DNA of 64,000 nt from an uncultured bacterium (GTDB lineage: Bacteria; Chloroflexota; UBA5177; JANWHV01), in NCBI GenBank assembly GCA_963827235.1, contig CAWHAE010000008.1, forward strand, positions 224,001 through 288,000, read 5' to 3'. The notes beneath the pieces are model-generated. The model had not been told where the DNA came from. It ran no database searches and saw only the letters and a program-made list of their open reading frames with translations. Made by a program: the position numbers and the translations under genes. Shown here piece by piece: positions 1-64,000 of this stretch. Numbering within the stretch: position 1 is the stretch's first letter; each line of letters starts with the position of its first letter.

Positions 1-245
1 GGGGTCGGAACCGGCGGACGATAGGCACCAAACTGGCCTTGATTTTCCTGTGCGGCTCGCAGCGCGGCCCGTACGTCGACCGACGGCAGCGTCCTGGCAA
101 CCGGCTCAGCCGCTTGGTGCGCGTCTACCTGGTGATGCTTTGCGCGCTTGGCCTCGGCCTCGCATGACGGGCAAACGGTCTTCTTTAGCGATGGCGTCTT
201 GAAAGGCTTTCCGCATACGGAGCAGCGCACTTTGACCTTGTTCAT
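1..245 (-). CDS. Zinc-ribbon (CxxC...CxxC) hypothetical protein, runs off the window edge
   Basis: Manual translation MNKVKVRCSVCGKPFKTPSLKKTVCPSCEAEAKRAKHH..., GGAG/GAGG upstream of the ATG at 245, open to base 1; not in the ORF track. Confidence 0.7.
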   Translation of the reverse strand, partial: MNKVKVRCSVCGKPFKTPSLKKTVCPSCEAEAKRAKHHQVDAHQAAEPVARTLPSVDVRAALRAAQENQGQFGAYRPPVPT

Positions 246-494
246 CACCCTCATCTCCGCCCATGTCGACCTGCCGCCGTGGAGCGGCGCCAGGCTAGGT
301 TCGTCCCCGCTCAACAGCTACACCGTGCCTGCAACGCAGCACCGGCGAGCGCGTGCACGTTCTCACTGTACCTATATAGCACATCGCACATCACGACTCC
401 GTCCTTCGCGGCGCGGTTTGCACACTGCGATGCCGGCGCGCGACTGCCTGGCAGCAGCTCCGCGTGTCTCTTGCCTGTCTCAAACCCTACCGAT

Positions 495-989
495 CTAGGT
501 GCTAAACTTGGCCCATAGCCTGGGGCAAAGCAGTGGGAGCTCGCTGTCATCCAGCAACGTAGCATCTCGCGGCGGCGATCGTCGATGACGCGTGGGCATC
601 TCGCGTCCCATGCGCCGTTCGTATGCGTATTGCGCCACATACAACATGCTCTCGCACTCGGCGGAGTCATCGAGATCTATGACATCTGCCAGTGAGTCGG
701 CGTCGGCCACCGCGGCTTCGTACACATCTTCGCCTTTGGCGATGAGCCATCCCGCAAAGTACTCAAAGCCGGCGTCCGAGGTGCCGTAGTTGATGATGTA
801 CGCGGCGGCCCAGAGTTTGGGCTGATAGGCTTGGGCTACCAGGTCGAATAGCTCACGGTCGAACGCCACGATCGTATTGACAGACTGTTCGACAAGCAGC
901 TCCGTAACGATGCCCGCGGTTCGATCGACCTGATCGCCGCTTTCGGCCCTGGCAAAGGCGATGACCCGCCACACCGTTTCTCGATCCAC
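495..989 (-). CDS. DUF4240-like protein
   Basis: VDRETVWRVIAFAR start; LWAAAYIINYGTSDAGFEYFAGWLIAKG matches the DUF4240 pattern; GTG start at 989. Confidence 0.75.
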   Translation of the reverse strand: MDRETVWRVIAFARAESGDQVDRTAGIVTELLVEQSVNTIVAFDRELFDLVAQAYQPKLWAAAYIINYGTSDAGFEYFAGWLIAKGEDVYEAAVADADSLADVIDLDDSAECESMLYVAQYAYERRMGREMPTRHRRSPPRDATLLDDSELPLLCPRLWAKFST

Positions 990-1226
990 TTCGCCCCCGT
1001 GCCTGGATGTCTCTTCCCGATCAGTAGCGCACACGGTGTATCGCGTCAAAGTGCGTCCAGGGTGCCTGAGTGCGCGGCGCCTCCGACGGGCGTACCAGGG
1101 ATCCCGTGTGGACGGGATTGCCTCGGCGGCGTCCGGCCCAGCGTCGTGCCACCTGCGCGAGCACGCAGGTCCGGGCACTGGGCAATCTGCGAGCGGCAGC
1201 TCCACCCGAGCGATCCGCGGCGGACG

Positions 1227-3020
1227 TCACCGCGCCGCTATCACGCGCATGAGCGTCGCCCCGGCTGCCACGCTCTCTCCCGCGTGCGCGACAATACCCG
1301 CGACGACTCCATCGTGCGGTGACAGCACCTCGTTCTCCATCTTCATCGCCTCGATCGTGCAGAGCACGGCCCCCCCACGCACCTGACTTCCCTCCGTCAC
1401 CCTCATCTCGACGAGCGTGCCGCGCATCGGGCACCGAACTATGCCATCCGACCGGGTCCAGTGGCGCAGGGCCTCGTGACTGCGAACTGAGGTCCTCGCA
1501 GGCTGAGACAGCTCGGCGACGGCGACAACATAGGGCTTCCCTTCAATTGAAACCTGGAATTGTCGTTCGTTGGCGGGCCTCGGCGCAGTCTGTGGCTTTC
1601 GGCCAGCCGGTTCCCTGGAAGATACCGACGGCTGGCGGCCGTTGGGGCGCTCACGCGTACCCTCTCCGTCGACCAGCTCGACGAGCTCGGCCGGAAGATG
1701 GCCGTCGACAAGACGCGGATGCCTCAGCAAGCGCAACAAGCTGGGCACCTCGGTCGATATACCTTCGACTTCGAGCTCACCTAGAGCCCGGATCATCCGG
1801 CGCCGCGACATGTCTGCATCAGGGGCCCAGGCAGTGATCTGGGCGATCAGGCCGTCCGGCAGAGATACCGGATCGCTTCCGGAGCACGCGGCGCCGTCGA
1901 CACGCAGGCCCGGCCCGGTTGGCAGGTGAACATCTGCAACTGTTTCGCCGGGCGATGCTCCGGGCTGTTCGATATCGCCGGCGTGTACACGGCACGAGAG
2001 CGCGTGGCCCATGGGCCTCACGTCGTCTGCACCCAGCCATAGTGGCGATCCTCCGGCTATCCGAAGCTGTGCCTGCGCGATGTCCACGCGGGTGACCGAC
2101 TCGGTGGCGGCCTGCGCTGCCTGAAGGCACCTGGCGGTCTCTAGATAGTAGTACTCTTCGCCGTTCACCAGGAACTCGAAGGTGGCTACGCCGTGGAACC
2201 CGCTCGCCACCACCATCGAGAGCGCGGCGGTATCAAGCCGCCGCCGGAGCGGTTCCGATATGTTCGCGGGAGCGATCTCGACGAGCCGCCGACGCAACGG
2301 CTGAACGGGGCATTCTCGAGAGCCCAAGCTCACGGCGGCACCGTGCATGTCGGCCAGAACGTCGACGTCGACGCGACGTCGTCCCGCGATGAACCGCTCC
2401 AGACAGATTGCATCGTCGGAATAAGACGCCATTCCCTCACGCCGCACCCGACTGATCGCCTGGTTCAAATCATCGGCCTGACGTACGACCTCCTGGCAGC
2501 GTCCGCTCGCTCCGCACAGGGCACGCACCACGATCGGAAAGCCAAGACGCAGTGCGACGATGACCGCATGCGCGTCGTCCCGGATGAGCTCCATCTCGTC
2601 AGGGAAGACAGGCACTCGACAGCTCTCGGCAAGGTTCCTTGCCCGGCTTCTGTCGCCGACCGCAGCCATGGCTTCGGGCGAAGGTCCAACAAAGACCAAT
2701 CCGCTTGCCGTGCAGGCGCGCGCGAAGGCCGGGTTCTCGGACAGCATCCCATAGCCGGGGTGCACGGTGTCGGCCCGCGCCTCCAGGGCGGCCTCCACTA
2801 TCCTCTCTATGTCCATGTACGCGCCGGTCGAGCGGCCGAGTGGGTGGGACTCGTCTGCCATTCGCACGTGCTGGGACAGAGCATCCGCTTCGCTGTAGAC
2901 GGCAACGCTCTCGAGGCCGAGCTCTCGACAGGCCTGGATAACTCGCACCGCGGACTCGCCCCGAGTGGCGACAAGCACCCGGCGCAGCGAGCCGCCGGGT
3001 TTTCGCTCAGAGCCCCTCAT
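1227..3020 (-). CDS. Biotin carboxylase + biotin carboxyl carrier fusion (acyl-CoA carboxylase alpha-like) with degenerate catalytic motifs
   Basis: ATRGESAVRV, HPGYGMLSEN, GPGLRVD and C-terminal EAMKM; ATG at 3020 overlaps the upstream stop (ATGA). Confidence 0.85.
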   Translation of the reverse strand: MRGSERKPGGSLRRVLVATRGESAVRVIQACRELGLESVAVYSEADALSQHVRMADESHPLGRSTGAYMDIERIVEAALEARADTVHPGYGMLSENPAFARACTASGLVFVGPSPEAMAAVGDRSRARNLAESCRVPVFPDEMELIRDDAHAVIVALRLGFPIVVRALCGASGRCQEVVRQADDLNQAISRVRREGMASYSDDAICLERFIAGRRRVDVDVLADMHGAAVSLGSRECPVQPLRRRLVEIAPANISEPLRRRLDTAALSMVVASGFHGVATFEFLVNGEEYYYLETARCLQAAQAATESVTRVDIAQAQLRIAGGSPLWLGADDVRPMGHALSCRVHAGDIEQPGASPGETVADVHLPTGPGLRVDGAACSGSDPVSLPDGLIAQITAWAPDADMSRRRMIRALGELEVEGISTEVPSLLRLLRHPRLVDGHLPAELVELVDGEGTRERPNGRQPSVSSREPAGRKPQTAPRPANERQFQVSIEGKPYVVAVAELSQPARTSVRSHEALRHWTRSDGIVRCPMRGTLVEMRVTEGSQVRGGAVLCTIEAMKMENEVLSPHDGVVAGIVAHAGESVAAGATLMRVIAAR

Positions 3021-3229
3021 CGCGGCAGCTCGGCCTCGTGCCAGCTCGTACGTCCCGCCGGCCACGGTCCTGAGCCACGCAGGTCGTGCAGTACTCCCGC
3101 CTCGGCCCACGTAGCGCAGCCCCGCCTCACTGCCGGCCTGCTCGACTCACTCGCCAGGTAGGCGTCCACGGCAGCCATGATAACCGCTATAGCGTCGTCG
3201 CCGGCGATTGCGCGCGGTAGCTCGAGGAG
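3017..3229 (-). CDS. Small protein resembling acyl-CoA carboxylase epsilon/accessory subunits (start uncertain)
   Basis: DDAIAVIMAAVDAYL helix then ATWAEAG; stop coupled (ATGA) to the carboxylase start; no clear canonical start except ATG at 3178. Confidence 0.45.
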   Translation of the reverse strand, partial: LLELPRAIAGDDAIAVIMAAVDAYLASESSRPAVRRGCATWAEAGVLHDLRGSGPWPAGRTSWHEAELPR

Positions 3230-3332
3230 CTCTTCCTCACCTCTGAGTGCCGGCTCCGTTCGGATCTCCGCCAGAAGTCCGCGACCGCGACCGATCAGTC
3301 GCCGGGAGTCGTGGTCCTCAGGGAGCGCCGGG

Positions 3333-4439
3333 TCATACGTTGAAGCGGAAGTAGACAACGTCGCCATCCTGCATCACATAGTCCTTGCCCTCGAGCCTGG
3401 TGACTCCTCGCTCCCGGGCCGCGGCGAACGAGCCGGCTGCTACCAGCTCGTCGTACGCGGTGACCTCGGCGCGAATGAATCCCCGCTCGATGTCGCTGTG
3501 AATTGTACCGGCTGCTTGGGGCGCCCGTGTACCCTTGCTGATCGTCCATGCCCGAACCTCCGGCTCGCCGGCAGTCAAGAACGTGATCAGGTCGAGTAGC
3601 GCATAGCTTGCTTTGATCATCCTGGGCAGGCCGCCCTCCGGCAGACCAAGCTCCGAGAGATAGAACGACGCCTCCTCCGCTCCGAGCTCTGCAAGCTCCG
3701 CCTCGATCTTTGCGCTGACCGCGACCGCTTCCGATCCTTCGGATCTGGCATGTGCTTCGACCGCCGCGAAGCTAGCTGGTTGCCTCTCGTGCAGCGTCGC
3801 CATATCGGATTCGTCGAGATTGGCGATATAGAGGACGGGCTTGGCGGTGAGGAGGTGCAGCTCTTGCACCACCGGCGCCACGTCGTCTGTAAGCCGGTAC
3901 GTGCGAGCCGGCAGGCCCCGATCGAGGTGGGCGGCCAGGTCTTCGAGGGCTTCCGCTTCGGCGAGCAGTCGCTTGTCCCCGGCCTTCGCCGCTTTCCGCG
4001 AACGATCCGCGCGCTTGGCGACGGACTGCAGGTCGGCCAGGCAGAGCTCGACGGTGATAGTCTCGATGTCACGGCGCGGATCGACCGTGCCTTCCACGTG
4101 CGAGACGTTACTGTCGGAGAAGCACCGCACTACCATGCCGATTGCGTTTACGTTGCGAATGTGCCCGAGAAACTGGTTGCCGAGCCCCTCGCCCTTGCTG
4201 GCTCCGCGAACGAGCCCGGCGATATCAAGGAACTCCATGGTGGCGGGCACAATCTTCTTGGGATGCACCATCTCCGCAAGCACGTGCAGCCGTTCATCGG
4301 GCACCTCAACCACGCCGACGTTGGGGTCGATAGTGCAGAACGGATAGTTGGCAACCGCGGCTCCAGCGGCGGTCAGCGCGTTGAAAAGCGTGGATTTGCC
4401 GACGTTCGGCAGGCCCACGATACCCATTTGCAGACTCAC
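3333..4439 (-). CDS. ychF: Redox-regulated ATPase YchF (Obg family)
   Basis: GIVGLPNVGKST, NYPFCTIDPN, DIAGLVRGASKGEGLGNQFL, C-terminal YFRFNV; GGAGG before GTG at 4439. Confidence 0.97.
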   Translation of the reverse strand: MSLQMGIVGLPNVGKSTLFNALTAAGAAVANYPFCTIDPNVGVVEVPDERLHVLAEMVHPKKIVPATMEFLDIAGLVRGASKGEGLGNQFLGHIRNVNAIGMVVRCFSDSNVSHVEGTVDPRRDIETITVELCLADLQSVAKRADRSRKAAKAGDKRLLAEAEALEDLAAHLDRGLPARTYRLTDDVAPVVQELHLLTAKPVLYIANLDESDMATLHERQPASFAAVEAHARSEGSEAVAVSAKIEAELAELGAEEASFYLSELGLPEGGLPRMIKASYALLDLITFLTAGEPEVRAWTISKGTRAPQAAGTIHSDIERGFIRAEVTAYDELVAAGSFAAARERGVTRLEGKDYVMQDGDVVYFRFNV

Positions 4440-4788
4440 GAAATCCTCCTCCGGGGAGTATACCAGGGCAGCAGAAGGGCCTTGCTCGCCCGCCAGTGAC
4501 TTCCCGGACCCGTGCTGAATGATCCACGGCTTCGGGCCTGCGACCTCGGTGGTCCCGGCAGCGCCGTCGTCTCGACCGTCTCCATGCATGCCAGGCTTGG
4601 TTTCCATCGTCAAGACGTGGTAGGTCGTTGCGCCACAACATCCGGGTGGGCCCGACGAAGGCGCGTTTGGGGCCGGAGTGCATGAGGCAATTGCCGGCGT
4701 TCAGGAGAGACGATACAGTTCCTGTCCGGCGCCGCCGGAACACGCTAAAATAGAACCGGTTTCTGTCATAGAGAGGAGAGCTCACAGG

Positions 4789-5799
4789 ATGCCCCTAGTT
4801 TCAATGCGACAAGTTCTCGACGAGGCTGCAAAAGGTGGGTACGGAGTCGGCGCGTTCAACGTGAACAATATGGAACAGATCCAGGCGATCATGGAGGCAG
4901 CGCTCGAGACCAAGTCTCCCGTGATCATCCAGGCCAGTAGAGGAGCGCGCTCGTATTCGCAGGACAAGTTCCTCTATCATCTCATGCTGGCCGCAGCCGA
5001 GTTATATCCCGATATTCCCCTCGTCATGCACCTCGACCACGGCAACAGTATCGAGACCTGCAAGTCCGCTGTTGACCTCGGCTTCACCAGCGTCATGATG
5101 GACGGTTCGCTCATGCCTGACGGCAAGACTCCGTCCAGCTTCGACTACAATGTCGAGACGACGCGAACAGTTGTGGAGCTGGCCCACGCCAAGGGTGTGA
5201 CCGTAGAAGGCGAAATCGGCGTGCTGGGCGGAATCGAAGACGGGCACGGCGCTGGCGGATCCGGCCTCGAGCACGTGACCGACCCCGACCAGGCAGTAGA
5301 GTTCGTGGCACGGACGGGCGTGGACGCGCTGGCGATTGCCATCGGCACCAGCCATGGTGCGTACAAGTTCAGCAGCAAACCCGACGGCTCTGTGCTCAAG
5401 ATGGATCGCTTGATTGAGATTCACAACCGGCTGCCCAAAGTACATCTCGTCATGCACGGCTCCTCGAGCGTACCTAAGGACCTGCAGGACGTAATCAACC
5501 AGTACGGCGGCAAGCTGCGGCCCACCTGGGGTGTGCCGGTCGAGGAGATCCAGCTTGGAATCCGCAACGGTGTGCGCAAGGTCAACGTGGACACGGACAA
5601 TCGCCTGGCCATTACGGGTGCCATCCGCAAGGTCTTCGCGGAGACTCCCGAGAAGTTCGACCCTCGCGACTATCTCAAGCCGGCACGAGAGGCGATGAAG
5701 AAGGTCGTGGCTCAGCGCATGACCCAGTTCGGCCAGGCGGGCCACGCCGGCGACTACGCGCCGATTTCACTGGCCGACATGATCAAGTCCTACGCCTGA
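4789..5799 (+). CDS. fba: Class II fructose-bisphosphate aldolase
   Basis: [35 protein letters not shown]; AGGAG upstream. Confidence 0.95.
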
Positions 5800-5977
5800 C
5801 ACGCCCTCGCCATCGGGCGGTCGAGACTTGGGAGTTTGTAGTATGCTCGCGGGTTTCGGGAATGGTTCCCGCAACCCGCGACCTGTGTTGGTTGGCGCCC
5901 GAGTGGCGGCGAGCGTGGCGAGGACGACCGCCGGTTCAGCACGGCGCGGTTGGTAACCCGTGAGGCGCTGGCAAGCA

Positions 5978-6136
5978 ATGGAAGAGACTGATCACCAAGG
6001 CGATGTCGACGACGGCCTGTCGTGGATGGCGCTACTCGTGACGTTCGTCGTGCTCGCCGTAATCGTTGGGCTCGTGCTGTTCTTCAAGCTCAACCTGTTC
6101 GAAGGCGGCACGTCACCGCTGGCGCCGACTACCTGA
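5978..6136 (+). CDS. Small single-pass membrane protein (52 aa)
   Basis: Manual translation MEETDHQGDVDDGLSWMALLVTFVVLAVIVGLVLFFKLNLFEGGTSPLAPTT; clear hydrophobic helix; below the ORF-track cutoff. Confidence 0.6.
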   Translation: MEETDHQGDVDDGLSWMALLVTFVVLAVIVGLVLFFKLNLFEGGTSPLAPTT

Positions 6137-6193
6137 TAGAGAGTCACCCGCCGATATCGGCATCGCGCGCTGTAGCAGCGCCACGGGACAGCG

Positions 6194-7267
6194 TCAGGCC
6201 CTGCCCGGACGCGCTATCCTACCGATCTTGAGCAAGGTGCCCACGGCTGGAACCGCGTCGGGCGCACGCTCCACGACCTTCAGGAAGTTGGCGGTCATTT
6301 CAGCGTACGCTTCCGATTTGTAGGTCTCTATCTCGCCTGCATCGCAGATTCGGGCAATCTCCGGATCGATCGGCAGCCGTCCCAAGAGCGGTGCGCCGGT
6401 AAGTGCCACCAGGTGCTGTCCCTGGCTGGCCCCGAACAGCTCGTACCGTTCGCCGCTATGCGGCAGGACGATATAGCTCATATTCTCGACCGTGCCCAGA
6501 ACAGGCACGTCGAGCTTCTGCGCCATGCGCACTGCTTTGGCGACGACCATCGTAGCCAGACCCTGGGGAGTGCTCACCACGATCACGCCGTCAAGTGGCA
6601 GGGCTTGCATGGTCGTCATCGGAGCGTCGGAGGTGCCGGGAGGTAGGTCGACAAGCATAAAATCGAGGTCGCCCCAGTCCACGTCACTGTAGAACTGCTT
6701 GATGGCGCCTGCAACCATCGGGCCCCGCCAGATGACAGGCTGTTCTTCGGATTCGAGGAGCAGATTCATAGACATCACGGCGATGCCCGTCGACGTCTTG
6801 GGCGCCTCGATGGTGCCTTCAATCATGGCCTTTACGGGCAGGCCGAACATCTTCGGGATACTCGGCCCGGTAATGTCACCGTCCAGGATGCCGACGCGAT
6901 AGCCTGAGCGCCTGAGGGTAACGGCCAGCAGACCGGTTACTAGCGACTTGCCCACTCCCCCCTTACCGCTCATGACGGCAATCACGTGCTTGATATTCTC
7001 TCGCCGGTCCGGCATAGAGGACTGGCGGTTGACGACGTTGATCTTCTTGGGCGGTGGCACAGCGCCAGTGGCAGCGAAGCGGTTGAGGTCCGCCAGCAGC
7101 GCCTCCATTTCAAGCGAGTGCGTTCGAGCGCCGCCCGCGATGGTCTCGTAGGTGGACACGTGGCATCCGGTGCAGGGCAATCCGTGGGCCCTGAACACCT
7201 GGTCGATGCCGGGAAACGCGTCGACTACCTGGCGGATGATCTGATCTTGGGTAATCTCGGTGGACAT
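6194..7267 (-). CDS. mrp: Mrp/NBP35 (ApbC) P-loop ATPase with N-terminal DUF1858-like CxxC domain
   Basis: SGKGGVGKS, DGDITGPSIP, VIWRGPM, DLPPGTSD, ENMS; N-terminal HGLPCTGCH. Confidence 0.92.
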   Translation of the reverse strand: MSTEITQDQIIRQVVDAFPGIDQVFRAHGLPCTGCHVSTYETIAGGARTHSLEMEALLADLNRFAATGAVPPPKKINVVNRQSSMPDRRENIKHVIAVMSGKGGVGKSLVTGLLAVTLRRSGYRVGILDGDITGPSIPKMFGLPVKAMIEGTIEAPKTSTGIAVMSMNLLLESEEQPVIWRGPMVAGAIKQFYSDVDWGDLDFMLVDLPPGTSDAPMTTMQALPLDGVIVVSTPQGLATMVVAKAVRMAQKLDVPVLGTVENMSYIVLPHSGERYELFGASQGQHLVALTGAPLLGRLPIDPEIARICDAGEIETYKSEAYAEMTANFLKVVERAPDAVPAVGTLLKIGRIARPGRA

Positions 7268-7429
7268 GTCTTGCCGATCCCGCTAGTGCATACATGCGCG
7301 CGACGTCACAGTCGAAGGGCAGAGCAGCCAGTCTGTCACGCTTCCATTCTACCTGCGGCGGCACTGCCCGGTCATACCACGTCGCCGAACGCCGCGGAGG
7401 GACCCACGCCGCTTCAGCGCCGGCGAGCG

Positions 7430-8140
7430 CTAGAGCAGACGGTGTGGAGGTGGTGGAAGCACATTTTCCGGCCAGTGTTGCGCTCGCGTCGTAGTCGCCT
7501 TGTGCTCCCACCGCACGTAGACGTACGTAGCAGCGACAACTACCAGAAGAATGATCACGCCGATGTAGATGTTGTGCCGGAAGAACCTCATGGCATCCCA
7601 CCAGTGCTCGCCGAGCACTTGCCCGGCGACCAATAGGCCAAACGACCACACGAAGGCAGCGCCGGTCAAGACGAAGATGTAGAGACGGTACGGCACGCCG
7701 AAGATGCCGGCGAGCGCAGGCACGTACGCGCGAAGAATCGGCACCAGCGGTCCGTACATCAATATCGGCGTGCCGCGCCTGCCAATCCAGGCCTCGATGC
7801 GATCGATTCGCTCCGGTCGGAGCATGACGTACTTTCCATAACGATCGAGCGCGACGCGCCCATAGCGGCGGCTGACGTAGTAGAGCAGTGAGTTGCCCAT
7901 CAAGGTGGCCGCCATGGCGAAGAGGCCCATGAGCACCAGCGCGATCTTGCCCTGCGAGGCCAGGAAGCCGGCGCTGAGAAGTACAACCTCACTGGGCAAG
8001 ACAGGAAGCGGTACGCCCACCTCCTGAATCGCGATCAGGAAGAACACCAAGCAGTAGATCCAGAATCCGTCCGCGCCGCGAAGAACATCGATCGTGTGGC
8101 CGTCGGCGTCGCCGAGAAGACTCAGTAGCCACACGTTCAA
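7430..8140 (-). CDS. DedA family membrane protein
   Basis: EVGVPLPVLPSE, GNSLLYYVSRRYG, VPILRAYVPALAG. Confidence 0.88.
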   Translation of the reverse strand: MNVWLLSLLGDADGHTIDVLRGADGFWIYCLVFFLIAIQEVGVPLPVLPSEVVLLSAGFLASQGKIALVLMGLFAMAATLMGNSLLYYVSRRYGRVALDRYGKYVMLRPERIDRIEAWIGRRGTPILMYGPLVPILRAYVPALAGIFGVPYRLYIFVLTGAAFVWSFGLLVAGQVLGEHWWDAMRFFRHNIYIGVIILLVVVAATYVYVRWEHKATTTRAQHWPENVLPPPPHRLL

Positions 8141-8344
8141 GGAACCATCTCTCCGTCCATTACTGCCTGTCGGGGCGCAACCCCTAGGATAGCAGAGGTA
8201 TCTCCACCAATATAGGGTACTTGCAGGTGATTCAAAACGCGCACGAGCCTGTTTCTGCTCTTTGGCGACTCGCCGGAGCCATTTGACGCCACCGCCAGTT
8301 CATTGGCACACTCCCACGGGACGGTGCCAACGGGAGGGACCTAG

Positions 8345-10522
8345 ATGGCCGCGGGTGGGCTGGCGGAGCGAATCGCGGGCGAGCTGTCGTTGCCTGCCCT
8401 CGGCGTCGGGCGCACGATTGCGCTCCTGGACGACGACAGCACAATTCCGTTTATCGCCCGTTACCGGAAGGAGATGACCGGCGGGCTCGACGAGGTCCAG
8501 ATCGGCGCCATCGAGCATCGCCTCGGTATCCTGCGCGCCTTGGAGCAGCGCCGAGCTGAGGTTCTGCGGCTGATTGGCGAACAGGGAAAGCTGACGGCCG
8601 AGCTGGAACGAGCAATTCGTGCCGCCGATACGCTTCAGATTCTGGAGGACTTGTATCTGCCGTATCGGCCGCGCCGCCGCACGCGCGCCATGATTGCACG
8701 CGAGCGTGGACTTGAGCCGCTCGCGGATCTCATGCGGAGCCAGGCGATCGGCGACCGCGCCGCGCTGGCCGCCCCGTTCGTCAACGAGGCGCGAGAAGTT
8801 CCGACTGCTGATGACGCGCTGGCCGGTGCACGCGACATCGTAGCCGAGACTATCTCAGAGGACGCCGGCGTTCGCGGGGACGTTCGCGGGCTGTATGCGA
8901 GCACGGCCACAGTTGCGGCGGTGATCGCAGACCCTTCTAAAGACCCTGAACGTACATATCAGCAGTACTACGAATTCAGTGGTCCGCTGGCGGCCATGGC
9001 TGCCCACCGTATCCTGGCGCTCAACCGGGCGGAGCGCGAGGGGGTGCTCAGGATATCGGTTTCCATTGACGAAGCCATGGCAGTGCAGGCAGTGTCGCGC
9101 ACCTTCGCCGCGGACGATCGCTCGGCATTTGCCGGCGATTTACGTCGCGCCGCGCTCGACGGCTTTCAGCGACTTCTCGGTCCTTCCCTGGAGCGGGAGA
9201 TGCGCGCGGAGCTGACGGAGCGGGCGGAGGCGCACGCGACAGAGGTGTTTGCGCGGAATCTCCGCCCGCTACTGCTTCAGCGACCACTGCGGGGACGCAC
9301 GGTCATCGGCATCGACCCCGGCTTCCGGACAGGGTGCAAAGTGGCTGTGGTAGACGAGACGGGCAAGCCCCTCGAGACCACCGTGATCTATCCACATCCG
9401 CCGCAGCATCGCCGTCTGGAAGCCAAGTCCGCGCTCAAGGGTCTGGTGGGCAAGCACGGCGCGACGGTCTTCGCAGTGGGCAGCGGAACGGCAGGCAGGG
9501 AAACCGAGGAGATGGTAGCGGAAATCGTGGCCGGTCTGCATGGCGAAATGAGCTATGCGATGGTCGACGAAGCTGGAGCCTCGGTCTACTCGGTATCTGA
9601 TATTGCCCGGGAGGAGTTCCCGGAACTCGAGGCAACCGACCGAGGAGCGATATCGATTGCCCGCCGCTTGCAGGATCCGCTGGCAGAATTGGTCAAGGTC
9701 GATCCGCGCGCCGTCGGTGTGGGCCTCTATCAGCATGACGTCGAGCAAAAGGCCCTTGCGGACGCCCTCGATCGCGTCGTGGAGAGCGCGGTGAGCTTCG
9801 CCGGCGTGGATCTGAACACGGCGTCCGCCGCTCTCCTCTACCGAGTCGCCGGCCTGAACCGCAAAGTGGCTTCCGCGATCGTGCGCTATCGCGAGGAGCA
9901 CGGCAAATTCAGGCGCAAAGCCGACCTGGCTAAAGTGCCGGGCATAGGGCCCCGCACGTTCGAGCAAGCGGCAGGCTTTCTGCAGGTGCCGGACGGTGTC
10001 GACGTGCTGGACAGAACGTTCATCCACCCGGAGAGCTATGCCGCGTGCCGCCGCCTGATGGAGGAGATTCCGCTCGCCACTGGCGATGAAGGTCTTTCGT
10101 CGCGAGCCTCTCGATTCGCGAAGTATCTTGCCGAGAATCCTCCGGAGAGACGGACGCTCTCCGCAAGGTTGGGTATCGGCGAGCCGACGCTGATCGATCT
10201 GCTCGAGAACCTTGCCCGTCCCGGAATCGACCCGCGGACGTCGCTTCCCGCTCCGCTCATGCGTACCGAGGCCCTTTCTCTTGAGTCGCTACAGCCGGGC
10301 ACTGTTCTGCCTGGTACGGTGAGGAATGTGGTGGACTTCGGCGCGTTCGTCGACATAGGACTCAAGCAGGCCGGTCTCGTGCACGTTTCTGAGCTCGCGG
10401 ACCGTTTCGTGTCCTCTCCGCTCGACGTGGTGGCCGTCGGCCAGGTGGTGACGGTGCGCGTGGTGTCGGTGGATGCGGCCCGCGGCCGGATCGCCCTGTC
10501 CATGCGCGGCGCGCGGCGCTGA
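8345..10522 (+). CDS. tex: Tex family RNA-binding transcription accessory protein
   Basis: TIPFIARYRKE, IDPGFRTGCK, SIARRLQDPLAELVK, C-terminal S1 domain. Confidence 0.95.
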   Translation: MAAGGLAERIAGELSLPALGVGRTIALLDDDSTIPFIARYRKEMTGGLDEVQIGAIEHRLGILRALEQRRAEVLRLIGEQGKLTAELERAIRAADTLQILEDLYLPYRPRRRTRAMIARERGLEPLADLMRSQAIGDRAALAAPFVNEAREVPTADDALAGARDIVAETISEDAGVRGDVRGLYASTATVAAVIADPSKDPERTYQQYYEFSGPLAAMAAHRILALNRAEREGVLRISVSIDEAMAVQAVSRTFAADDRSAFAGDLRRAALDGFQRLLGPSLEREMRAELTERAEAHATEVFARNLRPLLLQRPLRGRTVIGIDPGFRTGCKVAVVDETGKPLETTVIYPHPPQHRRLEAKSALKGLVGKHGATVFAVGSGTAGRETEEMVAEIVAGLHGEMSYAMVDEAGASVYSVSDIAREEFPELEATDRGAISIARRLQDPLAELVKVDPRAVGVGLYQHDVEQKALADALDRVVESAVSFAGVDLNTASAALLYRVAGLNRKVASAIVRYREEHGKFRRKADLAKVPGIGPRTFEQAAGFLQVPDGVDVLDRTFIHPESYAACRRLMEEIPLATGDEGLSSRASRFAKYLAENPPERRTLSARLGIGEPTLIDLLENLARPGIDPRTSLPAPLMRTEALSLESLQPGTVLPGTVRNVVDFGAFVDIGLKQAGLVHVSELADRFVSSPLDVVAVGQVVTVRVVSVDAARGRIALSMRGARR

Positions 10523-10705
10523 CAGCCAGCTCTTACAGAGGTGCTTGCGCGCTGGAGTCCGCGGAGCAGCCGGGCTGTCCTCCGGCTCGATGGTTTCGCC
10601 ACCATCACAGGCATTCTGTATCCTAGGATCAGTATGGCATCCTGTGCCCGCGCCCCATGCGAGGCCGATAGCGCTGCCGCGACAGCTTGAGCGAATACGA
10701 GGAAC

Positions 10706-12204
10706 ATGGCTGCCCAAGGGCATAACCTGCGCGCATTCGGTGCCGCTGCTCTGAGCCCCACCGCACTGTGGCGCACGCTTCGCTCGATGACGTTCGCCAT
10801 CGTCATGCTGTTGGTGATTCTCTGCATTGTGATTGCCGGCAGCTTCATGCCGCAGGACAACGGCATCAGGCTGGTCTATCAGTCGTGGTGGTTCTACGGT
10901 CTGAACTTCGTGCTCATGCTCAGTATCGTGAGCTGCGTGGCACGCCGCGTTCCCGCCGTATTTCGCTCGTCGTTTCGCGTGCCTGTCATGCACAGGCCCG
11001 ACTTCTACCGCGTGGGAGACACGGCGCGCCAAGTCTCCGCGCCCGTCGACGTCGATCGTACTGCCGACGCGGTGGAACGTGTCCTGCGAGCAAGCCATTA
11101 TCGCGTTGCCGTGAGAAGAGACGGTTCGGACGTTTACTTGCTGTCCGACCGCTTCCGCGCCATGCGCTTGGGTACCCTGGTGTCCCACGCGAGCATCGTG
11201 CTTATGGTCGCGGCCATTGCCTGGGGAGCGCTCGCGGGCTGGCTGGACAGGTCGGTTCAGCTTGAGGCGGGCGGCCCGGCCGTGGCAGTGGGCCACGGCA
11301 CAGGGCTGCTGATCAGATCCGACTCGTTCGACTTTGGGTTGTACCCAAACGGCACACCGCGCAACTTCGCCGACGATCTAACCATCATCGAGAATGGCGG
11401 TGCCGGGCCGTCGCGTCACCAGAGAATTGACGTCAACTCCCCGTGGTATTACGGCGGCATGTTCGGCGTAGACGTCCACCAGGCCGACTATGGCATCGGC
11501 GCCCGGCTGCTGGCCATCGACACGTCCGACAAGAAGCCGGCTCTGCTGCCATACTGCCTCGTGCAGTTTTCGTCACAGCCCGACTGCACGCAGGAGGCCC
11601 CTGCCCTGCTGTTGCAGCCGGCGGGAGACGGCAGCTACACAGCCGGCGGGTGGCGGCTTGGCCGCATTCTACCTGCCTGATCAGGACCTCGCTGTCACGC
11701 TCTCCTTCCACGACGCGGTGCCTGAGCAGCATCTCGGCGATCTGGCGGTCATCACCGTGGTCAGGCCGCCGCGAAAGTCGGGACAGAGCATGAGCATCGT
11801 CAAAGAGGCGCTCGACGTGCCGGTGTCGCTGCACAGCTTCAACGGCCGGCAGGAAATGGTCACGGACCGGCCTATCGACGTGGGCAGCCTCCGCCTTGCC
11901 ATGCTGATCCGCCGAGAGTCCTTTATCAATATCGGGCACAATCCGGCGGTGCCGTTCTATCTTCACATCATTTGCGCTGATTCTGCTCGGCTTGGTCAGC
12001 GTTCTCTACTTTCCGTTCAGCAGGATGTGGCTGTATGTGACGCCTGCGGGCGATTCGCGCACGGGAAGCACGATTCTGATGCGCGGCTCGGCCGAGAAGA
12101 CGAAGCAAGGCTTCAGGCGACGATTTAGTGACATTGCCGCGCGCATAGAGCGCGAGCTGGCAGCGATATCTAGTGGCCATCATTCGGGGAGCGGAGAAGC
12201 ATGA
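10706..12204 (+). CDS. resB: Cytochrome c biogenesis protein ResB/Ccs1, interrupted by two apparent +1 frameshifts (~11649, ~11958)
   Basis: LVYQSWWFY, conserved His in LVSHASIV, IDVNSPW and HNPAVP-TM-RMW spread over three frames; stop overlaps the ccsA ATG. Confidence 0.8.
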
Positions 12205-13358
12205 GCCAGGACCAGTTGCTCAATATCTCGTCGACCAGTCTCTTCCTGGGCTTTTGGCTCTATGCCATCAGCCTCGTTTTCTATGTCGCGCACGCCATCG
12301 CGCCCGAGCTCCAAGCCGCGCCGGCAGGGCTGGCGCAGCGCGGTGGATCGCTTGCGTTGGGGGCGTCTGAGGAACCGGTCTTCAGCCGCGCCCGTCTCGG
12401 GCTCACAGCCACCAGCGTAGCGTACCTTGGCTACCTGCTAATGACTCTCGGCTTGGGAACCCGCTGGGACGCACAGGGCTACTGGCCGGTCGCCAACGCT
12501 TTTGAGGCACCTCTCGCCTTCGCCTGGATGATCATGACCGTGTACCTCATCGCAGAGGTGCGTATGCGCACTCGCATCGTCGGCTGGGCCACTCTGCTGA
12601 TAGCGCTCGGGTTATCCGGCTACTCCCTGTTTGCCTTCGGTTCCGGAAGCAGGGTGATCGATCCGCTCAAGCCGGCACTGCAGAGCTTCTGGCTGCAGAT
12701 TCACGTTGGTATGGCCATGCTTTCGTATAGTTTCTTTGCCCTGGGCGGTGCGCTGAGTCTGACCTATCTGGCGCGCACGGGGGCCTGGCGACGACCGCAG
12801 ACCTTCTATCTCGCCGTGTGGCCGTTCGCGATCGTGCTGGCAATTCTGGCCGGCATCTACATCGGGCGGTGGCCTGGCAGCGGTAATGCCGTGAGCGTAG
12901 GCAAGGTTGCCGGGATCGGCTGCGAAGCAGTGCTGTTCCTGCTGCTTGCCGTCGGAGCGCGACTTACCCTGGCGCCGCGAGTGGCCCGCGCTGCTCCGGA
13001 GTTCAGAGTCTCGGGTGCGGACGCGGAGCTGCTGGACCAGCTCGACGAATGGGGCTACCGTGCGATCGCCCTCGGCGTACCCATGATCGCCTTCGTCTTG
13101 ATGTCCGGCGCGATCTGGGCCCAGATGGCCTGGAGCACCTTCTGGAGCTGGGATCCCAAGGAGGTGTGGGCGCTCATTACCTTCATATACTATGCACTGT
13201 ACGTGCACGTGCGGGTGCAGCGCGGTTGGCGAGGCGCGCCCATGGCTGCGCTGGGTGTGATCGGCTTCGCCATCGTGCTCATTAGCTTCCTCGGGCTTGC
13301 CTACATCGTCGGCACGTTCCAGATCTTCAGCCTGCATACGTTCGGCAACGTGCAGTGA
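12201..13358 (+). CDS. ccsA: Cytochrome c biogenesis protein CcsA/ResC (system II)
   Basis: PALQSFWLQIHV, GAIWA, WWD domain WSWDPKEVW, C-terminal SLHTF. Confidence 0.95.
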   Translation: MSQDQLLNISSTSLFLGFWLYAISLVFYVAHAIAPELQAAPAGLAQRGGSLALGASEEPVFSRARLGLTATSVAYLGYLLMTLGLGTRWDAQGYWPVANAFEAPLAFAWMIMTVYLIAEVRMRTRIVGWATLLIALGLSGYSLFAFGSGSRVIDPLKPALQSFWLQIHVGMAMLSYSFFALGGALSLTYLARTGAWRRPQTFYLAVWPFAIVLAILAGIYIGRWPGSGNAVSVGKVAGIGCEAVLFLLLAVGARLTLAPRVARAAPEFRVSGADAELLDQLDEWGYRAIALGVPMIAFVLMSGAIWAQMAWSTFWSWDPKEVWALITFIYYALYVHVRVQRGWRGAPMAALGVIGFAIVLISFLGLAYIVGTFQIFSLHTFGNVQ

Positions 13359-13435
13359 TCGCTGCGCTTGACCGCTAACGCTCTCATCGGCCACGCTTAA
13401 GCCCAGGAGGATCCGATGAGTACACGCGACGATAC

Positions 13436-14569
13436 ATGGCGCATCCGGACCCAGCGTCCGGTACGGGCGGGATGATGGCGAGCCAACAGTTCAAGGCCAT
13501 ACTCTTTAGCGGGGGCGCCGGCTCCCGGCTCTGGCCGCTGAGCCGGCGATCGCGACCCAAGCAGTTCCAACCGCTGCTCGGCACACACTCGCTGTTTCAG
13601 CTCATGGTCGGCCGTTTGGAGCGCCTGATCGGCATCGACAACGTCTTTGTTTCCACGGGCGCCACGTATCGCGACATCGTGCTGGAGCAGGTTCCAAGTC
13701 TGCCGCCGGGCAACGTGCTCGCCGAGCCCGAGATGCGCGACACGCTCGGCGCGGTCGGCTACGCCGTGGCAGTGCTGAACGATCGCTATCCCGGGTCGAC
13801 TATTGCCACGCTCTGGGGCGCCGATCACATCGTGCGCAGGGACGACGAATTCGTCGCCTGCCTTGCAGCTGCTCACGAGCTTGCCAGCGAGCGCGATTGG
13901 GTCGTCAAGGTTGACGTGCGGCCCACGTGGCCAAGCACGGCACTCGGCTATATCGAATACGGCGAGTGGCGCGCCGACGCCGCCGGGAGAGCGGTTTACG
14001 CGTTCAAGCGGCAGGTAGAGAAGCCATCGGCAGACTTGGCTCGCGAGCTGATCGCCGCCGGCAACTATCTCTGGAACACCGGATACATTGTCTGGAAGGC
14101 GGAGACGATTCTAAGCCTCTACGAAGAGCATGCTCCCGAGGCCTCGGCGATCCTGAAGGATATCGTGCTCGCTCTGCACGGGCCATCGCCGGAGGCCGAG
14201 GTGGCGGCGCTGTACGCGCAGCTACCCAAGCTCTCTATCGATAAAGGCATCTTCGAGAAGATGAGCGGCGCCAACATGGTCGTTATGCCCGCCGACCTCG
14301 GATGGGGCGATGTCGGAGCGTGGGACGTACTGCGCGACGAGCTGGTCGAGCCGGCGACGGGAAACGCGGTGCACGCTCGTCACCTGGCCATCGATACGAA
14401 CAACTGCTTGGTCTATGGCCCTGCGGACAAGACGGTTGTTACTATCGGCGTCGAAGATCTCATAGTCGTCGACACCGGCGACGCGCTGCTCGTATGTTCC
14501 GCGAAACGCTCTCAGGACGTTAAGAAGATCGTTCAGATGCTCGAGCAGGATATTCCCGAGCTGCTCTAG
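13436..14569 (+). CDS. Mannose-1-phosphate guanylyltransferase-like sugar nucleotidyltransferase
   Basis: GGAGSRLWPLSRRSRPKQF, ADH, EKP, WNTG, WGDVGAW; start may be the downstream MM. Confidence 0.9.
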   Translation: MAHPDPASGTGGMMASQQFKAILFSGGAGSRLWPLSRRSRPKQFQPLLGTHSLFQLMVGRLERLIGIDNVFVSTGATYRDIVLEQVPSLPPGNVLAEPEMRDTLGAVGYAVAVLNDRYPGSTIATLWGADHIVRRDDEFVACLAAAHELASERDWVVKVDVRPTWPSTALGYIEYGEWRADAAGRAVYAFKRQVEKPSADLARELIAAGNYLWNTGYIVWKAETILSLYEEHAPEASAILKDIVLALHGPSPEAEVAALYAQLPKLSIDKGIFEKMSGANMVVMPADLGWGDVGAWDVLRDELVEPATGNAVHARHLAIDTNNCLVYGPADKTVVTIGVEDLIVVDTGDALLVCSAKRSQDVKKIVQMLEQDIPELL

Positions 14570-14711
14570 CCGTTCTCGATACCTGCCTCGTGCTACCAGT
14601 ACCGGCCAGTGGCGAGAGCACGGAGTCCAGGCCCCGGTGAGTCCTGCACCTGTGTCGTGCTGCCCTGGACTGGTGGCCGGCTGCTGCCCCGATTCGTCGG
14701 GCATTCGCCGC

Positions 14712-14740
14712 TTGACGATCTCTCCGGCAGCAGATATATT
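14712..14740 (+). promoter_or_regulatory. Sigma70-type promoter for tRNA-Asn
   Basis: TTGACG-17 bp-TATATT about 30 nt upstream of the tRNA. Confidence 0.7.
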
Positions 14741-14772
14741 ACCTCTCGCGGCGCCGAAACGCCGTCACCCGA

Positions 14773-14844
14773 TCCCCGCTAGCTCAACGGTAGAGCGGCC
14801 GGCTGTTAACCGGTAGGTTGTTGGTTCGAATCCAGCGCGGGGAG
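14773..14844 (+). tRNA. tRNA-Asn (GTT), CCA not encoded
   Basis: Cloverleaf: acceptor TCCCCGC/GCGGGGA, D arm GCTC/GAGC, anticodon loop CTGTTAA, T loop TTCGAAT; followed by CAA. Confidence 0.97.
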
Positions 14845-14855
14845 CAAGTTTGCAG

Positions 14856-14892
14856 GTGCCGCCGGGGTTCCCTCGGCGGCACGTGTGTTTTT
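14856..14892 (+). terminator. Probable intrinsic terminator after the tRNA
   Basis: GTGCCGCCG...CGGCGGCAC stem followed by GTGTGTTTTT. Confidence 0.6.
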
Positions 14893-14961
14893 GTCGAGCC
14901 TGGCCAGGGCGCCGCCGAGCGGGCGCGGCTGCCCGGCCGTTTGGTAAGGGATGTGGGCGAT

Positions 14962-15999
14962 ATGGCACGCTACCTGATCACCGGCGGGGCCGGATTCCTC
15001 GGCATCAATCTTGCTCGCTATTTGCTGGCTCGCAGCCACGAGGTAGTCTCGCAGGACATCGCGGAGTTCGACTATCCGGAGCACGATCGTGTCGTGGTCC
15101 ACACGACCGACATTCGCGATCGCGGCGCGGTGGATCGCGCCATGGAAGGCGTGACAGTTGTCGTACATTGCGCGGCCGCTCTCCCGCTCTACAAGAAGTC
15201 CGACATCTACACCACGGACGTGCTGGGTACCCGAAACGTACTGGAGTCGGCGCTCCAACATGGGGTCGACCGTTTCATTCAGATTTCGTCCACGGCGGTT
15301 TACGGCATCCCCGATCACCACCCGCTGCTGGAGGACGATCGCCTCGACGGCGTGGGTCACTACGGGCGAGCGAAGATCAAGGCGGAGCGGGTATGTCTGG
15401 GCTATCGCCAGAAGGGCATGTGCGTGCCCATCCTGCGCCCGAAGTCGTTCGTGGGCCCGGAGCGGTTAGGTGTGTTCGCTCTGTTCTACGACTGGGCGAA
15501 GGACGGCAAGGGTTTCCCCATGATTGGAGATGGCAGCAACCGCTACCAGCTTCTCGACGTCGATGATCTGTGCGATGCCATCTACCTTTGTGCAACGGGT
15601 GACAAGGAGCGGGTCAGCGCAACATTCAATATTGGTGCTGCCCAGTTCACCACCATGCGCGAGGACTATCAGGCGGTGCTCGACGAGGCAGGGTTCGGCA
15701 AGAAGATACGCGGCTTTCCAGCGGCGCCTATGATCTGGGCTCTACGGTTTCTTTCGCTGGTCCATCTGTCGCCGCTGTACAAGTGGGTGTACGAAACGGC
15801 CTCGAAGGATTCCTTCGTCTCCATAGACCGCGCCACATCTGTGCTGGGCTGGTCGCCTAAGTACTCCAACAAAGACGCACTCGTGCGCAACTACCGGTGG
15901 TATCTGCAGAACCTCGATCGCTTCGGCTCCACATCGGGCGTGTCCCACAGGGTGCCGTGGAAGCAGGGCGTGCTGCGCTTCGCCAAGGTGCTTTTCTAG
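14962..15999 (+). CDS. NAD-dependent epimerase/dehydratase (extended SDR)
   Basis: ITGGAGFLG, ISSTAVYG, YGRAK (YxxxK). Confidence 0.92.
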   Translation: MARYLITGGAGFLGINLARYLLARSHEVVSQDIAEFDYPEHDRVVVHTTDIRDRGAVDRAMEGVTVVVHCAAALPLYKKSDIYTTDVLGTRNVLESALQHGVDRFIQISSTAVYGIPDHHPLLEDDRLDGVGHYGRAKIKAERVCLGYRQKGMCVPILRPKSFVGPERLGVFALFYDWAKDGKGFPMIGDGSNRYQLLDVDDLCDAIYLCATGDKERVSATFNIGAAQFTTMREDYQAVLDEAGFGKKIRGFPAAPMIWALRFLSLVHLSPLYKWVYETASKDSFVSIDRATSVLGWSPKYSNKDALVRNYRWYLQNLDRFGSTSGVSHRVPWKQGVLRFAKVLF

Positions 16000-16198
16000 C
16001 CCGATCACAGTCTTTCACGTATGATCGAAGTGGCCGAGCTATCGGCCATGCGCCAGAATGTCCCTCGAGCCACGCGCACGTCGATTCCGCGTGGCTCTGT
16101 TGTGCCCGGTGCATGAGCGGGACTGGAAGCCGCCAGGCTGCCCGGCAGGCGTCGACGAGCCGTGGCCGGTGACACGCGATTGGGAGTGCTGTCTTCGC

Positions 16199-16384
16199 AT
16201 GGTCAAGAACGTCGTGACACCCTTCAACGTCTTCTCGTTCTTCTCGTTTATCCTGCTCGTGGCTATCGCCCTGCTCGTACATGGCAGTCCGCTTCCGAAG
16301 TTCGGCCTGGCAGCCGCGAGCGCAGCGTGCGGTTTCATCCTGATAGCCACGTTCTTGGTGTGGACGATGCTGCAGGGAGACTGA
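16199..16384 (+). CDS. Small two-helix membrane protein (61 aa)
   Basis: MVKNVVTPFNVFSFFSFILLVAIALL...GFILIATFLVWTMLQGD; GGGAG upstream. Confidence 0.6.
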   Translation: MVKNVVTPFNVFSFFSFILLVAIALLVHGSPLPKFGLAAASAACGFILIATFLVWTMLQGD

Positions 16385-16421
16385 GCGAGACGCGCTCCTC
16401 CGGCCGCGACCCAGGAAGTCC

Positions 16422-16859
16422 CTACGCCCTAGGATAGTCGGGAGGATACTCCGCCAGTTGCTCCTCGGCCATGCTAACGTGGAGAGGAATCCTCCCCAGG
16501 TCCAGGCCGCCGCTCAGCATGCGGAACTCATATCTGCCTACCTGCTCGAGCGGCAGCATCGTGATCTCGGCGATCAGGTTGCCGTTGCCTTGCGACACCT
16601 GTTCGGGATCTACTTGAATGCTCTCGTGCATGAGCATGCGACCGTCGGGAGCAATCAGGTCCATCTCCACGGAGCCGGACGAAGTGGCGCCTTGAAGTAC
16701 ACAGACGAGGAAGAACCGCGGGTGTTGCGCCGGAAGCCTTACCACGGCGATGTGATCGAAGATACCTATAACGCTCAGCTTGCCGTCTTGACCGATCAGA
16801 GCGTGGTCGCACAGAACGCCAAGTCGAATGTTCAGGCTGCCGAGTGAACGATCGAGCAA
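16422..16859 (-). CDS. DUF6941-like protein
   Basis: VLCDHALIGQDGKLSVIGIFD and GRYEFRM pattern; AGGAG before TTG. Confidence 0.7.
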   Translation of the reverse strand: MLDRSLGSLNIRLGVLCDHALIGQDGKLSVIGIFDHIAVVRLPAQHPRFFLVCVLQGATSSGSVEMDLIAPDGRMLMHESIQVDPEQVSQGNGNLIAEITMLPLEQVGRYEFRMLSGGLDLGRIPLHVSMAEEQLAEYPPDYPRA

Positions 16860-16900
16860 TGGGGGCTCCTTCCAGGCAGACGGCAATGGGCTCGCGACCC

Positions 16901-17275
16901 TCAGCGGTTCGGTGCGACTTCGCCGAAAACACCCGCGGCCACGAATCGGCTGTCGTAGTGAATGTCGTTGGGCATGAGAGAGGTCGGACCATCCGGCACT
17001 GTCACCAGGAGTTCCCCATTTGAATGCACCCTGAGCGTGGCCTTCATGGTCGCGCTGTCGTCCACGCCCTCGATAAAGTACCTGAAGCGGCGCGGCCGGC
17101 CCTTGAACGTGAACCTGATCTCAAATGCAGGCGCGGCGGCGGCCGGCCGGTGAAACGGGCCCCGCCGAGGCGCCGCGGAATGCTGTGGTATCAGCGGTCG
17201 CTGCACCGAAGTCACGCCGGCTCTTCCGCTCAACCAGTCCGCCAGATCGTTGGCCAGCGCTCCGAAGTCGTCCAA
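16901..17275 (-). CDS. Hypothetical protein
   Basis: GGAGG 5-6 nt before TTG; protein-like composition; co-oriented with neighbours. Confidence 0.6.
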   Translation of the reverse strand: MDDFGALANDLADWLSGRAGVTSVQRPLIPQHSAAPRRGPFHRPAAAAPAFEIRFTFKGRPRRFRYFIEGVDDSATMKATLRVHSNGELLVTVPDGPTSLMPNDIHYDSRFVAAGVFGEVAPNR

Positions 17276-17436
17276 TCATACCTCCAGCCAGGAGTCGGCT
17301 CAAGAACGGAAGCTGAGCAGGCGAGGACGTATCGGGCTCGCCGGCCTGGGCGCCCTTTGACGCTCCTGCTTCTCGTGTGAACCAGCATACTGCCCTTGGG
17401 AAGAATACAGGGCCCGGCCGCCCACGGCAACCGCGA

Positions 17437-17784
17437 TCAGCTCGATTTCGCCAGCCGGGGCCGCAGGATGTGAACTTGCTCCTTGAGGTAGGCACGCAGC
17501 CAGGCTCGATCGGGCACACATGCCTGGGAGACGACCGTGTGTCCTACCATCACGACCGGTGCACGCCAGCCGCCGCGCACGAAGGCCTCCAAGAAATGGG
17601 AGGGCCAGGAGCGGGTTCGCACGTCGAAGTACCACTGGCCCAGCTCTTTGACGACGCCCTCGACTAACGCCAGCGTGATCTGACACTCATGATGGCACTG
17701 GCTCCGTCGCCGGCTCGGTCCATCGCTGCGCATGTAGACGGTGATCTGGATCCGCTCTCGTGACAGGTGGATGATCTCTCCCAT
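17437..17784 (-). CDS. Thioredoxin/glutaredoxin-fold-like protein with CxxxC
   Basis: IQITVY..QCHHEC..GGWRAPVVMVG..VSQACVPDR; GGGAGG RBS. Confidence 0.6.
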   Translation of the reverse strand: MGEIIHLSRERIQITVYMRSDGPSRRRSQCHHECQITLALVEGVVKELGQWYFDVRTRSWPSHFLEAFVRGGWRAPVVMVGHTVVSQACVPDRAWLRAYLKEQVHILRPRLAKSS

Positions 17785-18138
17785 CGTAGAACCTCCCTTT
17801 CACCACGTGAGCCGGCCACTCGATCGCTCAACTCCGATGGCCCGGATTCCTGATGACCCGACCCCGGCGTCCCGGCAGCCACTCTGATGTCCGGCGCTTC
17901 GTCCTCGAACGCCGTCAACTCTCGCACAAGTATAGCATCGTGCGATCGCGGGCCTTATCCCCTAGCAGTCCTATCATATACCTCTGGCGAGCCGGCGGCA
18001 CGACCTACCGCAGCTTTGTTTCGATTTGGAGTGAAATACCAGTGCGATTGCGGCACCGCGTGCCCCAGGAAGCCAAAGAACCCGGCACGGTCGTCAACCA
18101 TGCCGGGTTCCTGCCTCAAGCTCGGGCCTTGCTGCCGG

Positions 18139-18828
18139 TCAGAGCGAGCTTGCCACCGCGAGAAGATCCTTGGCCGTCAGCTTGGAGACGGTGATGTTGC
18201 TGCTGACGTCGTAACTGATGGTCACTCTAGTCCAGAGCACATGAACGATCTCGTCGCCGCGCTTGGGCTTGATGTCGACCAGCGTACCCTTGACAATGCC
18301 GACGCCCTTGGTCCCTGGATTGATGGTCACGACCTGCGGCTTGACCCCCGGATAGATCACGGTGCTCAGGCCGTTCCGCATGTTGACGTAAAAGCTGGCA
18401 TAGGCGCCTTTATCGCTCTTGAGGCTGGTGGGGACGTACTGCAGGTAGGCAGTGGCGGGCGATTGCTGGTCCTGTGCCGGGTCGACGTGAATGAGCTGCA
18501 ACGTGAAGCCCTTCGGCACATGTTTTGGCGCGAGGACATACAAAGAGGGCACGAGCGCGTTGGCCATTTGCAGGGCCTTGGTGGGAGTGAGCCCTGTGCC
18601 AAGCCTGCTGAGGCCGGATTCCAACACGACCGCTGCCGCTAAGCCTGACTTCTGGGTAGGTGCCGGTTTGGGCGTGGCGACCTTGGTCGCCACAGGCGTC
18701 GACTTGGCCGCCGGTGTGGCGGTCGCGCCAGCGGCACGCAGAGGCACGCCTGCGCCTCCCATGCCGTTGCCGACCAGCACTGCTGCGGCGAGCGACGTAC
18801 CTAGCAAAACCTTCCAAGATCTTCTCAT
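18139..18828 (-). CDS. Secreted protein with Ala/Thr/Pro/Lys-rich linker and DUF4367/DUF4245-like C-terminal domain
   Basis: Signal peptide MRRSWKVLLGTSLAAAVLV; PKHVPKGF and LTAKDLLAVASSL; GGAG RBS. Confidence 0.7.
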   Translation of the reverse strand: MRRSWKVLLGTSLAAAVLVGNGMGGAGVPLRAAGATATPAAKSTPVATKVATPKPAPTQKSGLAAAVVLESGLSRLGTGLTPTKALQMANALVPSLYVLAPKHVPKGFTLQLIHVDPAQDQQSPATAYLQYVPTSLKSDKGAYASFYVNMRNGLSTVIYPGVKPQVVTINPGTKGVGIVKGTLVDIKPKRGDEIVHVLWTRVTISYDVSSNITVSKLTAKDLLAVASSL

Positions 18829-19083
18829 CGAGCTTGCAACTCCATGTGCTCTACGCGTCGCCGGGAATGCCGACCTGCTCAGACGCTGGCAGCCCGGGAC
18901 ACGGCGCAAGGCCGGCCCCGAACAACGTGCACTCCGGCTCCAAACCGCGGCCGCACCGGTGACGATGGCCGGGCAGTCAGTCTTGGATGCGGCGGCGCCG
19001 AACCCAGCGGTCCGCCAAGCCATCCTCAACGGTGGTTACTATAGCAGAGGGCTTGATACCGCACAAACGAATCGGGGGATTAC

Positions 19084-20121
19084 TTGCGCCTTACCGAGCG
19101 ATACGTCTGCGTCCGACCGGCGTGCATTCTGGCATGGATCACTGGCGCACTCGGCGACACGCTGCTCTCATTTCCCGCATTGCAGGCGCTACGTGTTTGG
19201 GCGCCCAATGCCGAGATTGTCGCGATCGGCCGCCGCGAGTACCTGGGACTCGGGGTGGATCTCGGCATAGTCGATCGCGTTGAGGACAGCGACGGCCCAC
19301 TGGCGACCTCGCTCTTTGGCGCAGCCCGGCGCGCCAGCAGCCTCCCGTATCAGCTCGCCGTCGTATGGAGCAGCGTGTTCGCCGAGCTCGAGGCGGCTCT
19401 GCTGGAGCGCGGTGTCGACACCGTGATCGCCTCGTTTCCGCGTGGCGGGCACGGCATGCATCAATCCGACTATCTGGTGTCGTGCCTCGCGCCGCTGGCC
19501 ATCGAGCGAAGCAATCGGCTGCCTCGCTGGCGGCCGCCCTGCCGCCCTGCCGCTGGCGATGCGATCTTGCCCAGCCCACTGGCCCGCTCGGTGCTCATCC
19601 ACGCCGGCGCCGGCGCGTCGTGGAAACGATGGCCGTTGCACTCGTGCCTCGTGCTGGCAGCCAAGCTTCGCGCCGCGGGCCATTCTGTCTGCTGGAGCTG
19701 CGGTGAAGCGGACGCCGGCCTGCGCGAGCGCATCACCGCGAGCGAGCCGCCCGCCGATCTGCTGCCGGAGCTAACGGTGCGGGAGCTTGCTTCGGTCGTG
19801 TCCCGTAGCCGCCTCGTGGTGTCGGCAGACACCGGCATAGCCCATCTCGCAGCGCTCTGCGGGACACCGTCGCTCACCCTCTTCGGGCCCACTGACGCCA
19901 GGCGCTGGCAGCCGCTGGGCCCCCTTGCCGGCCTGATCGAGGCGCCGGACCTGTGCGGCGGCAGTTGGCTTTGTTCCGTGCCTCCATCCGACCGCGCGCC
20001 GGAGCCCCGCATGCGACGCTGCGCTCCGGCTAGCGCCCTGAGCTGCGCCTGCCTGGCAGCAGTGCCCCCTGAGACGGTCCTGGATCGATGTCTGGCGGTG
20101 CTCACCGCCCAGGGCACCTGA
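19084..20121 (+). CDS. Glycosyltransferase family 9 (heptosyltransferase-like)
   Basis: GALGDTLL, HAGAGASWKRWP, VSADTGIAHLAA, LFGPTD...WQP. Confidence 0.88.
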   Translation: MRLTERYVCVRPACILAWITGALGDTLLSFPALQALRVWAPNAEIVAIGRREYLGLGVDLGIVDRVEDSDGPLATSLFGAARRASSLPYQLAVVWSSVFAELEAALLERGVDTVIASFPRGGHGMHQSDYLVSCLAPLAIERSNRLPRWRPPCRPAAGDAILPSPLARSVLIHAGAGASWKRWPLHSCLVLAAKLRAAGHSVCWSCGEADAGLRERITASEPPADLLPELTVRELASVVSRSRLVVSADTGIAHLAALCGTPSLTLFGPTDARRWQPLGPLAGLIEAPDLCGGSWLCSVPPSDRAPEPRMRRCAPASALSCACLAAVPPETVLDRCLAVLTAQGT

Positions 20122-20626
20122 ACGATCCGCCGCTGTCTGCCGGCGCAACTGTAAGGGCTTCGAGCGGTCCGTCCAGGTAGGCCGCAAAGGTCATGCGTAC
20201 AGCGTTTCCTGGCGACAGCAATACCCGCGCGCCGCAGTCGGACTGCGAGGCGACAGCATTTGGGATACGGACGCGGTAGCTGCTCTCGCCCACGCTCAGA
20301 TCCATCATCCCCATTGCCGGCTCGTAGTCCTCCACCCGGCCCATCAGCGCCAAGACTCGCGGCGGATCGGCTTTCACAGTGGCATGGTGTGCCGGCAGAC
20401 GCGTCGCCGTTAGGGCGGGGTGCGTCGCGGTCTGTGCCGCGGCAATGACTCCCGGCCGCCTATCGACCTGCAGCAACAGAATGCCCGCCGCGCAGGCAAA
20501 CGCCGCCAGCACGATTGCCCACGCGGTAGCCGAGGGCGTTCGCCGGCTTGACGGCGGAGCCGCCTGGGCAACGTTCGGTCTCGCCATGGCGCTCCTGGAT
20601 ACAGTTGACGAAATCACTTCCGCCAT
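20102..20626 (-). CDS. Membrane-anchored hypothetical protein
   Basis: Single TM (WAIVLAAFACAAGILLL) plus beta-rich C-terminus; 4 nt downstream of the rarA stop. Confidence 0.6.
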   Translation of the reverse strand: MAEVISSTVSRSAMARPNVAQAAPPSSRRTPSATAWAIVLAAFACAAGILLLQVDRRPGVIAAAQTATHPALTATRLPAHHATVKADPPRVLALMGRVEDYEPAMGMMDLSVGESSYRVRIPNAVASQSDCGARVLLSPGNAVRMTFAAYLDGPLEALTVAPADSGGSFRCPGR

Positions 20627-20630
20627 GCCC

Positions 20631-21974
20631 TCACTGCTCGCCCCTCTGGGTCTTCAGTCGCTCTTTGATTGTGCGCTCTTTGCCGCGGTCGGACGGCTCG
20701 TAGAATCGCGTTCCCGCGATATTGTCCGGCAGACCCTGCTGCTCGACATAGGCTCCCTCGAAATCGTGCGCGTACTTGTATCCCTCGGCGAAGCCGAGCT
20801 CCCGCATGAGCCTCGTGGGGGCGTTGCGCAAGTGCATCGGCACCGGATCATTCCGCGTCCGCGCCACGGCCTCGCAGGCTGCGCCGTAGGCCGTGTACAC
20901 GCTGTTGCTCTTCGCGGTCACGGCGAGATAGATCGCAGCCTGAGCCAGCGCCAGGTCGCCTTCCGGGCGGCCGATGAAGTGCACGGCCTGCTGCGCGGCC
21001 ATGGCCACCACCAGCGCCTGCGGATCGGCCATGCCGACGTCCTCCGAGGCGAAGCGAACCATGCGGCGCGCGATGTAGAGCGGATCCTCACCCGACTGCA
21101 GCATGCGCGCGAGCCAGTACAGCGCGCCGTCCGGATCGCTCCCGCGAAGCGTCTTGTGCAAGGCCGAGATCGTGTCATAATGCTGATCGCCGCCCTTGTC
21201 GTACAGGAGTGACCGCTGCTGGACGACGTCCTGGACCAGAGTCGTATCTATCTCGGCCAGGCCGCTGGAATTCGCGAACGTGTTGGAGCACAGCTCGAGT
21301 GCGTTCAGGGCCACGCGAGCGTCGCCGTTAGCCAGGTTGACCAGCTCGGACAGGGCATCCGGAGAAATGCTCAGACCGCGTCCACCGAGGCCTCGCTCGG
21401 CATCGTCAATGGCACGGCGCACGATGGTTGCGATGTCCTGATCGGGCAGCGCGCTCAACATGTAGACGCGGCATCGGGACAGCAGGGCGGCGATCACTTC
21501 GAAGGACGGGTTCTCGGTCGTGGCGCCGATCAGCCGGATCGTGCCGTCCTCGACGAAGGGCAGTATGGCATCCTGCTGTGCCTTGTTGAAGCGATGAATC
21601 TCGTCGATAAAGAGGAGCGTGCGCTGGCCCGAGAGCTGTAGCCGGTTGCGGGCCTCGTCGACGATTCGGCGCAGGTCGGCGACGCCGGCGGACACGGCGC
21701 TGACCTGTACGAATACCTGGCCTGTCGCTCCGGCCAATGCCCGGGCCAGGGTCGTCTTGCCGCTGCCTGGAGGCCCCCAAAAGATGAGCGATCCCGGGTC
21801 GCCGCCTTCGATGGCGCGTCGCAATGGACGCCCCTGCCCTAGCAGATCGCCGTGGCCGACTATCTCTTCCAGGTTGCGCGGGCGCATGCGGGCCGCCAAC
21901 GGCGTGGCAGCCTCGCGTGCTTCGCGGCCGGACGAAAACAAGGACTCCATCCTTCGCAGAGTACCACGACTCAT
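20631..21974 (-). CDS. rarA: Replication-associated recombination protein A (RarA/MgsA)
   Basis: [49 protein letters not shown]. Confidence 0.96.
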
Positions 21975-22137
21975 CCTTTACTGGGTCACCAGATGTGCGC
22001 ATGGGACGCACCGCACTCGTGGTGCACCTCGGCAGGGGCCGACGACTTGGGAATACCGCGCTCCCGGCCGGCTCGCCACGAACGGGGCATCCGTTCCCTC
22101 GTCTCCGTAACTGCCGGCCGGGACCTGAGCGAACGGT

Positions 22138-24978
22138 CTAGCCGGGTATCCCCTGGTCGGCCAGAGCGGCTCGCCCGTCCTTGCGAAGCAGCACCTGGTC
22201 GACCACGACTTTCACGTTCTTGGCAGCGGTCCACACGCTCCCGTGCGCCTCGGAGTGAAGACCCTTAGCCGAGCTCGCGGCCACGGTGACGATGGAATAG
22301 GCAGGCACCGCGTAGCTCGCCTGCAGAACCTGTCCATCCGCGCCGTAGAACGCCGCGGTGACGGTCGTGGCCGTGGCGCTCGGGTTGAAGATGTACTCGT
22401 TCTCGTTATAGAGCGAGGTATCGCCGCTAGCGAACGTCCATTGGCTGGCCGCGACCTGTCGCCCTTCTATGCTGGCACCCATGTGGCTACCCACGTTAGG
22501 CGAGCCGCCATAATACTGAGCCTCTTCGGCTACCACTGCAACGTCGCTGTGCAGGCGCACAGCTATCGGACTCATTATCGAGCTGGCCAGCAACGCGTCC
22601 ATCTGATAGGTGCCACGCTGGCCTGCGCCGACGGTGAGGCTCAGCGTACCGGTCAGGGCGCCTGTCGACGTGAACACCGTTGCCGTCAGGTGCGCGATCT
22701 GCGAGCCCGGGTTGACGACGCTGATGAATGACTGATCGCCGGAGACGATGGAGCCATATCCGAAGTACCAATCGGTGCCCGGACTGGAGATGCCCGGCTT
22801 CACCCCAGCGCCGAACTTGGCCGACCCCACGCCGTCCCCCCAATACTCCACGCGCTCGGCGACCACAGGCTGATCAGCTACAACGCTGGTGCTGAACGAC
22901 TGCCCCGGCAATACGCCGCGAAGGTTCAGCGTGTAGCGGCCAAAGGGAACGATTGTCGTCGGTACGGCCACCGGCGACCCAGTCAGCGGGTACAGAGTGA
23001 CCGTCATCGAGACGGGCTGCGAGAAGGGATTGAGCACGGTCAGGTAGGGCTGGAAAGTGACGCCACTGTAGCCCTCGGCAAAGTACCACGTGGACTGGGG
23101 CGACTGCTGGCCCGGACTGACGTCGGAATCCAGCGTCTTCTGCTGGGCGTTGGTGCGCGTGATCGTGCGCTCAGCGTAGATGGGCACCGTCGCCTTGACG
23201 ACTGCGCTTACGATCTTGTTGGAGCCGATGTCGCTGTTCACGTCCTCGGTGAGGACACTGTGGGGGCCGACCGATACCGGTACTGAGCGTGTGCTGCCGT
23301 CGGGAAGCTGGTAGGTAATCGTGCCCGTCGCGGCCGAGTCTTGTACGTTCAGCAGCGTGAGTGTCTCGTGGAAGAACACGTTAGGGCCCTGGCCTGTGAA
23401 GCCCTCGGCAAAGTACCACTGGTTGCTGGGGCGCAGGGCGACGTTGACGGAGACGGCCCGCACGACGTTCGACCGCATACCGTGAGCCTGCAGCGTGTAG
23501 GTGCCGGGCGCTATGCCGAGCGGCAGCACGATCGTGGAGGTGAAGGCGCCCGTGGCATCCGTCACCGGGGAAGGACCCTGGACGCTGAGCACAGTACCGC
23601 TAATAGAGAACGTGATCTGCTCGCTGCCGCCAAAGCCCTGACCCGATGCCGTGAGGAAGGTGCCCGGCGCCGCGTCGGTCGGGCTTACTGCGAACGCCGG
23701 CGGAATCTGCGCGCCCAGAACGTAGGTCGTGGTGGCGCTGTCGCCGCCGGTGCCACTGATGGACAGGGTGTACGGCGTGCCTGCCTGCAGCGTGGAGAGT
23801 AACGTCACGGTAGCGGTGAACGTACCGGTCGAATCCGGTACGCCGATCGTGCCCACCGGGGGCTTGAACAGTCGCGTGGTGACGAACAGGTTCTCACGCG
23901 GCACAAAGCCGGTGCCCACGATGGTCACCTGCGACCCCGGCACGGCGTGCTGGGGCATAATGGTCAGCGTGGCGTTTGCCGCGAACGTGATCGTTCCGAT
24001 TGCCGTGGCGCCACTCGTGACTCCGTGGGCGGTAATCGTGCCTCCTCGCGTGGGATCGGCTTGGTGTGGGATGCTCACCGCCGCGGTGGCAGTGCCCGAG
24101 CTGTCGGCGTCCGCGGGTACGTTGATCAGGGCATAGGAGCCGAGGCCCGTATCGTAGTATTTCAGAGCGAAGGTCACGGGCTCGTTCGCCTGGAAACCGT
24201 TGGCCTCGGCGGTGACCGTCGTGCCCACCGGAGCGGGATTCGGTGCGATACCGACCGTACCCGGCGACGCAAGCACATCGAGCGTGGTGGAGGCGGAGTC
24301 GGTTACTCCGGCCCCGATTGCACTGCCCTTGACGACCAGCAGCTGCCTGCCGGGCTGCGAAGCCAGCGGTAGTGCTATGGACAGCGCCAGCTTGCCGTCC
24401 GCGTCGGCAATGGAGCTGGTGACGGAACCGTCGGGAAGCGACCGGCCACCCAGGGTCACCTGTACGACGTCCGTGGGAGCGAATCCTGAGCAGTGAACCG
24501 TCATCGTGCGGCCGGCGGTCCCTACGAGCGTTCCGCCGCTGCCGACGTTCGGATGCAGGGCAGTGCCCGTGATGAGCTGGGTGGCACCCAGGCCCGACTT
24601 GCCGATCTCCGTGGCGACGACCTGATCGACGCCCTGCGCATCCACACTGAACGGCAGAGTGACTGCCGCCCCGACCGGCCCTCCCACGTTGCCGCTCGCA
24701 TCGGTTGTCAGGTTGGCGACCAAGACGGTGCCGGCGGTCGTCGTCACCGATACTCCGACCGTCACCTGGTTTGCGGCCGTGCTGGGATCAAATCCGGCAC
24801 CTCGCACCTGGATGACGCCGTGCGGCAGGACGGCCGTGGGAGTGACGGCAAGCGTGGGTGCCGTAACGCGCGCGCGGGAGGCAGAGGCCGGTACCGGAGC
24901 GCATATCGCAGCGAGCAGCACACTGGCGGTGATAGCGATGGATATCGTGGTGTTCACACAGCGGCGTCTTCTATTCAC
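22138..24978 (-). CDS. Large secreted/surface protein with N-terminal Ig-like repeats and C-terminal WYFAEG repeats
   Basis: Signal peptide ending ASA; repeated GxGFxPxE units; WYFAEG twice plus WYFGYG and WTFASG; Thr/Val/Ser rich. Confidence 0.85.
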   Translation of the reverse strand: MNRRRRCVNTTISIAITASVLLAAICAPVPASASRARVTAPTLAVTPTAVLPHGVIQVRGAGFDPSTAANQVTVGVSVTTTAGTVLVANLTTDASGNVGGPVGAAVTLPFSVDAQGVDQVVATEIGKSGLGATQLITGTALHPNVGSGGTLVGTAGRTMTVHCSGFAPTDVVQVTLGGRSLPDGSVTSSIADADGKLALSIALPLASQPGRQLLVVKGSAIGAGVTDSASTTLDVLASPGTVGIAPNPAPVGTTVTAEANGFQANEPVTFALKYYDTGLGSYALINVPADADSSGTATAAVSIPHQADPTRGGTITAHGVTSGATAIGTITFAANATLTIMPQHAVPGSQVTIVGTGFVPRENLFVTTRLFKPPVGTIGVPDSTGTFTATVTLLSTLQAGTPYTLSISGTGGDSATTTYVLGAQIPPAFAVSPTDAAPGTFLTASGQGFGGSEQITFSISGTVLSVQGPSPVTDATGAFTSTIVLPLGIAPGTYTLQAHGMRSNVVRAVSVNVALRPSNQWYFAEGFTGQGPNVFFHETLTLLNVQDSAATGTITYQLPDGSTRSVPVSVGPHSVLTEDVNSDIGSNKIVSAVVKATVPIYAERTITRTNAQQKTLDSDVSPGQQSPQSTWYFAEGYSGVTFQPYLTVLNPFSQPVSMTVTLYPLTGSPVAVPTTIVPFGRYTLNLRGVLPGQSFSTSVVADQPVVAERVEYWGDGVGSAKFGAGVKPGISSPGTDWYFGYGSIVSGDQSFISVVNPGSQIAHLTATVFTSTGALTGTLSLTVGAGQRGTYQMDALLASSIMSPIAVRLHSDVAVVAEEAQYYGGSPNVGSHMGASIEGRQVAASQWTFASGDTSLYNENEYIFNPSATATTVTAAFYGADGQVLQASYAVPAYSIVTVAASSAKGLHSEAHGSVWTAAKNVKVVVDQVLLRKDGRAALADQGIPG

Positions 24979-25147
24979 GTTCTTTCCCTACACTAATGGA
25001 GTTGCACCCTGGTGAGTCGCAGTGAGGGTCACGCCTCTGGGTGTACCCGACCCGCTGGTACCATGGCAACGTACGCGCCGCGGCGGAAGTCCAGCCTGCT
25101 GTGCGGTTCGCGGGAGTAGCCGGCCTCCGCCCTGCTAGGAGTGTAAT

Positions 25148-26566
25148 ATGGCAGCAGCCTCGGGTGTTGAGTACCTTCGGACATTCCCCGATTTTGAGCA
25201 AGGAAATGTGAGCGCCAGCGAGGCGCTTGGGCTCACGCGAGTTCTTGCGCTCCTGGAGGAGCTGGGCTCGCCCCACCTCAGGCTGCCGGTGGCTCACGTC
25301 GCCGGAACGAAAGGAAAGGGATCCACCTCGGCTTCGCTTGCCTCGATAGCAGCCGCCGCCGGCTACCGCACGGGTCTGTTCACGCAACCTCACCTTCTGC
25401 GCATCAACGAGCGTTTCAGCGTGAACGGCAAACTGCTTGACGATGTCACCTTGTCGGAAATAGCGCTCGGGCAAATACAACCGGCGGTCGACCGGCTTGC
25501 TCTCCGCGGTATCACCGGTATCCAACAATTCGAGGCTCAGGTGGCCCTGGCAATGCTCTGGTTCGAAGCTCTGCACGTTGACCTGGTCGTGCTCGAGGTT
25601 GGCCTGGGCGGCAGGCTGGATGCCACGAACGTCGTGCCGCGACCGCTGGTGACTATCCTGACCAGCATCGGATTCGATCACACGGCTATTCTCGGTTCCA
25701 CTCTGCCGCTGATCGCTGCCGAAAAGGCCGCAATCGTCAAGCCGCGCGTTCCAGCCGTGGCTTCGCCGCAGTCTGACGAGGTCGTGAGCGTGTTTGAGGA
25801 CCGGTGCAGACTGATGGAGGCGCCACTGCTGCTTGGAGACCGCGACTGGCGGCTGCCCTCGGTGTCGACCGGATTGACCGGCACCGACTTTGACCTCGAG
25901 ATCGGCGGTGCCGATGCTCAACACTCGAAGCGATTCGCCGCCCTACTAGGCGACGCCGGTCACTCACCTGTTGCGCGAAGATGGCGATTGTCTGGGCTGC
26001 GAACGCCGCTGCGAGGAGTTTACCAGGCCTGGAACGCGGCGGCCGCGACCGTGGCAGCGCTTGTGATCGCGACCCGGCTAACCCGCATCGACGAGCAGGC
26101 AATCAGGATCGGACTGGCGGCCACCGCCTGGCCCGGCCGGCTACAGACGATATCGGCTGAGCCAACTGTAGTCGTCGACGGAGCGCATACGCCCGAATCG
26201 GCGACGGTGCTCGCCGCCGCCATTACAGAGCTGTATCCCGGCAGGCGAATCGCTCTCGTATGCGGCATCCAGGCGGACAAGGATATTCCGGGCATCGCCG
26301 CGCCGCTGGCGCGGCTGGCCGCCGTGGTCGTGGCGACCGCCGCGCATCATCGGCGGGCTGCCGACCCGACCGTGATAGCACGCGCTTTCCGGGATGCCGG
26401 ACATCGCGAAGTGTCCGAGGAGACCGAGCCGATGGGCGCTCTTGCTTGGGCCAAAGAAGCGACCGGCATTGCGGGTGTGGTGCTGGTGACCGGATCGCTC
26501 TATCTGGTGGGAGAGATCCTGGCCGGAACCGCCACGGATCCCTGGGCGGCGATCAGCGAGACATGA
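25148..26566 (+). CDS. folC: Folylpolyglutamate synthase/dihydrofolate synthase
   Basis: HVAGTKGKGST, EVGLGGRLDATN, WPGRLQ, DGAHT, TGSLYLVG. Confidence 0.95.
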   Translation: MAAASGVEYLRTFPDFEQGNVSASEALGLTRVLALLEELGSPHLRLPVAHVAGTKGKGSTSASLASIAAAAGYRTGLFTQPHLLRINERFSVNGKLLDDVTLSEIALGQIQPAVDRLALRGITGIQQFEAQVALAMLWFEALHVDLVVLEVGLGGRLDATNVVPRPLVTILTSIGFDHTAILGSTLPLIAAEKAAIVKPRVPAVASPQSDEVVSVFEDRCRLMEAPLLLGDRDWRLPSVSTGLTGTDFDLEIGGADAQHSKRFAALLGDAGHSPVARRWRLSGLRTPLRGVYQAWNAAAATVAALVIATRLTRIDEQAIRIGLAATAWPGRLQTISAEPTVVVDGAHTPESATVLAAAITELYPGRRIALVCGIQADKDIPGIAAPLARLAAVVVATAAHHRRAADPTVIARAFRDAGHREVSEETEPMGALAWAKEATGIAGVVLVTGSLYLVGEILAGTATDPWAAISET

Positions 26567-27501
26567 GCGACACTCCGCTTCTCGTAATCTGCGGCCCAAC
26601 TGCTAGCGGCAAGACCGCCTTGGCTATCGAGCTTGCTCTTGCGTTCGGCGGCGAGATCGTCAATGCCGATTCCCGTCAGGTCTACCGTGGCATGGATATC
26701 GGCACGGCGAAGCCTTCGCCTTCCGATCGAGCCTGCGTACCTCATCACTTGCTTGACGTTGTCAATCCGGACGAGCAGTTCTCGCTAGCTCTCTACGCGA
26801 CACAGGCTCGCGCCGCCGTCGCGTCCATCCATGCGCGAGGGAAATTGCCGGTACTCGCGGGTGGTACCGGGCTCTATGTGCGCGCGATCAGCCAGGGCTT
26901 CGATATTCCGGAGGTGGCGCCAAATCTGGAGTTGCGCTCGCGTCTGGAAGCCGAAGTCGCGGTCCACGGTGCGTTGGTCCTGGCAGAGCGTTTAGCGGCC
27001 GTGGATCCGGTGAGCGCGAAGCGAATCGATCCCAAGAACGTCCGGCGGGTCATTCGAGCGTTGGAGGTCTCGGAGGCGCTAGGAGAGCCCTTCTCCGCCC
27101 TTCAGCGTCATGCCTCCCCCTATGAAGTGCTCACGCTCATGCTCTGCGGAGAGCGCCCGTTGCTCTTCTCGCGGGCCGATGCACGGCTCGCCGTGATGGT
27201 GCGCGACGGTTTCGTTGCCGAAGTGGCAGGGCTGCTCGATGCCGGCTATGATCCGGAGCTGCCATCCATGTCGGCGCTTGGCTATCGCGAGCTGGCCCGG
27301 CACGTGCAAGGCCACTGCACGCTGGACGAGGCCCTGGAAACCACTCGGCACAACACGTACGCCTTCATCAAGCGCCAACTCACGTGGTTTCGGACCGATA
27401 CGGGCGCTCGTCGACTGGACGCTTCGGCGCAGGACGCGGACGCTACCGCTCGAGCCATCACTGCCGTGTGGCTGACTTCCACGATCGGTAGGCAACTCTG
27501 A
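26563..27501 (+). CDS. miaA: tRNA dimethylallyltransferase
   Basis: GPTASGKT, ADSRQVYRGMDIGTAK, GGTGLY, KRQLTWFR; ATGA overlap with folC. Confidence 0.96.
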   Translation: MSDTPLLVICGPTASGKTALAIELALAFGGEIVNADSRQVYRGMDIGTAKPSPSDRACVPHHLLDVVNPDEQFSLALYATQARAAVASIHARGKLPVLAGGTGLYVRAISQGFDIPEVAPNLELRSRLEAEVAVHGALVLAERLAAVDPVSAKRIDPKNVRRVIRALEVSEALGEPFSALQRHASPYEVLTLMLCGERPLLFSRADARLAVMVRDGFVAEVAGLLDAGYDPELPSMSALGYRELARHVQGHCTLDEALETTRHNTYAFIKRQLTWFRTDTGARRLDASAQDADATARAITAVWLTSTIGRQL

Positions 27502-29111
27502 TGGCCCTGTCTAACTCCAAGCGTGCGAAGGTCTGTCCGGCTCTGCCGGCGGCGGTGGCCTTCGCACTACTCTGCCTGTATCTACTCACCTTTGCGGGAA
27601 GTGTCTCGCCGCAGTCCAGCGATGGCCGGGCCATGTACCTCGTGACAAGAGCCTTGGTCGACCGGCGTGAGATCGACATTCAGCCTGCACTGCCCAGTTT
27701 GGTCGCCGTGGCGCCTGGTTGGCGCACGATACCGATACCAGAGTCGGCTTGCCCAACAGAGCCGGCGGTAATTGGTATTGGTGAGCAGGCCGGAGGGCCC
27801 TTCTACAGCAAGTACGGCATCGGCCAGTCGCTTGCCGCGGCACCTCTTTACTTCGCCGGGCTGCAAATTGCTCGCCTGGTGCCGCCGGCGGTTCACGACG
27901 AAACCGCGGCGCTCGTTACCAGCGCCTACACGTCGCTCGTGACCGCGGCCACAGCCGCGCTGATCTGTGCCCTGGCCTTGCGGCTGGGCTGGTCGCGCCG
28001 CGTGTCCCTGGGTCTGTCCGCACTCTTCGGCGTGGCCACGCCTGCTTGGGCGTACACGACCAGCTTTTTCAGTGAGCCGACACTCGGTCTGTGCCTGCTG
28101 GGCGCTCTTGCAGCGGTGCTCTGGGAGCCCGAGCCAGATACTCCTGCCGCCGTGCTAGTGGCCGGTTGCTGCCTTGGTATGGCCCTACTCACGCACGCGG
28201 CCGACAGCGTCTTCTACGTTCCTCTCGTCTTGCTGTACCTGGCCGCGAGAAGTCGTCCGGATCGGAGGGCCTTCTCGATAATCGTGCTGCTCGTGCCGGT
28301 GGTGGTCGCAGTAGCGATCACGGGTTGGTACGACGCCGCGCGGTTCGGCTCGCCTTCCACGAGCGGCTACGGCATCGTGGGCGACGTCCACGATCTGCAC
28401 CCGCCTCACTCGCTAAAGGCTCTCTGGGAGGGCATCTACGGCCCGCTGTTGAGCCCGGGAAAGGGGCTGTTCTGGTACGCGCCGGTCCTTCTGCTCCTGC
28501 CATGGGCCATTCCACGCTTCGGCAGGCAGGTTAGTGGTCCGGCCGCCTGGCTGGTGACCGGCTTGCTTGCCGTCGCCGTGCTGACCCATGCCAACACGCT
28601 CATCGTATGGCTGGGAGGTTGGGCGTGGGGGCCCCGGTTCGTCGTTCCTGCTATACCGGTGCTTGTAGTGCCACTGGGCTCACTGCTCGACGGCGTTGGG
28701 CGAGGGGCGCGTCGCATGGCGTGGCTGCTCGGCGGCCTGGGCGCCCTGATCCAGGTGCCGGCCGTGCTTTTGGACAAGAACGCCTACATCGCGTACGTGG
28801 CAAAGGGTCGGTGTATCTGGGACGCCGAGGACCTCTACAAGTGGCACCCGGCCTATTCGCCGCTGATCGGCCAGTGGGGTCGACTCTTCGATGCGGCGAC
28901 TTACTCGACGCGCAGCTCACCTGGCCGCGGACCCAATGCCTTCGATATTGCCAACGGCATCTTCGTGCCGTCACCGCATCCATGGTGGTCCCTGCTGGCC
29001 AACCAGGGCGCCAGCCCGCTGGCGCTCGCTCTGCCGGCGGCCGGCCTGACCGTGGCCGCCATCATCGCCTTTGTTGCCTCGTTGCGTATAGCGGGAGCCC
29101 CAGACGAGTAA
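27501..29111 (+). CDS. GT-C-type integral membrane glycosyltransferase
   Basis: Multi-TM; SSDG after TM1, YSKYGIGQS, FFSEP, SPGKGLFWYAP, WGPRF; TGATG coupling to miaA. Confidence 0.75.
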   Translation: MALSNSKRAKVCPALPAAVAFALLCLYLLTFAGSVSPQSSDGRAMYLVTRALVDRREIDIQPALPSLVAVAPGWRTIPIPESACPTEPAVIGIGEQAGGPFYSKYGIGQSLAAAPLYFAGLQIARLVPPAVHDETAALVTSAYTSLVTAATAALICALALRLGWSRRVSLGLSALFGVATPAWAYTTSFFSEPTLGLCLLGALAAVLWEPEPDTPAAVLVAGCCLGMALLTHAADSVFYVPLVLLYLAARSRPDRRAFSIIVLLVPVVVAVAITGWYDAARFGSPSTSGYGIVGDVHDLHPPHSLKALWEGIYGPLLSPGKGLFWYAPVLLLLPWAIPRFGRQVSGPAAWLVTGLLAVAVLTHANTLIVWLGGWAWGPRFVVPAIPVLVVPLGSLLDGVGRGARRMAWLLGGLGALIQVPAVLLDKNAYIAYVAKGRCIWDAEDLYKWHPAYSPLIGQWGRLFDAATYSTRSSPGRGPNAFDIANGIFVPSPHPWWSLLANQGASPLALALPAAGLTVAAIIAFVASLRIAGAPDE

Positions 29112-29184
29112 GAGAAAGCCAGGCTGACCTGTCCCCGGTTCTCGCAACGGGCACCACGCGGCGCGGGCGCGGCATGAGCCCGGC

Positions 29185-30597
29185 TCACTTCCCGATGCAG
29201 AAGTCGGCAAAGATGCGATCGAGCACGGCCTCGGAGACGTTGAGGCCGGTAACACTGCCCAGCGCCTCCAGCGCCCGGCGCAGGTCGATGCAGACCAGCT
29301 CCACCGGCCTGTTCGTGGTCAGTCCGGTCAACGTGAGGTCCAGCGCGTCGAGCGCCTCGGCCAGGGATTGCGTCTGCCGGGCGTTTTCAACGAGCGTGTC
29401 CTCGGCATCAAGCTCTCGACCGCCCAGTGCCGCCTTCGCCAGGGCATCTTCCAGATCCGCTAGACCCTGGCCGGTCACGGCTGAGCAACAAACGACACGG
29501 CTTGGCTGCCAGGACGCGATCGCGGTGCCGTGCTCGACCTCCCATCGCGAAGCGCCTGCGATCAGCAGGTCCCACTTGTTCAGCGCCAGTACGAGCGGCG
29601 TCGCGGGCGCCAACAATCGCACGGTCGCGCCGGCATCCAGATCGTCAGGCTCGAGTGGTTGTGCTGCATCGATTGTGAGCACCACGACGCTTGCGGAGGC
29701 GAGTGCGGCGCGGCTCCGCTCCACGCCGAGGCGCTCGACGACGTCGTCCGTCCGGCTCAATCCGGCGGTGTCGGTCAGGAACATGGGCAGGCCGTGAATG
29801 TCGGCCGCCTCCTCCAGCGTGTCCCGTGTTGTGCCGGCTACCGGCGTGACGATAGCACGATCTCGACGGAGAAGGGCGTTGAGCAAGCTGGACTTGCCGA
29901 CGTTCGGCTTGCCTGCGAGCACGACACGTACGCCGTCGCGCAGCAGGGCGCCATGCGAGGCGCGGCTCAGCAGCGCAGCGACTCCGGCCCGCGATCGCTC
30001 AAGGGCCTCGATCTGCTGCAGTGTCTGCCTCTCCGGCAAGCCCTCTTCGACAAAGTCGATCGTTGCTTCGAGGTAGGCGAGCGAGCCGGTCACTGCCTGC
30101 ACGATAGGCTCCAGGCGCCGCGTCAGCGCGCCACTGAGTCCCTGGGCCGCGACCTGCGCGGCCGTCGGCGTGCGCGCATGCACCATATCCACCACGGCCT
30201 CGGCCTGTGCCAGGTCGAGTCTGCCGTTGAGAAAGGCGCGCAGCGTGAACTCACCGCGCTTCGCCAGGTTAGCGCCGGCCTGCAGGCAGCATGCTACCAG
30301 GCGCTCCAGTACGACGGGGCTGCCGTGGCAATGGAATTCGATGACATCCTCTCCAGTGTAAGAGTGGGGTCCCGCCATATAGCACAGCAAACAATCGTCC
30401 AGCAGCACCCCGGAGCGCGGATCGCGCGCCTCTCCGTAGACCAGCTGGTGGCTTCGCAGAGGCGCCGGGCCACGCTCGGGCGTGAAGAGTGCAAGGGCGA
30501 TCGCCCTCGCCTCCGGTCCGCTCAGCCGCACAATGCCCACGCCTCCCTGGCCCGGGGGCGTTGCCACGGCGACGATCGTAGTGTCAGAGCTGGTCAT
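29185..30597 (-). CDS. mnmE: tRNA modification GTPase MnmE
   Basis: ATPPGQGGVGIVRLSG, SYTGED, GKPNVGKSS, GTTRD, DTAG, C-terminal FCIGK. Confidence 0.97.
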   Translation of the reverse strand: MTSSDTTIVAVATPPGQGGVGIVRLSGPEARAIALALFTPERGPAPLRSHQLVYGEARDPRSGVLLDDCLLCYMAGPHSYTGEDVIEFHCHGSPVVLERLVACCLQAGANLAKRGEFTLRAFLNGRLDLAQAEAVVDMVHARTPTAAQVAAQGLSGALTRRLEPIVQAVTGSLAYLEATIDFVEEGLPERQTLQQIEALERSRAGVAALLSRASHGALLRDGVRVVLAGKPNVGKSSLLNALLRRDRAIVTPVAGTTRDTLEEAADIHGLPMFLTDTAGLSRTDDVVERLGVERSRAALASASVVVLTIDAAQPLEPDDLDAGATVRLLAPATPLVLALNKWDLLIAGASRWEVEHGTAIASWQPSRVVCCSAVTGQGLADLEDALAKAALGGRELDAEDTLVENARQTQSLAEALDALDLTLTGLTTNRPVELVCIDLRRALEALGSVTGLNVSEAVLDRIFADFCIGK

Positions 30598-31426
30598 ACT
30601 CCAGGAGGCGCCGCTCGGCGTCCTCGATGGTTGGAATGCCCTCGGTGCCGAAGTGCTCCACGTGGAACGAGGCGACCACGGCGGCGAAACGGGCGGCCGC
30701 GACTGCATCTTTCAGCCCGAAGTACCGGATCAGAAACGCTGCTGAGAAGACGTCTCCGGCGCCGTTAGCGTCGACCTCGACGACCGGAAAGGCAGGCACC
30801 TTTGTAGCGCGGTCGCCCTCGAAGACGGTGGCACCATGGTTGCCGTCGGTCAGCACGACGATACGGTGGTTTGCGCGGTAGAAGTCGATCACGCCGCGCT
30901 GATCGCCGATGTCCTCTTCGCTCAAGAAGCTGATGTCGACCGGGGGAGCCCAGGAGAGCATCTTGTCTGCTGCCAGCGGATGGACGTGCCCATCGGATCC
31001 CCACTCGCGAAGCCAGCCCTGCACGGATGCCGCCCGCAGCGATCCCTGGAACGAGGCAATCAAGTCGTGGTCTATTTCCTGCACCAGCGGGCCGAAATGC
31101 ACTACGGGAATGTCCTTCCACGCGAGCGGTACGTCCGCGGCGCGCAACGGCGCCGCCACGTCGGTGATGTACTGCTCGCGCACACCGTCCACGAACTCGT
31201 GCCTGAACGTGCACCAGACGGACGACGGCACGTTGTGTACGAGCACGCCTTCCGGGATAACTTCCGCCACGCCCTCGTCCGGCATGCTGGTCAACACGTG
31301 CACCTTGGCTCCCAAGCGCAGGGCCGTGACAGCCGCGAACAAGGCCGTGCCGCCCCACTCCTGTCCAATGGGCGTGTAGTCGACGGTGACGTGCCCTATG
31401 ACCAGGTACGGTATAGCGTCGCTCAC
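30584..31426 (-). CDS. PfkB family carbohydrate kinase
   Basis: IGHVTVD, GGTALF, DANGAGDVFSAAF; overlaps both jag and mnmE. Confidence 0.88.
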   Translation of the reverse strand: MSDAIPYLVIGHVTVDYTPIGQEWGGTALFAAVTALRLGAKVHVLTSMPDEGVAEVIPEGVLVHNVPSSVWCTFRHEFVDGVREQYITDVAAPLRAADVPLAWKDIPVVHFGPLVQEIDHDLIASFQGSLRAASVQGWLREWGSDGHVHPLAADKMLSWAPPVDISFLSEEDIGDQRGVIDFYRANHRIVVLTDGNHGATVFEGDRATKVPAFPVVEVDANGAGDVFSAAFLIRYFGLKDAVAAARFAAVVASFHVEHFGTEGIPTIEDAERRLLEYDQL

Positions 31427-32325
31427 CGAGCGCCCTGGCGTGGTGAGATGACGACGCACCGGTTCGGCTCTTCCCCGATACTGTTGGTCACTACCCAGGG
31501 ACTGTTCTGCAACGTCATGTGCACGACCCGGCGCTCGTTGGCCGGCATCGGATCGAGCTTGATGTCCCGGTGCATCTGGCGCACGCGTGCCGCTTGGCGG
31601 TTGGCCAGCGAGCGCAGCGTTTCTTCTCGTCGCACGCGATAGTGCTCCACGTCGACGATAACCTTGCACCAGCGGTTGACGCGCCGGCCGACGATGGCGT
31701 TGACGAGGTACTGTAGTGAGGCCAGCGTATCGCCGTGCCGGCCGATCAGGAGTCCCAGATCGTCGCCAAGCACGTCCACGACAACCGGATTGGCCGTGCT
31801 GCGCACGGCAGCGGTCGCGGTGAGACCCATGTGCTGTAAGAGCTCACGGACGATCTCCACGGCAACCTCGGCCACGGCGCTGGCATCGGCTCGAGAGGCC
31901 TCAGACTGGCCGGTCTCCTGCTCCGCCTCGTCGGCGAGGCCTACCTCCGCCGTAGCAAGAACCGGCTCGATGGTGGCCTGCGGCAGATCCTTGCCGGCTT
32001 CGGCCGCTTGCTTCCGGGCGCGCGATATGAGCGGCGACTGTTCGTCGAGCGCGATCTCACTTCGGGGCTGAGACGGACGCGGAGTCTGGGGAGGAGGCGC
32101 CGCTCGCGCTGGTTCTGGCGCCCGCCGGGAGAGAATGGCCTTGGGCATGGCCAGGATTCGGGCGTTTTCGCCGCCCATACCGAGAAACCCTTTGCTGCCC
32201 TCGCTGATCACGGTGACGTCGATCTCCTCAGCAGAAAGTCCGAGTCGCTGCTGCGCCTCGGCTATAGCATCGGCGACCGTCTTCGCGCTCACGGTAATGC
32301 TCTGGCTGCCCCGCTCACTGGTCAC
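31423..32325 (-). CDS. jag: RNA-binding protein Jag/KhpB (Jag_N-KH-R3H)
   Basis: SAKTVADAI..EGSKGFLG, KH LIGRHGDTL, R3H ERRVVH. Confidence 0.93.
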   Translation of the reverse strand: MTSERGSQSITVSAKTVADAIAEAQQRLGLSAEEIDVTVISEGSKGFLGMGGENARILAMPKAILSRRAPEPARAAPPPQTPRPSQPRSEIALDEQSPLISRARKQAAEAGKDLPQATIEPVLATAEVGLADEAEQETGQSEASRADASAVAEVAVEIVRELLQHMGLTATAAVRSTANPVVVDVLGDDLGLLIGRHGDTLASLQYLVNAIVGRRVNRWCKVIVDVEHYRVRREETLRSLANRQAARVRQMHRDIKLDPMPANERRVVHMTLQNSPWVVTNSIGEEPNRCVVISPRQGAR

Positions 32326-33320
32326 TTTTTCGCTCCTTTGGCGCTCGGTCTCCCTCTGGAACTACCGCGCGCGTGTCGCTGCGCATAGCGATCCATCTTC
32401 GTGGAAGGGACCGCGGCACCGTTCCCTGCACTCTCATCGGGGGCCACGTCCTCCCGTTTGCGCGCGTCGAGCTGCCGTGTCATCTGGGCTCGAGCCTGGG
32501 CTTCCTTGGCCGCCACTGCCCGTGACACCACGCCTCCCTGCCTGTTCCTTGCCGCAGCAGGGCCCGACGAATCGGCATACGGAATCGAGAACGGGTCGGT
32601 GAAGAGGCAACCGAAGCCGCCCACGAAGTACTGGATGCACATCATCATGATGTTCGACGTGACCCAGTACACGGCGAGCCCGGACGGATAGGTCCAGGCG
32701 AACACTACGATCATGATCGGGAAGAACTGCATGATCTGGTTCATCTGCCGCTGTTGGGGGTCATTCGTGGGATTGAGCATCATCCGCTGCTGAATCCACT
32801 GCGTGATGCCTGCGACGATCGGCAGGATATGGGTTGGGTCTGCCTTGCCGAGGCCGTTGTACAGCCAGATGAAGTCCGCCTGGTAGAGATCCCAATGTGG
32901 GAGCTTGGGAAGGCTGGACGCAAGGGTATGGCCGGGGTGGAGGGCTACCCAGGTCTTGATCTTGGCCGAGTCATTGGCCAGGTTCCTGAGCACCAGGAAT
33001 AAGCTCCAGAGGATCGGTATCTGAACCAGGGGCAGAATGCAGCCCAGAGCAGGATTGTGATTGTGCTCGCGATAGAGCTCCATCATCGCCTTGGAGAGCG
33101 CTTCGCGATCTTGCCCGTGCTTCTTCTGCAGCTCTTTGATCTGGGGGCTGAGAATCTGCATCTTCTTCGCGGAGCGCAGCTGGACCACGTACAACGGCGC
33201 CAGCACCCCACGAATAATGACGGTGAATATTATGATTGCCACGCCGTAATTGAGCGTGAGATGCGTGAGATTGGTAATCAGCCAGTACAATGGTCTTTGG
33301 AAGACCAGGAAGATATCCAC
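32322..33320 (-). CDS. yidC: Membrane protein insertase YidC
   Basis: YGVAIIIFTVIIR, PQIKELQKK, GCILPLVQIPI, PSGLAVYW. Confidence 0.95.
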   Translation of the reverse strand: MDIFLVFQRPLYWLITNLTHLTLNYGVAIIIFTVIIRGVLAPLYVVQLRSAKKMQILSPQIKELQKKHGQDREALSKAMMELYREHNHNPALGCILPLVQIPILWSLFLVLRNLANDSAKIKTWVALHPGHTLASSLPKLPHWDLYQADFIWLYNGLGKADPTHILPIVAGITQWIQQRMMLNPTNDPQQRQMNQIMQFFPIMIVVFAWTYPSGLAVYWVTSNIMMMCIQYFVGGFGCLFTDPFSIPYADSSGPAAARNRQGGVVSRAVAAKEAQARAQMTRQLDARKREDVAPDESAGNGAAVPSTKMDRYAQRHARGSSRGRPSAKGAKK

Positions 33321-33353
33321 GGGGGCCTTCTCCTGCCGCAGGTGCCCTGCTGG

Positions 33354-33563
33354 CTATGGCACCGGGTCGTAACCGCCCTTGTTCCAGGGATGGCAACGTC
33401 CGAGCCGCCTACACGATAGTTGCAAGCCTTTGAGCGCTCCGTACCGGCTAATCGCCTCTTCGCAATACGCCGAACAGGTAGGGTAGAACCGGCAGGAGGT
33501 CGGCAGGAGTGGGCTAATCACTCGTCGATACAACCACACGACGCCGATCAGTATGTGTTTCAT
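33354..33563 (-). CDS. yidD: Membrane protein insertion efficiency factor
   Basis: [24 protein letters not shown]. Confidence 0.95.
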
Positions 33564-33631
33564 CTGTACCGCGTCTGACTGGGAGGATCCCAATCTGCTC
33601 CATCGTCTCCACGCAAGCAAACGCGCCCCAC

Positions 33632-33979
33632 CTAGGGCACGGTCTGAAATAGGCGGGCAGTCACGAATTGGCGCTTGAGGGCATCTGCAACCTCGCCGAA
33701 TTGTCGCGCGGCCAACGCGGGTCTGCATATGATTACGATATCGAATCCGGGCCGCAGCTGGGGCAAGAAGCTGCGCACGATCTCACGCAGCACGCGCTTG
33801 ACGTGGTTTCGCACATGAGCCTTTCCCACCCGTTTGCTCACAGTGAACCCGACCCGCGTCACCGGCCCTCCTGTACATACGGCCGTTACCACCAGCCAAG
33901 AATGCGACCAGGCGCGGCCCTCACGGCGCACGCGCGCAAAATCTACCGCACGACGCAAGCGATGCTCACGTGGCAACAT
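33632..33979 (-). CDS. rnpA: RNase P protein component
   Basis: [29 protein letters not shown]. Confidence 0.95.
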
Positions 33980-33988
33980 CGATTCGCG

Positions 33989-34123
33989 CTAAATCGTCAG
34001 GCTATGACGTCCTTTGAGCCTGCGAGCCTTGAGCACGCGCCGTCCGTTCGATGTTGCCATGCGGGCGCGAAACCCATGCTTACGCTGCCGCTTCAGCTTC
34101 TTCGGTTGCCACGTTCGCTTCAT
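33989..34123 (-). CDS. rpmH: 50S ribosomal protein L34
   Basis: Manual translation [44 protein letters not shown]. Confidence 0.97.
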
Positions 34124-34152
34124 GGAGTAAGGATCTCCCCCTCTACCGGTCA

Positions 34153-34192
34153 AGTATAGCAAAGGCCCGGGTTAACGGCCTTCAAGATTATA
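34153..34192 (-). promoter_or_regulatory. Candidate tandem -10 elements for the rpmH operon
   Basis: Minus strand TATAAT (34192-34187) and extended TGcTATACT (34161-34153); -35 elements weak. Confidence 0.45.
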
Positions 34193-34337
34193 GCGGTTCG
34201 TGCGCACTGATCGGAAACCGGAATGTGAACCGCCCAGTCCGCTCAGCGTCCAGTGCGCATCTGCCGATCCCGGAGTTCTCTCGCCTTGTAGCAGAGCGCG
34301 CTTGCCGGCGCGGCGAGGTGCGCCGGCATTTCCGGTG

Positions 34338-34943
34338 TTACCACCACGAAGAGTATCGCTCCTCGGTCCACGGGTCACCCCGCATGTGATAACCATTCTG
34401 CTCCCAGAAGCCGGGCTCTTCGTGATCGAGGAATTCCACGCCCCGTACCCACTTGACGCTCTTCCAGAAGTAGAGATGCGGCACCACGAGCCGGAGCGGC
34501 CACCCGTGATCAGGCTCCAGATCCTGCCCGTCATGCTTCAGCGCGAACAGGTTCTCGTTGCGGTCGAAGTCGCTCAGAGCGAGGTTCGCCGTGAATCCCT
34601 GCTCTGCATGCACCAGCACGTGCGACGCGCTGGGCGCCGGTCGCGCCCTGGCCAGGATCTCCGCCACCGAAACACCTTCCCAGGAGTTGTCGAGCCTGGA
34701 CCAGCGCGTCACACAGTGAATATCGTTTTCGCATGTGACGCGAGGTAGCTCGAGAAACCTTCCCCACGTCAACGACAGCGGCTCCTCGACGAGTCCCCAT
34801 ATGCGAAACTCCCAGGAGGCGAGATCGACTTTGGGGACCTTTCCGTAGTGAAGGACCGGCCACTTGGCCGTGAGCGTCTGACCCGGCGGCACGCGGTTGG
34901 CGGTCTTGGGTGTCGACGGGTTCTGCCCGAAGAGCGGCATCAT
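34338..34943 (-). CDS. Sulfite oxidase-like molybdopterin-binding oxidoreductase
   Basis: RVPPGQ..KWPVLH, DIHCVTRWS, HGWPLRLVVPHLYFWKSVKW, GFWEQNGYH. Confidence 0.9.
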   Translation of the reverse strand: MMPLFGQNPSTPKTANRVPPGQTLTAKWPVLHYGKVPKVDLASWEFRIWGLVEEPLSLTWGRFLELPRVTCENDIHCVTRWSRLDNSWEGVSVAEILARARPAPSASHVLVHAEQGFTANLALSDFDRNENLFALKHDGQDLEPDHGWPLRLVVPHLYFWKSVKWVRGVEFLDHEEPGFWEQNGYHMRGDPWTEERYSSWW

Positions 34944-35206
34944 ACCTCGATTCAGATCGGTGCTTACCTGTGTTGAGCGTAACATGGTTGGCGGATCGTC
35001 TCTCTACCGTCTACCCTTAGCAGGTGAGCAACCGTCCGGCACGGTTTCGGCTCGGAGTGCGTCGTCTACCGGTTGGACCTGGTGACAGCGTAGGCCCGGC
35101 TGCCGCGCACGAGCATATCGAGATCTTGAGGCAGATTCGGCAGCAGCAGCAACCGTACGCCCGGTGACGCGGGTGTACGGTGATTTGATAGCAGGACCAC
35201 ACACTT

Positions 35207-36718
35207 GTGAAGGGTGTTGGCGTGACCACGGAGCCCGCTGCAAAGTCGCCGGCGCCCACTGTGCCGGAGCCGGCCAGGGACCTGCTGTGGGCTGCCGCGA
35301 TGGTCGCTTCCGCGGTTCTCTACTACGAGCTGTCGAGCTTCGCGCTCAGTTTGTTGTTTCTGGCCTGTCTCGCATGCCTGTGCTGGGCGCGCACCCCGCT
35401 TGCCGTGGCGCTGGTACCCCTAGCCGTTCCGCTGCACATGCTGCCGAAGACGCTTCATGTAGGGCACGACCCGATCTTCTCCCTTGGCGAGACGGTGATC
35501 GTGTTGATTACCCTGGTGGTGGCGGCGCAGGAGTTGGTGGAGTACGCCCGTGATCCTCGGCAGGTCAGTCTTCTCCGCCGATTTGTGCCGGCAACGCCGT
35601 TTCTCTGGCCGGCCCTGTTGTTCTTCGTCGCCGCGACCATCGCAACGGCGGCGGCCCAGTTCCACACCGTTGCCTTGCGCGGCTATCGCTGGTGGATCAT
35701 CGAGCCCATGCTCTACTACTGGCTCATCCTGAAGCGTCTCCGCGGTCCGCGGGGAGCCACACTGCTCGTGCTGGCACTCGCTGCGGCGGGCTCCGTGATA
35801 TCCGCTCTTGGAGCATGGCAGATCCTGTTCCGGCCGCACGACCTGGTCAACGCGAGCACCATCGGTCAGCACTTCGTAGCCGCCGTGTATCAGAATGAGA
35901 ACAATCTGTCCCTTCTCATCGATCGCGCCCTACCCGCGGCTCTCGCGCTGATCCTGGCTCCTGGGTGGGTGCCGCTATTCGCTGCCGGCCGCGAGCCAGG
36001 CTCTCGACGGATCGATGAGCACTGGATTCAAGGGGCGCTGCTTTGCGCTTCGGCGCTCATGGTCTACATCCTTTTTCGCACCGGCTCGCGCGGAGGCGAG
36101 GTTGCGGCGGTCGTCTGCGCGGCGGCATTGGTCCTCGTCTGTCAGTGGCGAAGGAAACCCGCTCTGGCCGGCCTAGCCGCACTGGCTATCGTGGCGCTGC
36201 TCTTAGCGCACTACCGCGTGAGCACGTTTCTGAGCGGAGGCCACGGACTCTCCAACGGCGCTCACCAATCCGTTTGGCGCAGTGCGCTACGTATGGTGCG
36301 CGACCACCCCATTGTAGGCGTTGGCCCGGACAACTTCCTCTACTATTACTCCAACGACGATGCTTGCGCTCCTCACCACATCGCGCACTGGTACTACAGC
36401 CAGGATAACCAGACGAACTTTGAGCGCTGCATCTCCCACCCGCACAACATGTTCCTCGATTTCTGGCTCAGTACCGGCCTTCTGGGACTGGTGGCCGCCC
36501 TGGCACTGCTCGGCCTGTTCGCCGTGCTCGGACTACGCTTGCTGCGGAGGGCAGATGCCTCGCGCAAGGGGCCACTTCTGGGTGCCCTGGCAGCCATGCT
36601 GGCCCTGGTGGTTCACGGCGAAGTGGACAATTCCTATTTCTTGCCGGATCTGGCCGTCTACTTCTGGCTATGCATCGGCGTCGTCACGATCCTGCACGCC
36701 GCCGAAGGGGCGCCCTGA
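35207..36718 (+). CDS. O-antigen ligase/Wzy_C family membrane protein
   Basis: Multi-TM; NENNL, TGSRGG, HPIVGVGPDNF, HPHNMFLDFW, HGEVD; start may be GTG at 35222. Confidence 0.88.
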   Translation: MKGVGVTTEPAAKSPAPTVPEPARDLLWAAAMVASAVLYYELSSFALSLLFLACLACLCWARTPLAVALVPLAVPLHMLPKTLHVGHDPIFSLGETVIVLITLVVAAQELVEYARDPRQVSLLRRFVPATPFLWPALLFFVAATIATAAAQFHTVALRGYRWWIIEPMLYYWLILKRLRGPRGATLLVLALAAAGSVISALGAWQILFRPHDLVNASTIGQHFVAAVYQNENNLSLLIDRALPAALALILAPGWVPLFAAGREPGSRRIDEHWIQGALLCASALMVYILFRTGSRGGEVAAVVCAAALVLVCQWRRKPALAGLAALAIVALLLAHYRVSTFLSGGHGLSNGAHQSVWRSALRMVRDHPIVGVGPDNFLYYYSNDDACAPHHIAHWYYSQDNQTNFERCISHPHNMFLDFWLSTGLLGLVAALALLGLFAVLGLRLLRRADASRKGPLLGALAAMLALVVHGEVDNSYFLPDLAVYFWLCIGVVTILHAAEGAP

Positions 36719-36729
36719 CCTGGGCGGTC

Positions 36730-37035
36730 TCAGAAGTTGGTGCTGAACTGCTTGTTGAGGTAGTTCGCCACAGAGTCCACGGTCGTCGACATGGTTGGGA
36801 ACACCGTGATGAAGGCGACGACGCCGATCGCGACGATGATCACGAACTCCAGCAACACCAGAGTCTCCTCGGAGAGCACTGTATTGCGGAGCGACTCAGC
36901 CATCTGTTCGAAGATCGAGGCACGCCGAACGCGCACCGCGGGCGCAGGCGGAACGCGCACCCGTACCTTCGGAGACGGCGCCTGCGTCTGCGGTAGGCCC
37001 TGAGGGTCCTCGGGCAATTGCGTCGACGAAGCCAT
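36730..37035 (-). CDS. Flp/type IVb pilin-like small membrane protein
   Basis: EETLVLLEFVIIVAIGVVAFITVF..VDSVANYLNKQF resembles the Flp pattern; GAGGAG RBS. Confidence 0.55.
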   Translation of the reverse strand: MASSTQLPEDPQGLPQTQAPSPKVRVRVPPAPAVRVRRASIFEQMAESLRNTVLSEETLVLLEFVIIVAIGVVAFITVFPTMSTTVDSVANYLNKQFSTNF

Positions 37036-37267
37036 TAGGGGACTCTCCTCATGCTCATTCTATCGCGGCACCGCTCCACGACCCGGATTGAGTCTCGCAG
37101 CCTCGTGCCCCGCCTGACTCTCGCGCATCAACGTCATGGACAGGACATGTCTGCCGGCACACCGATCGTGCGCGGGCTATGGCCACCCGCGCCTCCACGT
37201 CGGGATTGTATCACGCCGTACAGGCTTATCGTCCAGCATGGTAGGTCGAGTTGCGGGCGGAGCGGCC

Positions 37268-39647
37268 TCACCTTCGCGGCAGTACCACCGCCTGTTTGAT
37301 TCCATCTGCGACGACCGTGCCGGGGCGAGAGCGATCCTGGAGCGGCAGATCCCGCACTTCCAGCACGATCGCCCTCCCTGCGCCGTCCACCGCTTCAAGG
37401 GAAGCCCGTTCGTCGACGCTGAACACGCTTACCACGGGGCCCGACTTGTCGCTGATGCGTATGCTCTTCACTCCGCTGCCGTCGCGCCCCTGGACCGGGT
37501 ACTCGTGGACGGCAGTCCTGCGTCCAACCCCGGCGGCCGTGAGGACCACTATCTGCGACGTACCGTGCACCACCATGCCTTGCACGACCGAGTCGCCTTC
37601 GTCGAGACGTATGGCACGCACGCCGCCCGCTACCCGCTTGGTTGCCCGCACGTCGTCGAGCGAGAATCGAATTGCTTTACCCTGCCGGGTGTGGAGCAGT
37701 GTCTCCGCCTCCCCTGACGCTGTCTCGACCGTGAGCAGCTCGTCGGCCTGGTCGAGGTTGATTGCGACGACGGGCGCCGAGCGCGCGTGCAGGTAATCCG
37801 CGGCAGGCGTGCGCTTCACCTGGCCCTGCCGGGTACAAAAGACCAGGTAGGGCGGCACATTCGCGCCGACGGCGACTACGGATACGATCCGCTCGCCGGC
37901 CGCCAGGTCTACCAGCGTCGCAACAGCTACGCCGTGATCGCTCCTCCGTGCCACCGGCGAGATCTTGTGTACGAAAACGCCGTGGCAGGCGCCGGAGGCG
38001 GTGAACAGGAGAAGCAGGTCCCGCACATTACACGTGACGTACTCGTGAGGCGTCTCGCGGGCACTGGCGCGCCCGCCGAATTGATCGAGCCGCTTGAGCG
38101 TGCCGTCGTCACCAAGAGCGACCACAGTCGATAGGTTGGGCACCAGATCCTCGATACTGGTTGGCACGTTGGCCGCGTCGTCGACGATGCGCGTGCGGCG
38201 ATCATCGCCGAAGCGTTGCTGCAGGTCGCGAAGCTCGGCGACCATGATGTCCAGGATTTTGCGAGGCGAGGCCAGCACGGCCTCGAGCTCGCGGACCAGG
38301 CGCTGGACCTCGACGCAGCTCGTCCACGATCTTCTTCCGCTCGAGCTGGGAGAGTCGAGCCAACCGCATGTCGAGGATGGCGCGTGCCTGGGTGGGGGTA
38401 AGGCCCAGCCGCTCCACCAGGGCCTTGAGCGCGGCGTCCGTCGACTGCGCTGCTCTGATCAGAGCGATCACCGTGTCGAGAGAGCCCAGTGCCTTGTTGA
38501 GGCCTTCGAGCACGTGCAACCTGCTGCTTGCCTCGTCAAGGTCGAATTGTGTGCGCGCTGTGATCACCGACTTGCGATGATCGATGAACACGTTGAGGGC
38601 GCGCTTGAGAGTAATCTGGTGCGGGCTGCCGTCGATAAGACCCAACATGTTGATGCCGAACGTGATCTCCAGGTTCGACTTCTGATAGAGAGTCGTGAGC
38701 ACCTTGGCTGGGTCGGCGTCTCGCTTCAAGTCGATGGCGATGCGCATGCCACTGCGGTCGGATTCGTCTCGCATGGCGGCAATGCCCTCAAGCTTTCGAT
38801 CTCGTACCAGGTCAGAGATGGACTCGATGAGCTGCGACTTCTTCACCTGATACGGCAGCTCGGAGATTGCGATCGTCTGGCGCCCTCTTCCGTCGTCTTC
38901 AATGCTGGCCACGCCGCGCAGCAGGATGCGGCCCTGACCGGTGGCGTATGCGCGATCGATCCCTTCGCGACCGACGATGATGCCCCCGGTGGGAAAGTCG
39001 GGCCCAGGCATGGCGGCGACGAGAGCGTCGGACGGTGTGTCCGGCGCGTTCGCCAGCATGATGATCGCTTCGCTCAGCTCGCGCAGATTGTGAGGCGGCA
39101 CATTCGTCGCCATACCCACGGCGATGCCGTCGGCTCCATTCAGCATGAAGAGCGGCACTTTGCCCGGCAGTACCGCCGGCTCCCGCATCGAGCTGTCGAA
39201 GTTGTCGACGAACGGCACGGTGTTCTTCTCAAGATCGGAGAGCAGCTCCTCGGCCAGCTCGGTGAGGCGCACCTCGGTATAGCGCATCGCCGCCGCGTTG
39301 TCGCCGTCGATCGAGCCGAAATTGCCTTGTCCATCTACCAGCGGGTAGCGCAGGCTGAAGCTCTGCGCGAGACGGACCAGCGCATCGTATACAGCTGTGT
39401 CGCCGTGCGGGTGGTACTTGCCGAGCACGTCGCCCACGATGCGGGCGCTCTTCTTGTATGCGCTGTCGTGGCGAAGGCCAAGCTCGTACATGCCGTAAAG
39501 CACGCGACGCTGCACCGGCTTGAGCCCGTCGCGGACGTCAGGCAGGGCACGCGCGGTAATGACGCTCATCGCGTAGTCGACGTAAGCCTCGCGCATCTTG
39601 TCGTCAAGATCGACGTCCAGGATCGATAGAGCGGGTGCGTCTGCCAT
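37268..39647 (-). CDS. parC: Type IIA topoisomerase A subunit (ParC-like/GyrA paralogue) with one apparent +1 frameshift at ~38315
   Basis: [36 protein letters not shown]; beta-pinwheel CTD in a second frame lacks QxRGGxG in blade 1. Confidence 0.8.
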
Positions 39648-39659
39648 CTGTCATATACC

Positions 39660-41756
<2,097 letters not shown>

Positions 41757-41805
41757 TCAGTGGCTGTCCTAGACCGGTCCATCAATGCACGCGCCACTAA
41801 GTACT

Positions 41806-41819
41806 AGAACATTTATACT
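41806..41819. promoter_or_regulatory. Possible LexA (GAAC-N4-GTTC-type) box overlapping -10-like elements
   Basis: AGAACATTTATACT, imperfect; includes TATACT on the + strand; AT-rich patch between divergent genes. Confidence 0.3.
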
Positions 41820-42060
41820 AAGATCCTGATTGTCGCATGAAGAACTAGCCCGGTCAAGAGCACCAGGATACACGAATATGATCGCCCGACCGGCCAAGCT
41901 GCGTATAGGTAGCCCGTGGGATTCGCCGCGCTAAGGGTAACATCTTCCGGGCTAGACGGCAGCGTCTGTACTAACGTCTTGCCTCCCCCGGGACAACCGC
42001 GCGAAGGCCTCCCGCTATCCGACCCATCCATCGGGCAGTGGCGCGGCCATTGCATCGTCG

Positions 42061-42099
42061 CGAGCGTCATACCGACCGGCCCGGTCGGTGTGACGCTCG
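42061..42099. repeat. Near-perfect 19-bp-arm palindrome
   Basis: CGAGCGTCATACCGACCGG-C-CCGGTCGGTGTGACGCTCG; the single mismatch forms a G-U pair on the + strand. Confidence 0.9.
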
Positions 42100-42177
42100 A
42101 TACAGACAGCAGGTGGGCAATCTGATTCACTGTCGATGGCAAGAACACGTTAGCCCACAAGGCCAGGAAACAGAACG

Positions 42178-42363
42178 ATGGAACCCGAAATCACGGCAGT
42201 GCAGCCGGTACCGAGCAAGCCTAATCGGCGTCGCGAGCAGGAAGCGTCGCGGAATCGGCCGGTCGTGCATGGCATCGTGCAGTATCTCGGCCACCGGCCG
42301 GACCCCAAGCATGACCGGAAGCGAGTGGCCAGACTGATACGGCAGGCAAGGCGTCGTCGCTAG
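42178..42363 (+). CDS. Small basic hypothetical protein (61 aa)
   Basis: AGGA upstream; MEPEITAVQ...DRKRVARLIRQARRRR; fills an otherwise empty 1 kb gap. Confidence 0.45.
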   Translation: MEPEITAVQPVPSKPNRRREQEASRNRPVVHGIVQYLGHRPDPKHDRKRVARLIRQARRRR

Positions 42364-42635
42364 AACACCGGCGCACCGGCCCGGCGTGTTCAGCTCAACA
42401 CCGTGCGGAACTCGCCGGACGCTCAAGGCAGTCCAGCACTCGAGCCGCCCATCCGGCCACCCTCGGCGCCGGCTCCCCTTGCCGAGGCACCCGCGACGCC
42501 GTGGCCGCCCGCCGCTGCCCGCACGGCGTCTGAGATGGGTTATGCCCTCAGCGGCCGGCGTTTCCCCGTTTAGCCGGCCGCTGTGCATGCCGAATCGCGG
42601 CACGGGCTAGCTCTGGGGGCACCGCTACACCCGGG

Positions 42636-43289
42636 TCAGGACAGTGAGAACGGCGGATACTGGTCGTGAATTCCGTAGATGTAGGTGAGGACCCGCGTTG
42701 ACCATCTGATCGTGCCGCCGTACAAGAGCAGACCCCACTGCGGGTAGCGGCCGGTCGTCACAACCGGTATCCAGGTAACCAGCATGAGCAGGGAGCAGAC
42801 CATGCCGAGCACGCCAAGTGCGATGAAGTGCGGGATACAGATGATGTACTTCAACGCGATGCCGACGACGGGAATTGCCCACAGTCGGCTTGGCTGCTCG
42901 TTGAACGGCCACGTGATGCTCACATCGCCTGAGCCGGCGTCGTCGGAGAAGCTGAAGGATGGATACTTGTCCTGTATGCCGGTCATGTAGGCGGCGATCC
43001 GGCTGCCCCAACGGACGTAGCCCCCGTACAGCATGTCGGCAAATCCGGCGTATTTGCCCACGAAGAGTACCGGAATCCAGGTCACGAGCGAGGCAAGTTG
43101 TACGATGATCCCGACAATGTACATCGCGATGAAGAAGGGTATGAGCATGATCCCCTTCAGCGCGAGGCCGATGATGGGTACCGCATAGAGTTTGTTGCGA
43201 TACTCGACGTCCGGGAAAGTGACGGCCACCGGATGAATCCCCGCGGTGCCCGAGTACTGTCCCCTCTCACCGGGATAGGTTGCGTTCAA
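42636..43289 (-). CDS. DUF4389-like membrane protein (two internal repeats)
   Basis: Duplicated unit IPH/FF..WIPV..GK/RY..RW..DK/QYPxFS; GGAGG before TTG at 43289. Confidence 0.82.
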   Translation of the reverse strand: MNATYPGERGQYSGTAGIHPVAVTFPDVEYRNKLYAVPIIGLALKGIMLIPFFIAMYIVGIIVQLASLVTWIPVLFVGKYAGFADMLYGGYVRWGSRIAAYMTGIQDKYPSFSFSDDAGSGDVSITWPFNEQPSRLWAIPVVGIALKYIICIPHFIALGVLGMVCSLLMLVTWIPVVTTGRYPQWGLLLYGGTIRWSTRVLTYIYGIHDQYPPFSLS

Positions 43290-43346
43290 GACAATCCTCC
43301 CATCTACTCGGCCGTACTGCGCGTCGTGATCGAGTCTGCCGCCACT

Positions 43347-43375
43347 ACTATACCTACCACTTTGCACTTGCGCAA
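43347..43375 (-). promoter_or_regulatory. Sigma70-type promoter for the DUF4389-like gene
   Basis: Minus strand TTGCGC-17 bp-TATAGT. Confidence 0.6.
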
Positions 43376-43655
43376 CAGGAAACCGCTGTCTTCAACTCCG
43401 CGTTCTGGATCCACCGGGGCGTAGATCGAGCGAGCGCTCGGCAGCAGGTGGGAACATAGAAAGTGGGCGGGACTACGCCCGAAGTCGTCCCCCTCAGGCA
43501 CGTTCAGCTTGCCCGCAGTGCGACACGTTATCGACAGGCGGTTCCGCGAGCGCGGCCGCCCCGACAGGAGCGGGGAATAGCATGAGAAATGGCCCACCCG
43601 GCAGACTACACCCGCCGACATTGGGTCGTGCGACCCCGGCACAGCGCTATGCGCC

Positions 43656-44165
43656 TCAGACGAACGCAGTTCTCACGAAAAGACTGCCTGCGCCAAGCAG
43701 TCCCCGCCTGGACACGTCGACAATCGCCATCTCCTCGGTAGGAGTCTGGGTGGTGAACCGCTTCTGCACGTACATGCCGACCGGAGGTGCCAGGAAGAGC
43801 GACACGAGCGATGCCAGGATGGCGCGGCTGTACCTGTTGCGGCGGGGTGGTATCTCACCCACCAGCACCGACGAGAGGCCAGCCATCATGCCCGCCACTG
43901 CCAGGTTGGTTCCGCACCGTGGATGGATGGCCATCTCCGGCTCGCCGTTTCGCAGTCGTTGCAGGGCTTCATCGGCGCACTCCAGCAGGTCTTCCTCGGT
44001 CACTTCGCCATGCACGTAGAATCCTCGGGCGGTGGAGCGCCCACGCAGCACTGCCCGGGGGTTGCGCTGTGTGAGTAGCAGAATGGTCGCGTGCTCCAAG
44101 GCATGGTTTTGGCGGACTCGCGGTCCAAGGAGCATCTGTTCGACAATGTCGTGCGGCCTGCCCAT
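43656..44165 (-). CDS. DUF6391-like protein
   Basis: RQNHALEHATI and AIHPRCGTN; GGAGG RBS. Confidence 0.75.
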   Translation of the reverse strand: MGRPHDIVEQMLLGPRVRQNHALEHATILLLTQRNPRAVLRGRSTARGFYVHGEVTEEDLLECADEALQRLRNGEPEMAIHPRCGTNLAVAGMMAGLSSVLVGEIPPRRNRYSRAILASLVSLFLAPPVGMYVQKRFTTQTPTEEMAIVDVSRRGLLGAGSLFVRTAFV

Positions 44166-44311
44166 GCGGTTGGTCCTCCGATACTCAGCCCTGGACACGG
44201 GCTATCCGCACTGCGGACGGCTGACGCCGAGCAACTGCTCGGTCCGCCCGCGATTGGTGCCATCCGGCTGGCGCAACTGTCCTGTGCTGCGCACGGGTGA
44301 CTCCCTGCGGC

Positions 44312-47284
44312 CTACTGCGCCGGGTAGGTGGTGACGTTGTCGTTGCTGCTATCCGCCACGTATGCTCTCCCCGCCCTGTCGACCACGACCGACACTGGCT
44401 TGGAGAACTGAGTCCCGGCAACGGCGTAGAGCGGCCTTCCGGTGCTGCTATACACCAGCATACGCGCTTCCGAGGGATCAGGCACGAACACACGGTCCGC
44501 GGCATCCACGGCGATCTGCGGCTCGTCGTAGCCGCCCTGCCACGAGCTGACAGAGAACGACGAGATATAGTTGCCCGTGGCATCAAACTCCTGGACCCGC
44601 GCGTTCCAGTAGTCCGCGACGAACAGGTGGCCGGACGCATCCACAGCGACGCTGCTCGGCTCGTTGAGCTGCCCGGGCGCGCTGCCGGCGGAACCGATCG
44701 AGCGCAGGAAACGTCCATCTGAGCTGAACACCTGAATGCGCTTGTGGCCGGTGTCCGCCACGTACACGCTTCCGTCCGGGCCTATGGCGATGCCGCGTGG
44801 CCCGTACAGGTCGGTTGGCTTCAGGCCCGACACGTTCAGGTTTTGCTGACCCCAGGCACGAATGAACTGGCCGGCAGCCGTGAACTCCTCGACGCGGCCG
44901 TTCCAGGTGTCGGTCGCATACACGTTTCCGTTCGGTGCCACGGCAATGCCGCCGATCCCGGGTGCATACCGGCCATTGAACTGGCCGTCGGCGGTTCCTG
45001 CTTTGCCCCACTTGCGGATAACGGCCCCGGACGGTGACAGCTCGACGATCTGGCGTCCCGACGTGTCGCCCACGTAGATGTCGCCTTTCGAGTCGAGCGC
45101 GACAGGCCCGACGCTGGCAAACGATGCCGCCGAACCGGCGAAGGTAGAGGTTGGGACGATGGACTTCGTCACCTTGACGAAGGGATTCTGCGCCGCCACG
45201 GTCTGCTCCTGCTGCCGTGCCTGTGCTTGCAGCGACGGCGAGAGATACTGCACGTCGTCCTTGCTCACGAGGAACCAGAATACCACCTGGTTACCGTCGC
45301 CGTCCCAGGCGTGCGGGCTGAAAGGCTTTCGCTGGATCTCCCACTGCATGATGTTTGACCACGTGGAGGGACGTACGAGGTCGTTGACGAAGAGCTTCAG
45401 GCGCGCCCACCTGGACAGTAGAGCGCCGGTGTTCGGATCGGTACGCTGGGCGTAGGTCTTGTACTCCTCCGGATTCCACCAGCGCAGCGTCTCGTGGAAG
45501 GAGACGTAGCGGCTCAGCAGCGTGCTCTTCAGCGTCTGGTAGTTCGTGTCGCTCACGATCAACACCGGTTCGGTGGGAGAGCCATAATCGGACGGCTTGG
45601 TCGGGTATACGTCGGTTGCGAATCTGTTGGGGTCGCGAAGGTAGAACACCCACGGCCACTCGTCCTCGTTGTCAACCTGGACATGGAGGAGGCCGTTGCC
45701 GAGCTGGGCCTGGATGTCGCTCATCTGCTGGTAGACCTGAGGTACATCCGGTGCCGTCTGCACGTACACCAGATACTCGTCCGGGCTCGCTCCATTCACA
45801 TATGAGAGGGTGAGGGCATTGTGCGTGCTGAACAGCGCGCAGATCACGGCAGCAACTATCGACAGCCAGCGCACCCATGGGCGCACCGCGGTCACCGCTG
45901 CCACCAGTCCAATCGCCGCCAGCACGCTGAGCGGCACGACAAGGTGTAGCGCGTTCCACGGCATCTTCTCGGAGGTCCAGCCGTAGATCAAGAACGAGGC
46001 CACAGTCCATGACAGCACCAGGATAGTGGTGAAGTTCCGCAGCTTTCGCACCACGTAGATGGCGCCTACGATCCCAAACACCGTAACGAGCCACTCGTAT
46101 GCCGGGATGATGAAGAGATAGTAGTACCATGGCTGGGCACCCCGAGCGACCGGCTGTTGCGCCTGCCAGTACTGGAATCCGCCCAGGATGCCGTCCGTGC
46201 TGTACGTGTAGGGCTGAGAGGCCTTGCCGGGGATTTCCAGCGTTGTCTGTACCTTGTTGGATCCCGGGATGAAGGCCCAGCTCGGAGGATCGCCGATAGG
46301 CCAGTAGAGAAGCACAAACAGAGCCAGGAAGATAACGGCGAAGAGTGCCCATGCAGTCCAGGGGGTATGCCGCACGGCATCAGTCACCGGGCCTCCGCGC
46401 GCGCTGGTGGACAGGGCATAGACGACGAAAGCGGCAACTATCACCGCACCGGCCACCGACACAAGCAGGTGGTCGGCGATTATGCCAAGCACGATCATGA
46501 GAAGTGCAGCCGCGGGCACGAGCAACTCGTAGCCCCGAATGAGCTCGACGGAGATCATGACGGCCATGAATGCACCCAGCATGGCTGCGTTGAGATAGAT
46601 GCTCTCCTTGGCGGCATAGGCCATGCCGGTGGACACGCCGAAGAGGTAAAGCCAGCGGTAGTGGTACCGGCTTCCGTCTGCGTAGTCGGAGATGTAACGA
46701 ACGATGGTGGCGATCATGAGGAAAGTGAACAGCGCGAACTGCATGTCCTCGCGGGCGAAACGCGAGAAGTACAGTGTGGTGGGCGACACCGCGAAGATGG
46801 CCATGAGCGCGAATACCGGCCAGCGCCCGAGCTGGCGCCGGAGCAGCCAGGGCGCCGCGACCAGGGCGGTGCCGGCAGTAACAGACCACAGGCGCGCGGT
46901 GAATGGGCTGGAGCCCAGTATCCAGTAGAAGAAGGCGATCATGTGGAACTGCAGCGGGCCGTGCATCATCGGGTCGTAGTGGTACTCGGGATCGGCCCGC
47001 CCCATGAGATACCATGAGTAGGTAGCGTGCAGGCTCTCGTCGTGGTGGAGCGGGCGATCGGCCAGCCAGATCAAACGCAGTATGAGCGCGATCGCGATCA
47101 TGGTGACCATGACTACCACGTCGACGTTCACGTGAACGGCGGGAAACGCGCGGGCAAATGCGTTGCTTCGGGTCTCGGCGACTACGTCGCCGGCTCGTTC
47201 TCCGCCACGGCGCTGGGCCGGCTCACTCGACGTGCCCGCAGGAGCGGGCGCACGTTCCATCCCGGGTGCCGATATGCTGCTCAT
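44312..47284 (-). CDS. TIGR03663-type GT-C membrane protein fused to a C-terminal NHL beta-propeller
   Basis: RPLHHDESLH, YDPMMHGP, FSRFARED, EKMPW, YVQTAPD; NHL repeats PRGIAIG..VYVADTGHKRIQ. Confidence 0.88.
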   Translation of the reverse strand: MSSISAPGMERAPAPAGTSSEPAQRRGGERAGDVVAETRSNAFARAFPAVHVNVDVVVMVTMIAIALILRLIWLADRPLHHDESLHATYSWYLMGRADPEYHYDPMMHGPLQFHMIAFFYWILGSSPFTARLWSVTAGTALVAAPWLLRRQLGRWPVFALMAIFAVSPTTLYFSRFAREDMQFALFTFLMIATIVRYISDYADGSRYHYRWLYLFGVSTGMAYAAKESIYLNAAMLGAFMAVMISVELIRGYELLVPAAALLMIVLGIIADHLLVSVAGAVIVAAFVVYALSTSARGGPVTDAVRHTPWTAWALFAVIFLALFVLLYWPIGDPPSWAFIPGSNKVQTTLEIPGKASQPYTYSTDGILGGFQYWQAQQPVARGAQPWYYYLFIIPAYEWLVTVFGIVGAIYVVRKLRNFTTILVLSWTVASFLIYGWTSEKMPWNALHLVVPLSVLAAIGLVAAVTAVRPWVRWLSIVAAVICALFSTHNALTLSYVNGASPDEYLVYVQTAPDVPQVYQQMSDIQAQLGNGLLHVQVDNEDEWPWVFYLRDPNRFATDVYPTKPSDYGSPTEPVLIVSDTNYQTLKSTLLSRYVSFHETLRWWNPEEYKTYAQRTDPNTGALLSRWARLKLFVNDLVRPSTWSNIMQWEIQRKPFSPHAWDGDGNQVVFWFLVSKDDVQYLSPSLQAQARQQEQTVAAQNPFVKVTKSIVPTSTFAGSAASFASVGPVALDSKGDIYVGDTSGRQIVELSPSGAVIRKWGKAGTADGQFNGRYAPGIGGIAVAPNGNVYATDTWNGRVEEFTAAGQFIRAWGQQNLNVSGLKPTDLYGPRGIAIGPDGSVYVADTGHKRIQVFSSDGRFLRSIGSAGSAPGQLNEPSSVAVDASGHLFVADYWNARVQEFDATGNYISSFSVSSWQGGYDEPQIAVDAADRVFVPDPSEARMLVYSSTGRPLYAVAGTQFSKPVSVVVDRAGRAYVADSSNDNVTTYPAQ

Positions 47285-47710
47285 GAGCGACCCTTCCAAG
47301 TGCGAACCAAGACGTGTGATGCCCTACAACATCAGCATACGTAGCGGCCAAGGTTATGGTTCCCACACACTATGCCATATAACCACGAGCAGGGCACAGT
47401 ACCAACCGCACGAGTAGACTCGGTTCGACTGGCACCCTGGGAACTGACCAACCGGCTCCTTGTCTCCGCAGTGTCAGCCTGGGCACGGGCGAGCAAGTGA
47501 ACGGTGCCTACACGCCAGCGGAAGGAAGGCCTCTCACCGTCATGCCGCGAGTGCTCGTAAGCTGCTCACGAGACCATCTACCGCCAGCCGCCGTCGGCTG
47601 CGTCTATCGTAATGCGGTGGCGGCATCGGAGCAAGACCGGCAGCTACCCCACAAATGTGCTACTTCACATGCAGATTCTCCGCTCGGCGAGGCGGTCAGA
47701 GGAGGAAGAA

Positions 47711-48367
47711 ATGGCAATCATTAGCAGTCTCACTCCCGACCGCGGGAGGCGGGGATTCGTCAGCGTGTCCATCGACGGCGCCCACGCGGGCTGCATTCGT
47801 GCAGCCGATGTAGAGTCGCTCGGCCTGCAGACAGGCAGCCAGGTCGATGAGGCCGCATGCGCACACATTCAGGCGCTTGCCGGGCGAGAAGAGGCTCTAC
47901 GTGTGGCCAACCGGTTTATCGCATTTCGACCTCGGAGCACATCCGAAGTGCGGCAGCGGCTTCGGCGCGCCGGCATAGACGAGGCCGACGTGGAATCGGC
48001 GGTGGAGGACCTGCTGTCGCGCGGAGTGGTAGACGACAAGCGGTTCGCCGACGCCTGGATTGAGAACAGGACCGCCTTCAGCCCACGGGCGCCACGCCTG
48101 CTGCAGGCGGAACTTCGCCGTCATGGCATCGATCGAGAGACGGTTGAAGCCAGCTTGGCGGACTCTAGTGAGGGCGACGAGATCGCGCTTGCCGTGGAGG
48201 CCGGCCGGAGGCGCCTGCACCGGCTCGGGCGCCTCAGCCGCGACGAGTTTGGTCGCACCGTTGGCGCGTTTCTGGCCAGGCGCGGCTTCAGCGCTGAATG
48301 CACTCGTGCGGCCGTGCAAACGCTCTGGGCGGAATACCAAGCCGACGGCGAGGGCAGTTCCTTGTAG
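47711..48367 (+). CDS. recX: Recombination regulator RecX
   Basis: RPRSTSEVRQRL, VDDKRFA, AELRRHGI, FLARRGFS; GGAGG RBS. Confidence 0.9.
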   Translation: MAIISSLTPDRGRRGFVSVSIDGAHAGCIRAADVESLGLQTGSQVDEAACAHIQALAGREEALRVANRFIAFRPRSTSEVRQRLRRAGIDEADVESAVEDLLSRGVVDDKRFADAWIENRTAFSPRAPRLLQAELRRHGIDRETVEASLADSSEGDEIALAVEAGRRRLHRLGRLSRDEFGRTVGAFLARRGFSAECTRAAVQTLWAEYQADGEGSSL

Positions 48368-48456
48368 GGTGGCTCGCGCGTGTGCGACACTTGAGGTAGG
48401 CATCGTCCTCGTGTGACGACGCGCCTGCCGGCTCAGCTGGGGAGGACGCACGGCAC

Positions 48457-49485
48457 GTGATAATCATCCTGAAGATTGGGACTCCGGAAAGCCAACGAAA
48501 CTACGTCATAGATCGGCTGCGTGACCTCGGCTATGGAACGAACGTCTCCGGCACTGAGCATACGGTCATCGGTGCCATCGGCGTGCCCGAGGAGGCAAAG
48601 GCCCGGCTGGCCGAGAATCTCGCGGCGCTGGAGTACGTCGAGCAGGTAGTGCCGGTCACTTCGAAGTACAAGCTGGCCAGCCGGCAGTTTCAACGCGAGC
48701 CCACCGTCGTGCGTTTGGGTAATGTCGAGGTGGGCGGCAAGCGCGTCGTCATGATGGCGGGGCCGTGCTCGGTAGAGTCGCGCGAGCAGCTCTTCGAAAC
48801 GGCGGAGGCGGTGGCCGCCTCCGGTGCCACGGTCCTGCGCGGTGGCGCATTCAAGCCGCGCACGTCGCCCTATGAGTTTCAGGGACACGGTGAGGATGGG
48901 CTGAAGTTGCTGGCCGAAGCAGGTGAGCGCTACGGGCTGGCGGTGATCACGGAAGTCGTCGACCCGCACGATGTCGAGCTCGTCTCCCAATACGCCCAAT
49001 GCCTGCAGATCGGCGCACGCAACATGCAGAATTACGTACTCCTGCGGGAGGTGGGACGTGGCACCACTCCCGTTATGGTCAAGCGTGGAGGCATGTATCC
49101 CACCATCGAAAACTGGTTGCTGGCGGCGGAGTACGTGCTGCAGGGAGGCAATCGACAGGTGATCCTCTGCGAGCGCGGCCTGCCGGTGGCGGGTGACGTC
49201 TCTCTTCGCCGGAATCTGCTCGATCTCACCGCGGTACCGATCGTTCGCGAGCTCTCACACCTGCCGATCGTGATCGATCCCAGCCATGGCACCGGCCGCC
49301 AGAGCCTGATCAGCGTCATGTCCAAGGCCGCGGTAGCGGTAGGAGCCGATGGGTTGATTGTCGAGGTGCATCCGCATCCGGAGGACGCCTGGTCGGACGG
49401 GCCGCAATCGCTGAGACCGGAGGCCTTCGCACAGATGATGCGCGAGCTTCCTGCCTTCGCATCCGCAGCAGGACGTACCATCTAG
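48457..49485 (+). CDS. aroF: DAHP synthase type I-beta with N-terminal regulatory domain
   Basis: AGPCSVES, RGGAFKPRTSPY, QIGARNMQN, LCERG, DPSHGTG. Confidence 0.95.
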   Translation: MIIILKIGTPESQRNYVIDRLRDLGYGTNVSGTEHTVIGAIGVPEEAKARLAENLAALEYVEQVVPVTSKYKLASRQFQREPTVVRLGNVEVGGKRVVMMAGPCSVESREQLFETAEAVAASGATVLRGGAFKPRTSPYEFQGHGEDGLKLLAEAGERYGLAVITEVVDPHDVELVSQYAQCLQIGARNMQNYVLLREVGRGTTPVMVKRGGMYPTIENWLLAAEYVLQGGNRQVILCERGLPVAGDVSLRRNLLDLTAVPIVRELSHLPIVIDPSHGTGRQSLISVMSKAAVAVGADGLIVEVHPHPEDAWSDGPQSLRPEAFAQMMRELPAFASAAGRTI

Positions 49486-49487
49486 AC

Positions 49488-51218
49488 ATGCAGTCACGCA
49501 TAGAGCCACCGGTCGTCGAGTCGCCGCACAGGCAGCTCGATCTGTTTCCGCAGGCAAATGGCATCGCTCCGGCCGATTCCGAGCCGCCGGACGGAGGATC
49601 TCCGGCGTCTTCGTGGATGTCCTCGCGCCCGGCAGTCCTGGTATTTTCCGCGATGTGCCTGGCGATCTTGGTCGCCGTGGCGGTCGTCTATCTGGCAAGC
49701 ATGACCAACAATCTCAGCGTCGAAGGCGACAACGCGATCTACATGATCCTTGCCAAAGCTATGAGTGCCGGCCACGGCTACACAAACATCCAGGGCCCGA
49801 CGCCGCGTATCGAAGCGCAATATCCGCCTCTGTTCCCGATCATGCTCGTGCCGGTGGTATGGGCGTTCGGCGTCGGCGGCGTGCTGCAGATGCAGGCTCT
49901 GGTTACGAGCTTCGCGCTGGCCTCGTTCGTGCTGGGCTTCTTTCTTTTCAGGCGCTGGACGGGCAGCGCGCTGTTGGGCCTGGGCGTCGTTCTGGCAACC
50001 GCGGAGTCCGATCTTGTTTGGTCCTTTTCCCACAAGGTGCTGACCGAGATCCCCTATCTTTTCCTCACGTTGCTAACCTGCCTGCTGGTGTCGCGCTATA
50101 ACGTCCAGCAACGGTGGCGGACCTGGACAGGATTCCTGGTCGTTCTTGCTGCCGGAGCCGTGTTCCTGGCGCGTACGGTTGGTGTCAGCGTGTGCGCGGC
50201 GGTTCCCATCTATCTGCTCCTCGCTCCGCCACTGCGCGGTAAGCATGATTGGCACCTACGCGTACTGAAGGCGGCAGCCACGTGTGCGGGAATTATGATC
50301 GTGGCCGGGGGATGGACGCTGAGGAATCGCATCGTGTATTCCGGCGAAGGTCACAGCTATCTGTCACAGTTCATGCTCAAGCAGACCTACGTCCCCGACG
50401 CAGGCAGCGTGACCTCGAACGAGTTGCTCAACCGTGTGGGGGACAACGCGTCATACTACGCCGATCAGTTCCAGCGCATTCTCGTTGGTCAGTTCTGGGA
50501 CCGAGTGAGCACGGCCCCGGAAGTGGCGCACACTTTGCTTGCCATAACGGTGGTCGGCTTTGTGTTCGCGCTTTGGAAACGCCGCACTGTGGCGGAGTTC
50601 TACATGGCCGCGTACGTGCTGATCGTTCTTTTCTGGCCGTGGCAGGATCTGCGGTTCGCGGTCCCGGTGATGCCGTTCCTCTTCTATTACGTGGCCATGG
50701 CAGTGTTCGCGGCGTTCTCCGGCGCACGACGTCTTCGCACGGTTGGCCCCGGGCTACTGACTGGTCTGGTGCTCATCCCGCTGACCTTACCTACCGGCAT
50801 TCACACAGTGCACGTCGCTCGTGACGATCGCGTGTCCGGATATCACTACCAGGCCGACAAGCTCGGAGAATGGATTGCCTATGCGGACTGGCAGGACTTC
50901 CACGCCGCAGCCCTGTGGCTGAGATCCCACGCTGCTCCCGGCAGCACAGTGATCAACCGCAGCCCAAACATCTTCTATCTCTGGACCGGCCTCGCTTCGA
51001 GGAACTATCCGTACTCCTATGACCGGTGGTCCGTGATGCAGGACGTCTCTCACGAGCAGGTCGACTATGTGTTGCTCGATGATTTCAGCTGGACCTACAC
51101 GACCAACCTGTACATGCGTCCCGTTATCCAGCGTTATCCCGATCGATTCGTGCTGTTGCGTCGCTTCCGGGGCGCTGCAGTGTACGAGGTGGTGCACTTG
51201 GCGCCGGCGGGCGGCTGA
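49488..51218 (+). CDS. GT-C (ArnT/PMT-like) membrane glycosyltransferase
   Basis: EGDNAIY after TM1, YPPLFP, LTEIPY, LRFAVP; soluble C-terminal domain. Confidence 0.78.
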
Positions 51219-51411
51219 GAGCGGAGGCGGCGTCGGGGTCCAGTCGACGTGCGCAGCCATTAGTCGATCGGGCCGTAACAGGGTGTGCGGTTGCCGGTCG
51301 TATACATTCACCGATTGTGATCAGATGCCTACCGGTGGCTCACTCGGCAGGCTGACGACCCGGGATCAACCGCGTGTGTATCTTCAAGGAGTAACCCGAG
51401 GAGTACGCAGT

Positions 51412-51849
51412 ATGATTCACACGGACGACCAGGCACCCGGCTGGACCGGCGCCGCACCGCTGCGCGTGCTGGTGGCGAAGCCCGGTCTCGACGGGCACGA
51501 TCGTGGCGCCAAGGTGATCGCCCACGCACTGAAGGATGCCGGCATGGAAGTGATCTACACGGGTCTGCGGCAGACTCCGGAGCAGATCGTCAGTGCGGCG
51601 ATTCAGGAGGACGTTTCGGTGATATGCCTGAGCATACTCTCCGGCGCGCATATGACGCTCCTTCCGAAGGTCATCGACCTCCTGCGCCAGCGGGAGGCCG
51701 GCGACGTGCTCACGCTTGCCGGCGGCACCATTCCAGACGATGACATTCCACTGCTGAAGGCAGCCGGAATCGCGGAAGTCTTTACCCCCGGTACGGACAC
51801 TCGTGATGTCATAGCCTATATTCGAGAGCACGCGCCTTCGATAGGGTAG
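51412..51849 (+). CDS. Cobalamin-binding subunit of an acyl-CoA (methylmalonyl-CoA) mutase
   Basis: [10 protein letters not shown] (DxHxxG), SILSGAH, GGTIP, FTPGT. Confidence 0.92.
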
Positions 51850-51911
51850 GCAAGGATTGTTGGGACGCTTGAGCTCTGAGAAAGGTCCCTGAGCGCCTGG
51901 GAGGTCGCGGC

Positions 51912-53624
51912 ATGCAGAATGCGCAGATCGCAGCCGCGCTGAATGAGATTGCCCGCCTGCTGGAGATGTCCGGTGAGAACGTTTTCCGCATCCGCGCCTA
52001 TCAGCGTGCGGCCGAGACCATCGAGAATCTGAGCGGGTCTGTCGAGGCCGTGCTTGAGCGGGATCCGCACGGTATTCCCGGCGTCGGCTCGGGCATAGCC
52101 GAGCACATCCGCGAGATCGTGGCGACCGGAAGCACCAAGCTGACAGGAGAGCTGCACGAACGGTTTCCGGCGGCGGTGGTGGCGCTGATGGACGTCCCTG
52201 GAGTTGGGCCGAAGCTTGCCGCGAGAGTGTATCAGGAGCTCGGCGTTGCCGATCTCGACATGCTCGAGGCGGCGTCGCTGGATGGCCGCTTGGCAGGACT
52301 CTCGCGGGTAGGCGCCAAGACCGCGGCGAACATTCATCGCAACATCGAAGCATACAGGCGACGGGGCGGAAGACGGCCGCTCGGTATAGCCCGACCGCTG
52401 GCTGAAGCAGTCATGGCGGCACTCAACGCCGGGGGGACCGTGCGGCGACTGACCGCCGCGGGCAGCTTGCGGCGCTTCCAGGAGACCGTGGGCGACATCG
52501 ACCTAGTGGGCGTGTCGGAGCGGCCGCAGGAGGTGATGGACCTTCTCGTCGCGCAGCCAGAGGTCGAGCGCGTGCTGGGCCACGGTCTGACCAAGACAAG
52601 TGTGGTCCTGCGGGGCGGGCTGCAGCTTGACTTGCGGCTCGTGGAGCCGAGGGACTTCGGATCGCTGTTGCAGCACTTCACCGGAAGCGCTCAACATAAC
52701 ATTCTGCTGCGAGAATATGCCGTCTCGCGTGGCCTCAAGGTGAGCGAATACGGTATCGAGAATGTGGCCACGGGCGCGGTGCTGCACTTCGAGGACGAGG
52801 CAGGCGTGTACGACGCGCTCGGCCTGCAGTTCATTCCCGTGGAACTGCGCCAGGGACGGGACGAGATACGCCTGGCGGCGCACGGTGAACTGCCCGAATT
52901 GTTGGACCTGGACGACATGCAGGGCGACCTACACGTCCATACCCTCTGGAGTGACGGCACGGCGTCGATCGAGGACATGGTCCAGGCGGCCGAGTCCAGA
53001 GGGTACCGCTACATGGCGATCTCGGATCACTCGGGCGGTCTCGGTGTGGCACACGGTCTCGCTCCCGAACGTTTGAGAAGCCAGATCGCGGAGATTCGCG
53101 AGGTGGCGGCCCACCATCCGCAGATACGAGTTCTCGCCGCGTCGGAAGTTGACATTCGAGCGGACGGTAGCATGGATTTCCCCGACGACGTACTGGCCGA
53201 ACTGGACGTCGTGATCGGCTCGATCCACTCGGCCATGAGCCAGACTGGAGAGGACGCCACTCGACGCCTCCTCCGTGCCGTGGAGAACGAGCACGTGGAT
53301 GTCATTGGCCATCCATCCACGCGCATCGTGGGTGGCAGAGAGGGCATGCCGTTCGACCGAGAAGTGGTATTCAAGGCTGCCGCGCGTACGGGCACCGCAC
53401 TGGAGATTAACGCGAACCCATCGCGCCTCGACCTCTCTGATGTCGATGCGCGCCGGGCAATCGAGGTCGGCGCGAGACTGGTCATCAACACGGACGCCCA
53501 CGTGGAGGGCCATATGGACTTTATGGAGTACGGAGTTCGCACGGCCCGCAGGGCTGGTGCTCGGCCAGATCACGTGTTGAACGCCGGTACGTTCGATGCG
53601 CTGCAGGCCTGGCTTCGCCGTTGA
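51912..53624 (+). CDS. polX: DNA polymerase X with PHP exonuclease domain
   Basis: FRIRAY, GSLRR..GDID, DLRL, HFTGS; PHP DLHVHT, DHS, DAH. Confidence 0.95.
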   Translation: MQNAQIAAALNEIARLLEMSGENVFRIRAYQRAAETIENLSGSVEAVLERDPHGIPGVGSGIAEHIREIVATGSTKLTGELHERFPAAVVALMDVPGVGPKLAARVYQELGVADLDMLEAASLDGRLAGLSRVGAKTAANIHRNIEAYRRRGGRRPLGIARPLAEAVMAALNAGGTVRRLTAAGSLRRFQETVGDIDLVGVSERPQEVMDLLVAQPEVERVLGHGLTKTSVVLRGGLQLDLRLVEPRDFGSLLQHFTGSAQHNILLREYAVSRGLKVSEYGIENVATGAVLHFEDEAGVYDALGLQFIPVELRQGRDEIRLAAHGELPELLDLDDMQGDLHVHTLWSDGTASIEDMVQAAESRGYRYMAISDHSGGLGVAHGLAPERLRSQIAEIREVAAHHPQIRVLAASEVDIRADGSMDFPDDVLAELDVVIGSIHSAMSQTGEDATRRLLRAVENEHVDVIGHPSTRIVGGREGMPFDREVVFKAAARTGTALEINANPSRLDLSDVDARRAIEVGARLVINTDAHVEGHMDFMEYGVRTARRAGARPDHVLNAGTFDALQAWLRR

Positions 53625-53935
53625 GACGCCGGCCGACGCCGCCGGCTGGCGCGGCGTCCACATGCCGGGCTGGTAGCGCCTTCGACGGGCTCGACAGCTG
53701 AGCCGGACTGGGTGCAGCAGACTTCGGCCAGGGCGGGACTGACATCTGTGATCCAGCGCTTCCGGTCGCCTCGATCGCCTCCGGACATGCCCGGCACCGC
53801 TTCCATCGTCGTGAGACAACAAGCCCATGCGTCACAATGCCCAGGTGGGCACTTTCGGCACTTCTGCCAGGACCTCCGACGCGTAACTGGAGGTGTGCTA
53901 GACTGGGAGGCAAAGCAGTTGGAGGGAGCATCGAA

Positions 53936-54268
53936 TTGACATTTCAGTGGCCTAGGACCGCAATAGCCGTGGCTGTCCCAGCGGTGTTCCTGGCCGTGGC
54001 AGTGCTGCAGTGGAGCAGACGCAATTCATCCAGCGTTCCGGAGGCTGGCTCCACGGCGATCGAGAAGAGCACCAGGGTGGCTGAGAAGAGTATCAAGGCC
54101 GTGGAGAAGGCGGTAGCGAAGCCGAAGGCTAAGGCAGCAGTCAAGAAACACAAGCCGAAGAGCTATCCGCGGTACTTCCTAATCAGTCTGCTCATTCGAG
54201 CGCTCGAACACGACAGCTCGCGCAAGGCAGTGGTCGGGGTGCTGAAGATTGCCCAGAAGCGCGCATAG
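53936..54268 (+). CDS. Small membrane-anchored Lys-rich protein
   Basis: GGAGGGAG before TTG; N-terminal TM and Lys/Ala-rich linker. Confidence 0.6.
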   Translation: MTFQWPRTAIAVAVPAVFLAVAVLQWSRRNSSSVPEAGSTAIEKSTRVAEKSIKAVEKAVAKPKAKAAVKKHKPKSYPRYFLISLLIRALEHDSSRKAVVGVLKIAQKRA

Positions 54269-54450
54269 GCCGGACTGCCGCGGCTGCCCGCGACGGGTAG
54301 CTTTGGCTTGCCGGTGAGCCGGACGCCGATCGCGTGGGCGATGGCCCGGTGGCAATCCATGCCGCTGACCAGGAGTGCTGCGCATACCGGCGGATGCCGG
54401 ACACGGCTGTATTTCAGGCCCGCTGAATCGACGCTTATCCCGTCGTCTCA

Positions 54451-54479
54451 TTGTTTGACCAGAGTACGAGGGCTATAAT
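54451..54479 (+). promoter_or_regulatory. Sigma70-type promoter, probably giving a leaderless mRNA
   Basis: TTGTTT-17 bp-TATAAT; GTG start 7 nt after the -10; no SD sequence. Confidence 0.6.
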
Positions 54480-54485
54480 TCAGCC

Positions 54486-55115
54486 GTGCGTATCGAACAG
54501 ATTCCTCCGAGTTGGCAACGGGAAGTTGTCTCTCCCGCGTACGTCGTTGGTCCTGTCGTCACCCTCCGCCACATCTCTCTCGGCTTCAGCCGAGAAGAGA
54601 TCCTCCGCCAGTTCCGCTGGGGCCAGGATGAGGAGCTGCAGTATTGGAGCGGCAGCGTTCCCAGTGCCACGACGCTGGCGCAGTTTGAGGCGGATGTGGC
54701 CACGTGGTCGCATCATCGCGATGCGCGGCGGGACCGTTACGCGATACTTCACGGCAACACGCAGTTTCTTGGCATGGTGAGCTACTACAACCTGAATTTC
54801 GAGCAGCTCACCGCCGAGCTCGGCATCTATATCGGCGAGCGCGACTTCTGGGGCCGGGGCGTCGGCACGGAGGCGGTGCTGACACTGCTGTCGCACCTCT
54901 TCGTCAACACCGATCTAGAATCGATGTACTTGACGACGTACGCTTCCAATGCTCGTGCTCAGGCCTGCTATCGCAAGTGCGGCTTCGACGTGACAGGCAC
55001 GATGCGGAAGTTTAGTGGGCGTATCGGCTACTATGTTGACGTCCAGATGCGAACCACACGCTCGGCATTTCTGGACCGCTTTGGCTGGCGCCCGCTCACC
55101 GTGTACGGGCGCTGA
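54486..55115 (+). CDS. RimJ/RimL-type GNAT acetyltransferase
   Basis: AELGIYIG, FWGRGVGTEA, NARAQACYRKCGF. Confidence 0.88.
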   Translation: MRIEQIPPSWQREVVSPAYVVGPVVTLRHISLGFSREEILRQFRWGQDEELQYWSGSVPSATTLAQFEADVATWSHHRDARRDRYAILHGNTQFLGMVSYYNLNFEQLTAELGIYIGERDFWGRGVGTEAVLTLLSHLFVNTDLESMYLTTYASNARAQACYRKCGFDVTGTMRKFSGRIGYYVDVQMRTTRSAFLDRFGWRPLTVYGR

Positions 55116-55148
55116 GCGACAGCATCGTCTACCTAGTTTGGGGGCACC

Positions 55149-56738
55149 ATGGCTGACAGAGATGCGCGGCCGATCATCGACCTCATCCGAGCTCCGGCGA
55201 GCGGGCGTCGGGTAGAGTTGTCCGAGATCGCAATTCGTCTGCATGGCACCGACGACGTTGCGGTGGCGATCGAGGATCTGGCGGCAGGAACTCCTGTTGC
55301 CGGTCCTTTCGGGCCCCTGACCGTATCGAAGCTTATTCCCCGTGGGCACAAGATCGCGTTGCATGCTCTGGCGGCTGGAGATCCCGTGCGTCGATATGGC
55401 CAGACGATCGGCTTTGCGTCAACGAGCATTCACGAAGGCGACCACGTCCATACGCACAACATGGCGGTCCGAGAGTTCAGTCGCGATCCGGCATTTGGCA
55501 CCGAAGCCATACCGGTGGCATTGGTGCCGGCGGATGAACGGCGGACCTTCGAAGGCTACAAGCGCGCCGGCGGTCGGGTGGGCACGCGCAACTATGTTGC
55601 CGTCATCTCGACGGTGAACTGCAGCGCCACGGCCTGCAGGCGTATCGCGCAACGCTGCAGCGCCGATCTCTCCGAGCGTTTTCCGCACGTGGACGGGGTG
55701 ATCGCGCTGACCCATCACGGCGGCTGCGGTGCTCGCTACGGCGGCCCGGAGGTGGACCAGCTCCAGCGCACGCTTGCGGGATTCGCGCGGCACCCCAACG
55801 TCGGCGGTTTCATCGTCGTCGGGCTCGGCTGCGAGATCAACCAGATTCAGGACCTCGTGTCTCGGCACGATCTGGGCAGCGACGTCGTGCGGTCTCTGGT
55901 CATTCAGGACGAGGGCGGGCTGGCCGAGACAATCGACGCCGGAGTCACCGCGGTGACCTCGATATTGCCTACTGTCGAGAGCTGCCGGAGGACCACGCAG
56001 TCCGTGGAACATCTGGTAGTGGCCTTGCAGTGCGGCGGCAGCGATGCCTGGTCGGGCGTGACGGCGAATCCTGCGCTTGGATTTGCCGCCGATCAGATCG
56101 TGCGCCAGGGCGGCACCGTGGTGCTGGCCGAAACGACCGAGGTCTATGGCGCCGAGCATCTGCTCACCAGGCGAGCACGCAGCCGGGAGGTGGGCGAAGC
56201 GCTTCTGGAGCGGATTCGGTGGTGGGAGCAGCACACCGCGGCCATGGGATGCGAGATCGACAACAATCCCAGTCCGGGCAACAAGGCGGGCGGGCTGACC
56301 ACGATCTTCGAGAAGTCACTCGGCGCTATCGCCAAGAGCGGGACCACGCCGATGAACGCAGTGTACAAATACGCCGAGCAGATCACCGAGCGGGGCTTCG
56401 TGCACATGGATTCACCTGGCTACGACCCGGTTTCCGTCACAGGCCAGGTGGCAGGCGGCTGCAACGTCGTGGTCTTCACGACCGGCCGCGGGTCTGTGTT
56501 CGGCTTCAAGCCGGCACCGTCGATCAAGGTGGCAAGCAACAGCCAGCTCTACCAGCGCATGCCGGGCGATATGGACGTCAATGCAGGGCGTATCCTCGAG
56601 GGTGCAACGCTGAGCGAGGTGGGTTCTGAAATCCTCGAGGAAGTTATCGCGGTCGCTTCGGGTGCGAAGAGCAAGAGCGAAGCCCAGGGAGTGGGCGACG
56701 AGGAATTCAACCCATGGATCATCGGCGCCACACTCTAG
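55149..56738 (+). CDS. uxaA: UxaA/GarD family altronate-type dehydratase with SAF domain
   Basis: IPRGHKIAL, HTHN, VGTRNY, QCGGSD, NPSPGNKAGG, FTTGRG. Confidence 0.9.
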   Translation: MADRDARPIIDLIRAPASGRRVELSEIAIRLHGTDDVAVAIEDLAAGTPVAGPFGPLTVSKLIPRGHKIALHALAAGDPVRRYGQTIGFASTSIHEGDHVHTHNMAVREFSRDPAFGTEAIPVALVPADERRTFEGYKRAGGRVGTRNYVAVISTVNCSATACRRIAQRCSADLSERFPHVDGVIALTHHGGCGARYGGPEVDQLQRTLAGFARHPNVGGFIVVGLGCEINQIQDLVSRHDLGSDVVRSLVIQDEGGLAETIDAGVTAVTSILPTVESCRRTTQSVEHLVVALQCGGSDAWSGVTANPALGFAADQIVRQGGTVVLAETTEVYGAEHLLTRRARSREVGEALLERIRWWEQHTAAMGCEIDNNPSPGNKAGGLTTIFEKSLGAIAKSGTTPMNAVYKYAEQITERGFVHMDSPGYDPVSVTGQVAGGCNVVVFTTGRGSVFGFKPAPSIKVASNSQLYQRMPGDMDVNAGRILEGATLSEVGSEILEEVIAVASGAKSKSEAQGVGDEEFNPWIIGATL

Positions 56739-56858
56739 GTCGTGCGGGCAGGACTCGCCAGGGCGCACGACCAGCGGCGATAGTGTGGCCGTGCGTTCAA
56801 TCGCCAACAGCTCGTCTGCGGCTTGGCGAGCCACTAGGTCGCGTTCGTGGCGGTCCGA

Positions 56859-57644
56859 CTACAGCACGGTGAGCACCTCGTAGCCGGTCTCGGTGATTGC
56901 CACCGTGTGCTCGAACTGCGCGGAGCGCTTCCCATCCAGGGTGCACACGGTCCAGCCGTCGGCTAGGGTGATCGTTTCCGGCACGCCTTCGTTGATCATC
57001 GGCTCGATCGTGAACACCATGCCGGGCTTCAGCACCAGACCCGTGCCGCGATTGCCGAAATGGGAGACGCTGGGCTCCTCGTGGAGCATGCGGCCCACGC
57101 CGTGACCGACGTAGTCTCGCACGACGGAGAACCCGCGCGACTCGGCCAGTCGCTGGATGGCGGAGCCCACGTCGCCCAGGTGCGTTCCCGGCCCGCACGC
57201 GGCGACGCCGCGTTCGAGGCACTCTCTGGCCGTGTCTACGAGCTGCCTGCCCCGGGCGTCCACGCGCCCAATGAGAAAGGTCACGCAGGCGTCGCCGACC
57301 CAGCCGTCCAGGAGCACCCCGATGTCGATGCCGACGATGTCACCGTCGACCAGAGGAATGTCCCCCCTCGGAATACCGTGACAGATCACTTCGTTGACGG
57401 CGACACATATCGAAGCGGGAAAGGGGACGCGCGGGCGCGCCAACCCGTGCCCCGGCGGCGTGTATCCCTTGTAGATGGGCTCGGCGCCGTGAGCGCGAAT
57501 GAACTCCTCAGCGATGCGATCGAGCTCCAGCGTCGTGACGCCGGGCGCAATGTGCCGACGCAGCTGCTCATAGATCTGGGCGACGAGATGGCCGGCCTTG
57601 CGCAGACCGTCTATCTGACGCTCCGACTTCAAGATGACGCTCAT
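56859..57644 (-). CDS. map: Type I methionine aminopeptidase
   Basis: NEVICHGIP, DIG..D, GHGVG..HEEP, TIEPM, SAQFEHT. Confidence 0.96.
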   Translation of the reverse strand: MSVILKSERQIDGLRKAGHLVAQIYEQLRRHIAPGVTTLELDRIAEEFIRAHGAEPIYKGYTPPGHGLARPRVPFPASICVAVNEVICHGIPRGDIPLVDGDIVGIDIGVLLDGWVGDACVTFLIGRVDARGRQLVDTARECLERGVAACGPGTHLGDVGSAIQRLAESRGFSVVRDYVGHGVGRMLHEEPSVSHFGNRGTGLVLKPGMVFTIEPMINEGVPETITLADGWTVCTLDGKRSAQFEHTVAITETGYEVLTVL

Positions 57645-57896
57645 CTGCCTCCCTCATTGCTCTCAGATCGGGAACCGGCAAGGCGACTCCATCCCGGCGG
57701 TCAAGATGATTCCCGGCGACCTCGTCGCTTTCTCAAGAGCTCAGCGCGATGTCATCCCATTGTACCCGGGCGGATACCAACGTTCGCCGGTCGCTCCGGG
57801 CATACTCGAAACCTGAACCCTATTGCGACGCTCAGCAGGCACCTGCGCCCGGGATCGCTCGAGCACCGTGCCAGCCCTTGTGTGTCAGGAGGGCGC

Positions 57897-58075
57897 GTGC
57901 GCGAGACGCTTTCTCTCCGGTGCTGGATTGGCACCCAAGACAATTCGCCGCCAGAATGAGATCTGTGACCTGGCGCTTGGGCCCGCCAAGCCCGTGACCG
58001 CGGCCGTCTCCCGACTTGCCCGGCATGGCGTCATTCGGCGCGAGGCAACAATCCGCAGCGCCGTGCGGCCCGAGT
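57897..58075 (+). pseudogene. Possible frameshifted LexA-like winged-helix remnant
   Basis: AGGAGG+GTG frame ending NSPP joins by a frameshift to QNEICDLALGPAKPVTAAVSRLARHGVIRRE; resemblance by eye only. Confidence 0.25.
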
Positions 58076-58163
58076 ATGCCACCGTGCCAGGCGCACATAG
58101 GCTTGCGTCGAGTCCGCGCGTACGGGAAGCGTGGCGGTCATTCTGTGCTACGATCAGCCTGAC

Positions 58164-58895
58164 ATGGCTGATGCGATATCCGATTATTCGTCCGGCTCCC
58201 CCGTCTCGTGCACGCTGCTGGTCGACGAGCTGGGTTGCATGGACTACCAGGCTGCGCTGGACTTGCAGCGGAGTCTCCACGCCTCCCGCGTGGCCGGGGA
58301 GCGCGAGGACACGCTGCTTCTGCTCCAGCATCCGCACGTGTATACGCTGGGACGCAACTCGGATCCGGGGCACATTCTGGTGAGCGATACGTTTCTGAAG
58401 GCTCATGGGGCAACGGTGGCGCGCAACGAGCGAGGCGGAGAGGTGACGTATCATGGCCCCGGCCAGCTCGTCGCCTATCCGATCATTCTGCTTCGACCGG
58501 GGGAGCGAAGTATCACGCAGCTCGTGCGGAGGCTCGAGCAATCGATTATCGACACCCTCGCGGAGTTCGGACTGCAGGGCGGCCTCGAAGAAGGCCAGCC
58601 GGGTGTTTGGGTTGCCGGCAGAAAGATCGCGAGCATAGGCATGGCAGTGCGACGCTGGGTGGTGATGCACGGCATGGCGCTCAACGTGGATCCGGACTTG
58701 GCCTACTTCAGCTACATAAACCCATGCGGTCACGCGGGCATGCAGGTGACCAGCATGGTGCGCGAGCTTGGCCACGACATCGCGTGCGACACCGTATCGG
58801 ACTCCTTTGCCAGGCACTTTGCCTCGGTGTTCGACCGGACATTGGTGGCGGCCGGCCAGCAGTCCGTCACCCGGGGACAGTATGTCGGCGCATGA
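58164..58895 (+). CDS. lipB: Lipoyl(octanoyl) transferase
   Basis: QHPHVYTLGR, RGGEVTYHGPGQ, KIASIG, HGMALN, INPCG. Confidence 0.95.
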   Translation: MADAISDYSSGSPVSCTLLVDELGCMDYQAALDLQRSLHASRVAGEREDTLLLLQHPHVYTLGRNSDPGHILVSDTFLKAHGATVARNERGGEVTYHGPGQLVAYPIILLRPGERSITQLVRRLEQSIIDTLAEFGLQGGLEEGQPGVWVAGRKIASIGMAVRRWVVMHGMALNVDPDLAYFSYINPCGHAGMQVTSMVRELGHDIACDTVSDSFARHFASVFDRTLVAAGQQSVTRGQYVGA

Positions 58896-59727
58896 AACTC
58901 GCCTGGATGCTCCGGTAGTTGGCGTGGTGGGCGGTGCCGGCAGCATGGGCCGATGGCTGAGGTCCTTCTGGGAGCCGCGTTGCGCCCAAGTGGTCTGGAG
59001 CGACCGCGACAGCGAGCTCTCGAACGACCGTGTGGTCCGCCGCGCCGACATCACATTCGTTGCCGTGCCGCTCGGTCAGACGCCGGCGGCGTTGCGCTCG
59101 CTCGCGCCGCTGGCCGGCGAACACCAGTGCCTGGTGAGCATCGGGTCGCTGATGGAGCCGTCGGCGCGAGAGCTGGCTGCCGCACCGGGCGAGGCCCTCT
59201 GCGTGCATCCGGTGTTTGGGCCTACGGTCCGGGCGTTGGTCAATCTCCCGATCGTGGTCTCCCCGGTACGAAGCGGCCGCTGGCAGCCCTGGCTGACCGC
59301 GACCTTCCGTGAATGCGGCATGCGCGTGCGGGTGAGCAGCCCGGCGGAGCACGACCGATCGATGGCGGTGGTTCAGGCGCTTCTGCACAGTCTGTTCGTT
59401 GCTCTCAGCGCAGCAATGGACGCGGCCGGATTGCCTCCTGTTGAGGCGATCCAGTGGGCCAGTCCGACGATGAAACTGCAGCTCGGGCTGGCGGCAAGGA
59501 TTCTCAGCCAGGATAGCCGGCTCTACGCCGACCTCGTCGTTCTGAACGAACACGCGCCCGATCGACTGGACGAACTGGCTGCTCAGCTCCATCGCCTGGC
59601 GGATATCGCGCGGAGAGGGGACCGGGCCGGTTTTGTGCAGGCGTTTGAGGCCGCCCGAGCGGCCTTCGGCGATACGCTTGGCGATCTGGCCGATCGCGCT
59701 GAGACCTCCCTTGAGCACCTTCCCTAG
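58882..59727 (+). CDS. tyrA: Prephenate/arogenate dehydrogenase
   Basis: GGAGSMG, HPVFGP, EHDRSMAVVQALLH, ASP, QDSRLYAD. Confidence 0.88.
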   Translation: MSAHETRLDAPVVGVVGGAGSMGRWLRSFWEPRCAQVVWSDRDSELSNDRVVRRADITFVAVPLGQTPAALRSLAPLAGEHQCLVSIGSLMEPSARELAAAPGEALCVHPVFGPTVRALVNLPIVVSPVRSGRWQPWLTATFRECGMRVRVSSPAEHDRSMAVVQALLHSLFVALSAAMDAAGLPPVEAIQWASPTMKLQLGLAARILSQDSRLYADLVVLNEHAPDRLDELAAQLHRLADIARRGDRAGFVQAFEAARAAFGDTLGDLADRAETSLEHLP

Positions 59728-59770
59728 GCCCAGTGCCCGCGCGATCCGCGTCCCGTACGGGTGCTCAGAC

Positions 59771-61390
59771 GTGTCACACCAGGACGGTATCTCGCGCCGG
59801 TCCGCTCAAGACGTGGTGTGGGCCACCGTGATCTGCGCAGCAGTCGTGGCCGGTCTGGTCGTTCGACTGATCCTGCTGCAGCGTTATTACCTCATCCCCG
59901 ATGCGGATCAGTCGGTGCTTGGGCTCATGGCTCGGCACATACTCCTGGGCGAGCGCCCGTTGTTCTACTGGGGCCAGAGCTACACGGGCAGTGGCGAGGC
60001 CTATGTGACGGCGGCCCTATTCGGCCTGTTCGGCCAGTCGAACCTCCTGCTTCATCTCACTCCATTGGCCGCATCGACCGCTTTCACCGCCACCACGTGC
60101 GCGATCACCTGGCGCCTTTATGGCGGACAGGTGGCCGCGCTCACATCCGTGCTGCTGGCAGTCGGTCCGGCTTTGCTGGTCGATTGGAGTCTCTGGGCCG
60201 GATCCGGCTACGTGGAGGCCATGGCTGCAGGAAGCGCGGCGATTCTTCTCGTGCTGCCTTCGCAGGGCAACGACGCCTCTCTGGGACGGGTGCTCCTCGC
60301 GTTCTTCCTCCTCGGCCTTGCGGTCTGGATTCAGCCCACGGGCGCGTACTACCTGGTGGCCGTGATCGCAGCGCTAGCCGGCAGCGCCGGCCGTCCCCAG
60401 CTCCGCGTACGTGTCGTGGTCGCTGTCATCGCAGCGGGTGTCGCCGCGGCGGTAGCATTCTGCGCCGGGGCGTCATTGCTGCTCGTCTACAACCTTCAAC
60501 ACGACTGGGCGACGCTGGCCTTTATCTCCGGCCATTCGACCGGCCTGGGCCGGGCGACCGTGCTTGCGCGCGCGTTCCTCTGGGCCGGCCCAGTATTGAT
60601 CGGTTTCCTGCCTCCTTCCACCGACCGCGCGTACTTTCTTCGCTTCATTCTCGACCACTACGTACTGTACGGTGCCTCGCTCTGCATACTGTGCCTGCTG
60701 CTCTTTCGTGGATTCAGCCTGTGGAGAGCGGCCGCGAGGCGCGTGCGTGCCCCATTTTCGGCGGGAGCCGGCGGCGATATCGCCCTTGCCACCCTGGCTC
60801 TTGTGGTGCTTGCCGGTTATCTCGCCACCGGGTGGGGCGGGCAGCAATGGTCAGGTTCCGAGCCCCGCTACCTGCTGCCGCTGTATTCTGCGCTGCCGTT
60901 GGCCGTACGCCTGGCTATTCCAGCGCATCCTAGAGTCTGGCAGTGGGCCGTCGCCTGGGTAGTCGTGCTCGCCGTCGCCGGTGCCGGGCTGTCCGTCAAC
61001 ACTACGAGCTTTGCTCGGACAGACTATGTTCCCCTTGCCCGCCTATTGGAAAGTCGCGGCATCCGAGCAGTGTACGGCGACTACTGGACGGTCTATCCGC
61101 TCATGTTCGCCAGCGAGGAGCGAGTGATTGGCGTGGCAGTCGACGACGACCTGGCAAGAGGGGTGCTGAACAACCGCTACAGCCCCTATCTGCGCACCGC
61201 TGCCGCGACAAGCTCCTTCGCATGGATAGCCGCAGCGGGCAGCACGCGCGAGCGGAGCGCCATGCTCTGTCTGGAGAGCTTGAAGAGCCGCTACACCCGC
61301 CTGACATGGCAGGACCAGGTGATCATTCTGCGGCCAACCAACAGGGCATTTCCCTGGTGGAACGGAGGGCGCTGCCCTACCGTTTCTTAG
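59771..61390 (+). CDS. GT-C-type membrane glycosyltransferase
   Basis: PDADQSVLGLMARHI, FYWGQSYTGSGE, PRYLLP, YGDYW; multi-TM. Confidence 0.75.
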   Translation: MSHQDGISRRSAQDVVWATVICAAVVAGLVVRLILLQRYYLIPDADQSVLGLMARHILLGERPLFYWGQSYTGSGEAYVTAALFGLFGQSNLLLHLTPLAASTAFTATTCAITWRLYGGQVAALTSVLLAVGPALLVDWSLWAGSGYVEAMAAGSAAILLVLPSQGNDASLGRVLLAFFLLGLAVWIQPTGAYYLVAVIAALAGSAGRPQLRVRVVVAVIAAGVAAAVAFCAGASLLLVYNLQHDWATLAFISGHSTGLGRATVLARAFLWAGPVLIGFLPPSTDRAYFLRFILDHYVLYGASLCILCLLLFRGFSLWRAAARRVRAPFSAGAGGDIALATLALVVLAGYLATGWGGQQWSGSEPRYLLPLYSALPLAVRLAIPAHPRVWQWAVAWVVVLAVAGAGLSVNTTSFARTDYVPLARLLESRGIRAVYGDYWTVYPLMFASEERVIGVAVDDDLARGVLNNRYSPYLRTAAATSSFAWIAAAGSTRERSAMLCLESLKSRYTRLTWQDQVIILRPTNRAFPWWNGGRCPTVS

Positions 61391-61784
61391 TCTTCACGAG
61401 ATCGACAGGCCGAAAGCGAAGCGCCGACCATACGTTGTCGACGGCAACCTGGGTGACCGGTCGCCACCCGGTCGTCTCCATGGCTTGCCAGCAGGTGTCA
61501 CGGCTGAGATCGGTCGGCAGGCCGGCACTTTTCTTTGGATAGGCTATCCAGACCACGCCCTCCGGCTTCGCGACGGCGCTGGTGGACGCGGCTCCGCCGA
61601 GCAGGACGCCTCGATCGCGCGCGAATAGCACGACCCAATCGTACAAAACGCCAGGAGAAGGCGCAGTATCGGCGATCTCCGGAGCGGAGATTAGCGCGCT
61701 GAGCTCGTCAGGGGTGTTGAGCAATAGCGCGCGCATGCCCGGTTTGCGTAGCAGCTTAGCCAGTAGCACGGGTACGTCCATCAT
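61377..61784 (-). CDS. DUF3052-like protein
   Basis: VWIAYPKKS, DLSRD, VTQVAVDNVWSALRFR; GAGGAG RBS. Confidence 0.75.
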   Translation of the reverse strand: MMDVPVLLAKLLRKPGMRALLLNTPDELSALISAPEIADTAPSPGVLYDWVVLFARDRGVLLGGAASTSAVAKPEGVVWIAYPKKSAGLPTDLSRDTCWQAMETTGWRPVTQVAVDNVWSALRFRPVDLVKTKKR

Positions 61785-62053
61785 GAGACTGCCACTCCTC
61801 TTGCTAGATACCGGCCGGATCCCTCGAATTAGGAGCGCGCGGCTTCCGGACCAGACGGATGCCACAGTAGGTGTGGCCGCGGCTACCGCCTCAGGCAAGA
61901 ACAAGTGATGACTGCGCGTAGATGCATGCTTGACAGCCGGACGGCCGCGAACGCAGAACCATGATACCGCGCTGCCCGTCTACGGCGATAAGCGTGGCCG
62001 CGCCTCCGCAGTACAATGCGAGGAGAGTCTGCCATGAGATGGGAGCGGCGGCG

Positions 62054-63589
62054 GTGAGTCCTGGCGAGCGCGTCGATGTGTCCGGTTTCGTGTCGCTGGT
62101 CGGTGCGGGTCCCGGCGACCCGGGGCTGATCACGGTCAAGGGCCTGCAACGGCTGCGCGAGGCGGAGGTCGTCGTCTACGATCGGCTGGCTAACGAGGAC
62201 CTGCTTCAGGAAGCACCAAACTCGGCGCTGCTGATCTTTGCTGGCAAACAACCTGGCAGCCATGCCCTGTCCCAGCGCCAGATCAATGACCTCTTGGTCC
62301 AGCATGGACAGGCCGGGCGCCGAGTCGTGCGCCTCAAGGGCGGGGACCCCTTCGTGTTCGGCCGTGGCGGCGAGGAGGCTGAGGCCCTGGTGGACGCGGG
62401 TATCCGTTACGAGGTGGTTCCCGGTGTGACATCCGCGATCGCGGCGCCGGCCTACGCAGGTATACCGGTGACACACCGGGATCTCACGACCGCGTTCACG
62501 GTGGTCACCGGTCACGAGGACCCCGAGAAGGCGGTGTCGGCTATCCCATGGCAGTCTCTGGCCGTGGGGCCGGACACCGTCGTCTTCCTGATGGGTATCG
62601 GGCAGCTCGAAGAGATCGCCTCCCGGCTGACCGGCGCCGGTCGCGATGCCTCGACCCCGGTCGCGGTCGTCCGGCGCGGGACGTGGCCCGACCAGCAGGT
62701 GGTGCTGGGCACTCTGGCGAACATAGCGTCAAAGGTTCGCGACGCTGGCATCGAGCCGCCTGCGGTTGCAGTGGTAGGGCAGGTGGCAGGTCTGGCGGGC
62801 AAGTTGCACTGGTTTCGCCCGCCTGCACTGGCCGGCAAGTGCGTGCTCGTCACACGGTCGCGCGAGCAGGCCAGCGCGCTCACCTCGCTGCTGCGGTCGC
62901 TCGGGGCGAGCGTGTTGGAGTATCCGGCGATCCGCATCCTGCCTGCCGAGGACTACGCCGAACTTGATGCAGCGTTGCGGCAGAGCGATCGATACAGGTG
63001 GATCTGCTTCACCAGCGTCAACGCGGTTGCCGCCGTAGACCGTCGGCTGCAGGAATTGGGCCTCGACTGGAGCGACCTGAGCCTTTCCGGAGTGGCGGCG
63101 ATCGGGCCCGCCACGCGAGACGCCCTGGTGGCCAGAGGTGCACGCGTCGACTACGTACCGGAGCAGTTCGTGGCCGAGGCGATTGGGCGTGACATGCCGG
63201 ACGTAGCAGGCGCGCGCTTCCTTCTCGCTCGAGCAGACATTGCCGATCAGCGGCTTGTCGACGCCCTGGCCGTCCGAGGTGCCTATGTGGAGCAGTTCAC
63301 CGCCTATCGAACGGTGATGTCCGGCGAGGACGCAGGCGCGGTGCGCGAGGCGCTCCGGTCGCGCACGATCGACGTGGTCACGTTCACCAGCTCGTCCACC
63401 GTACGCAACCTGTGCGCGGCGCTCGGTGATGGCGCGCGAGAGATGTTGGCAACGACCGTCGTCGCATGCATCGGTCCAGTGACCGCCGCGACCGCCAGGG
63501 ACCTTGGCCTGGCGCCTGCGGTCGTGGCTGCCGAGCACACGATCCCCGGCCTGGTGGAGGCTATCGAGGAGCGTCTTGCCCATGAATGA
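62054..63589 (+). CDS. cobA: Uroporphyrinogen-III C-methyltransferase / uroporphyrinogen-III synthase fusion (CobA-HemD)
   Basis: [28 protein letters not shown]; HemD half VTR, FTSVNAV, FTSSSTV, IGPVTA. Confidence 0.95.
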
Positions 63590-64000
63590 TCGATCATACG
63601 CCACGCCCAAGTCGGACCAGCTCTTTGCAGAGGCCTGCGAGCTCCTTCCGGGCGGTGTGAACAGCCCGGTGCGCGCCTTCAAGGCGGTCGGTCGCACCCC
63701 TCTGTTCGTCGACCGGGCCGAGGGTCCCTATCTCTACGATGTGGATGGACACCGCTACATCGATTACGTCTGTTCCTTTGGGCCGCTGATTGCCGGCCAC
63801 GCCAATCCGGAGATAGTCGAAGCTCTGCGTCGCGCGGCCGGGCAGGGCACGAGCTACGGAGCGCCCACGGTGCTCGAGGTTCGACTTGCCCGGGCGATCC
63901 GTGCCGCGATGCCTAGCGTCGAGATGGTACGGTTGGTCAATTCGGGCACGGAGGCCACGATGAGCGCCCTGCGGCTGGCTCGGGCGTACACCGGCCGCGA
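63582..64000 (+). CDS. hemL: Glutamate-1-semialdehyde aminomutase (partial, runs off the window)
   Basis: Manual translation [40 protein letters not shown]. Confidence 0.95.

Follow-up and report, generated by a model that had tools for sequence, protein, structure and literature searches.

A putative pseudo-biotin-carboxylase with an intact biotin carrier domain, apparently kept by selection in a small clade of uncultured bacteria

The locus described here lies on the minus strand of a 64,000-nucleotide stretch of DNA from an uncultured Chloroflexota bacterium (the window), where the gene order is ychF, a small ORF, a gene for a fusion of biotin carboxylase (BC) with BCCP (biotin carboxyl carrier protein), and a DUF4240 gene. 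The fusion gene (1227..3020, minus strand) encodes a protein of 597 amino acids, P0001, with its ATG at 3020-3018 and its stop codon at 1229-1227. The initial annotation had described an uninterrupted 597-codon BC-BCCP frame at these coordinates, which proved right; the frame is unbroken on the minus strand, and reading the same stretch on the plus strand gives many stops. The ATG at 3020 was chosen over an in-frame GTG at 3110 on the basis of orthologue lengths of 596-597 amino acids. The small upstream ORF (3017..3367, minus strand) comprises at most 116 amino acids with an uncertain start, and its stop codon overlaps the ATG of the fusion gene (ATGA). Directly downstream, the DUF4240 gene (495-1205, minus strand; PF14024, E 8e-30) probably starts later than 1205. 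No second BC was found in the window, and no carboxyltransferase (CT), decarboxylase or BirA gene was present among the 53 window ORFs scanned. A search of 300-4900 for promoter- or terminator-like sites, a weak test, found none, and there were no Rfam matches in 1-8000.

The chain of about 600 residues consists of a BC fold, a β-hairpin and a C-terminal BCCP domain, in an order supported by Pfam, AlphaFold and Foldseek. The BC domain (residues 12-445; 1686..2987, minus strand) matches PF00289, PF02786 and PF02785 and keeps its fold with a decayed active site. The hairpin (residues 484-503; 1512..1571, minus strand), assigned from the structural model and from identity within the clade described below, is equivalent to the tetramer-forming hairpin of Chloroflexus aurantiacus BC1 and of AccA3. 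The BCCP domain (residues 525-597; 1230..1448, minus strand; PF00364, E 1e-16) contains the biotinylation motif EAMKM (residues 557-561; 1338..1352, minus strand), with Lys560 encoded at 1343-1341. In the AlphaFold model (mean pLDDT 77), the secondary structure and fold of BC are complete and are followed by a two-strand hairpin and BCCP; the hairpin strands (485-492 and 495-502) lie between disordered linkers and have a pLDDT of only about 55. The top Foldseek match of the model is AccA3 (9yx2), over the whole chain and with an E-value of 3.5e-52. By descent and architecture, P0001 is an acyl-CoA carboxylase α subunit of the AccA3/Chloroflexus BC1 type.

Among solved structures, the clade profile best matches C. 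aurantiacus BC1 (WP_012257262, PDB 8HZ4; PMC11077971; E 8e-129), which resembles P0001 in its length of 596 amino acids, its BC-hairpin-BCCP order, its EAMKM motif and its residues E408 and Y32. According to the kinetic data given in PMC11077971, BC1 is active (kcat about 20/s) and has intact motifs, whereas P0001 lacks N290, R292, E296, K238, K159 and H209 (E. coli numbering). Mycobacterial AccA3, which acts with AccE5 and AccD4/AccD5 (PDB 9T97, 9YX2), has a hairpin between BC and BCCP as in P0001, and the T. fusca AcCCA/B/E system is described as having a small ORF just upstream of the α gene (PMC7835884), as at the P0001 locus. In contrast to the present case, AccA3 is catalytic; the P0001 locus has no adjoining CT gene, and no resemblance of its small ORF to AccE could be detected.

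Alignment of P0001 with E. coli AccC, taken from the K-12 genome, bore out all six motif changes that had been reported from the sequence. GDK is replaced by GDR (K116 by R124), and the ATP-lid loop KASGGGGGRG (E. coli K159-G168) reads RALCGASGRC (residues 166-175; 2496..2525, minus strand) through the changes K159 to R166, G164 to A, G165 to S and G168 to C. A second degenerate stretch (2286..2378, minus strand) extends from RRVD (residues 215-218), which replaces RHVE (H209 to R216, E211 to D), to QPLRRR (residues 240-245), which replaces QRRHQK (H236 to R, Q237 to R, K238 to R245); the changes of H209 and K238 to Arg are fixed in the clade. The catalytic loop EMNTRIQVEH (E. coli E288-H297) has become ETARCLQAAQ (residues 294-303; 2112..2141, minus strand), with N290 changed to A296, T291 to R297, R292 to C298, V295 to A and E296 to A302; N290, R292, V295 and E296 are lost, and T291 is Arg, in all five lineages of the clade. 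RINAED of active enzymes reads RVHAGD (residues 344-349; 1974..1991, minus strand), where R338 is kept in four of the five lineages and N340 is lost in all of them.

For a quantitative comparison we used 17 core catalytic residues, a list that, like most of the residue roles given here, is taken from the E. coli BC literature. P0001 lacks K116, K159, G165, H209, H236, K238, N290, R292 and E296; the other eight (G166, E201, Q233, E276, E288, Q294, R338 and D382) survive. The Arg of EMNTR is not simply missing but has moved one place, to position 291, in all five lineages. Across the 301 BC-family proteins fetched (a 302nd row, the small upstream ORF, was dropped), 16 or 17 core residues are kept in 293, 15 in one and 13 in another, while the six clade proteins keep only 6-9 each. 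K159, H209, K238, N290, R292 and E296 are absent from all five lineages, which retain MKM. In the bicarbonate and catalytic set (K238, R292, Q294, V295, E296, R338), the clade retains only Q294 (5/5) and R338 (4/5). Within the ATP/Mg set, K159, G164, G168, H209 and N290 are lost in every lineage, K116 is kept in one, E201 in five, E276 in four and E288 in three. The glutamate that serves as the base for bicarbonate is presumably E296, which is consistent with the title of PDB 3G8D. This base is described as strictly conserved in BC (PMC11077971), and in E. coli BC the single changes N290A and R292A are reported to lower activity by factors of 250 and of 200, in that order (PMC8667948). Because each of these changes is costly alone and the base glutamate is lost as well, we infer with some force that P0001 is catalytically inactive. 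The NCBIfam BC/AccC models point in the same direction, since the best of them reach 338-420 bits on P0001, every one under its cut-off (TIGR00514, 359 against 626.5 bits; NF006367, 371 against 597). Judged by its residues and by the curated scores, P0001 would thus fall outside the active biotin carboxylases.

The loss is shared by orthologues. A protein search covered 5.8 billion proteins, of which the best 8,000 candidates were scored; it lists near-full-length proteins only, so that broken copies are hidden. Among the candidates scored were P0002, a near-identical copy from another source, and four orthologues (P0003-P0006) of 596-597 amino acids with 51-59% identity to P0001. P0002 differs from P0001 at three residues (6, 58 and 60) and contains all motif changes, which rules out an assembly error as their source. 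After P0006 there is a gap in identity, and the next proteins are intact ones at 44% or less. The five lineages show pairwise identities of 51-67%, and all of them are open. A profile built from the five found no further clade members among the proteins searched; run exhaustively against 50% representatives, it matched one clade cluster (P0006, 1066 bits), the next match scoring 527 bits, and none of the other 149 proteins of that search had fewer than 15 of the 17 core residues. The clade thus comprises five 90% clusters and one 50% cluster. A GTDB scan with the clade alignment, whose generic patterns matched at least 599 stretches, contained no clade member among the 80 loci kept; these are other carboxylases with best segments 28-41% identical to the clade, and the highest of them (L003) is an intact accA-accB-accC locus. 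An Atlas search of P0001 returned ordinary BC clusters only. The clade is rare, and its hosts are uncultured bacteria.

In a quick tree, the five lineages group together as a single clade with a long stem (SH-aLRT 100). A more careful tree of 27 proteins, for which the linkers had been dropped together with every column that all five lineages have lost, supports the clade at 100/100 and groups it with the intact proteins P0007-P0010 at 86/83. P0007 as the sister of the clade was supported at 88 in the quick tree and was left unsettled by the careful one (p-AU 0.42). The trees point to descent from inside the AccA3/BC1-type α family, in which three intact lineages were seen near the clade (P0007; P0008-10; P0011/12/14) and three nearby intact relatives carry the NCBI name 'Chloroflexota bacterium'.

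The decay is selective. Near-invariant sites, defined as at least 95% conserved across 142 intact proteins, number 136 in BC and 16 in BCCP. Of these, 48 in BC and 14 in BCCP are kept by every one of the five lineages (p=7e-5), whereas 34 in BC and none in BCCP are lost from all of them. Within BC, the sites kept throughout the clade include 3 of the 25 that we take to be ligand sites and 39 of the remaining 105 (p=0.017). Within the clade, BC is 60% identical, the hairpin 69-70%, BCCP 67-68% and the linkers 22-29%; the linkers that flank the hairpin reach only 22-24% against 70% for the hairpin itself. The tip branches of the clade are longer for BC (0.21-0.42) than for hairpin and BCCP together (0.07-0.29), whereas the order is reversed in intact relatives, for instance P0007 (0.30 and 0.44, respectively). 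The bias of the protein searches towards near-full-length proteins leaves this contrast between domains unaffected.

A decaying pseudogene or an assembly artefact could be suspected from gyrA and a resB-like gene of the window, both of which appear to be frameshifted, from the high GC2 of the gene (0.52 against 0.40-0.50 in 11 comparison genes) and from the fact that broken copies would be hidden from the protein listing. This explanation is nevertheless very improbable, given five open lineages of 596-597 amino acids at their present divergence and the confirmation of the sequence by P0002. When the window gene was evolved neutrally to 58.5% identity in a simulation of substitutions only, with indels ignored, 0 of 300 pairs and 17 of 600 lineages stayed free of stops, and the identity profile was flat, near 58% everywhere, unlike the observed contrast between linkers and hairpin or BCCP. 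On this comparative evidence, the clade protein is a maintained pseudo-enzyme and not a pseudogene. The initial annotation had proposed a catalytically dead BC that is kept by selection together with an intact carrier, and the analysis supports this view: decay is centred on the ligand sites and conservation on the BCCP, the hairpin and the dimer face, the biotinylation site described as perfect is intact in P0001 and reads EAMKME in all five lineages, and the substitutions are shared by the four orthologues. The opposite pattern, with intact orthologues and decay in this lineage only, did not occur.

Ten dimer-face residues (R16, E23, E301, D307, P360, G362, R366, R401, A405 and E408) are invariant in all five lineages; the list contains what we take to be the dimer face and was drawn up after the conservation results, which makes it descriptive and biased as a test. 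P0001 also keeps Y32, a barrel contact in C. aurantiacus BC1. The dimer face is partly remodelled, since R331 is lost and the changes G305 to R and A398 to S are fixed in the clade. The resulting residues R311 (2088-2090, minus strand) and S405 (1806-1808, minus strand) lie on or near the dimer face, at positions where G305 and A398 are near-invariant in intact enzymes (141/142), and could set partner specificity. In C. aurantiacus BC1, two BC dimers are described as being held together by an eight-stranded barrel made of four hairpins, and the change E408A is reported to dissociate BC1 partially (PMC11077971). In mycobacteria, the barrel is reported to enclose a helix of AccE5 that serves as a tether to the CT hexamer (PMC13612425, PMC13012033, bioRxiv 2026.02.06.704326), and AccA3 tetramers are reported to be asymmetric, with eight BC-BCCP per six CT sites (PMC13612425). 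The hairpin of the clade is nearly the same as that of the intact P0007, and a mixed barrel is plausible because of this closeness.

It is improbable, in our view, that the pocket has been re-purposed or has stayed weakly active, for example as a nucleotide or polyanion sensor or for another ATP-grasp reaction, with R297 taking the place of R292. Such a role could be read from the retention of E201, G166, R167, R208, E241, T274 and Q294 in all five lineages, from the fixed changes of H209, K238 and T291 to Arg, a possible sign of an anion site, and from segments 147-161 and 207-238, whose identity is 76-77% within the clade and 64-65% in close relatives that are intact. Across the lineages, however, K159 is replaced by R/S/R/L/R, E288 reads E/D/E/G/E and N290 A/A/T/V/T, and one member (P0006) has G at E276 and Q at R338. 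A new residue is fixed at no more than 10 of the 34 lost sites; for sites that are ordinarily variable, the figure is 34 of 152. Because of this variation at K159, E288 and N290, the losses in P0006 and the few fixed sites, the pocket seems to have been abandoned and not adapted to a new task. An Arg-rich new pocket was unsupported both by the fixation rate and by net charge, which lies within +1 of that of E. coli in four of the five members. A gain of constraint on the lid helix 147-161 was also considered, and its contrast of 76% with 31% in 200 random control quintets shrank to 76% against 64% when near relatives were used.

That the dead BC is retained as an assembly module for a biotinylated arm is, overall, very probable. 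Our leading explanation, to which we assign a probability of roughly 45%, is that the protein acts as a carrier and scaffold subunit of an acyl-CoA carboxylase and that its biotin is charged in trans. Its BC domain would be unable to make carboxyphosphate, while BirA would be predicted to biotinylate Lys560. Assembly would proceed via the BC dimer face and a barrel of four hairpins; the partner would probably be an active BC-BCCP or BC from another locus, and the small upstream protein might act as an ε tether to a CT hexamer of the PccB/AccD5 type. The biotin arm would then be carboxylated in trans at the active site of a neighbour and hand its CO2 to the CT. In such a complex, the pseudo-BC would provide arms and structure without chemistry and thereby determine how many BC sites there are per carrier. 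For pyruvate carboxylase, hybrid tetramers are described in which engineered subunits with a dead BC are complemented by way of intermolecular BCCP paths (PMC5895798), and charging in trans is ranked first because of this rescue and because the assembly surfaces match those of intact relatives. Against it count the lack of a second BC in the window and of a CT or BirA gene among the window ORFs scanned. It also counts against it that an intact paralogue in each host would lead one to expect a mirrored set of five, compared with the three intact lineages seen near the clade.

The same surfaces could instead serve inhibition. The protein might join active BC dimers, or fill CT sites with uncharged arms as a biotin sink, and so throttle acyl-CoA carboxylation. 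E. coli hybrid BC dimers with one dead subunit are reportedly strongly inhibited, a dominant-negative effect that would favour a regulatory reading, as would the conserved dimer face and hairpin. Pseudo-enzyme regulators of such complexes are known, namely plant BADC and MSMEG_0435, the latter as described in PMC13012033. An inhibitor would not need a biotinyl-lysine, however, although EAMKME is invariant in the clade, and the gene lies behind the housekeeping gene ychF without a promoter-like site in the region searched by the weak test above. We regard inhibition as unlikely.

The other function that had been proposed is that of a carrier for an ATP-independent decarboxylase or transcarboxylase. 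In such an ATP-free carboxyl shuttle, the protein, with or without ε, would sit on a CT hexamer of the PccB/AccD5 type in the absence of any active BC, and the dead BC would be no more than an oligomeric base for the arms. Biotin would move a carboxyl group from (methyl)malonyl-CoA to another acceptor, that is, transcarboxylation, or would release it by decarboxylation. The conserved BCCP combined with loss of its own biotin/bicarbonate pocket (N9, F84, Q237, R292, V295 and Y381 in 5/5) agrees with this idea. Intact paralogues did not turn up as a mirrored set, so an active orthologue may have been replaced by the gene, and BCCP also changed on the stem (0.48 substitutions/site; five derived fixed residues), as expected for a new partner. 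Transcarboxylase 1.3S, MmdC and the C-terminus of OadA are likewise biotin carriers without a functional BC. These carriers have no BC fold, are encoded beside CT or decarboxylase genes and, in ATP-free systems, act as stand-alone proteins of about 130 amino acids, so that some 430 BC residues would not be required. In contrast, no CT, decarboxylase β subunit or transcarboxylase was found among the window genes scanned, and the NCBIfam models for MmdC (52 bits, cut-off 200) and OadA (60 bits, cut-off 756) match only the BCCP part of P0001, far under their cut-offs. We rank the shuttle second, ahead of inhibition, and consider it doubtful, also in its most developed form, a transfer machine in which a dead-BC tetramer, tethered by ε to the CT hexamer, works as a multi-arm biotin shuttle that passes carboxyl groups from one acyl-CoA to another or removes them. 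If true, it would give the lineage an ATP-free route to or from malonyl- or methylmalonyl-CoA, and a further BC-BCCP discussed below (P0020) would be a second protein that has set out, independently, on such a course. A subunit of a mixed carboxylase suits the conserved assembly surfaces no less well than does a decarboxylase or transcarboxylase carrier.

For a carboxylase subunit charged in trans, the small upstream ORF is a candidate for an ε (AccE-like) subunit. Its position and size match those of ε genes, and no CT gene precedes it. Its single-sequence model (pTM 0.39) shows two helices without a long linker or an N-terminal strand. Three choices of start gave no Pfam match at E<=10, the four weak PDB matches include no AccE chain, and neither NCBIfam, plasmid nor Foldseek searches gave a match; the only homologue found was the ORF itself, with a best Atlas value of 0.84. 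A further search on its ε identity, over 11,828 short frames, yielded no motif matches and a best phmmer E of 0.16. In T. fusca, the corresponding gene order is given as CT-ε-α (B-E-A) (PMC7835884).

No report of a natural, selectively maintained pseudo-biotin-carboxylase was found in targeted searches of the open-access literature. Plant BADC is a close parallel in one respect, as a non-catalytic paralogue of an acetyl-CoA carboxylase subunit that is described as keeping its interaction surfaces, like P0001 (bioRxiv 2025.12.30.697075, 2026.03.30.715394). It is, however, the inverse of P0001: BADC is a BCCP without the biotinyl-lysine, whereas P0001 is a BC without catalysis that keeps Lys560. 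MSMEG_0435 of M. smegmatis is also an inactive homologue of a biotin-enzyme domain that is tied to an AccA3-type complex; as characterised in PMC13012033, it is urea-carboxylase-like rather than a BC, lacks urea-carboxylase residues and sequesters the biotin of AccA3 while carrying none. None of these non-catalytic paralogues combines a dead BC and a biotin site in one protein. The decayed active site of the clade, next to a conserved carrier and conserved assembly surfaces, suggests a subunit without catalysis, either carrier or regulator, of a type that we have not found described. Few motifs in central metabolism are as invariant as those of BC, so that a clade that keeps the carrier without these motifs is unexpected. 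It offers a natural test of two standing questions. The first, that of half-sites reactivity, is whether a BC dimer needs two active subunits; the second is whether AccA3-type tetramers, with their 8:6 mismatch of BC and CT, allow a carrier arm to be charged in trans. The name 'biotin carboxylase', which P0006 carries in its source, can overstate the carbon-fixing capacity of metagenome-assembled genomes.

Several further sequences were noted in the course of this work. P0105 was considered as a carrier-less BC and complementary partner and was rejected, because it reads as a frameshifted relative of P0010 with its C-terminus out of frame; its BC motifs are intact, and it is close to P0010. 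P0020 (600 amino acids, outside the window) retains 13 of the 17 core residues, with the changes E276 to A, E288 to A, H236 to R and G165 to I and the carrier motif QAMKM. It forms a long branch beside the intact P0041 and P0066, outside the pseudo-BC clade, and appears, from this one sequence, to be a second, independent BC-BCCP that is losing catalysis. Within the window, gyrA (37271-39647, minus strand) is split into overlapping frames (38205-39647 and 37271-38278), probably by an assembly indel. A cytochrome c biogenesis gene before ccsB (10706-12128, plus strand) is apparently split as well (10706-11680 and 11490-12128); it had no family match, and we presume it to be ResB-like from its position. 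A gene at 6194-7267 (minus strand) encodes an Mrp/NBP35-type ATPase with an N-terminal DUF1858 domain.
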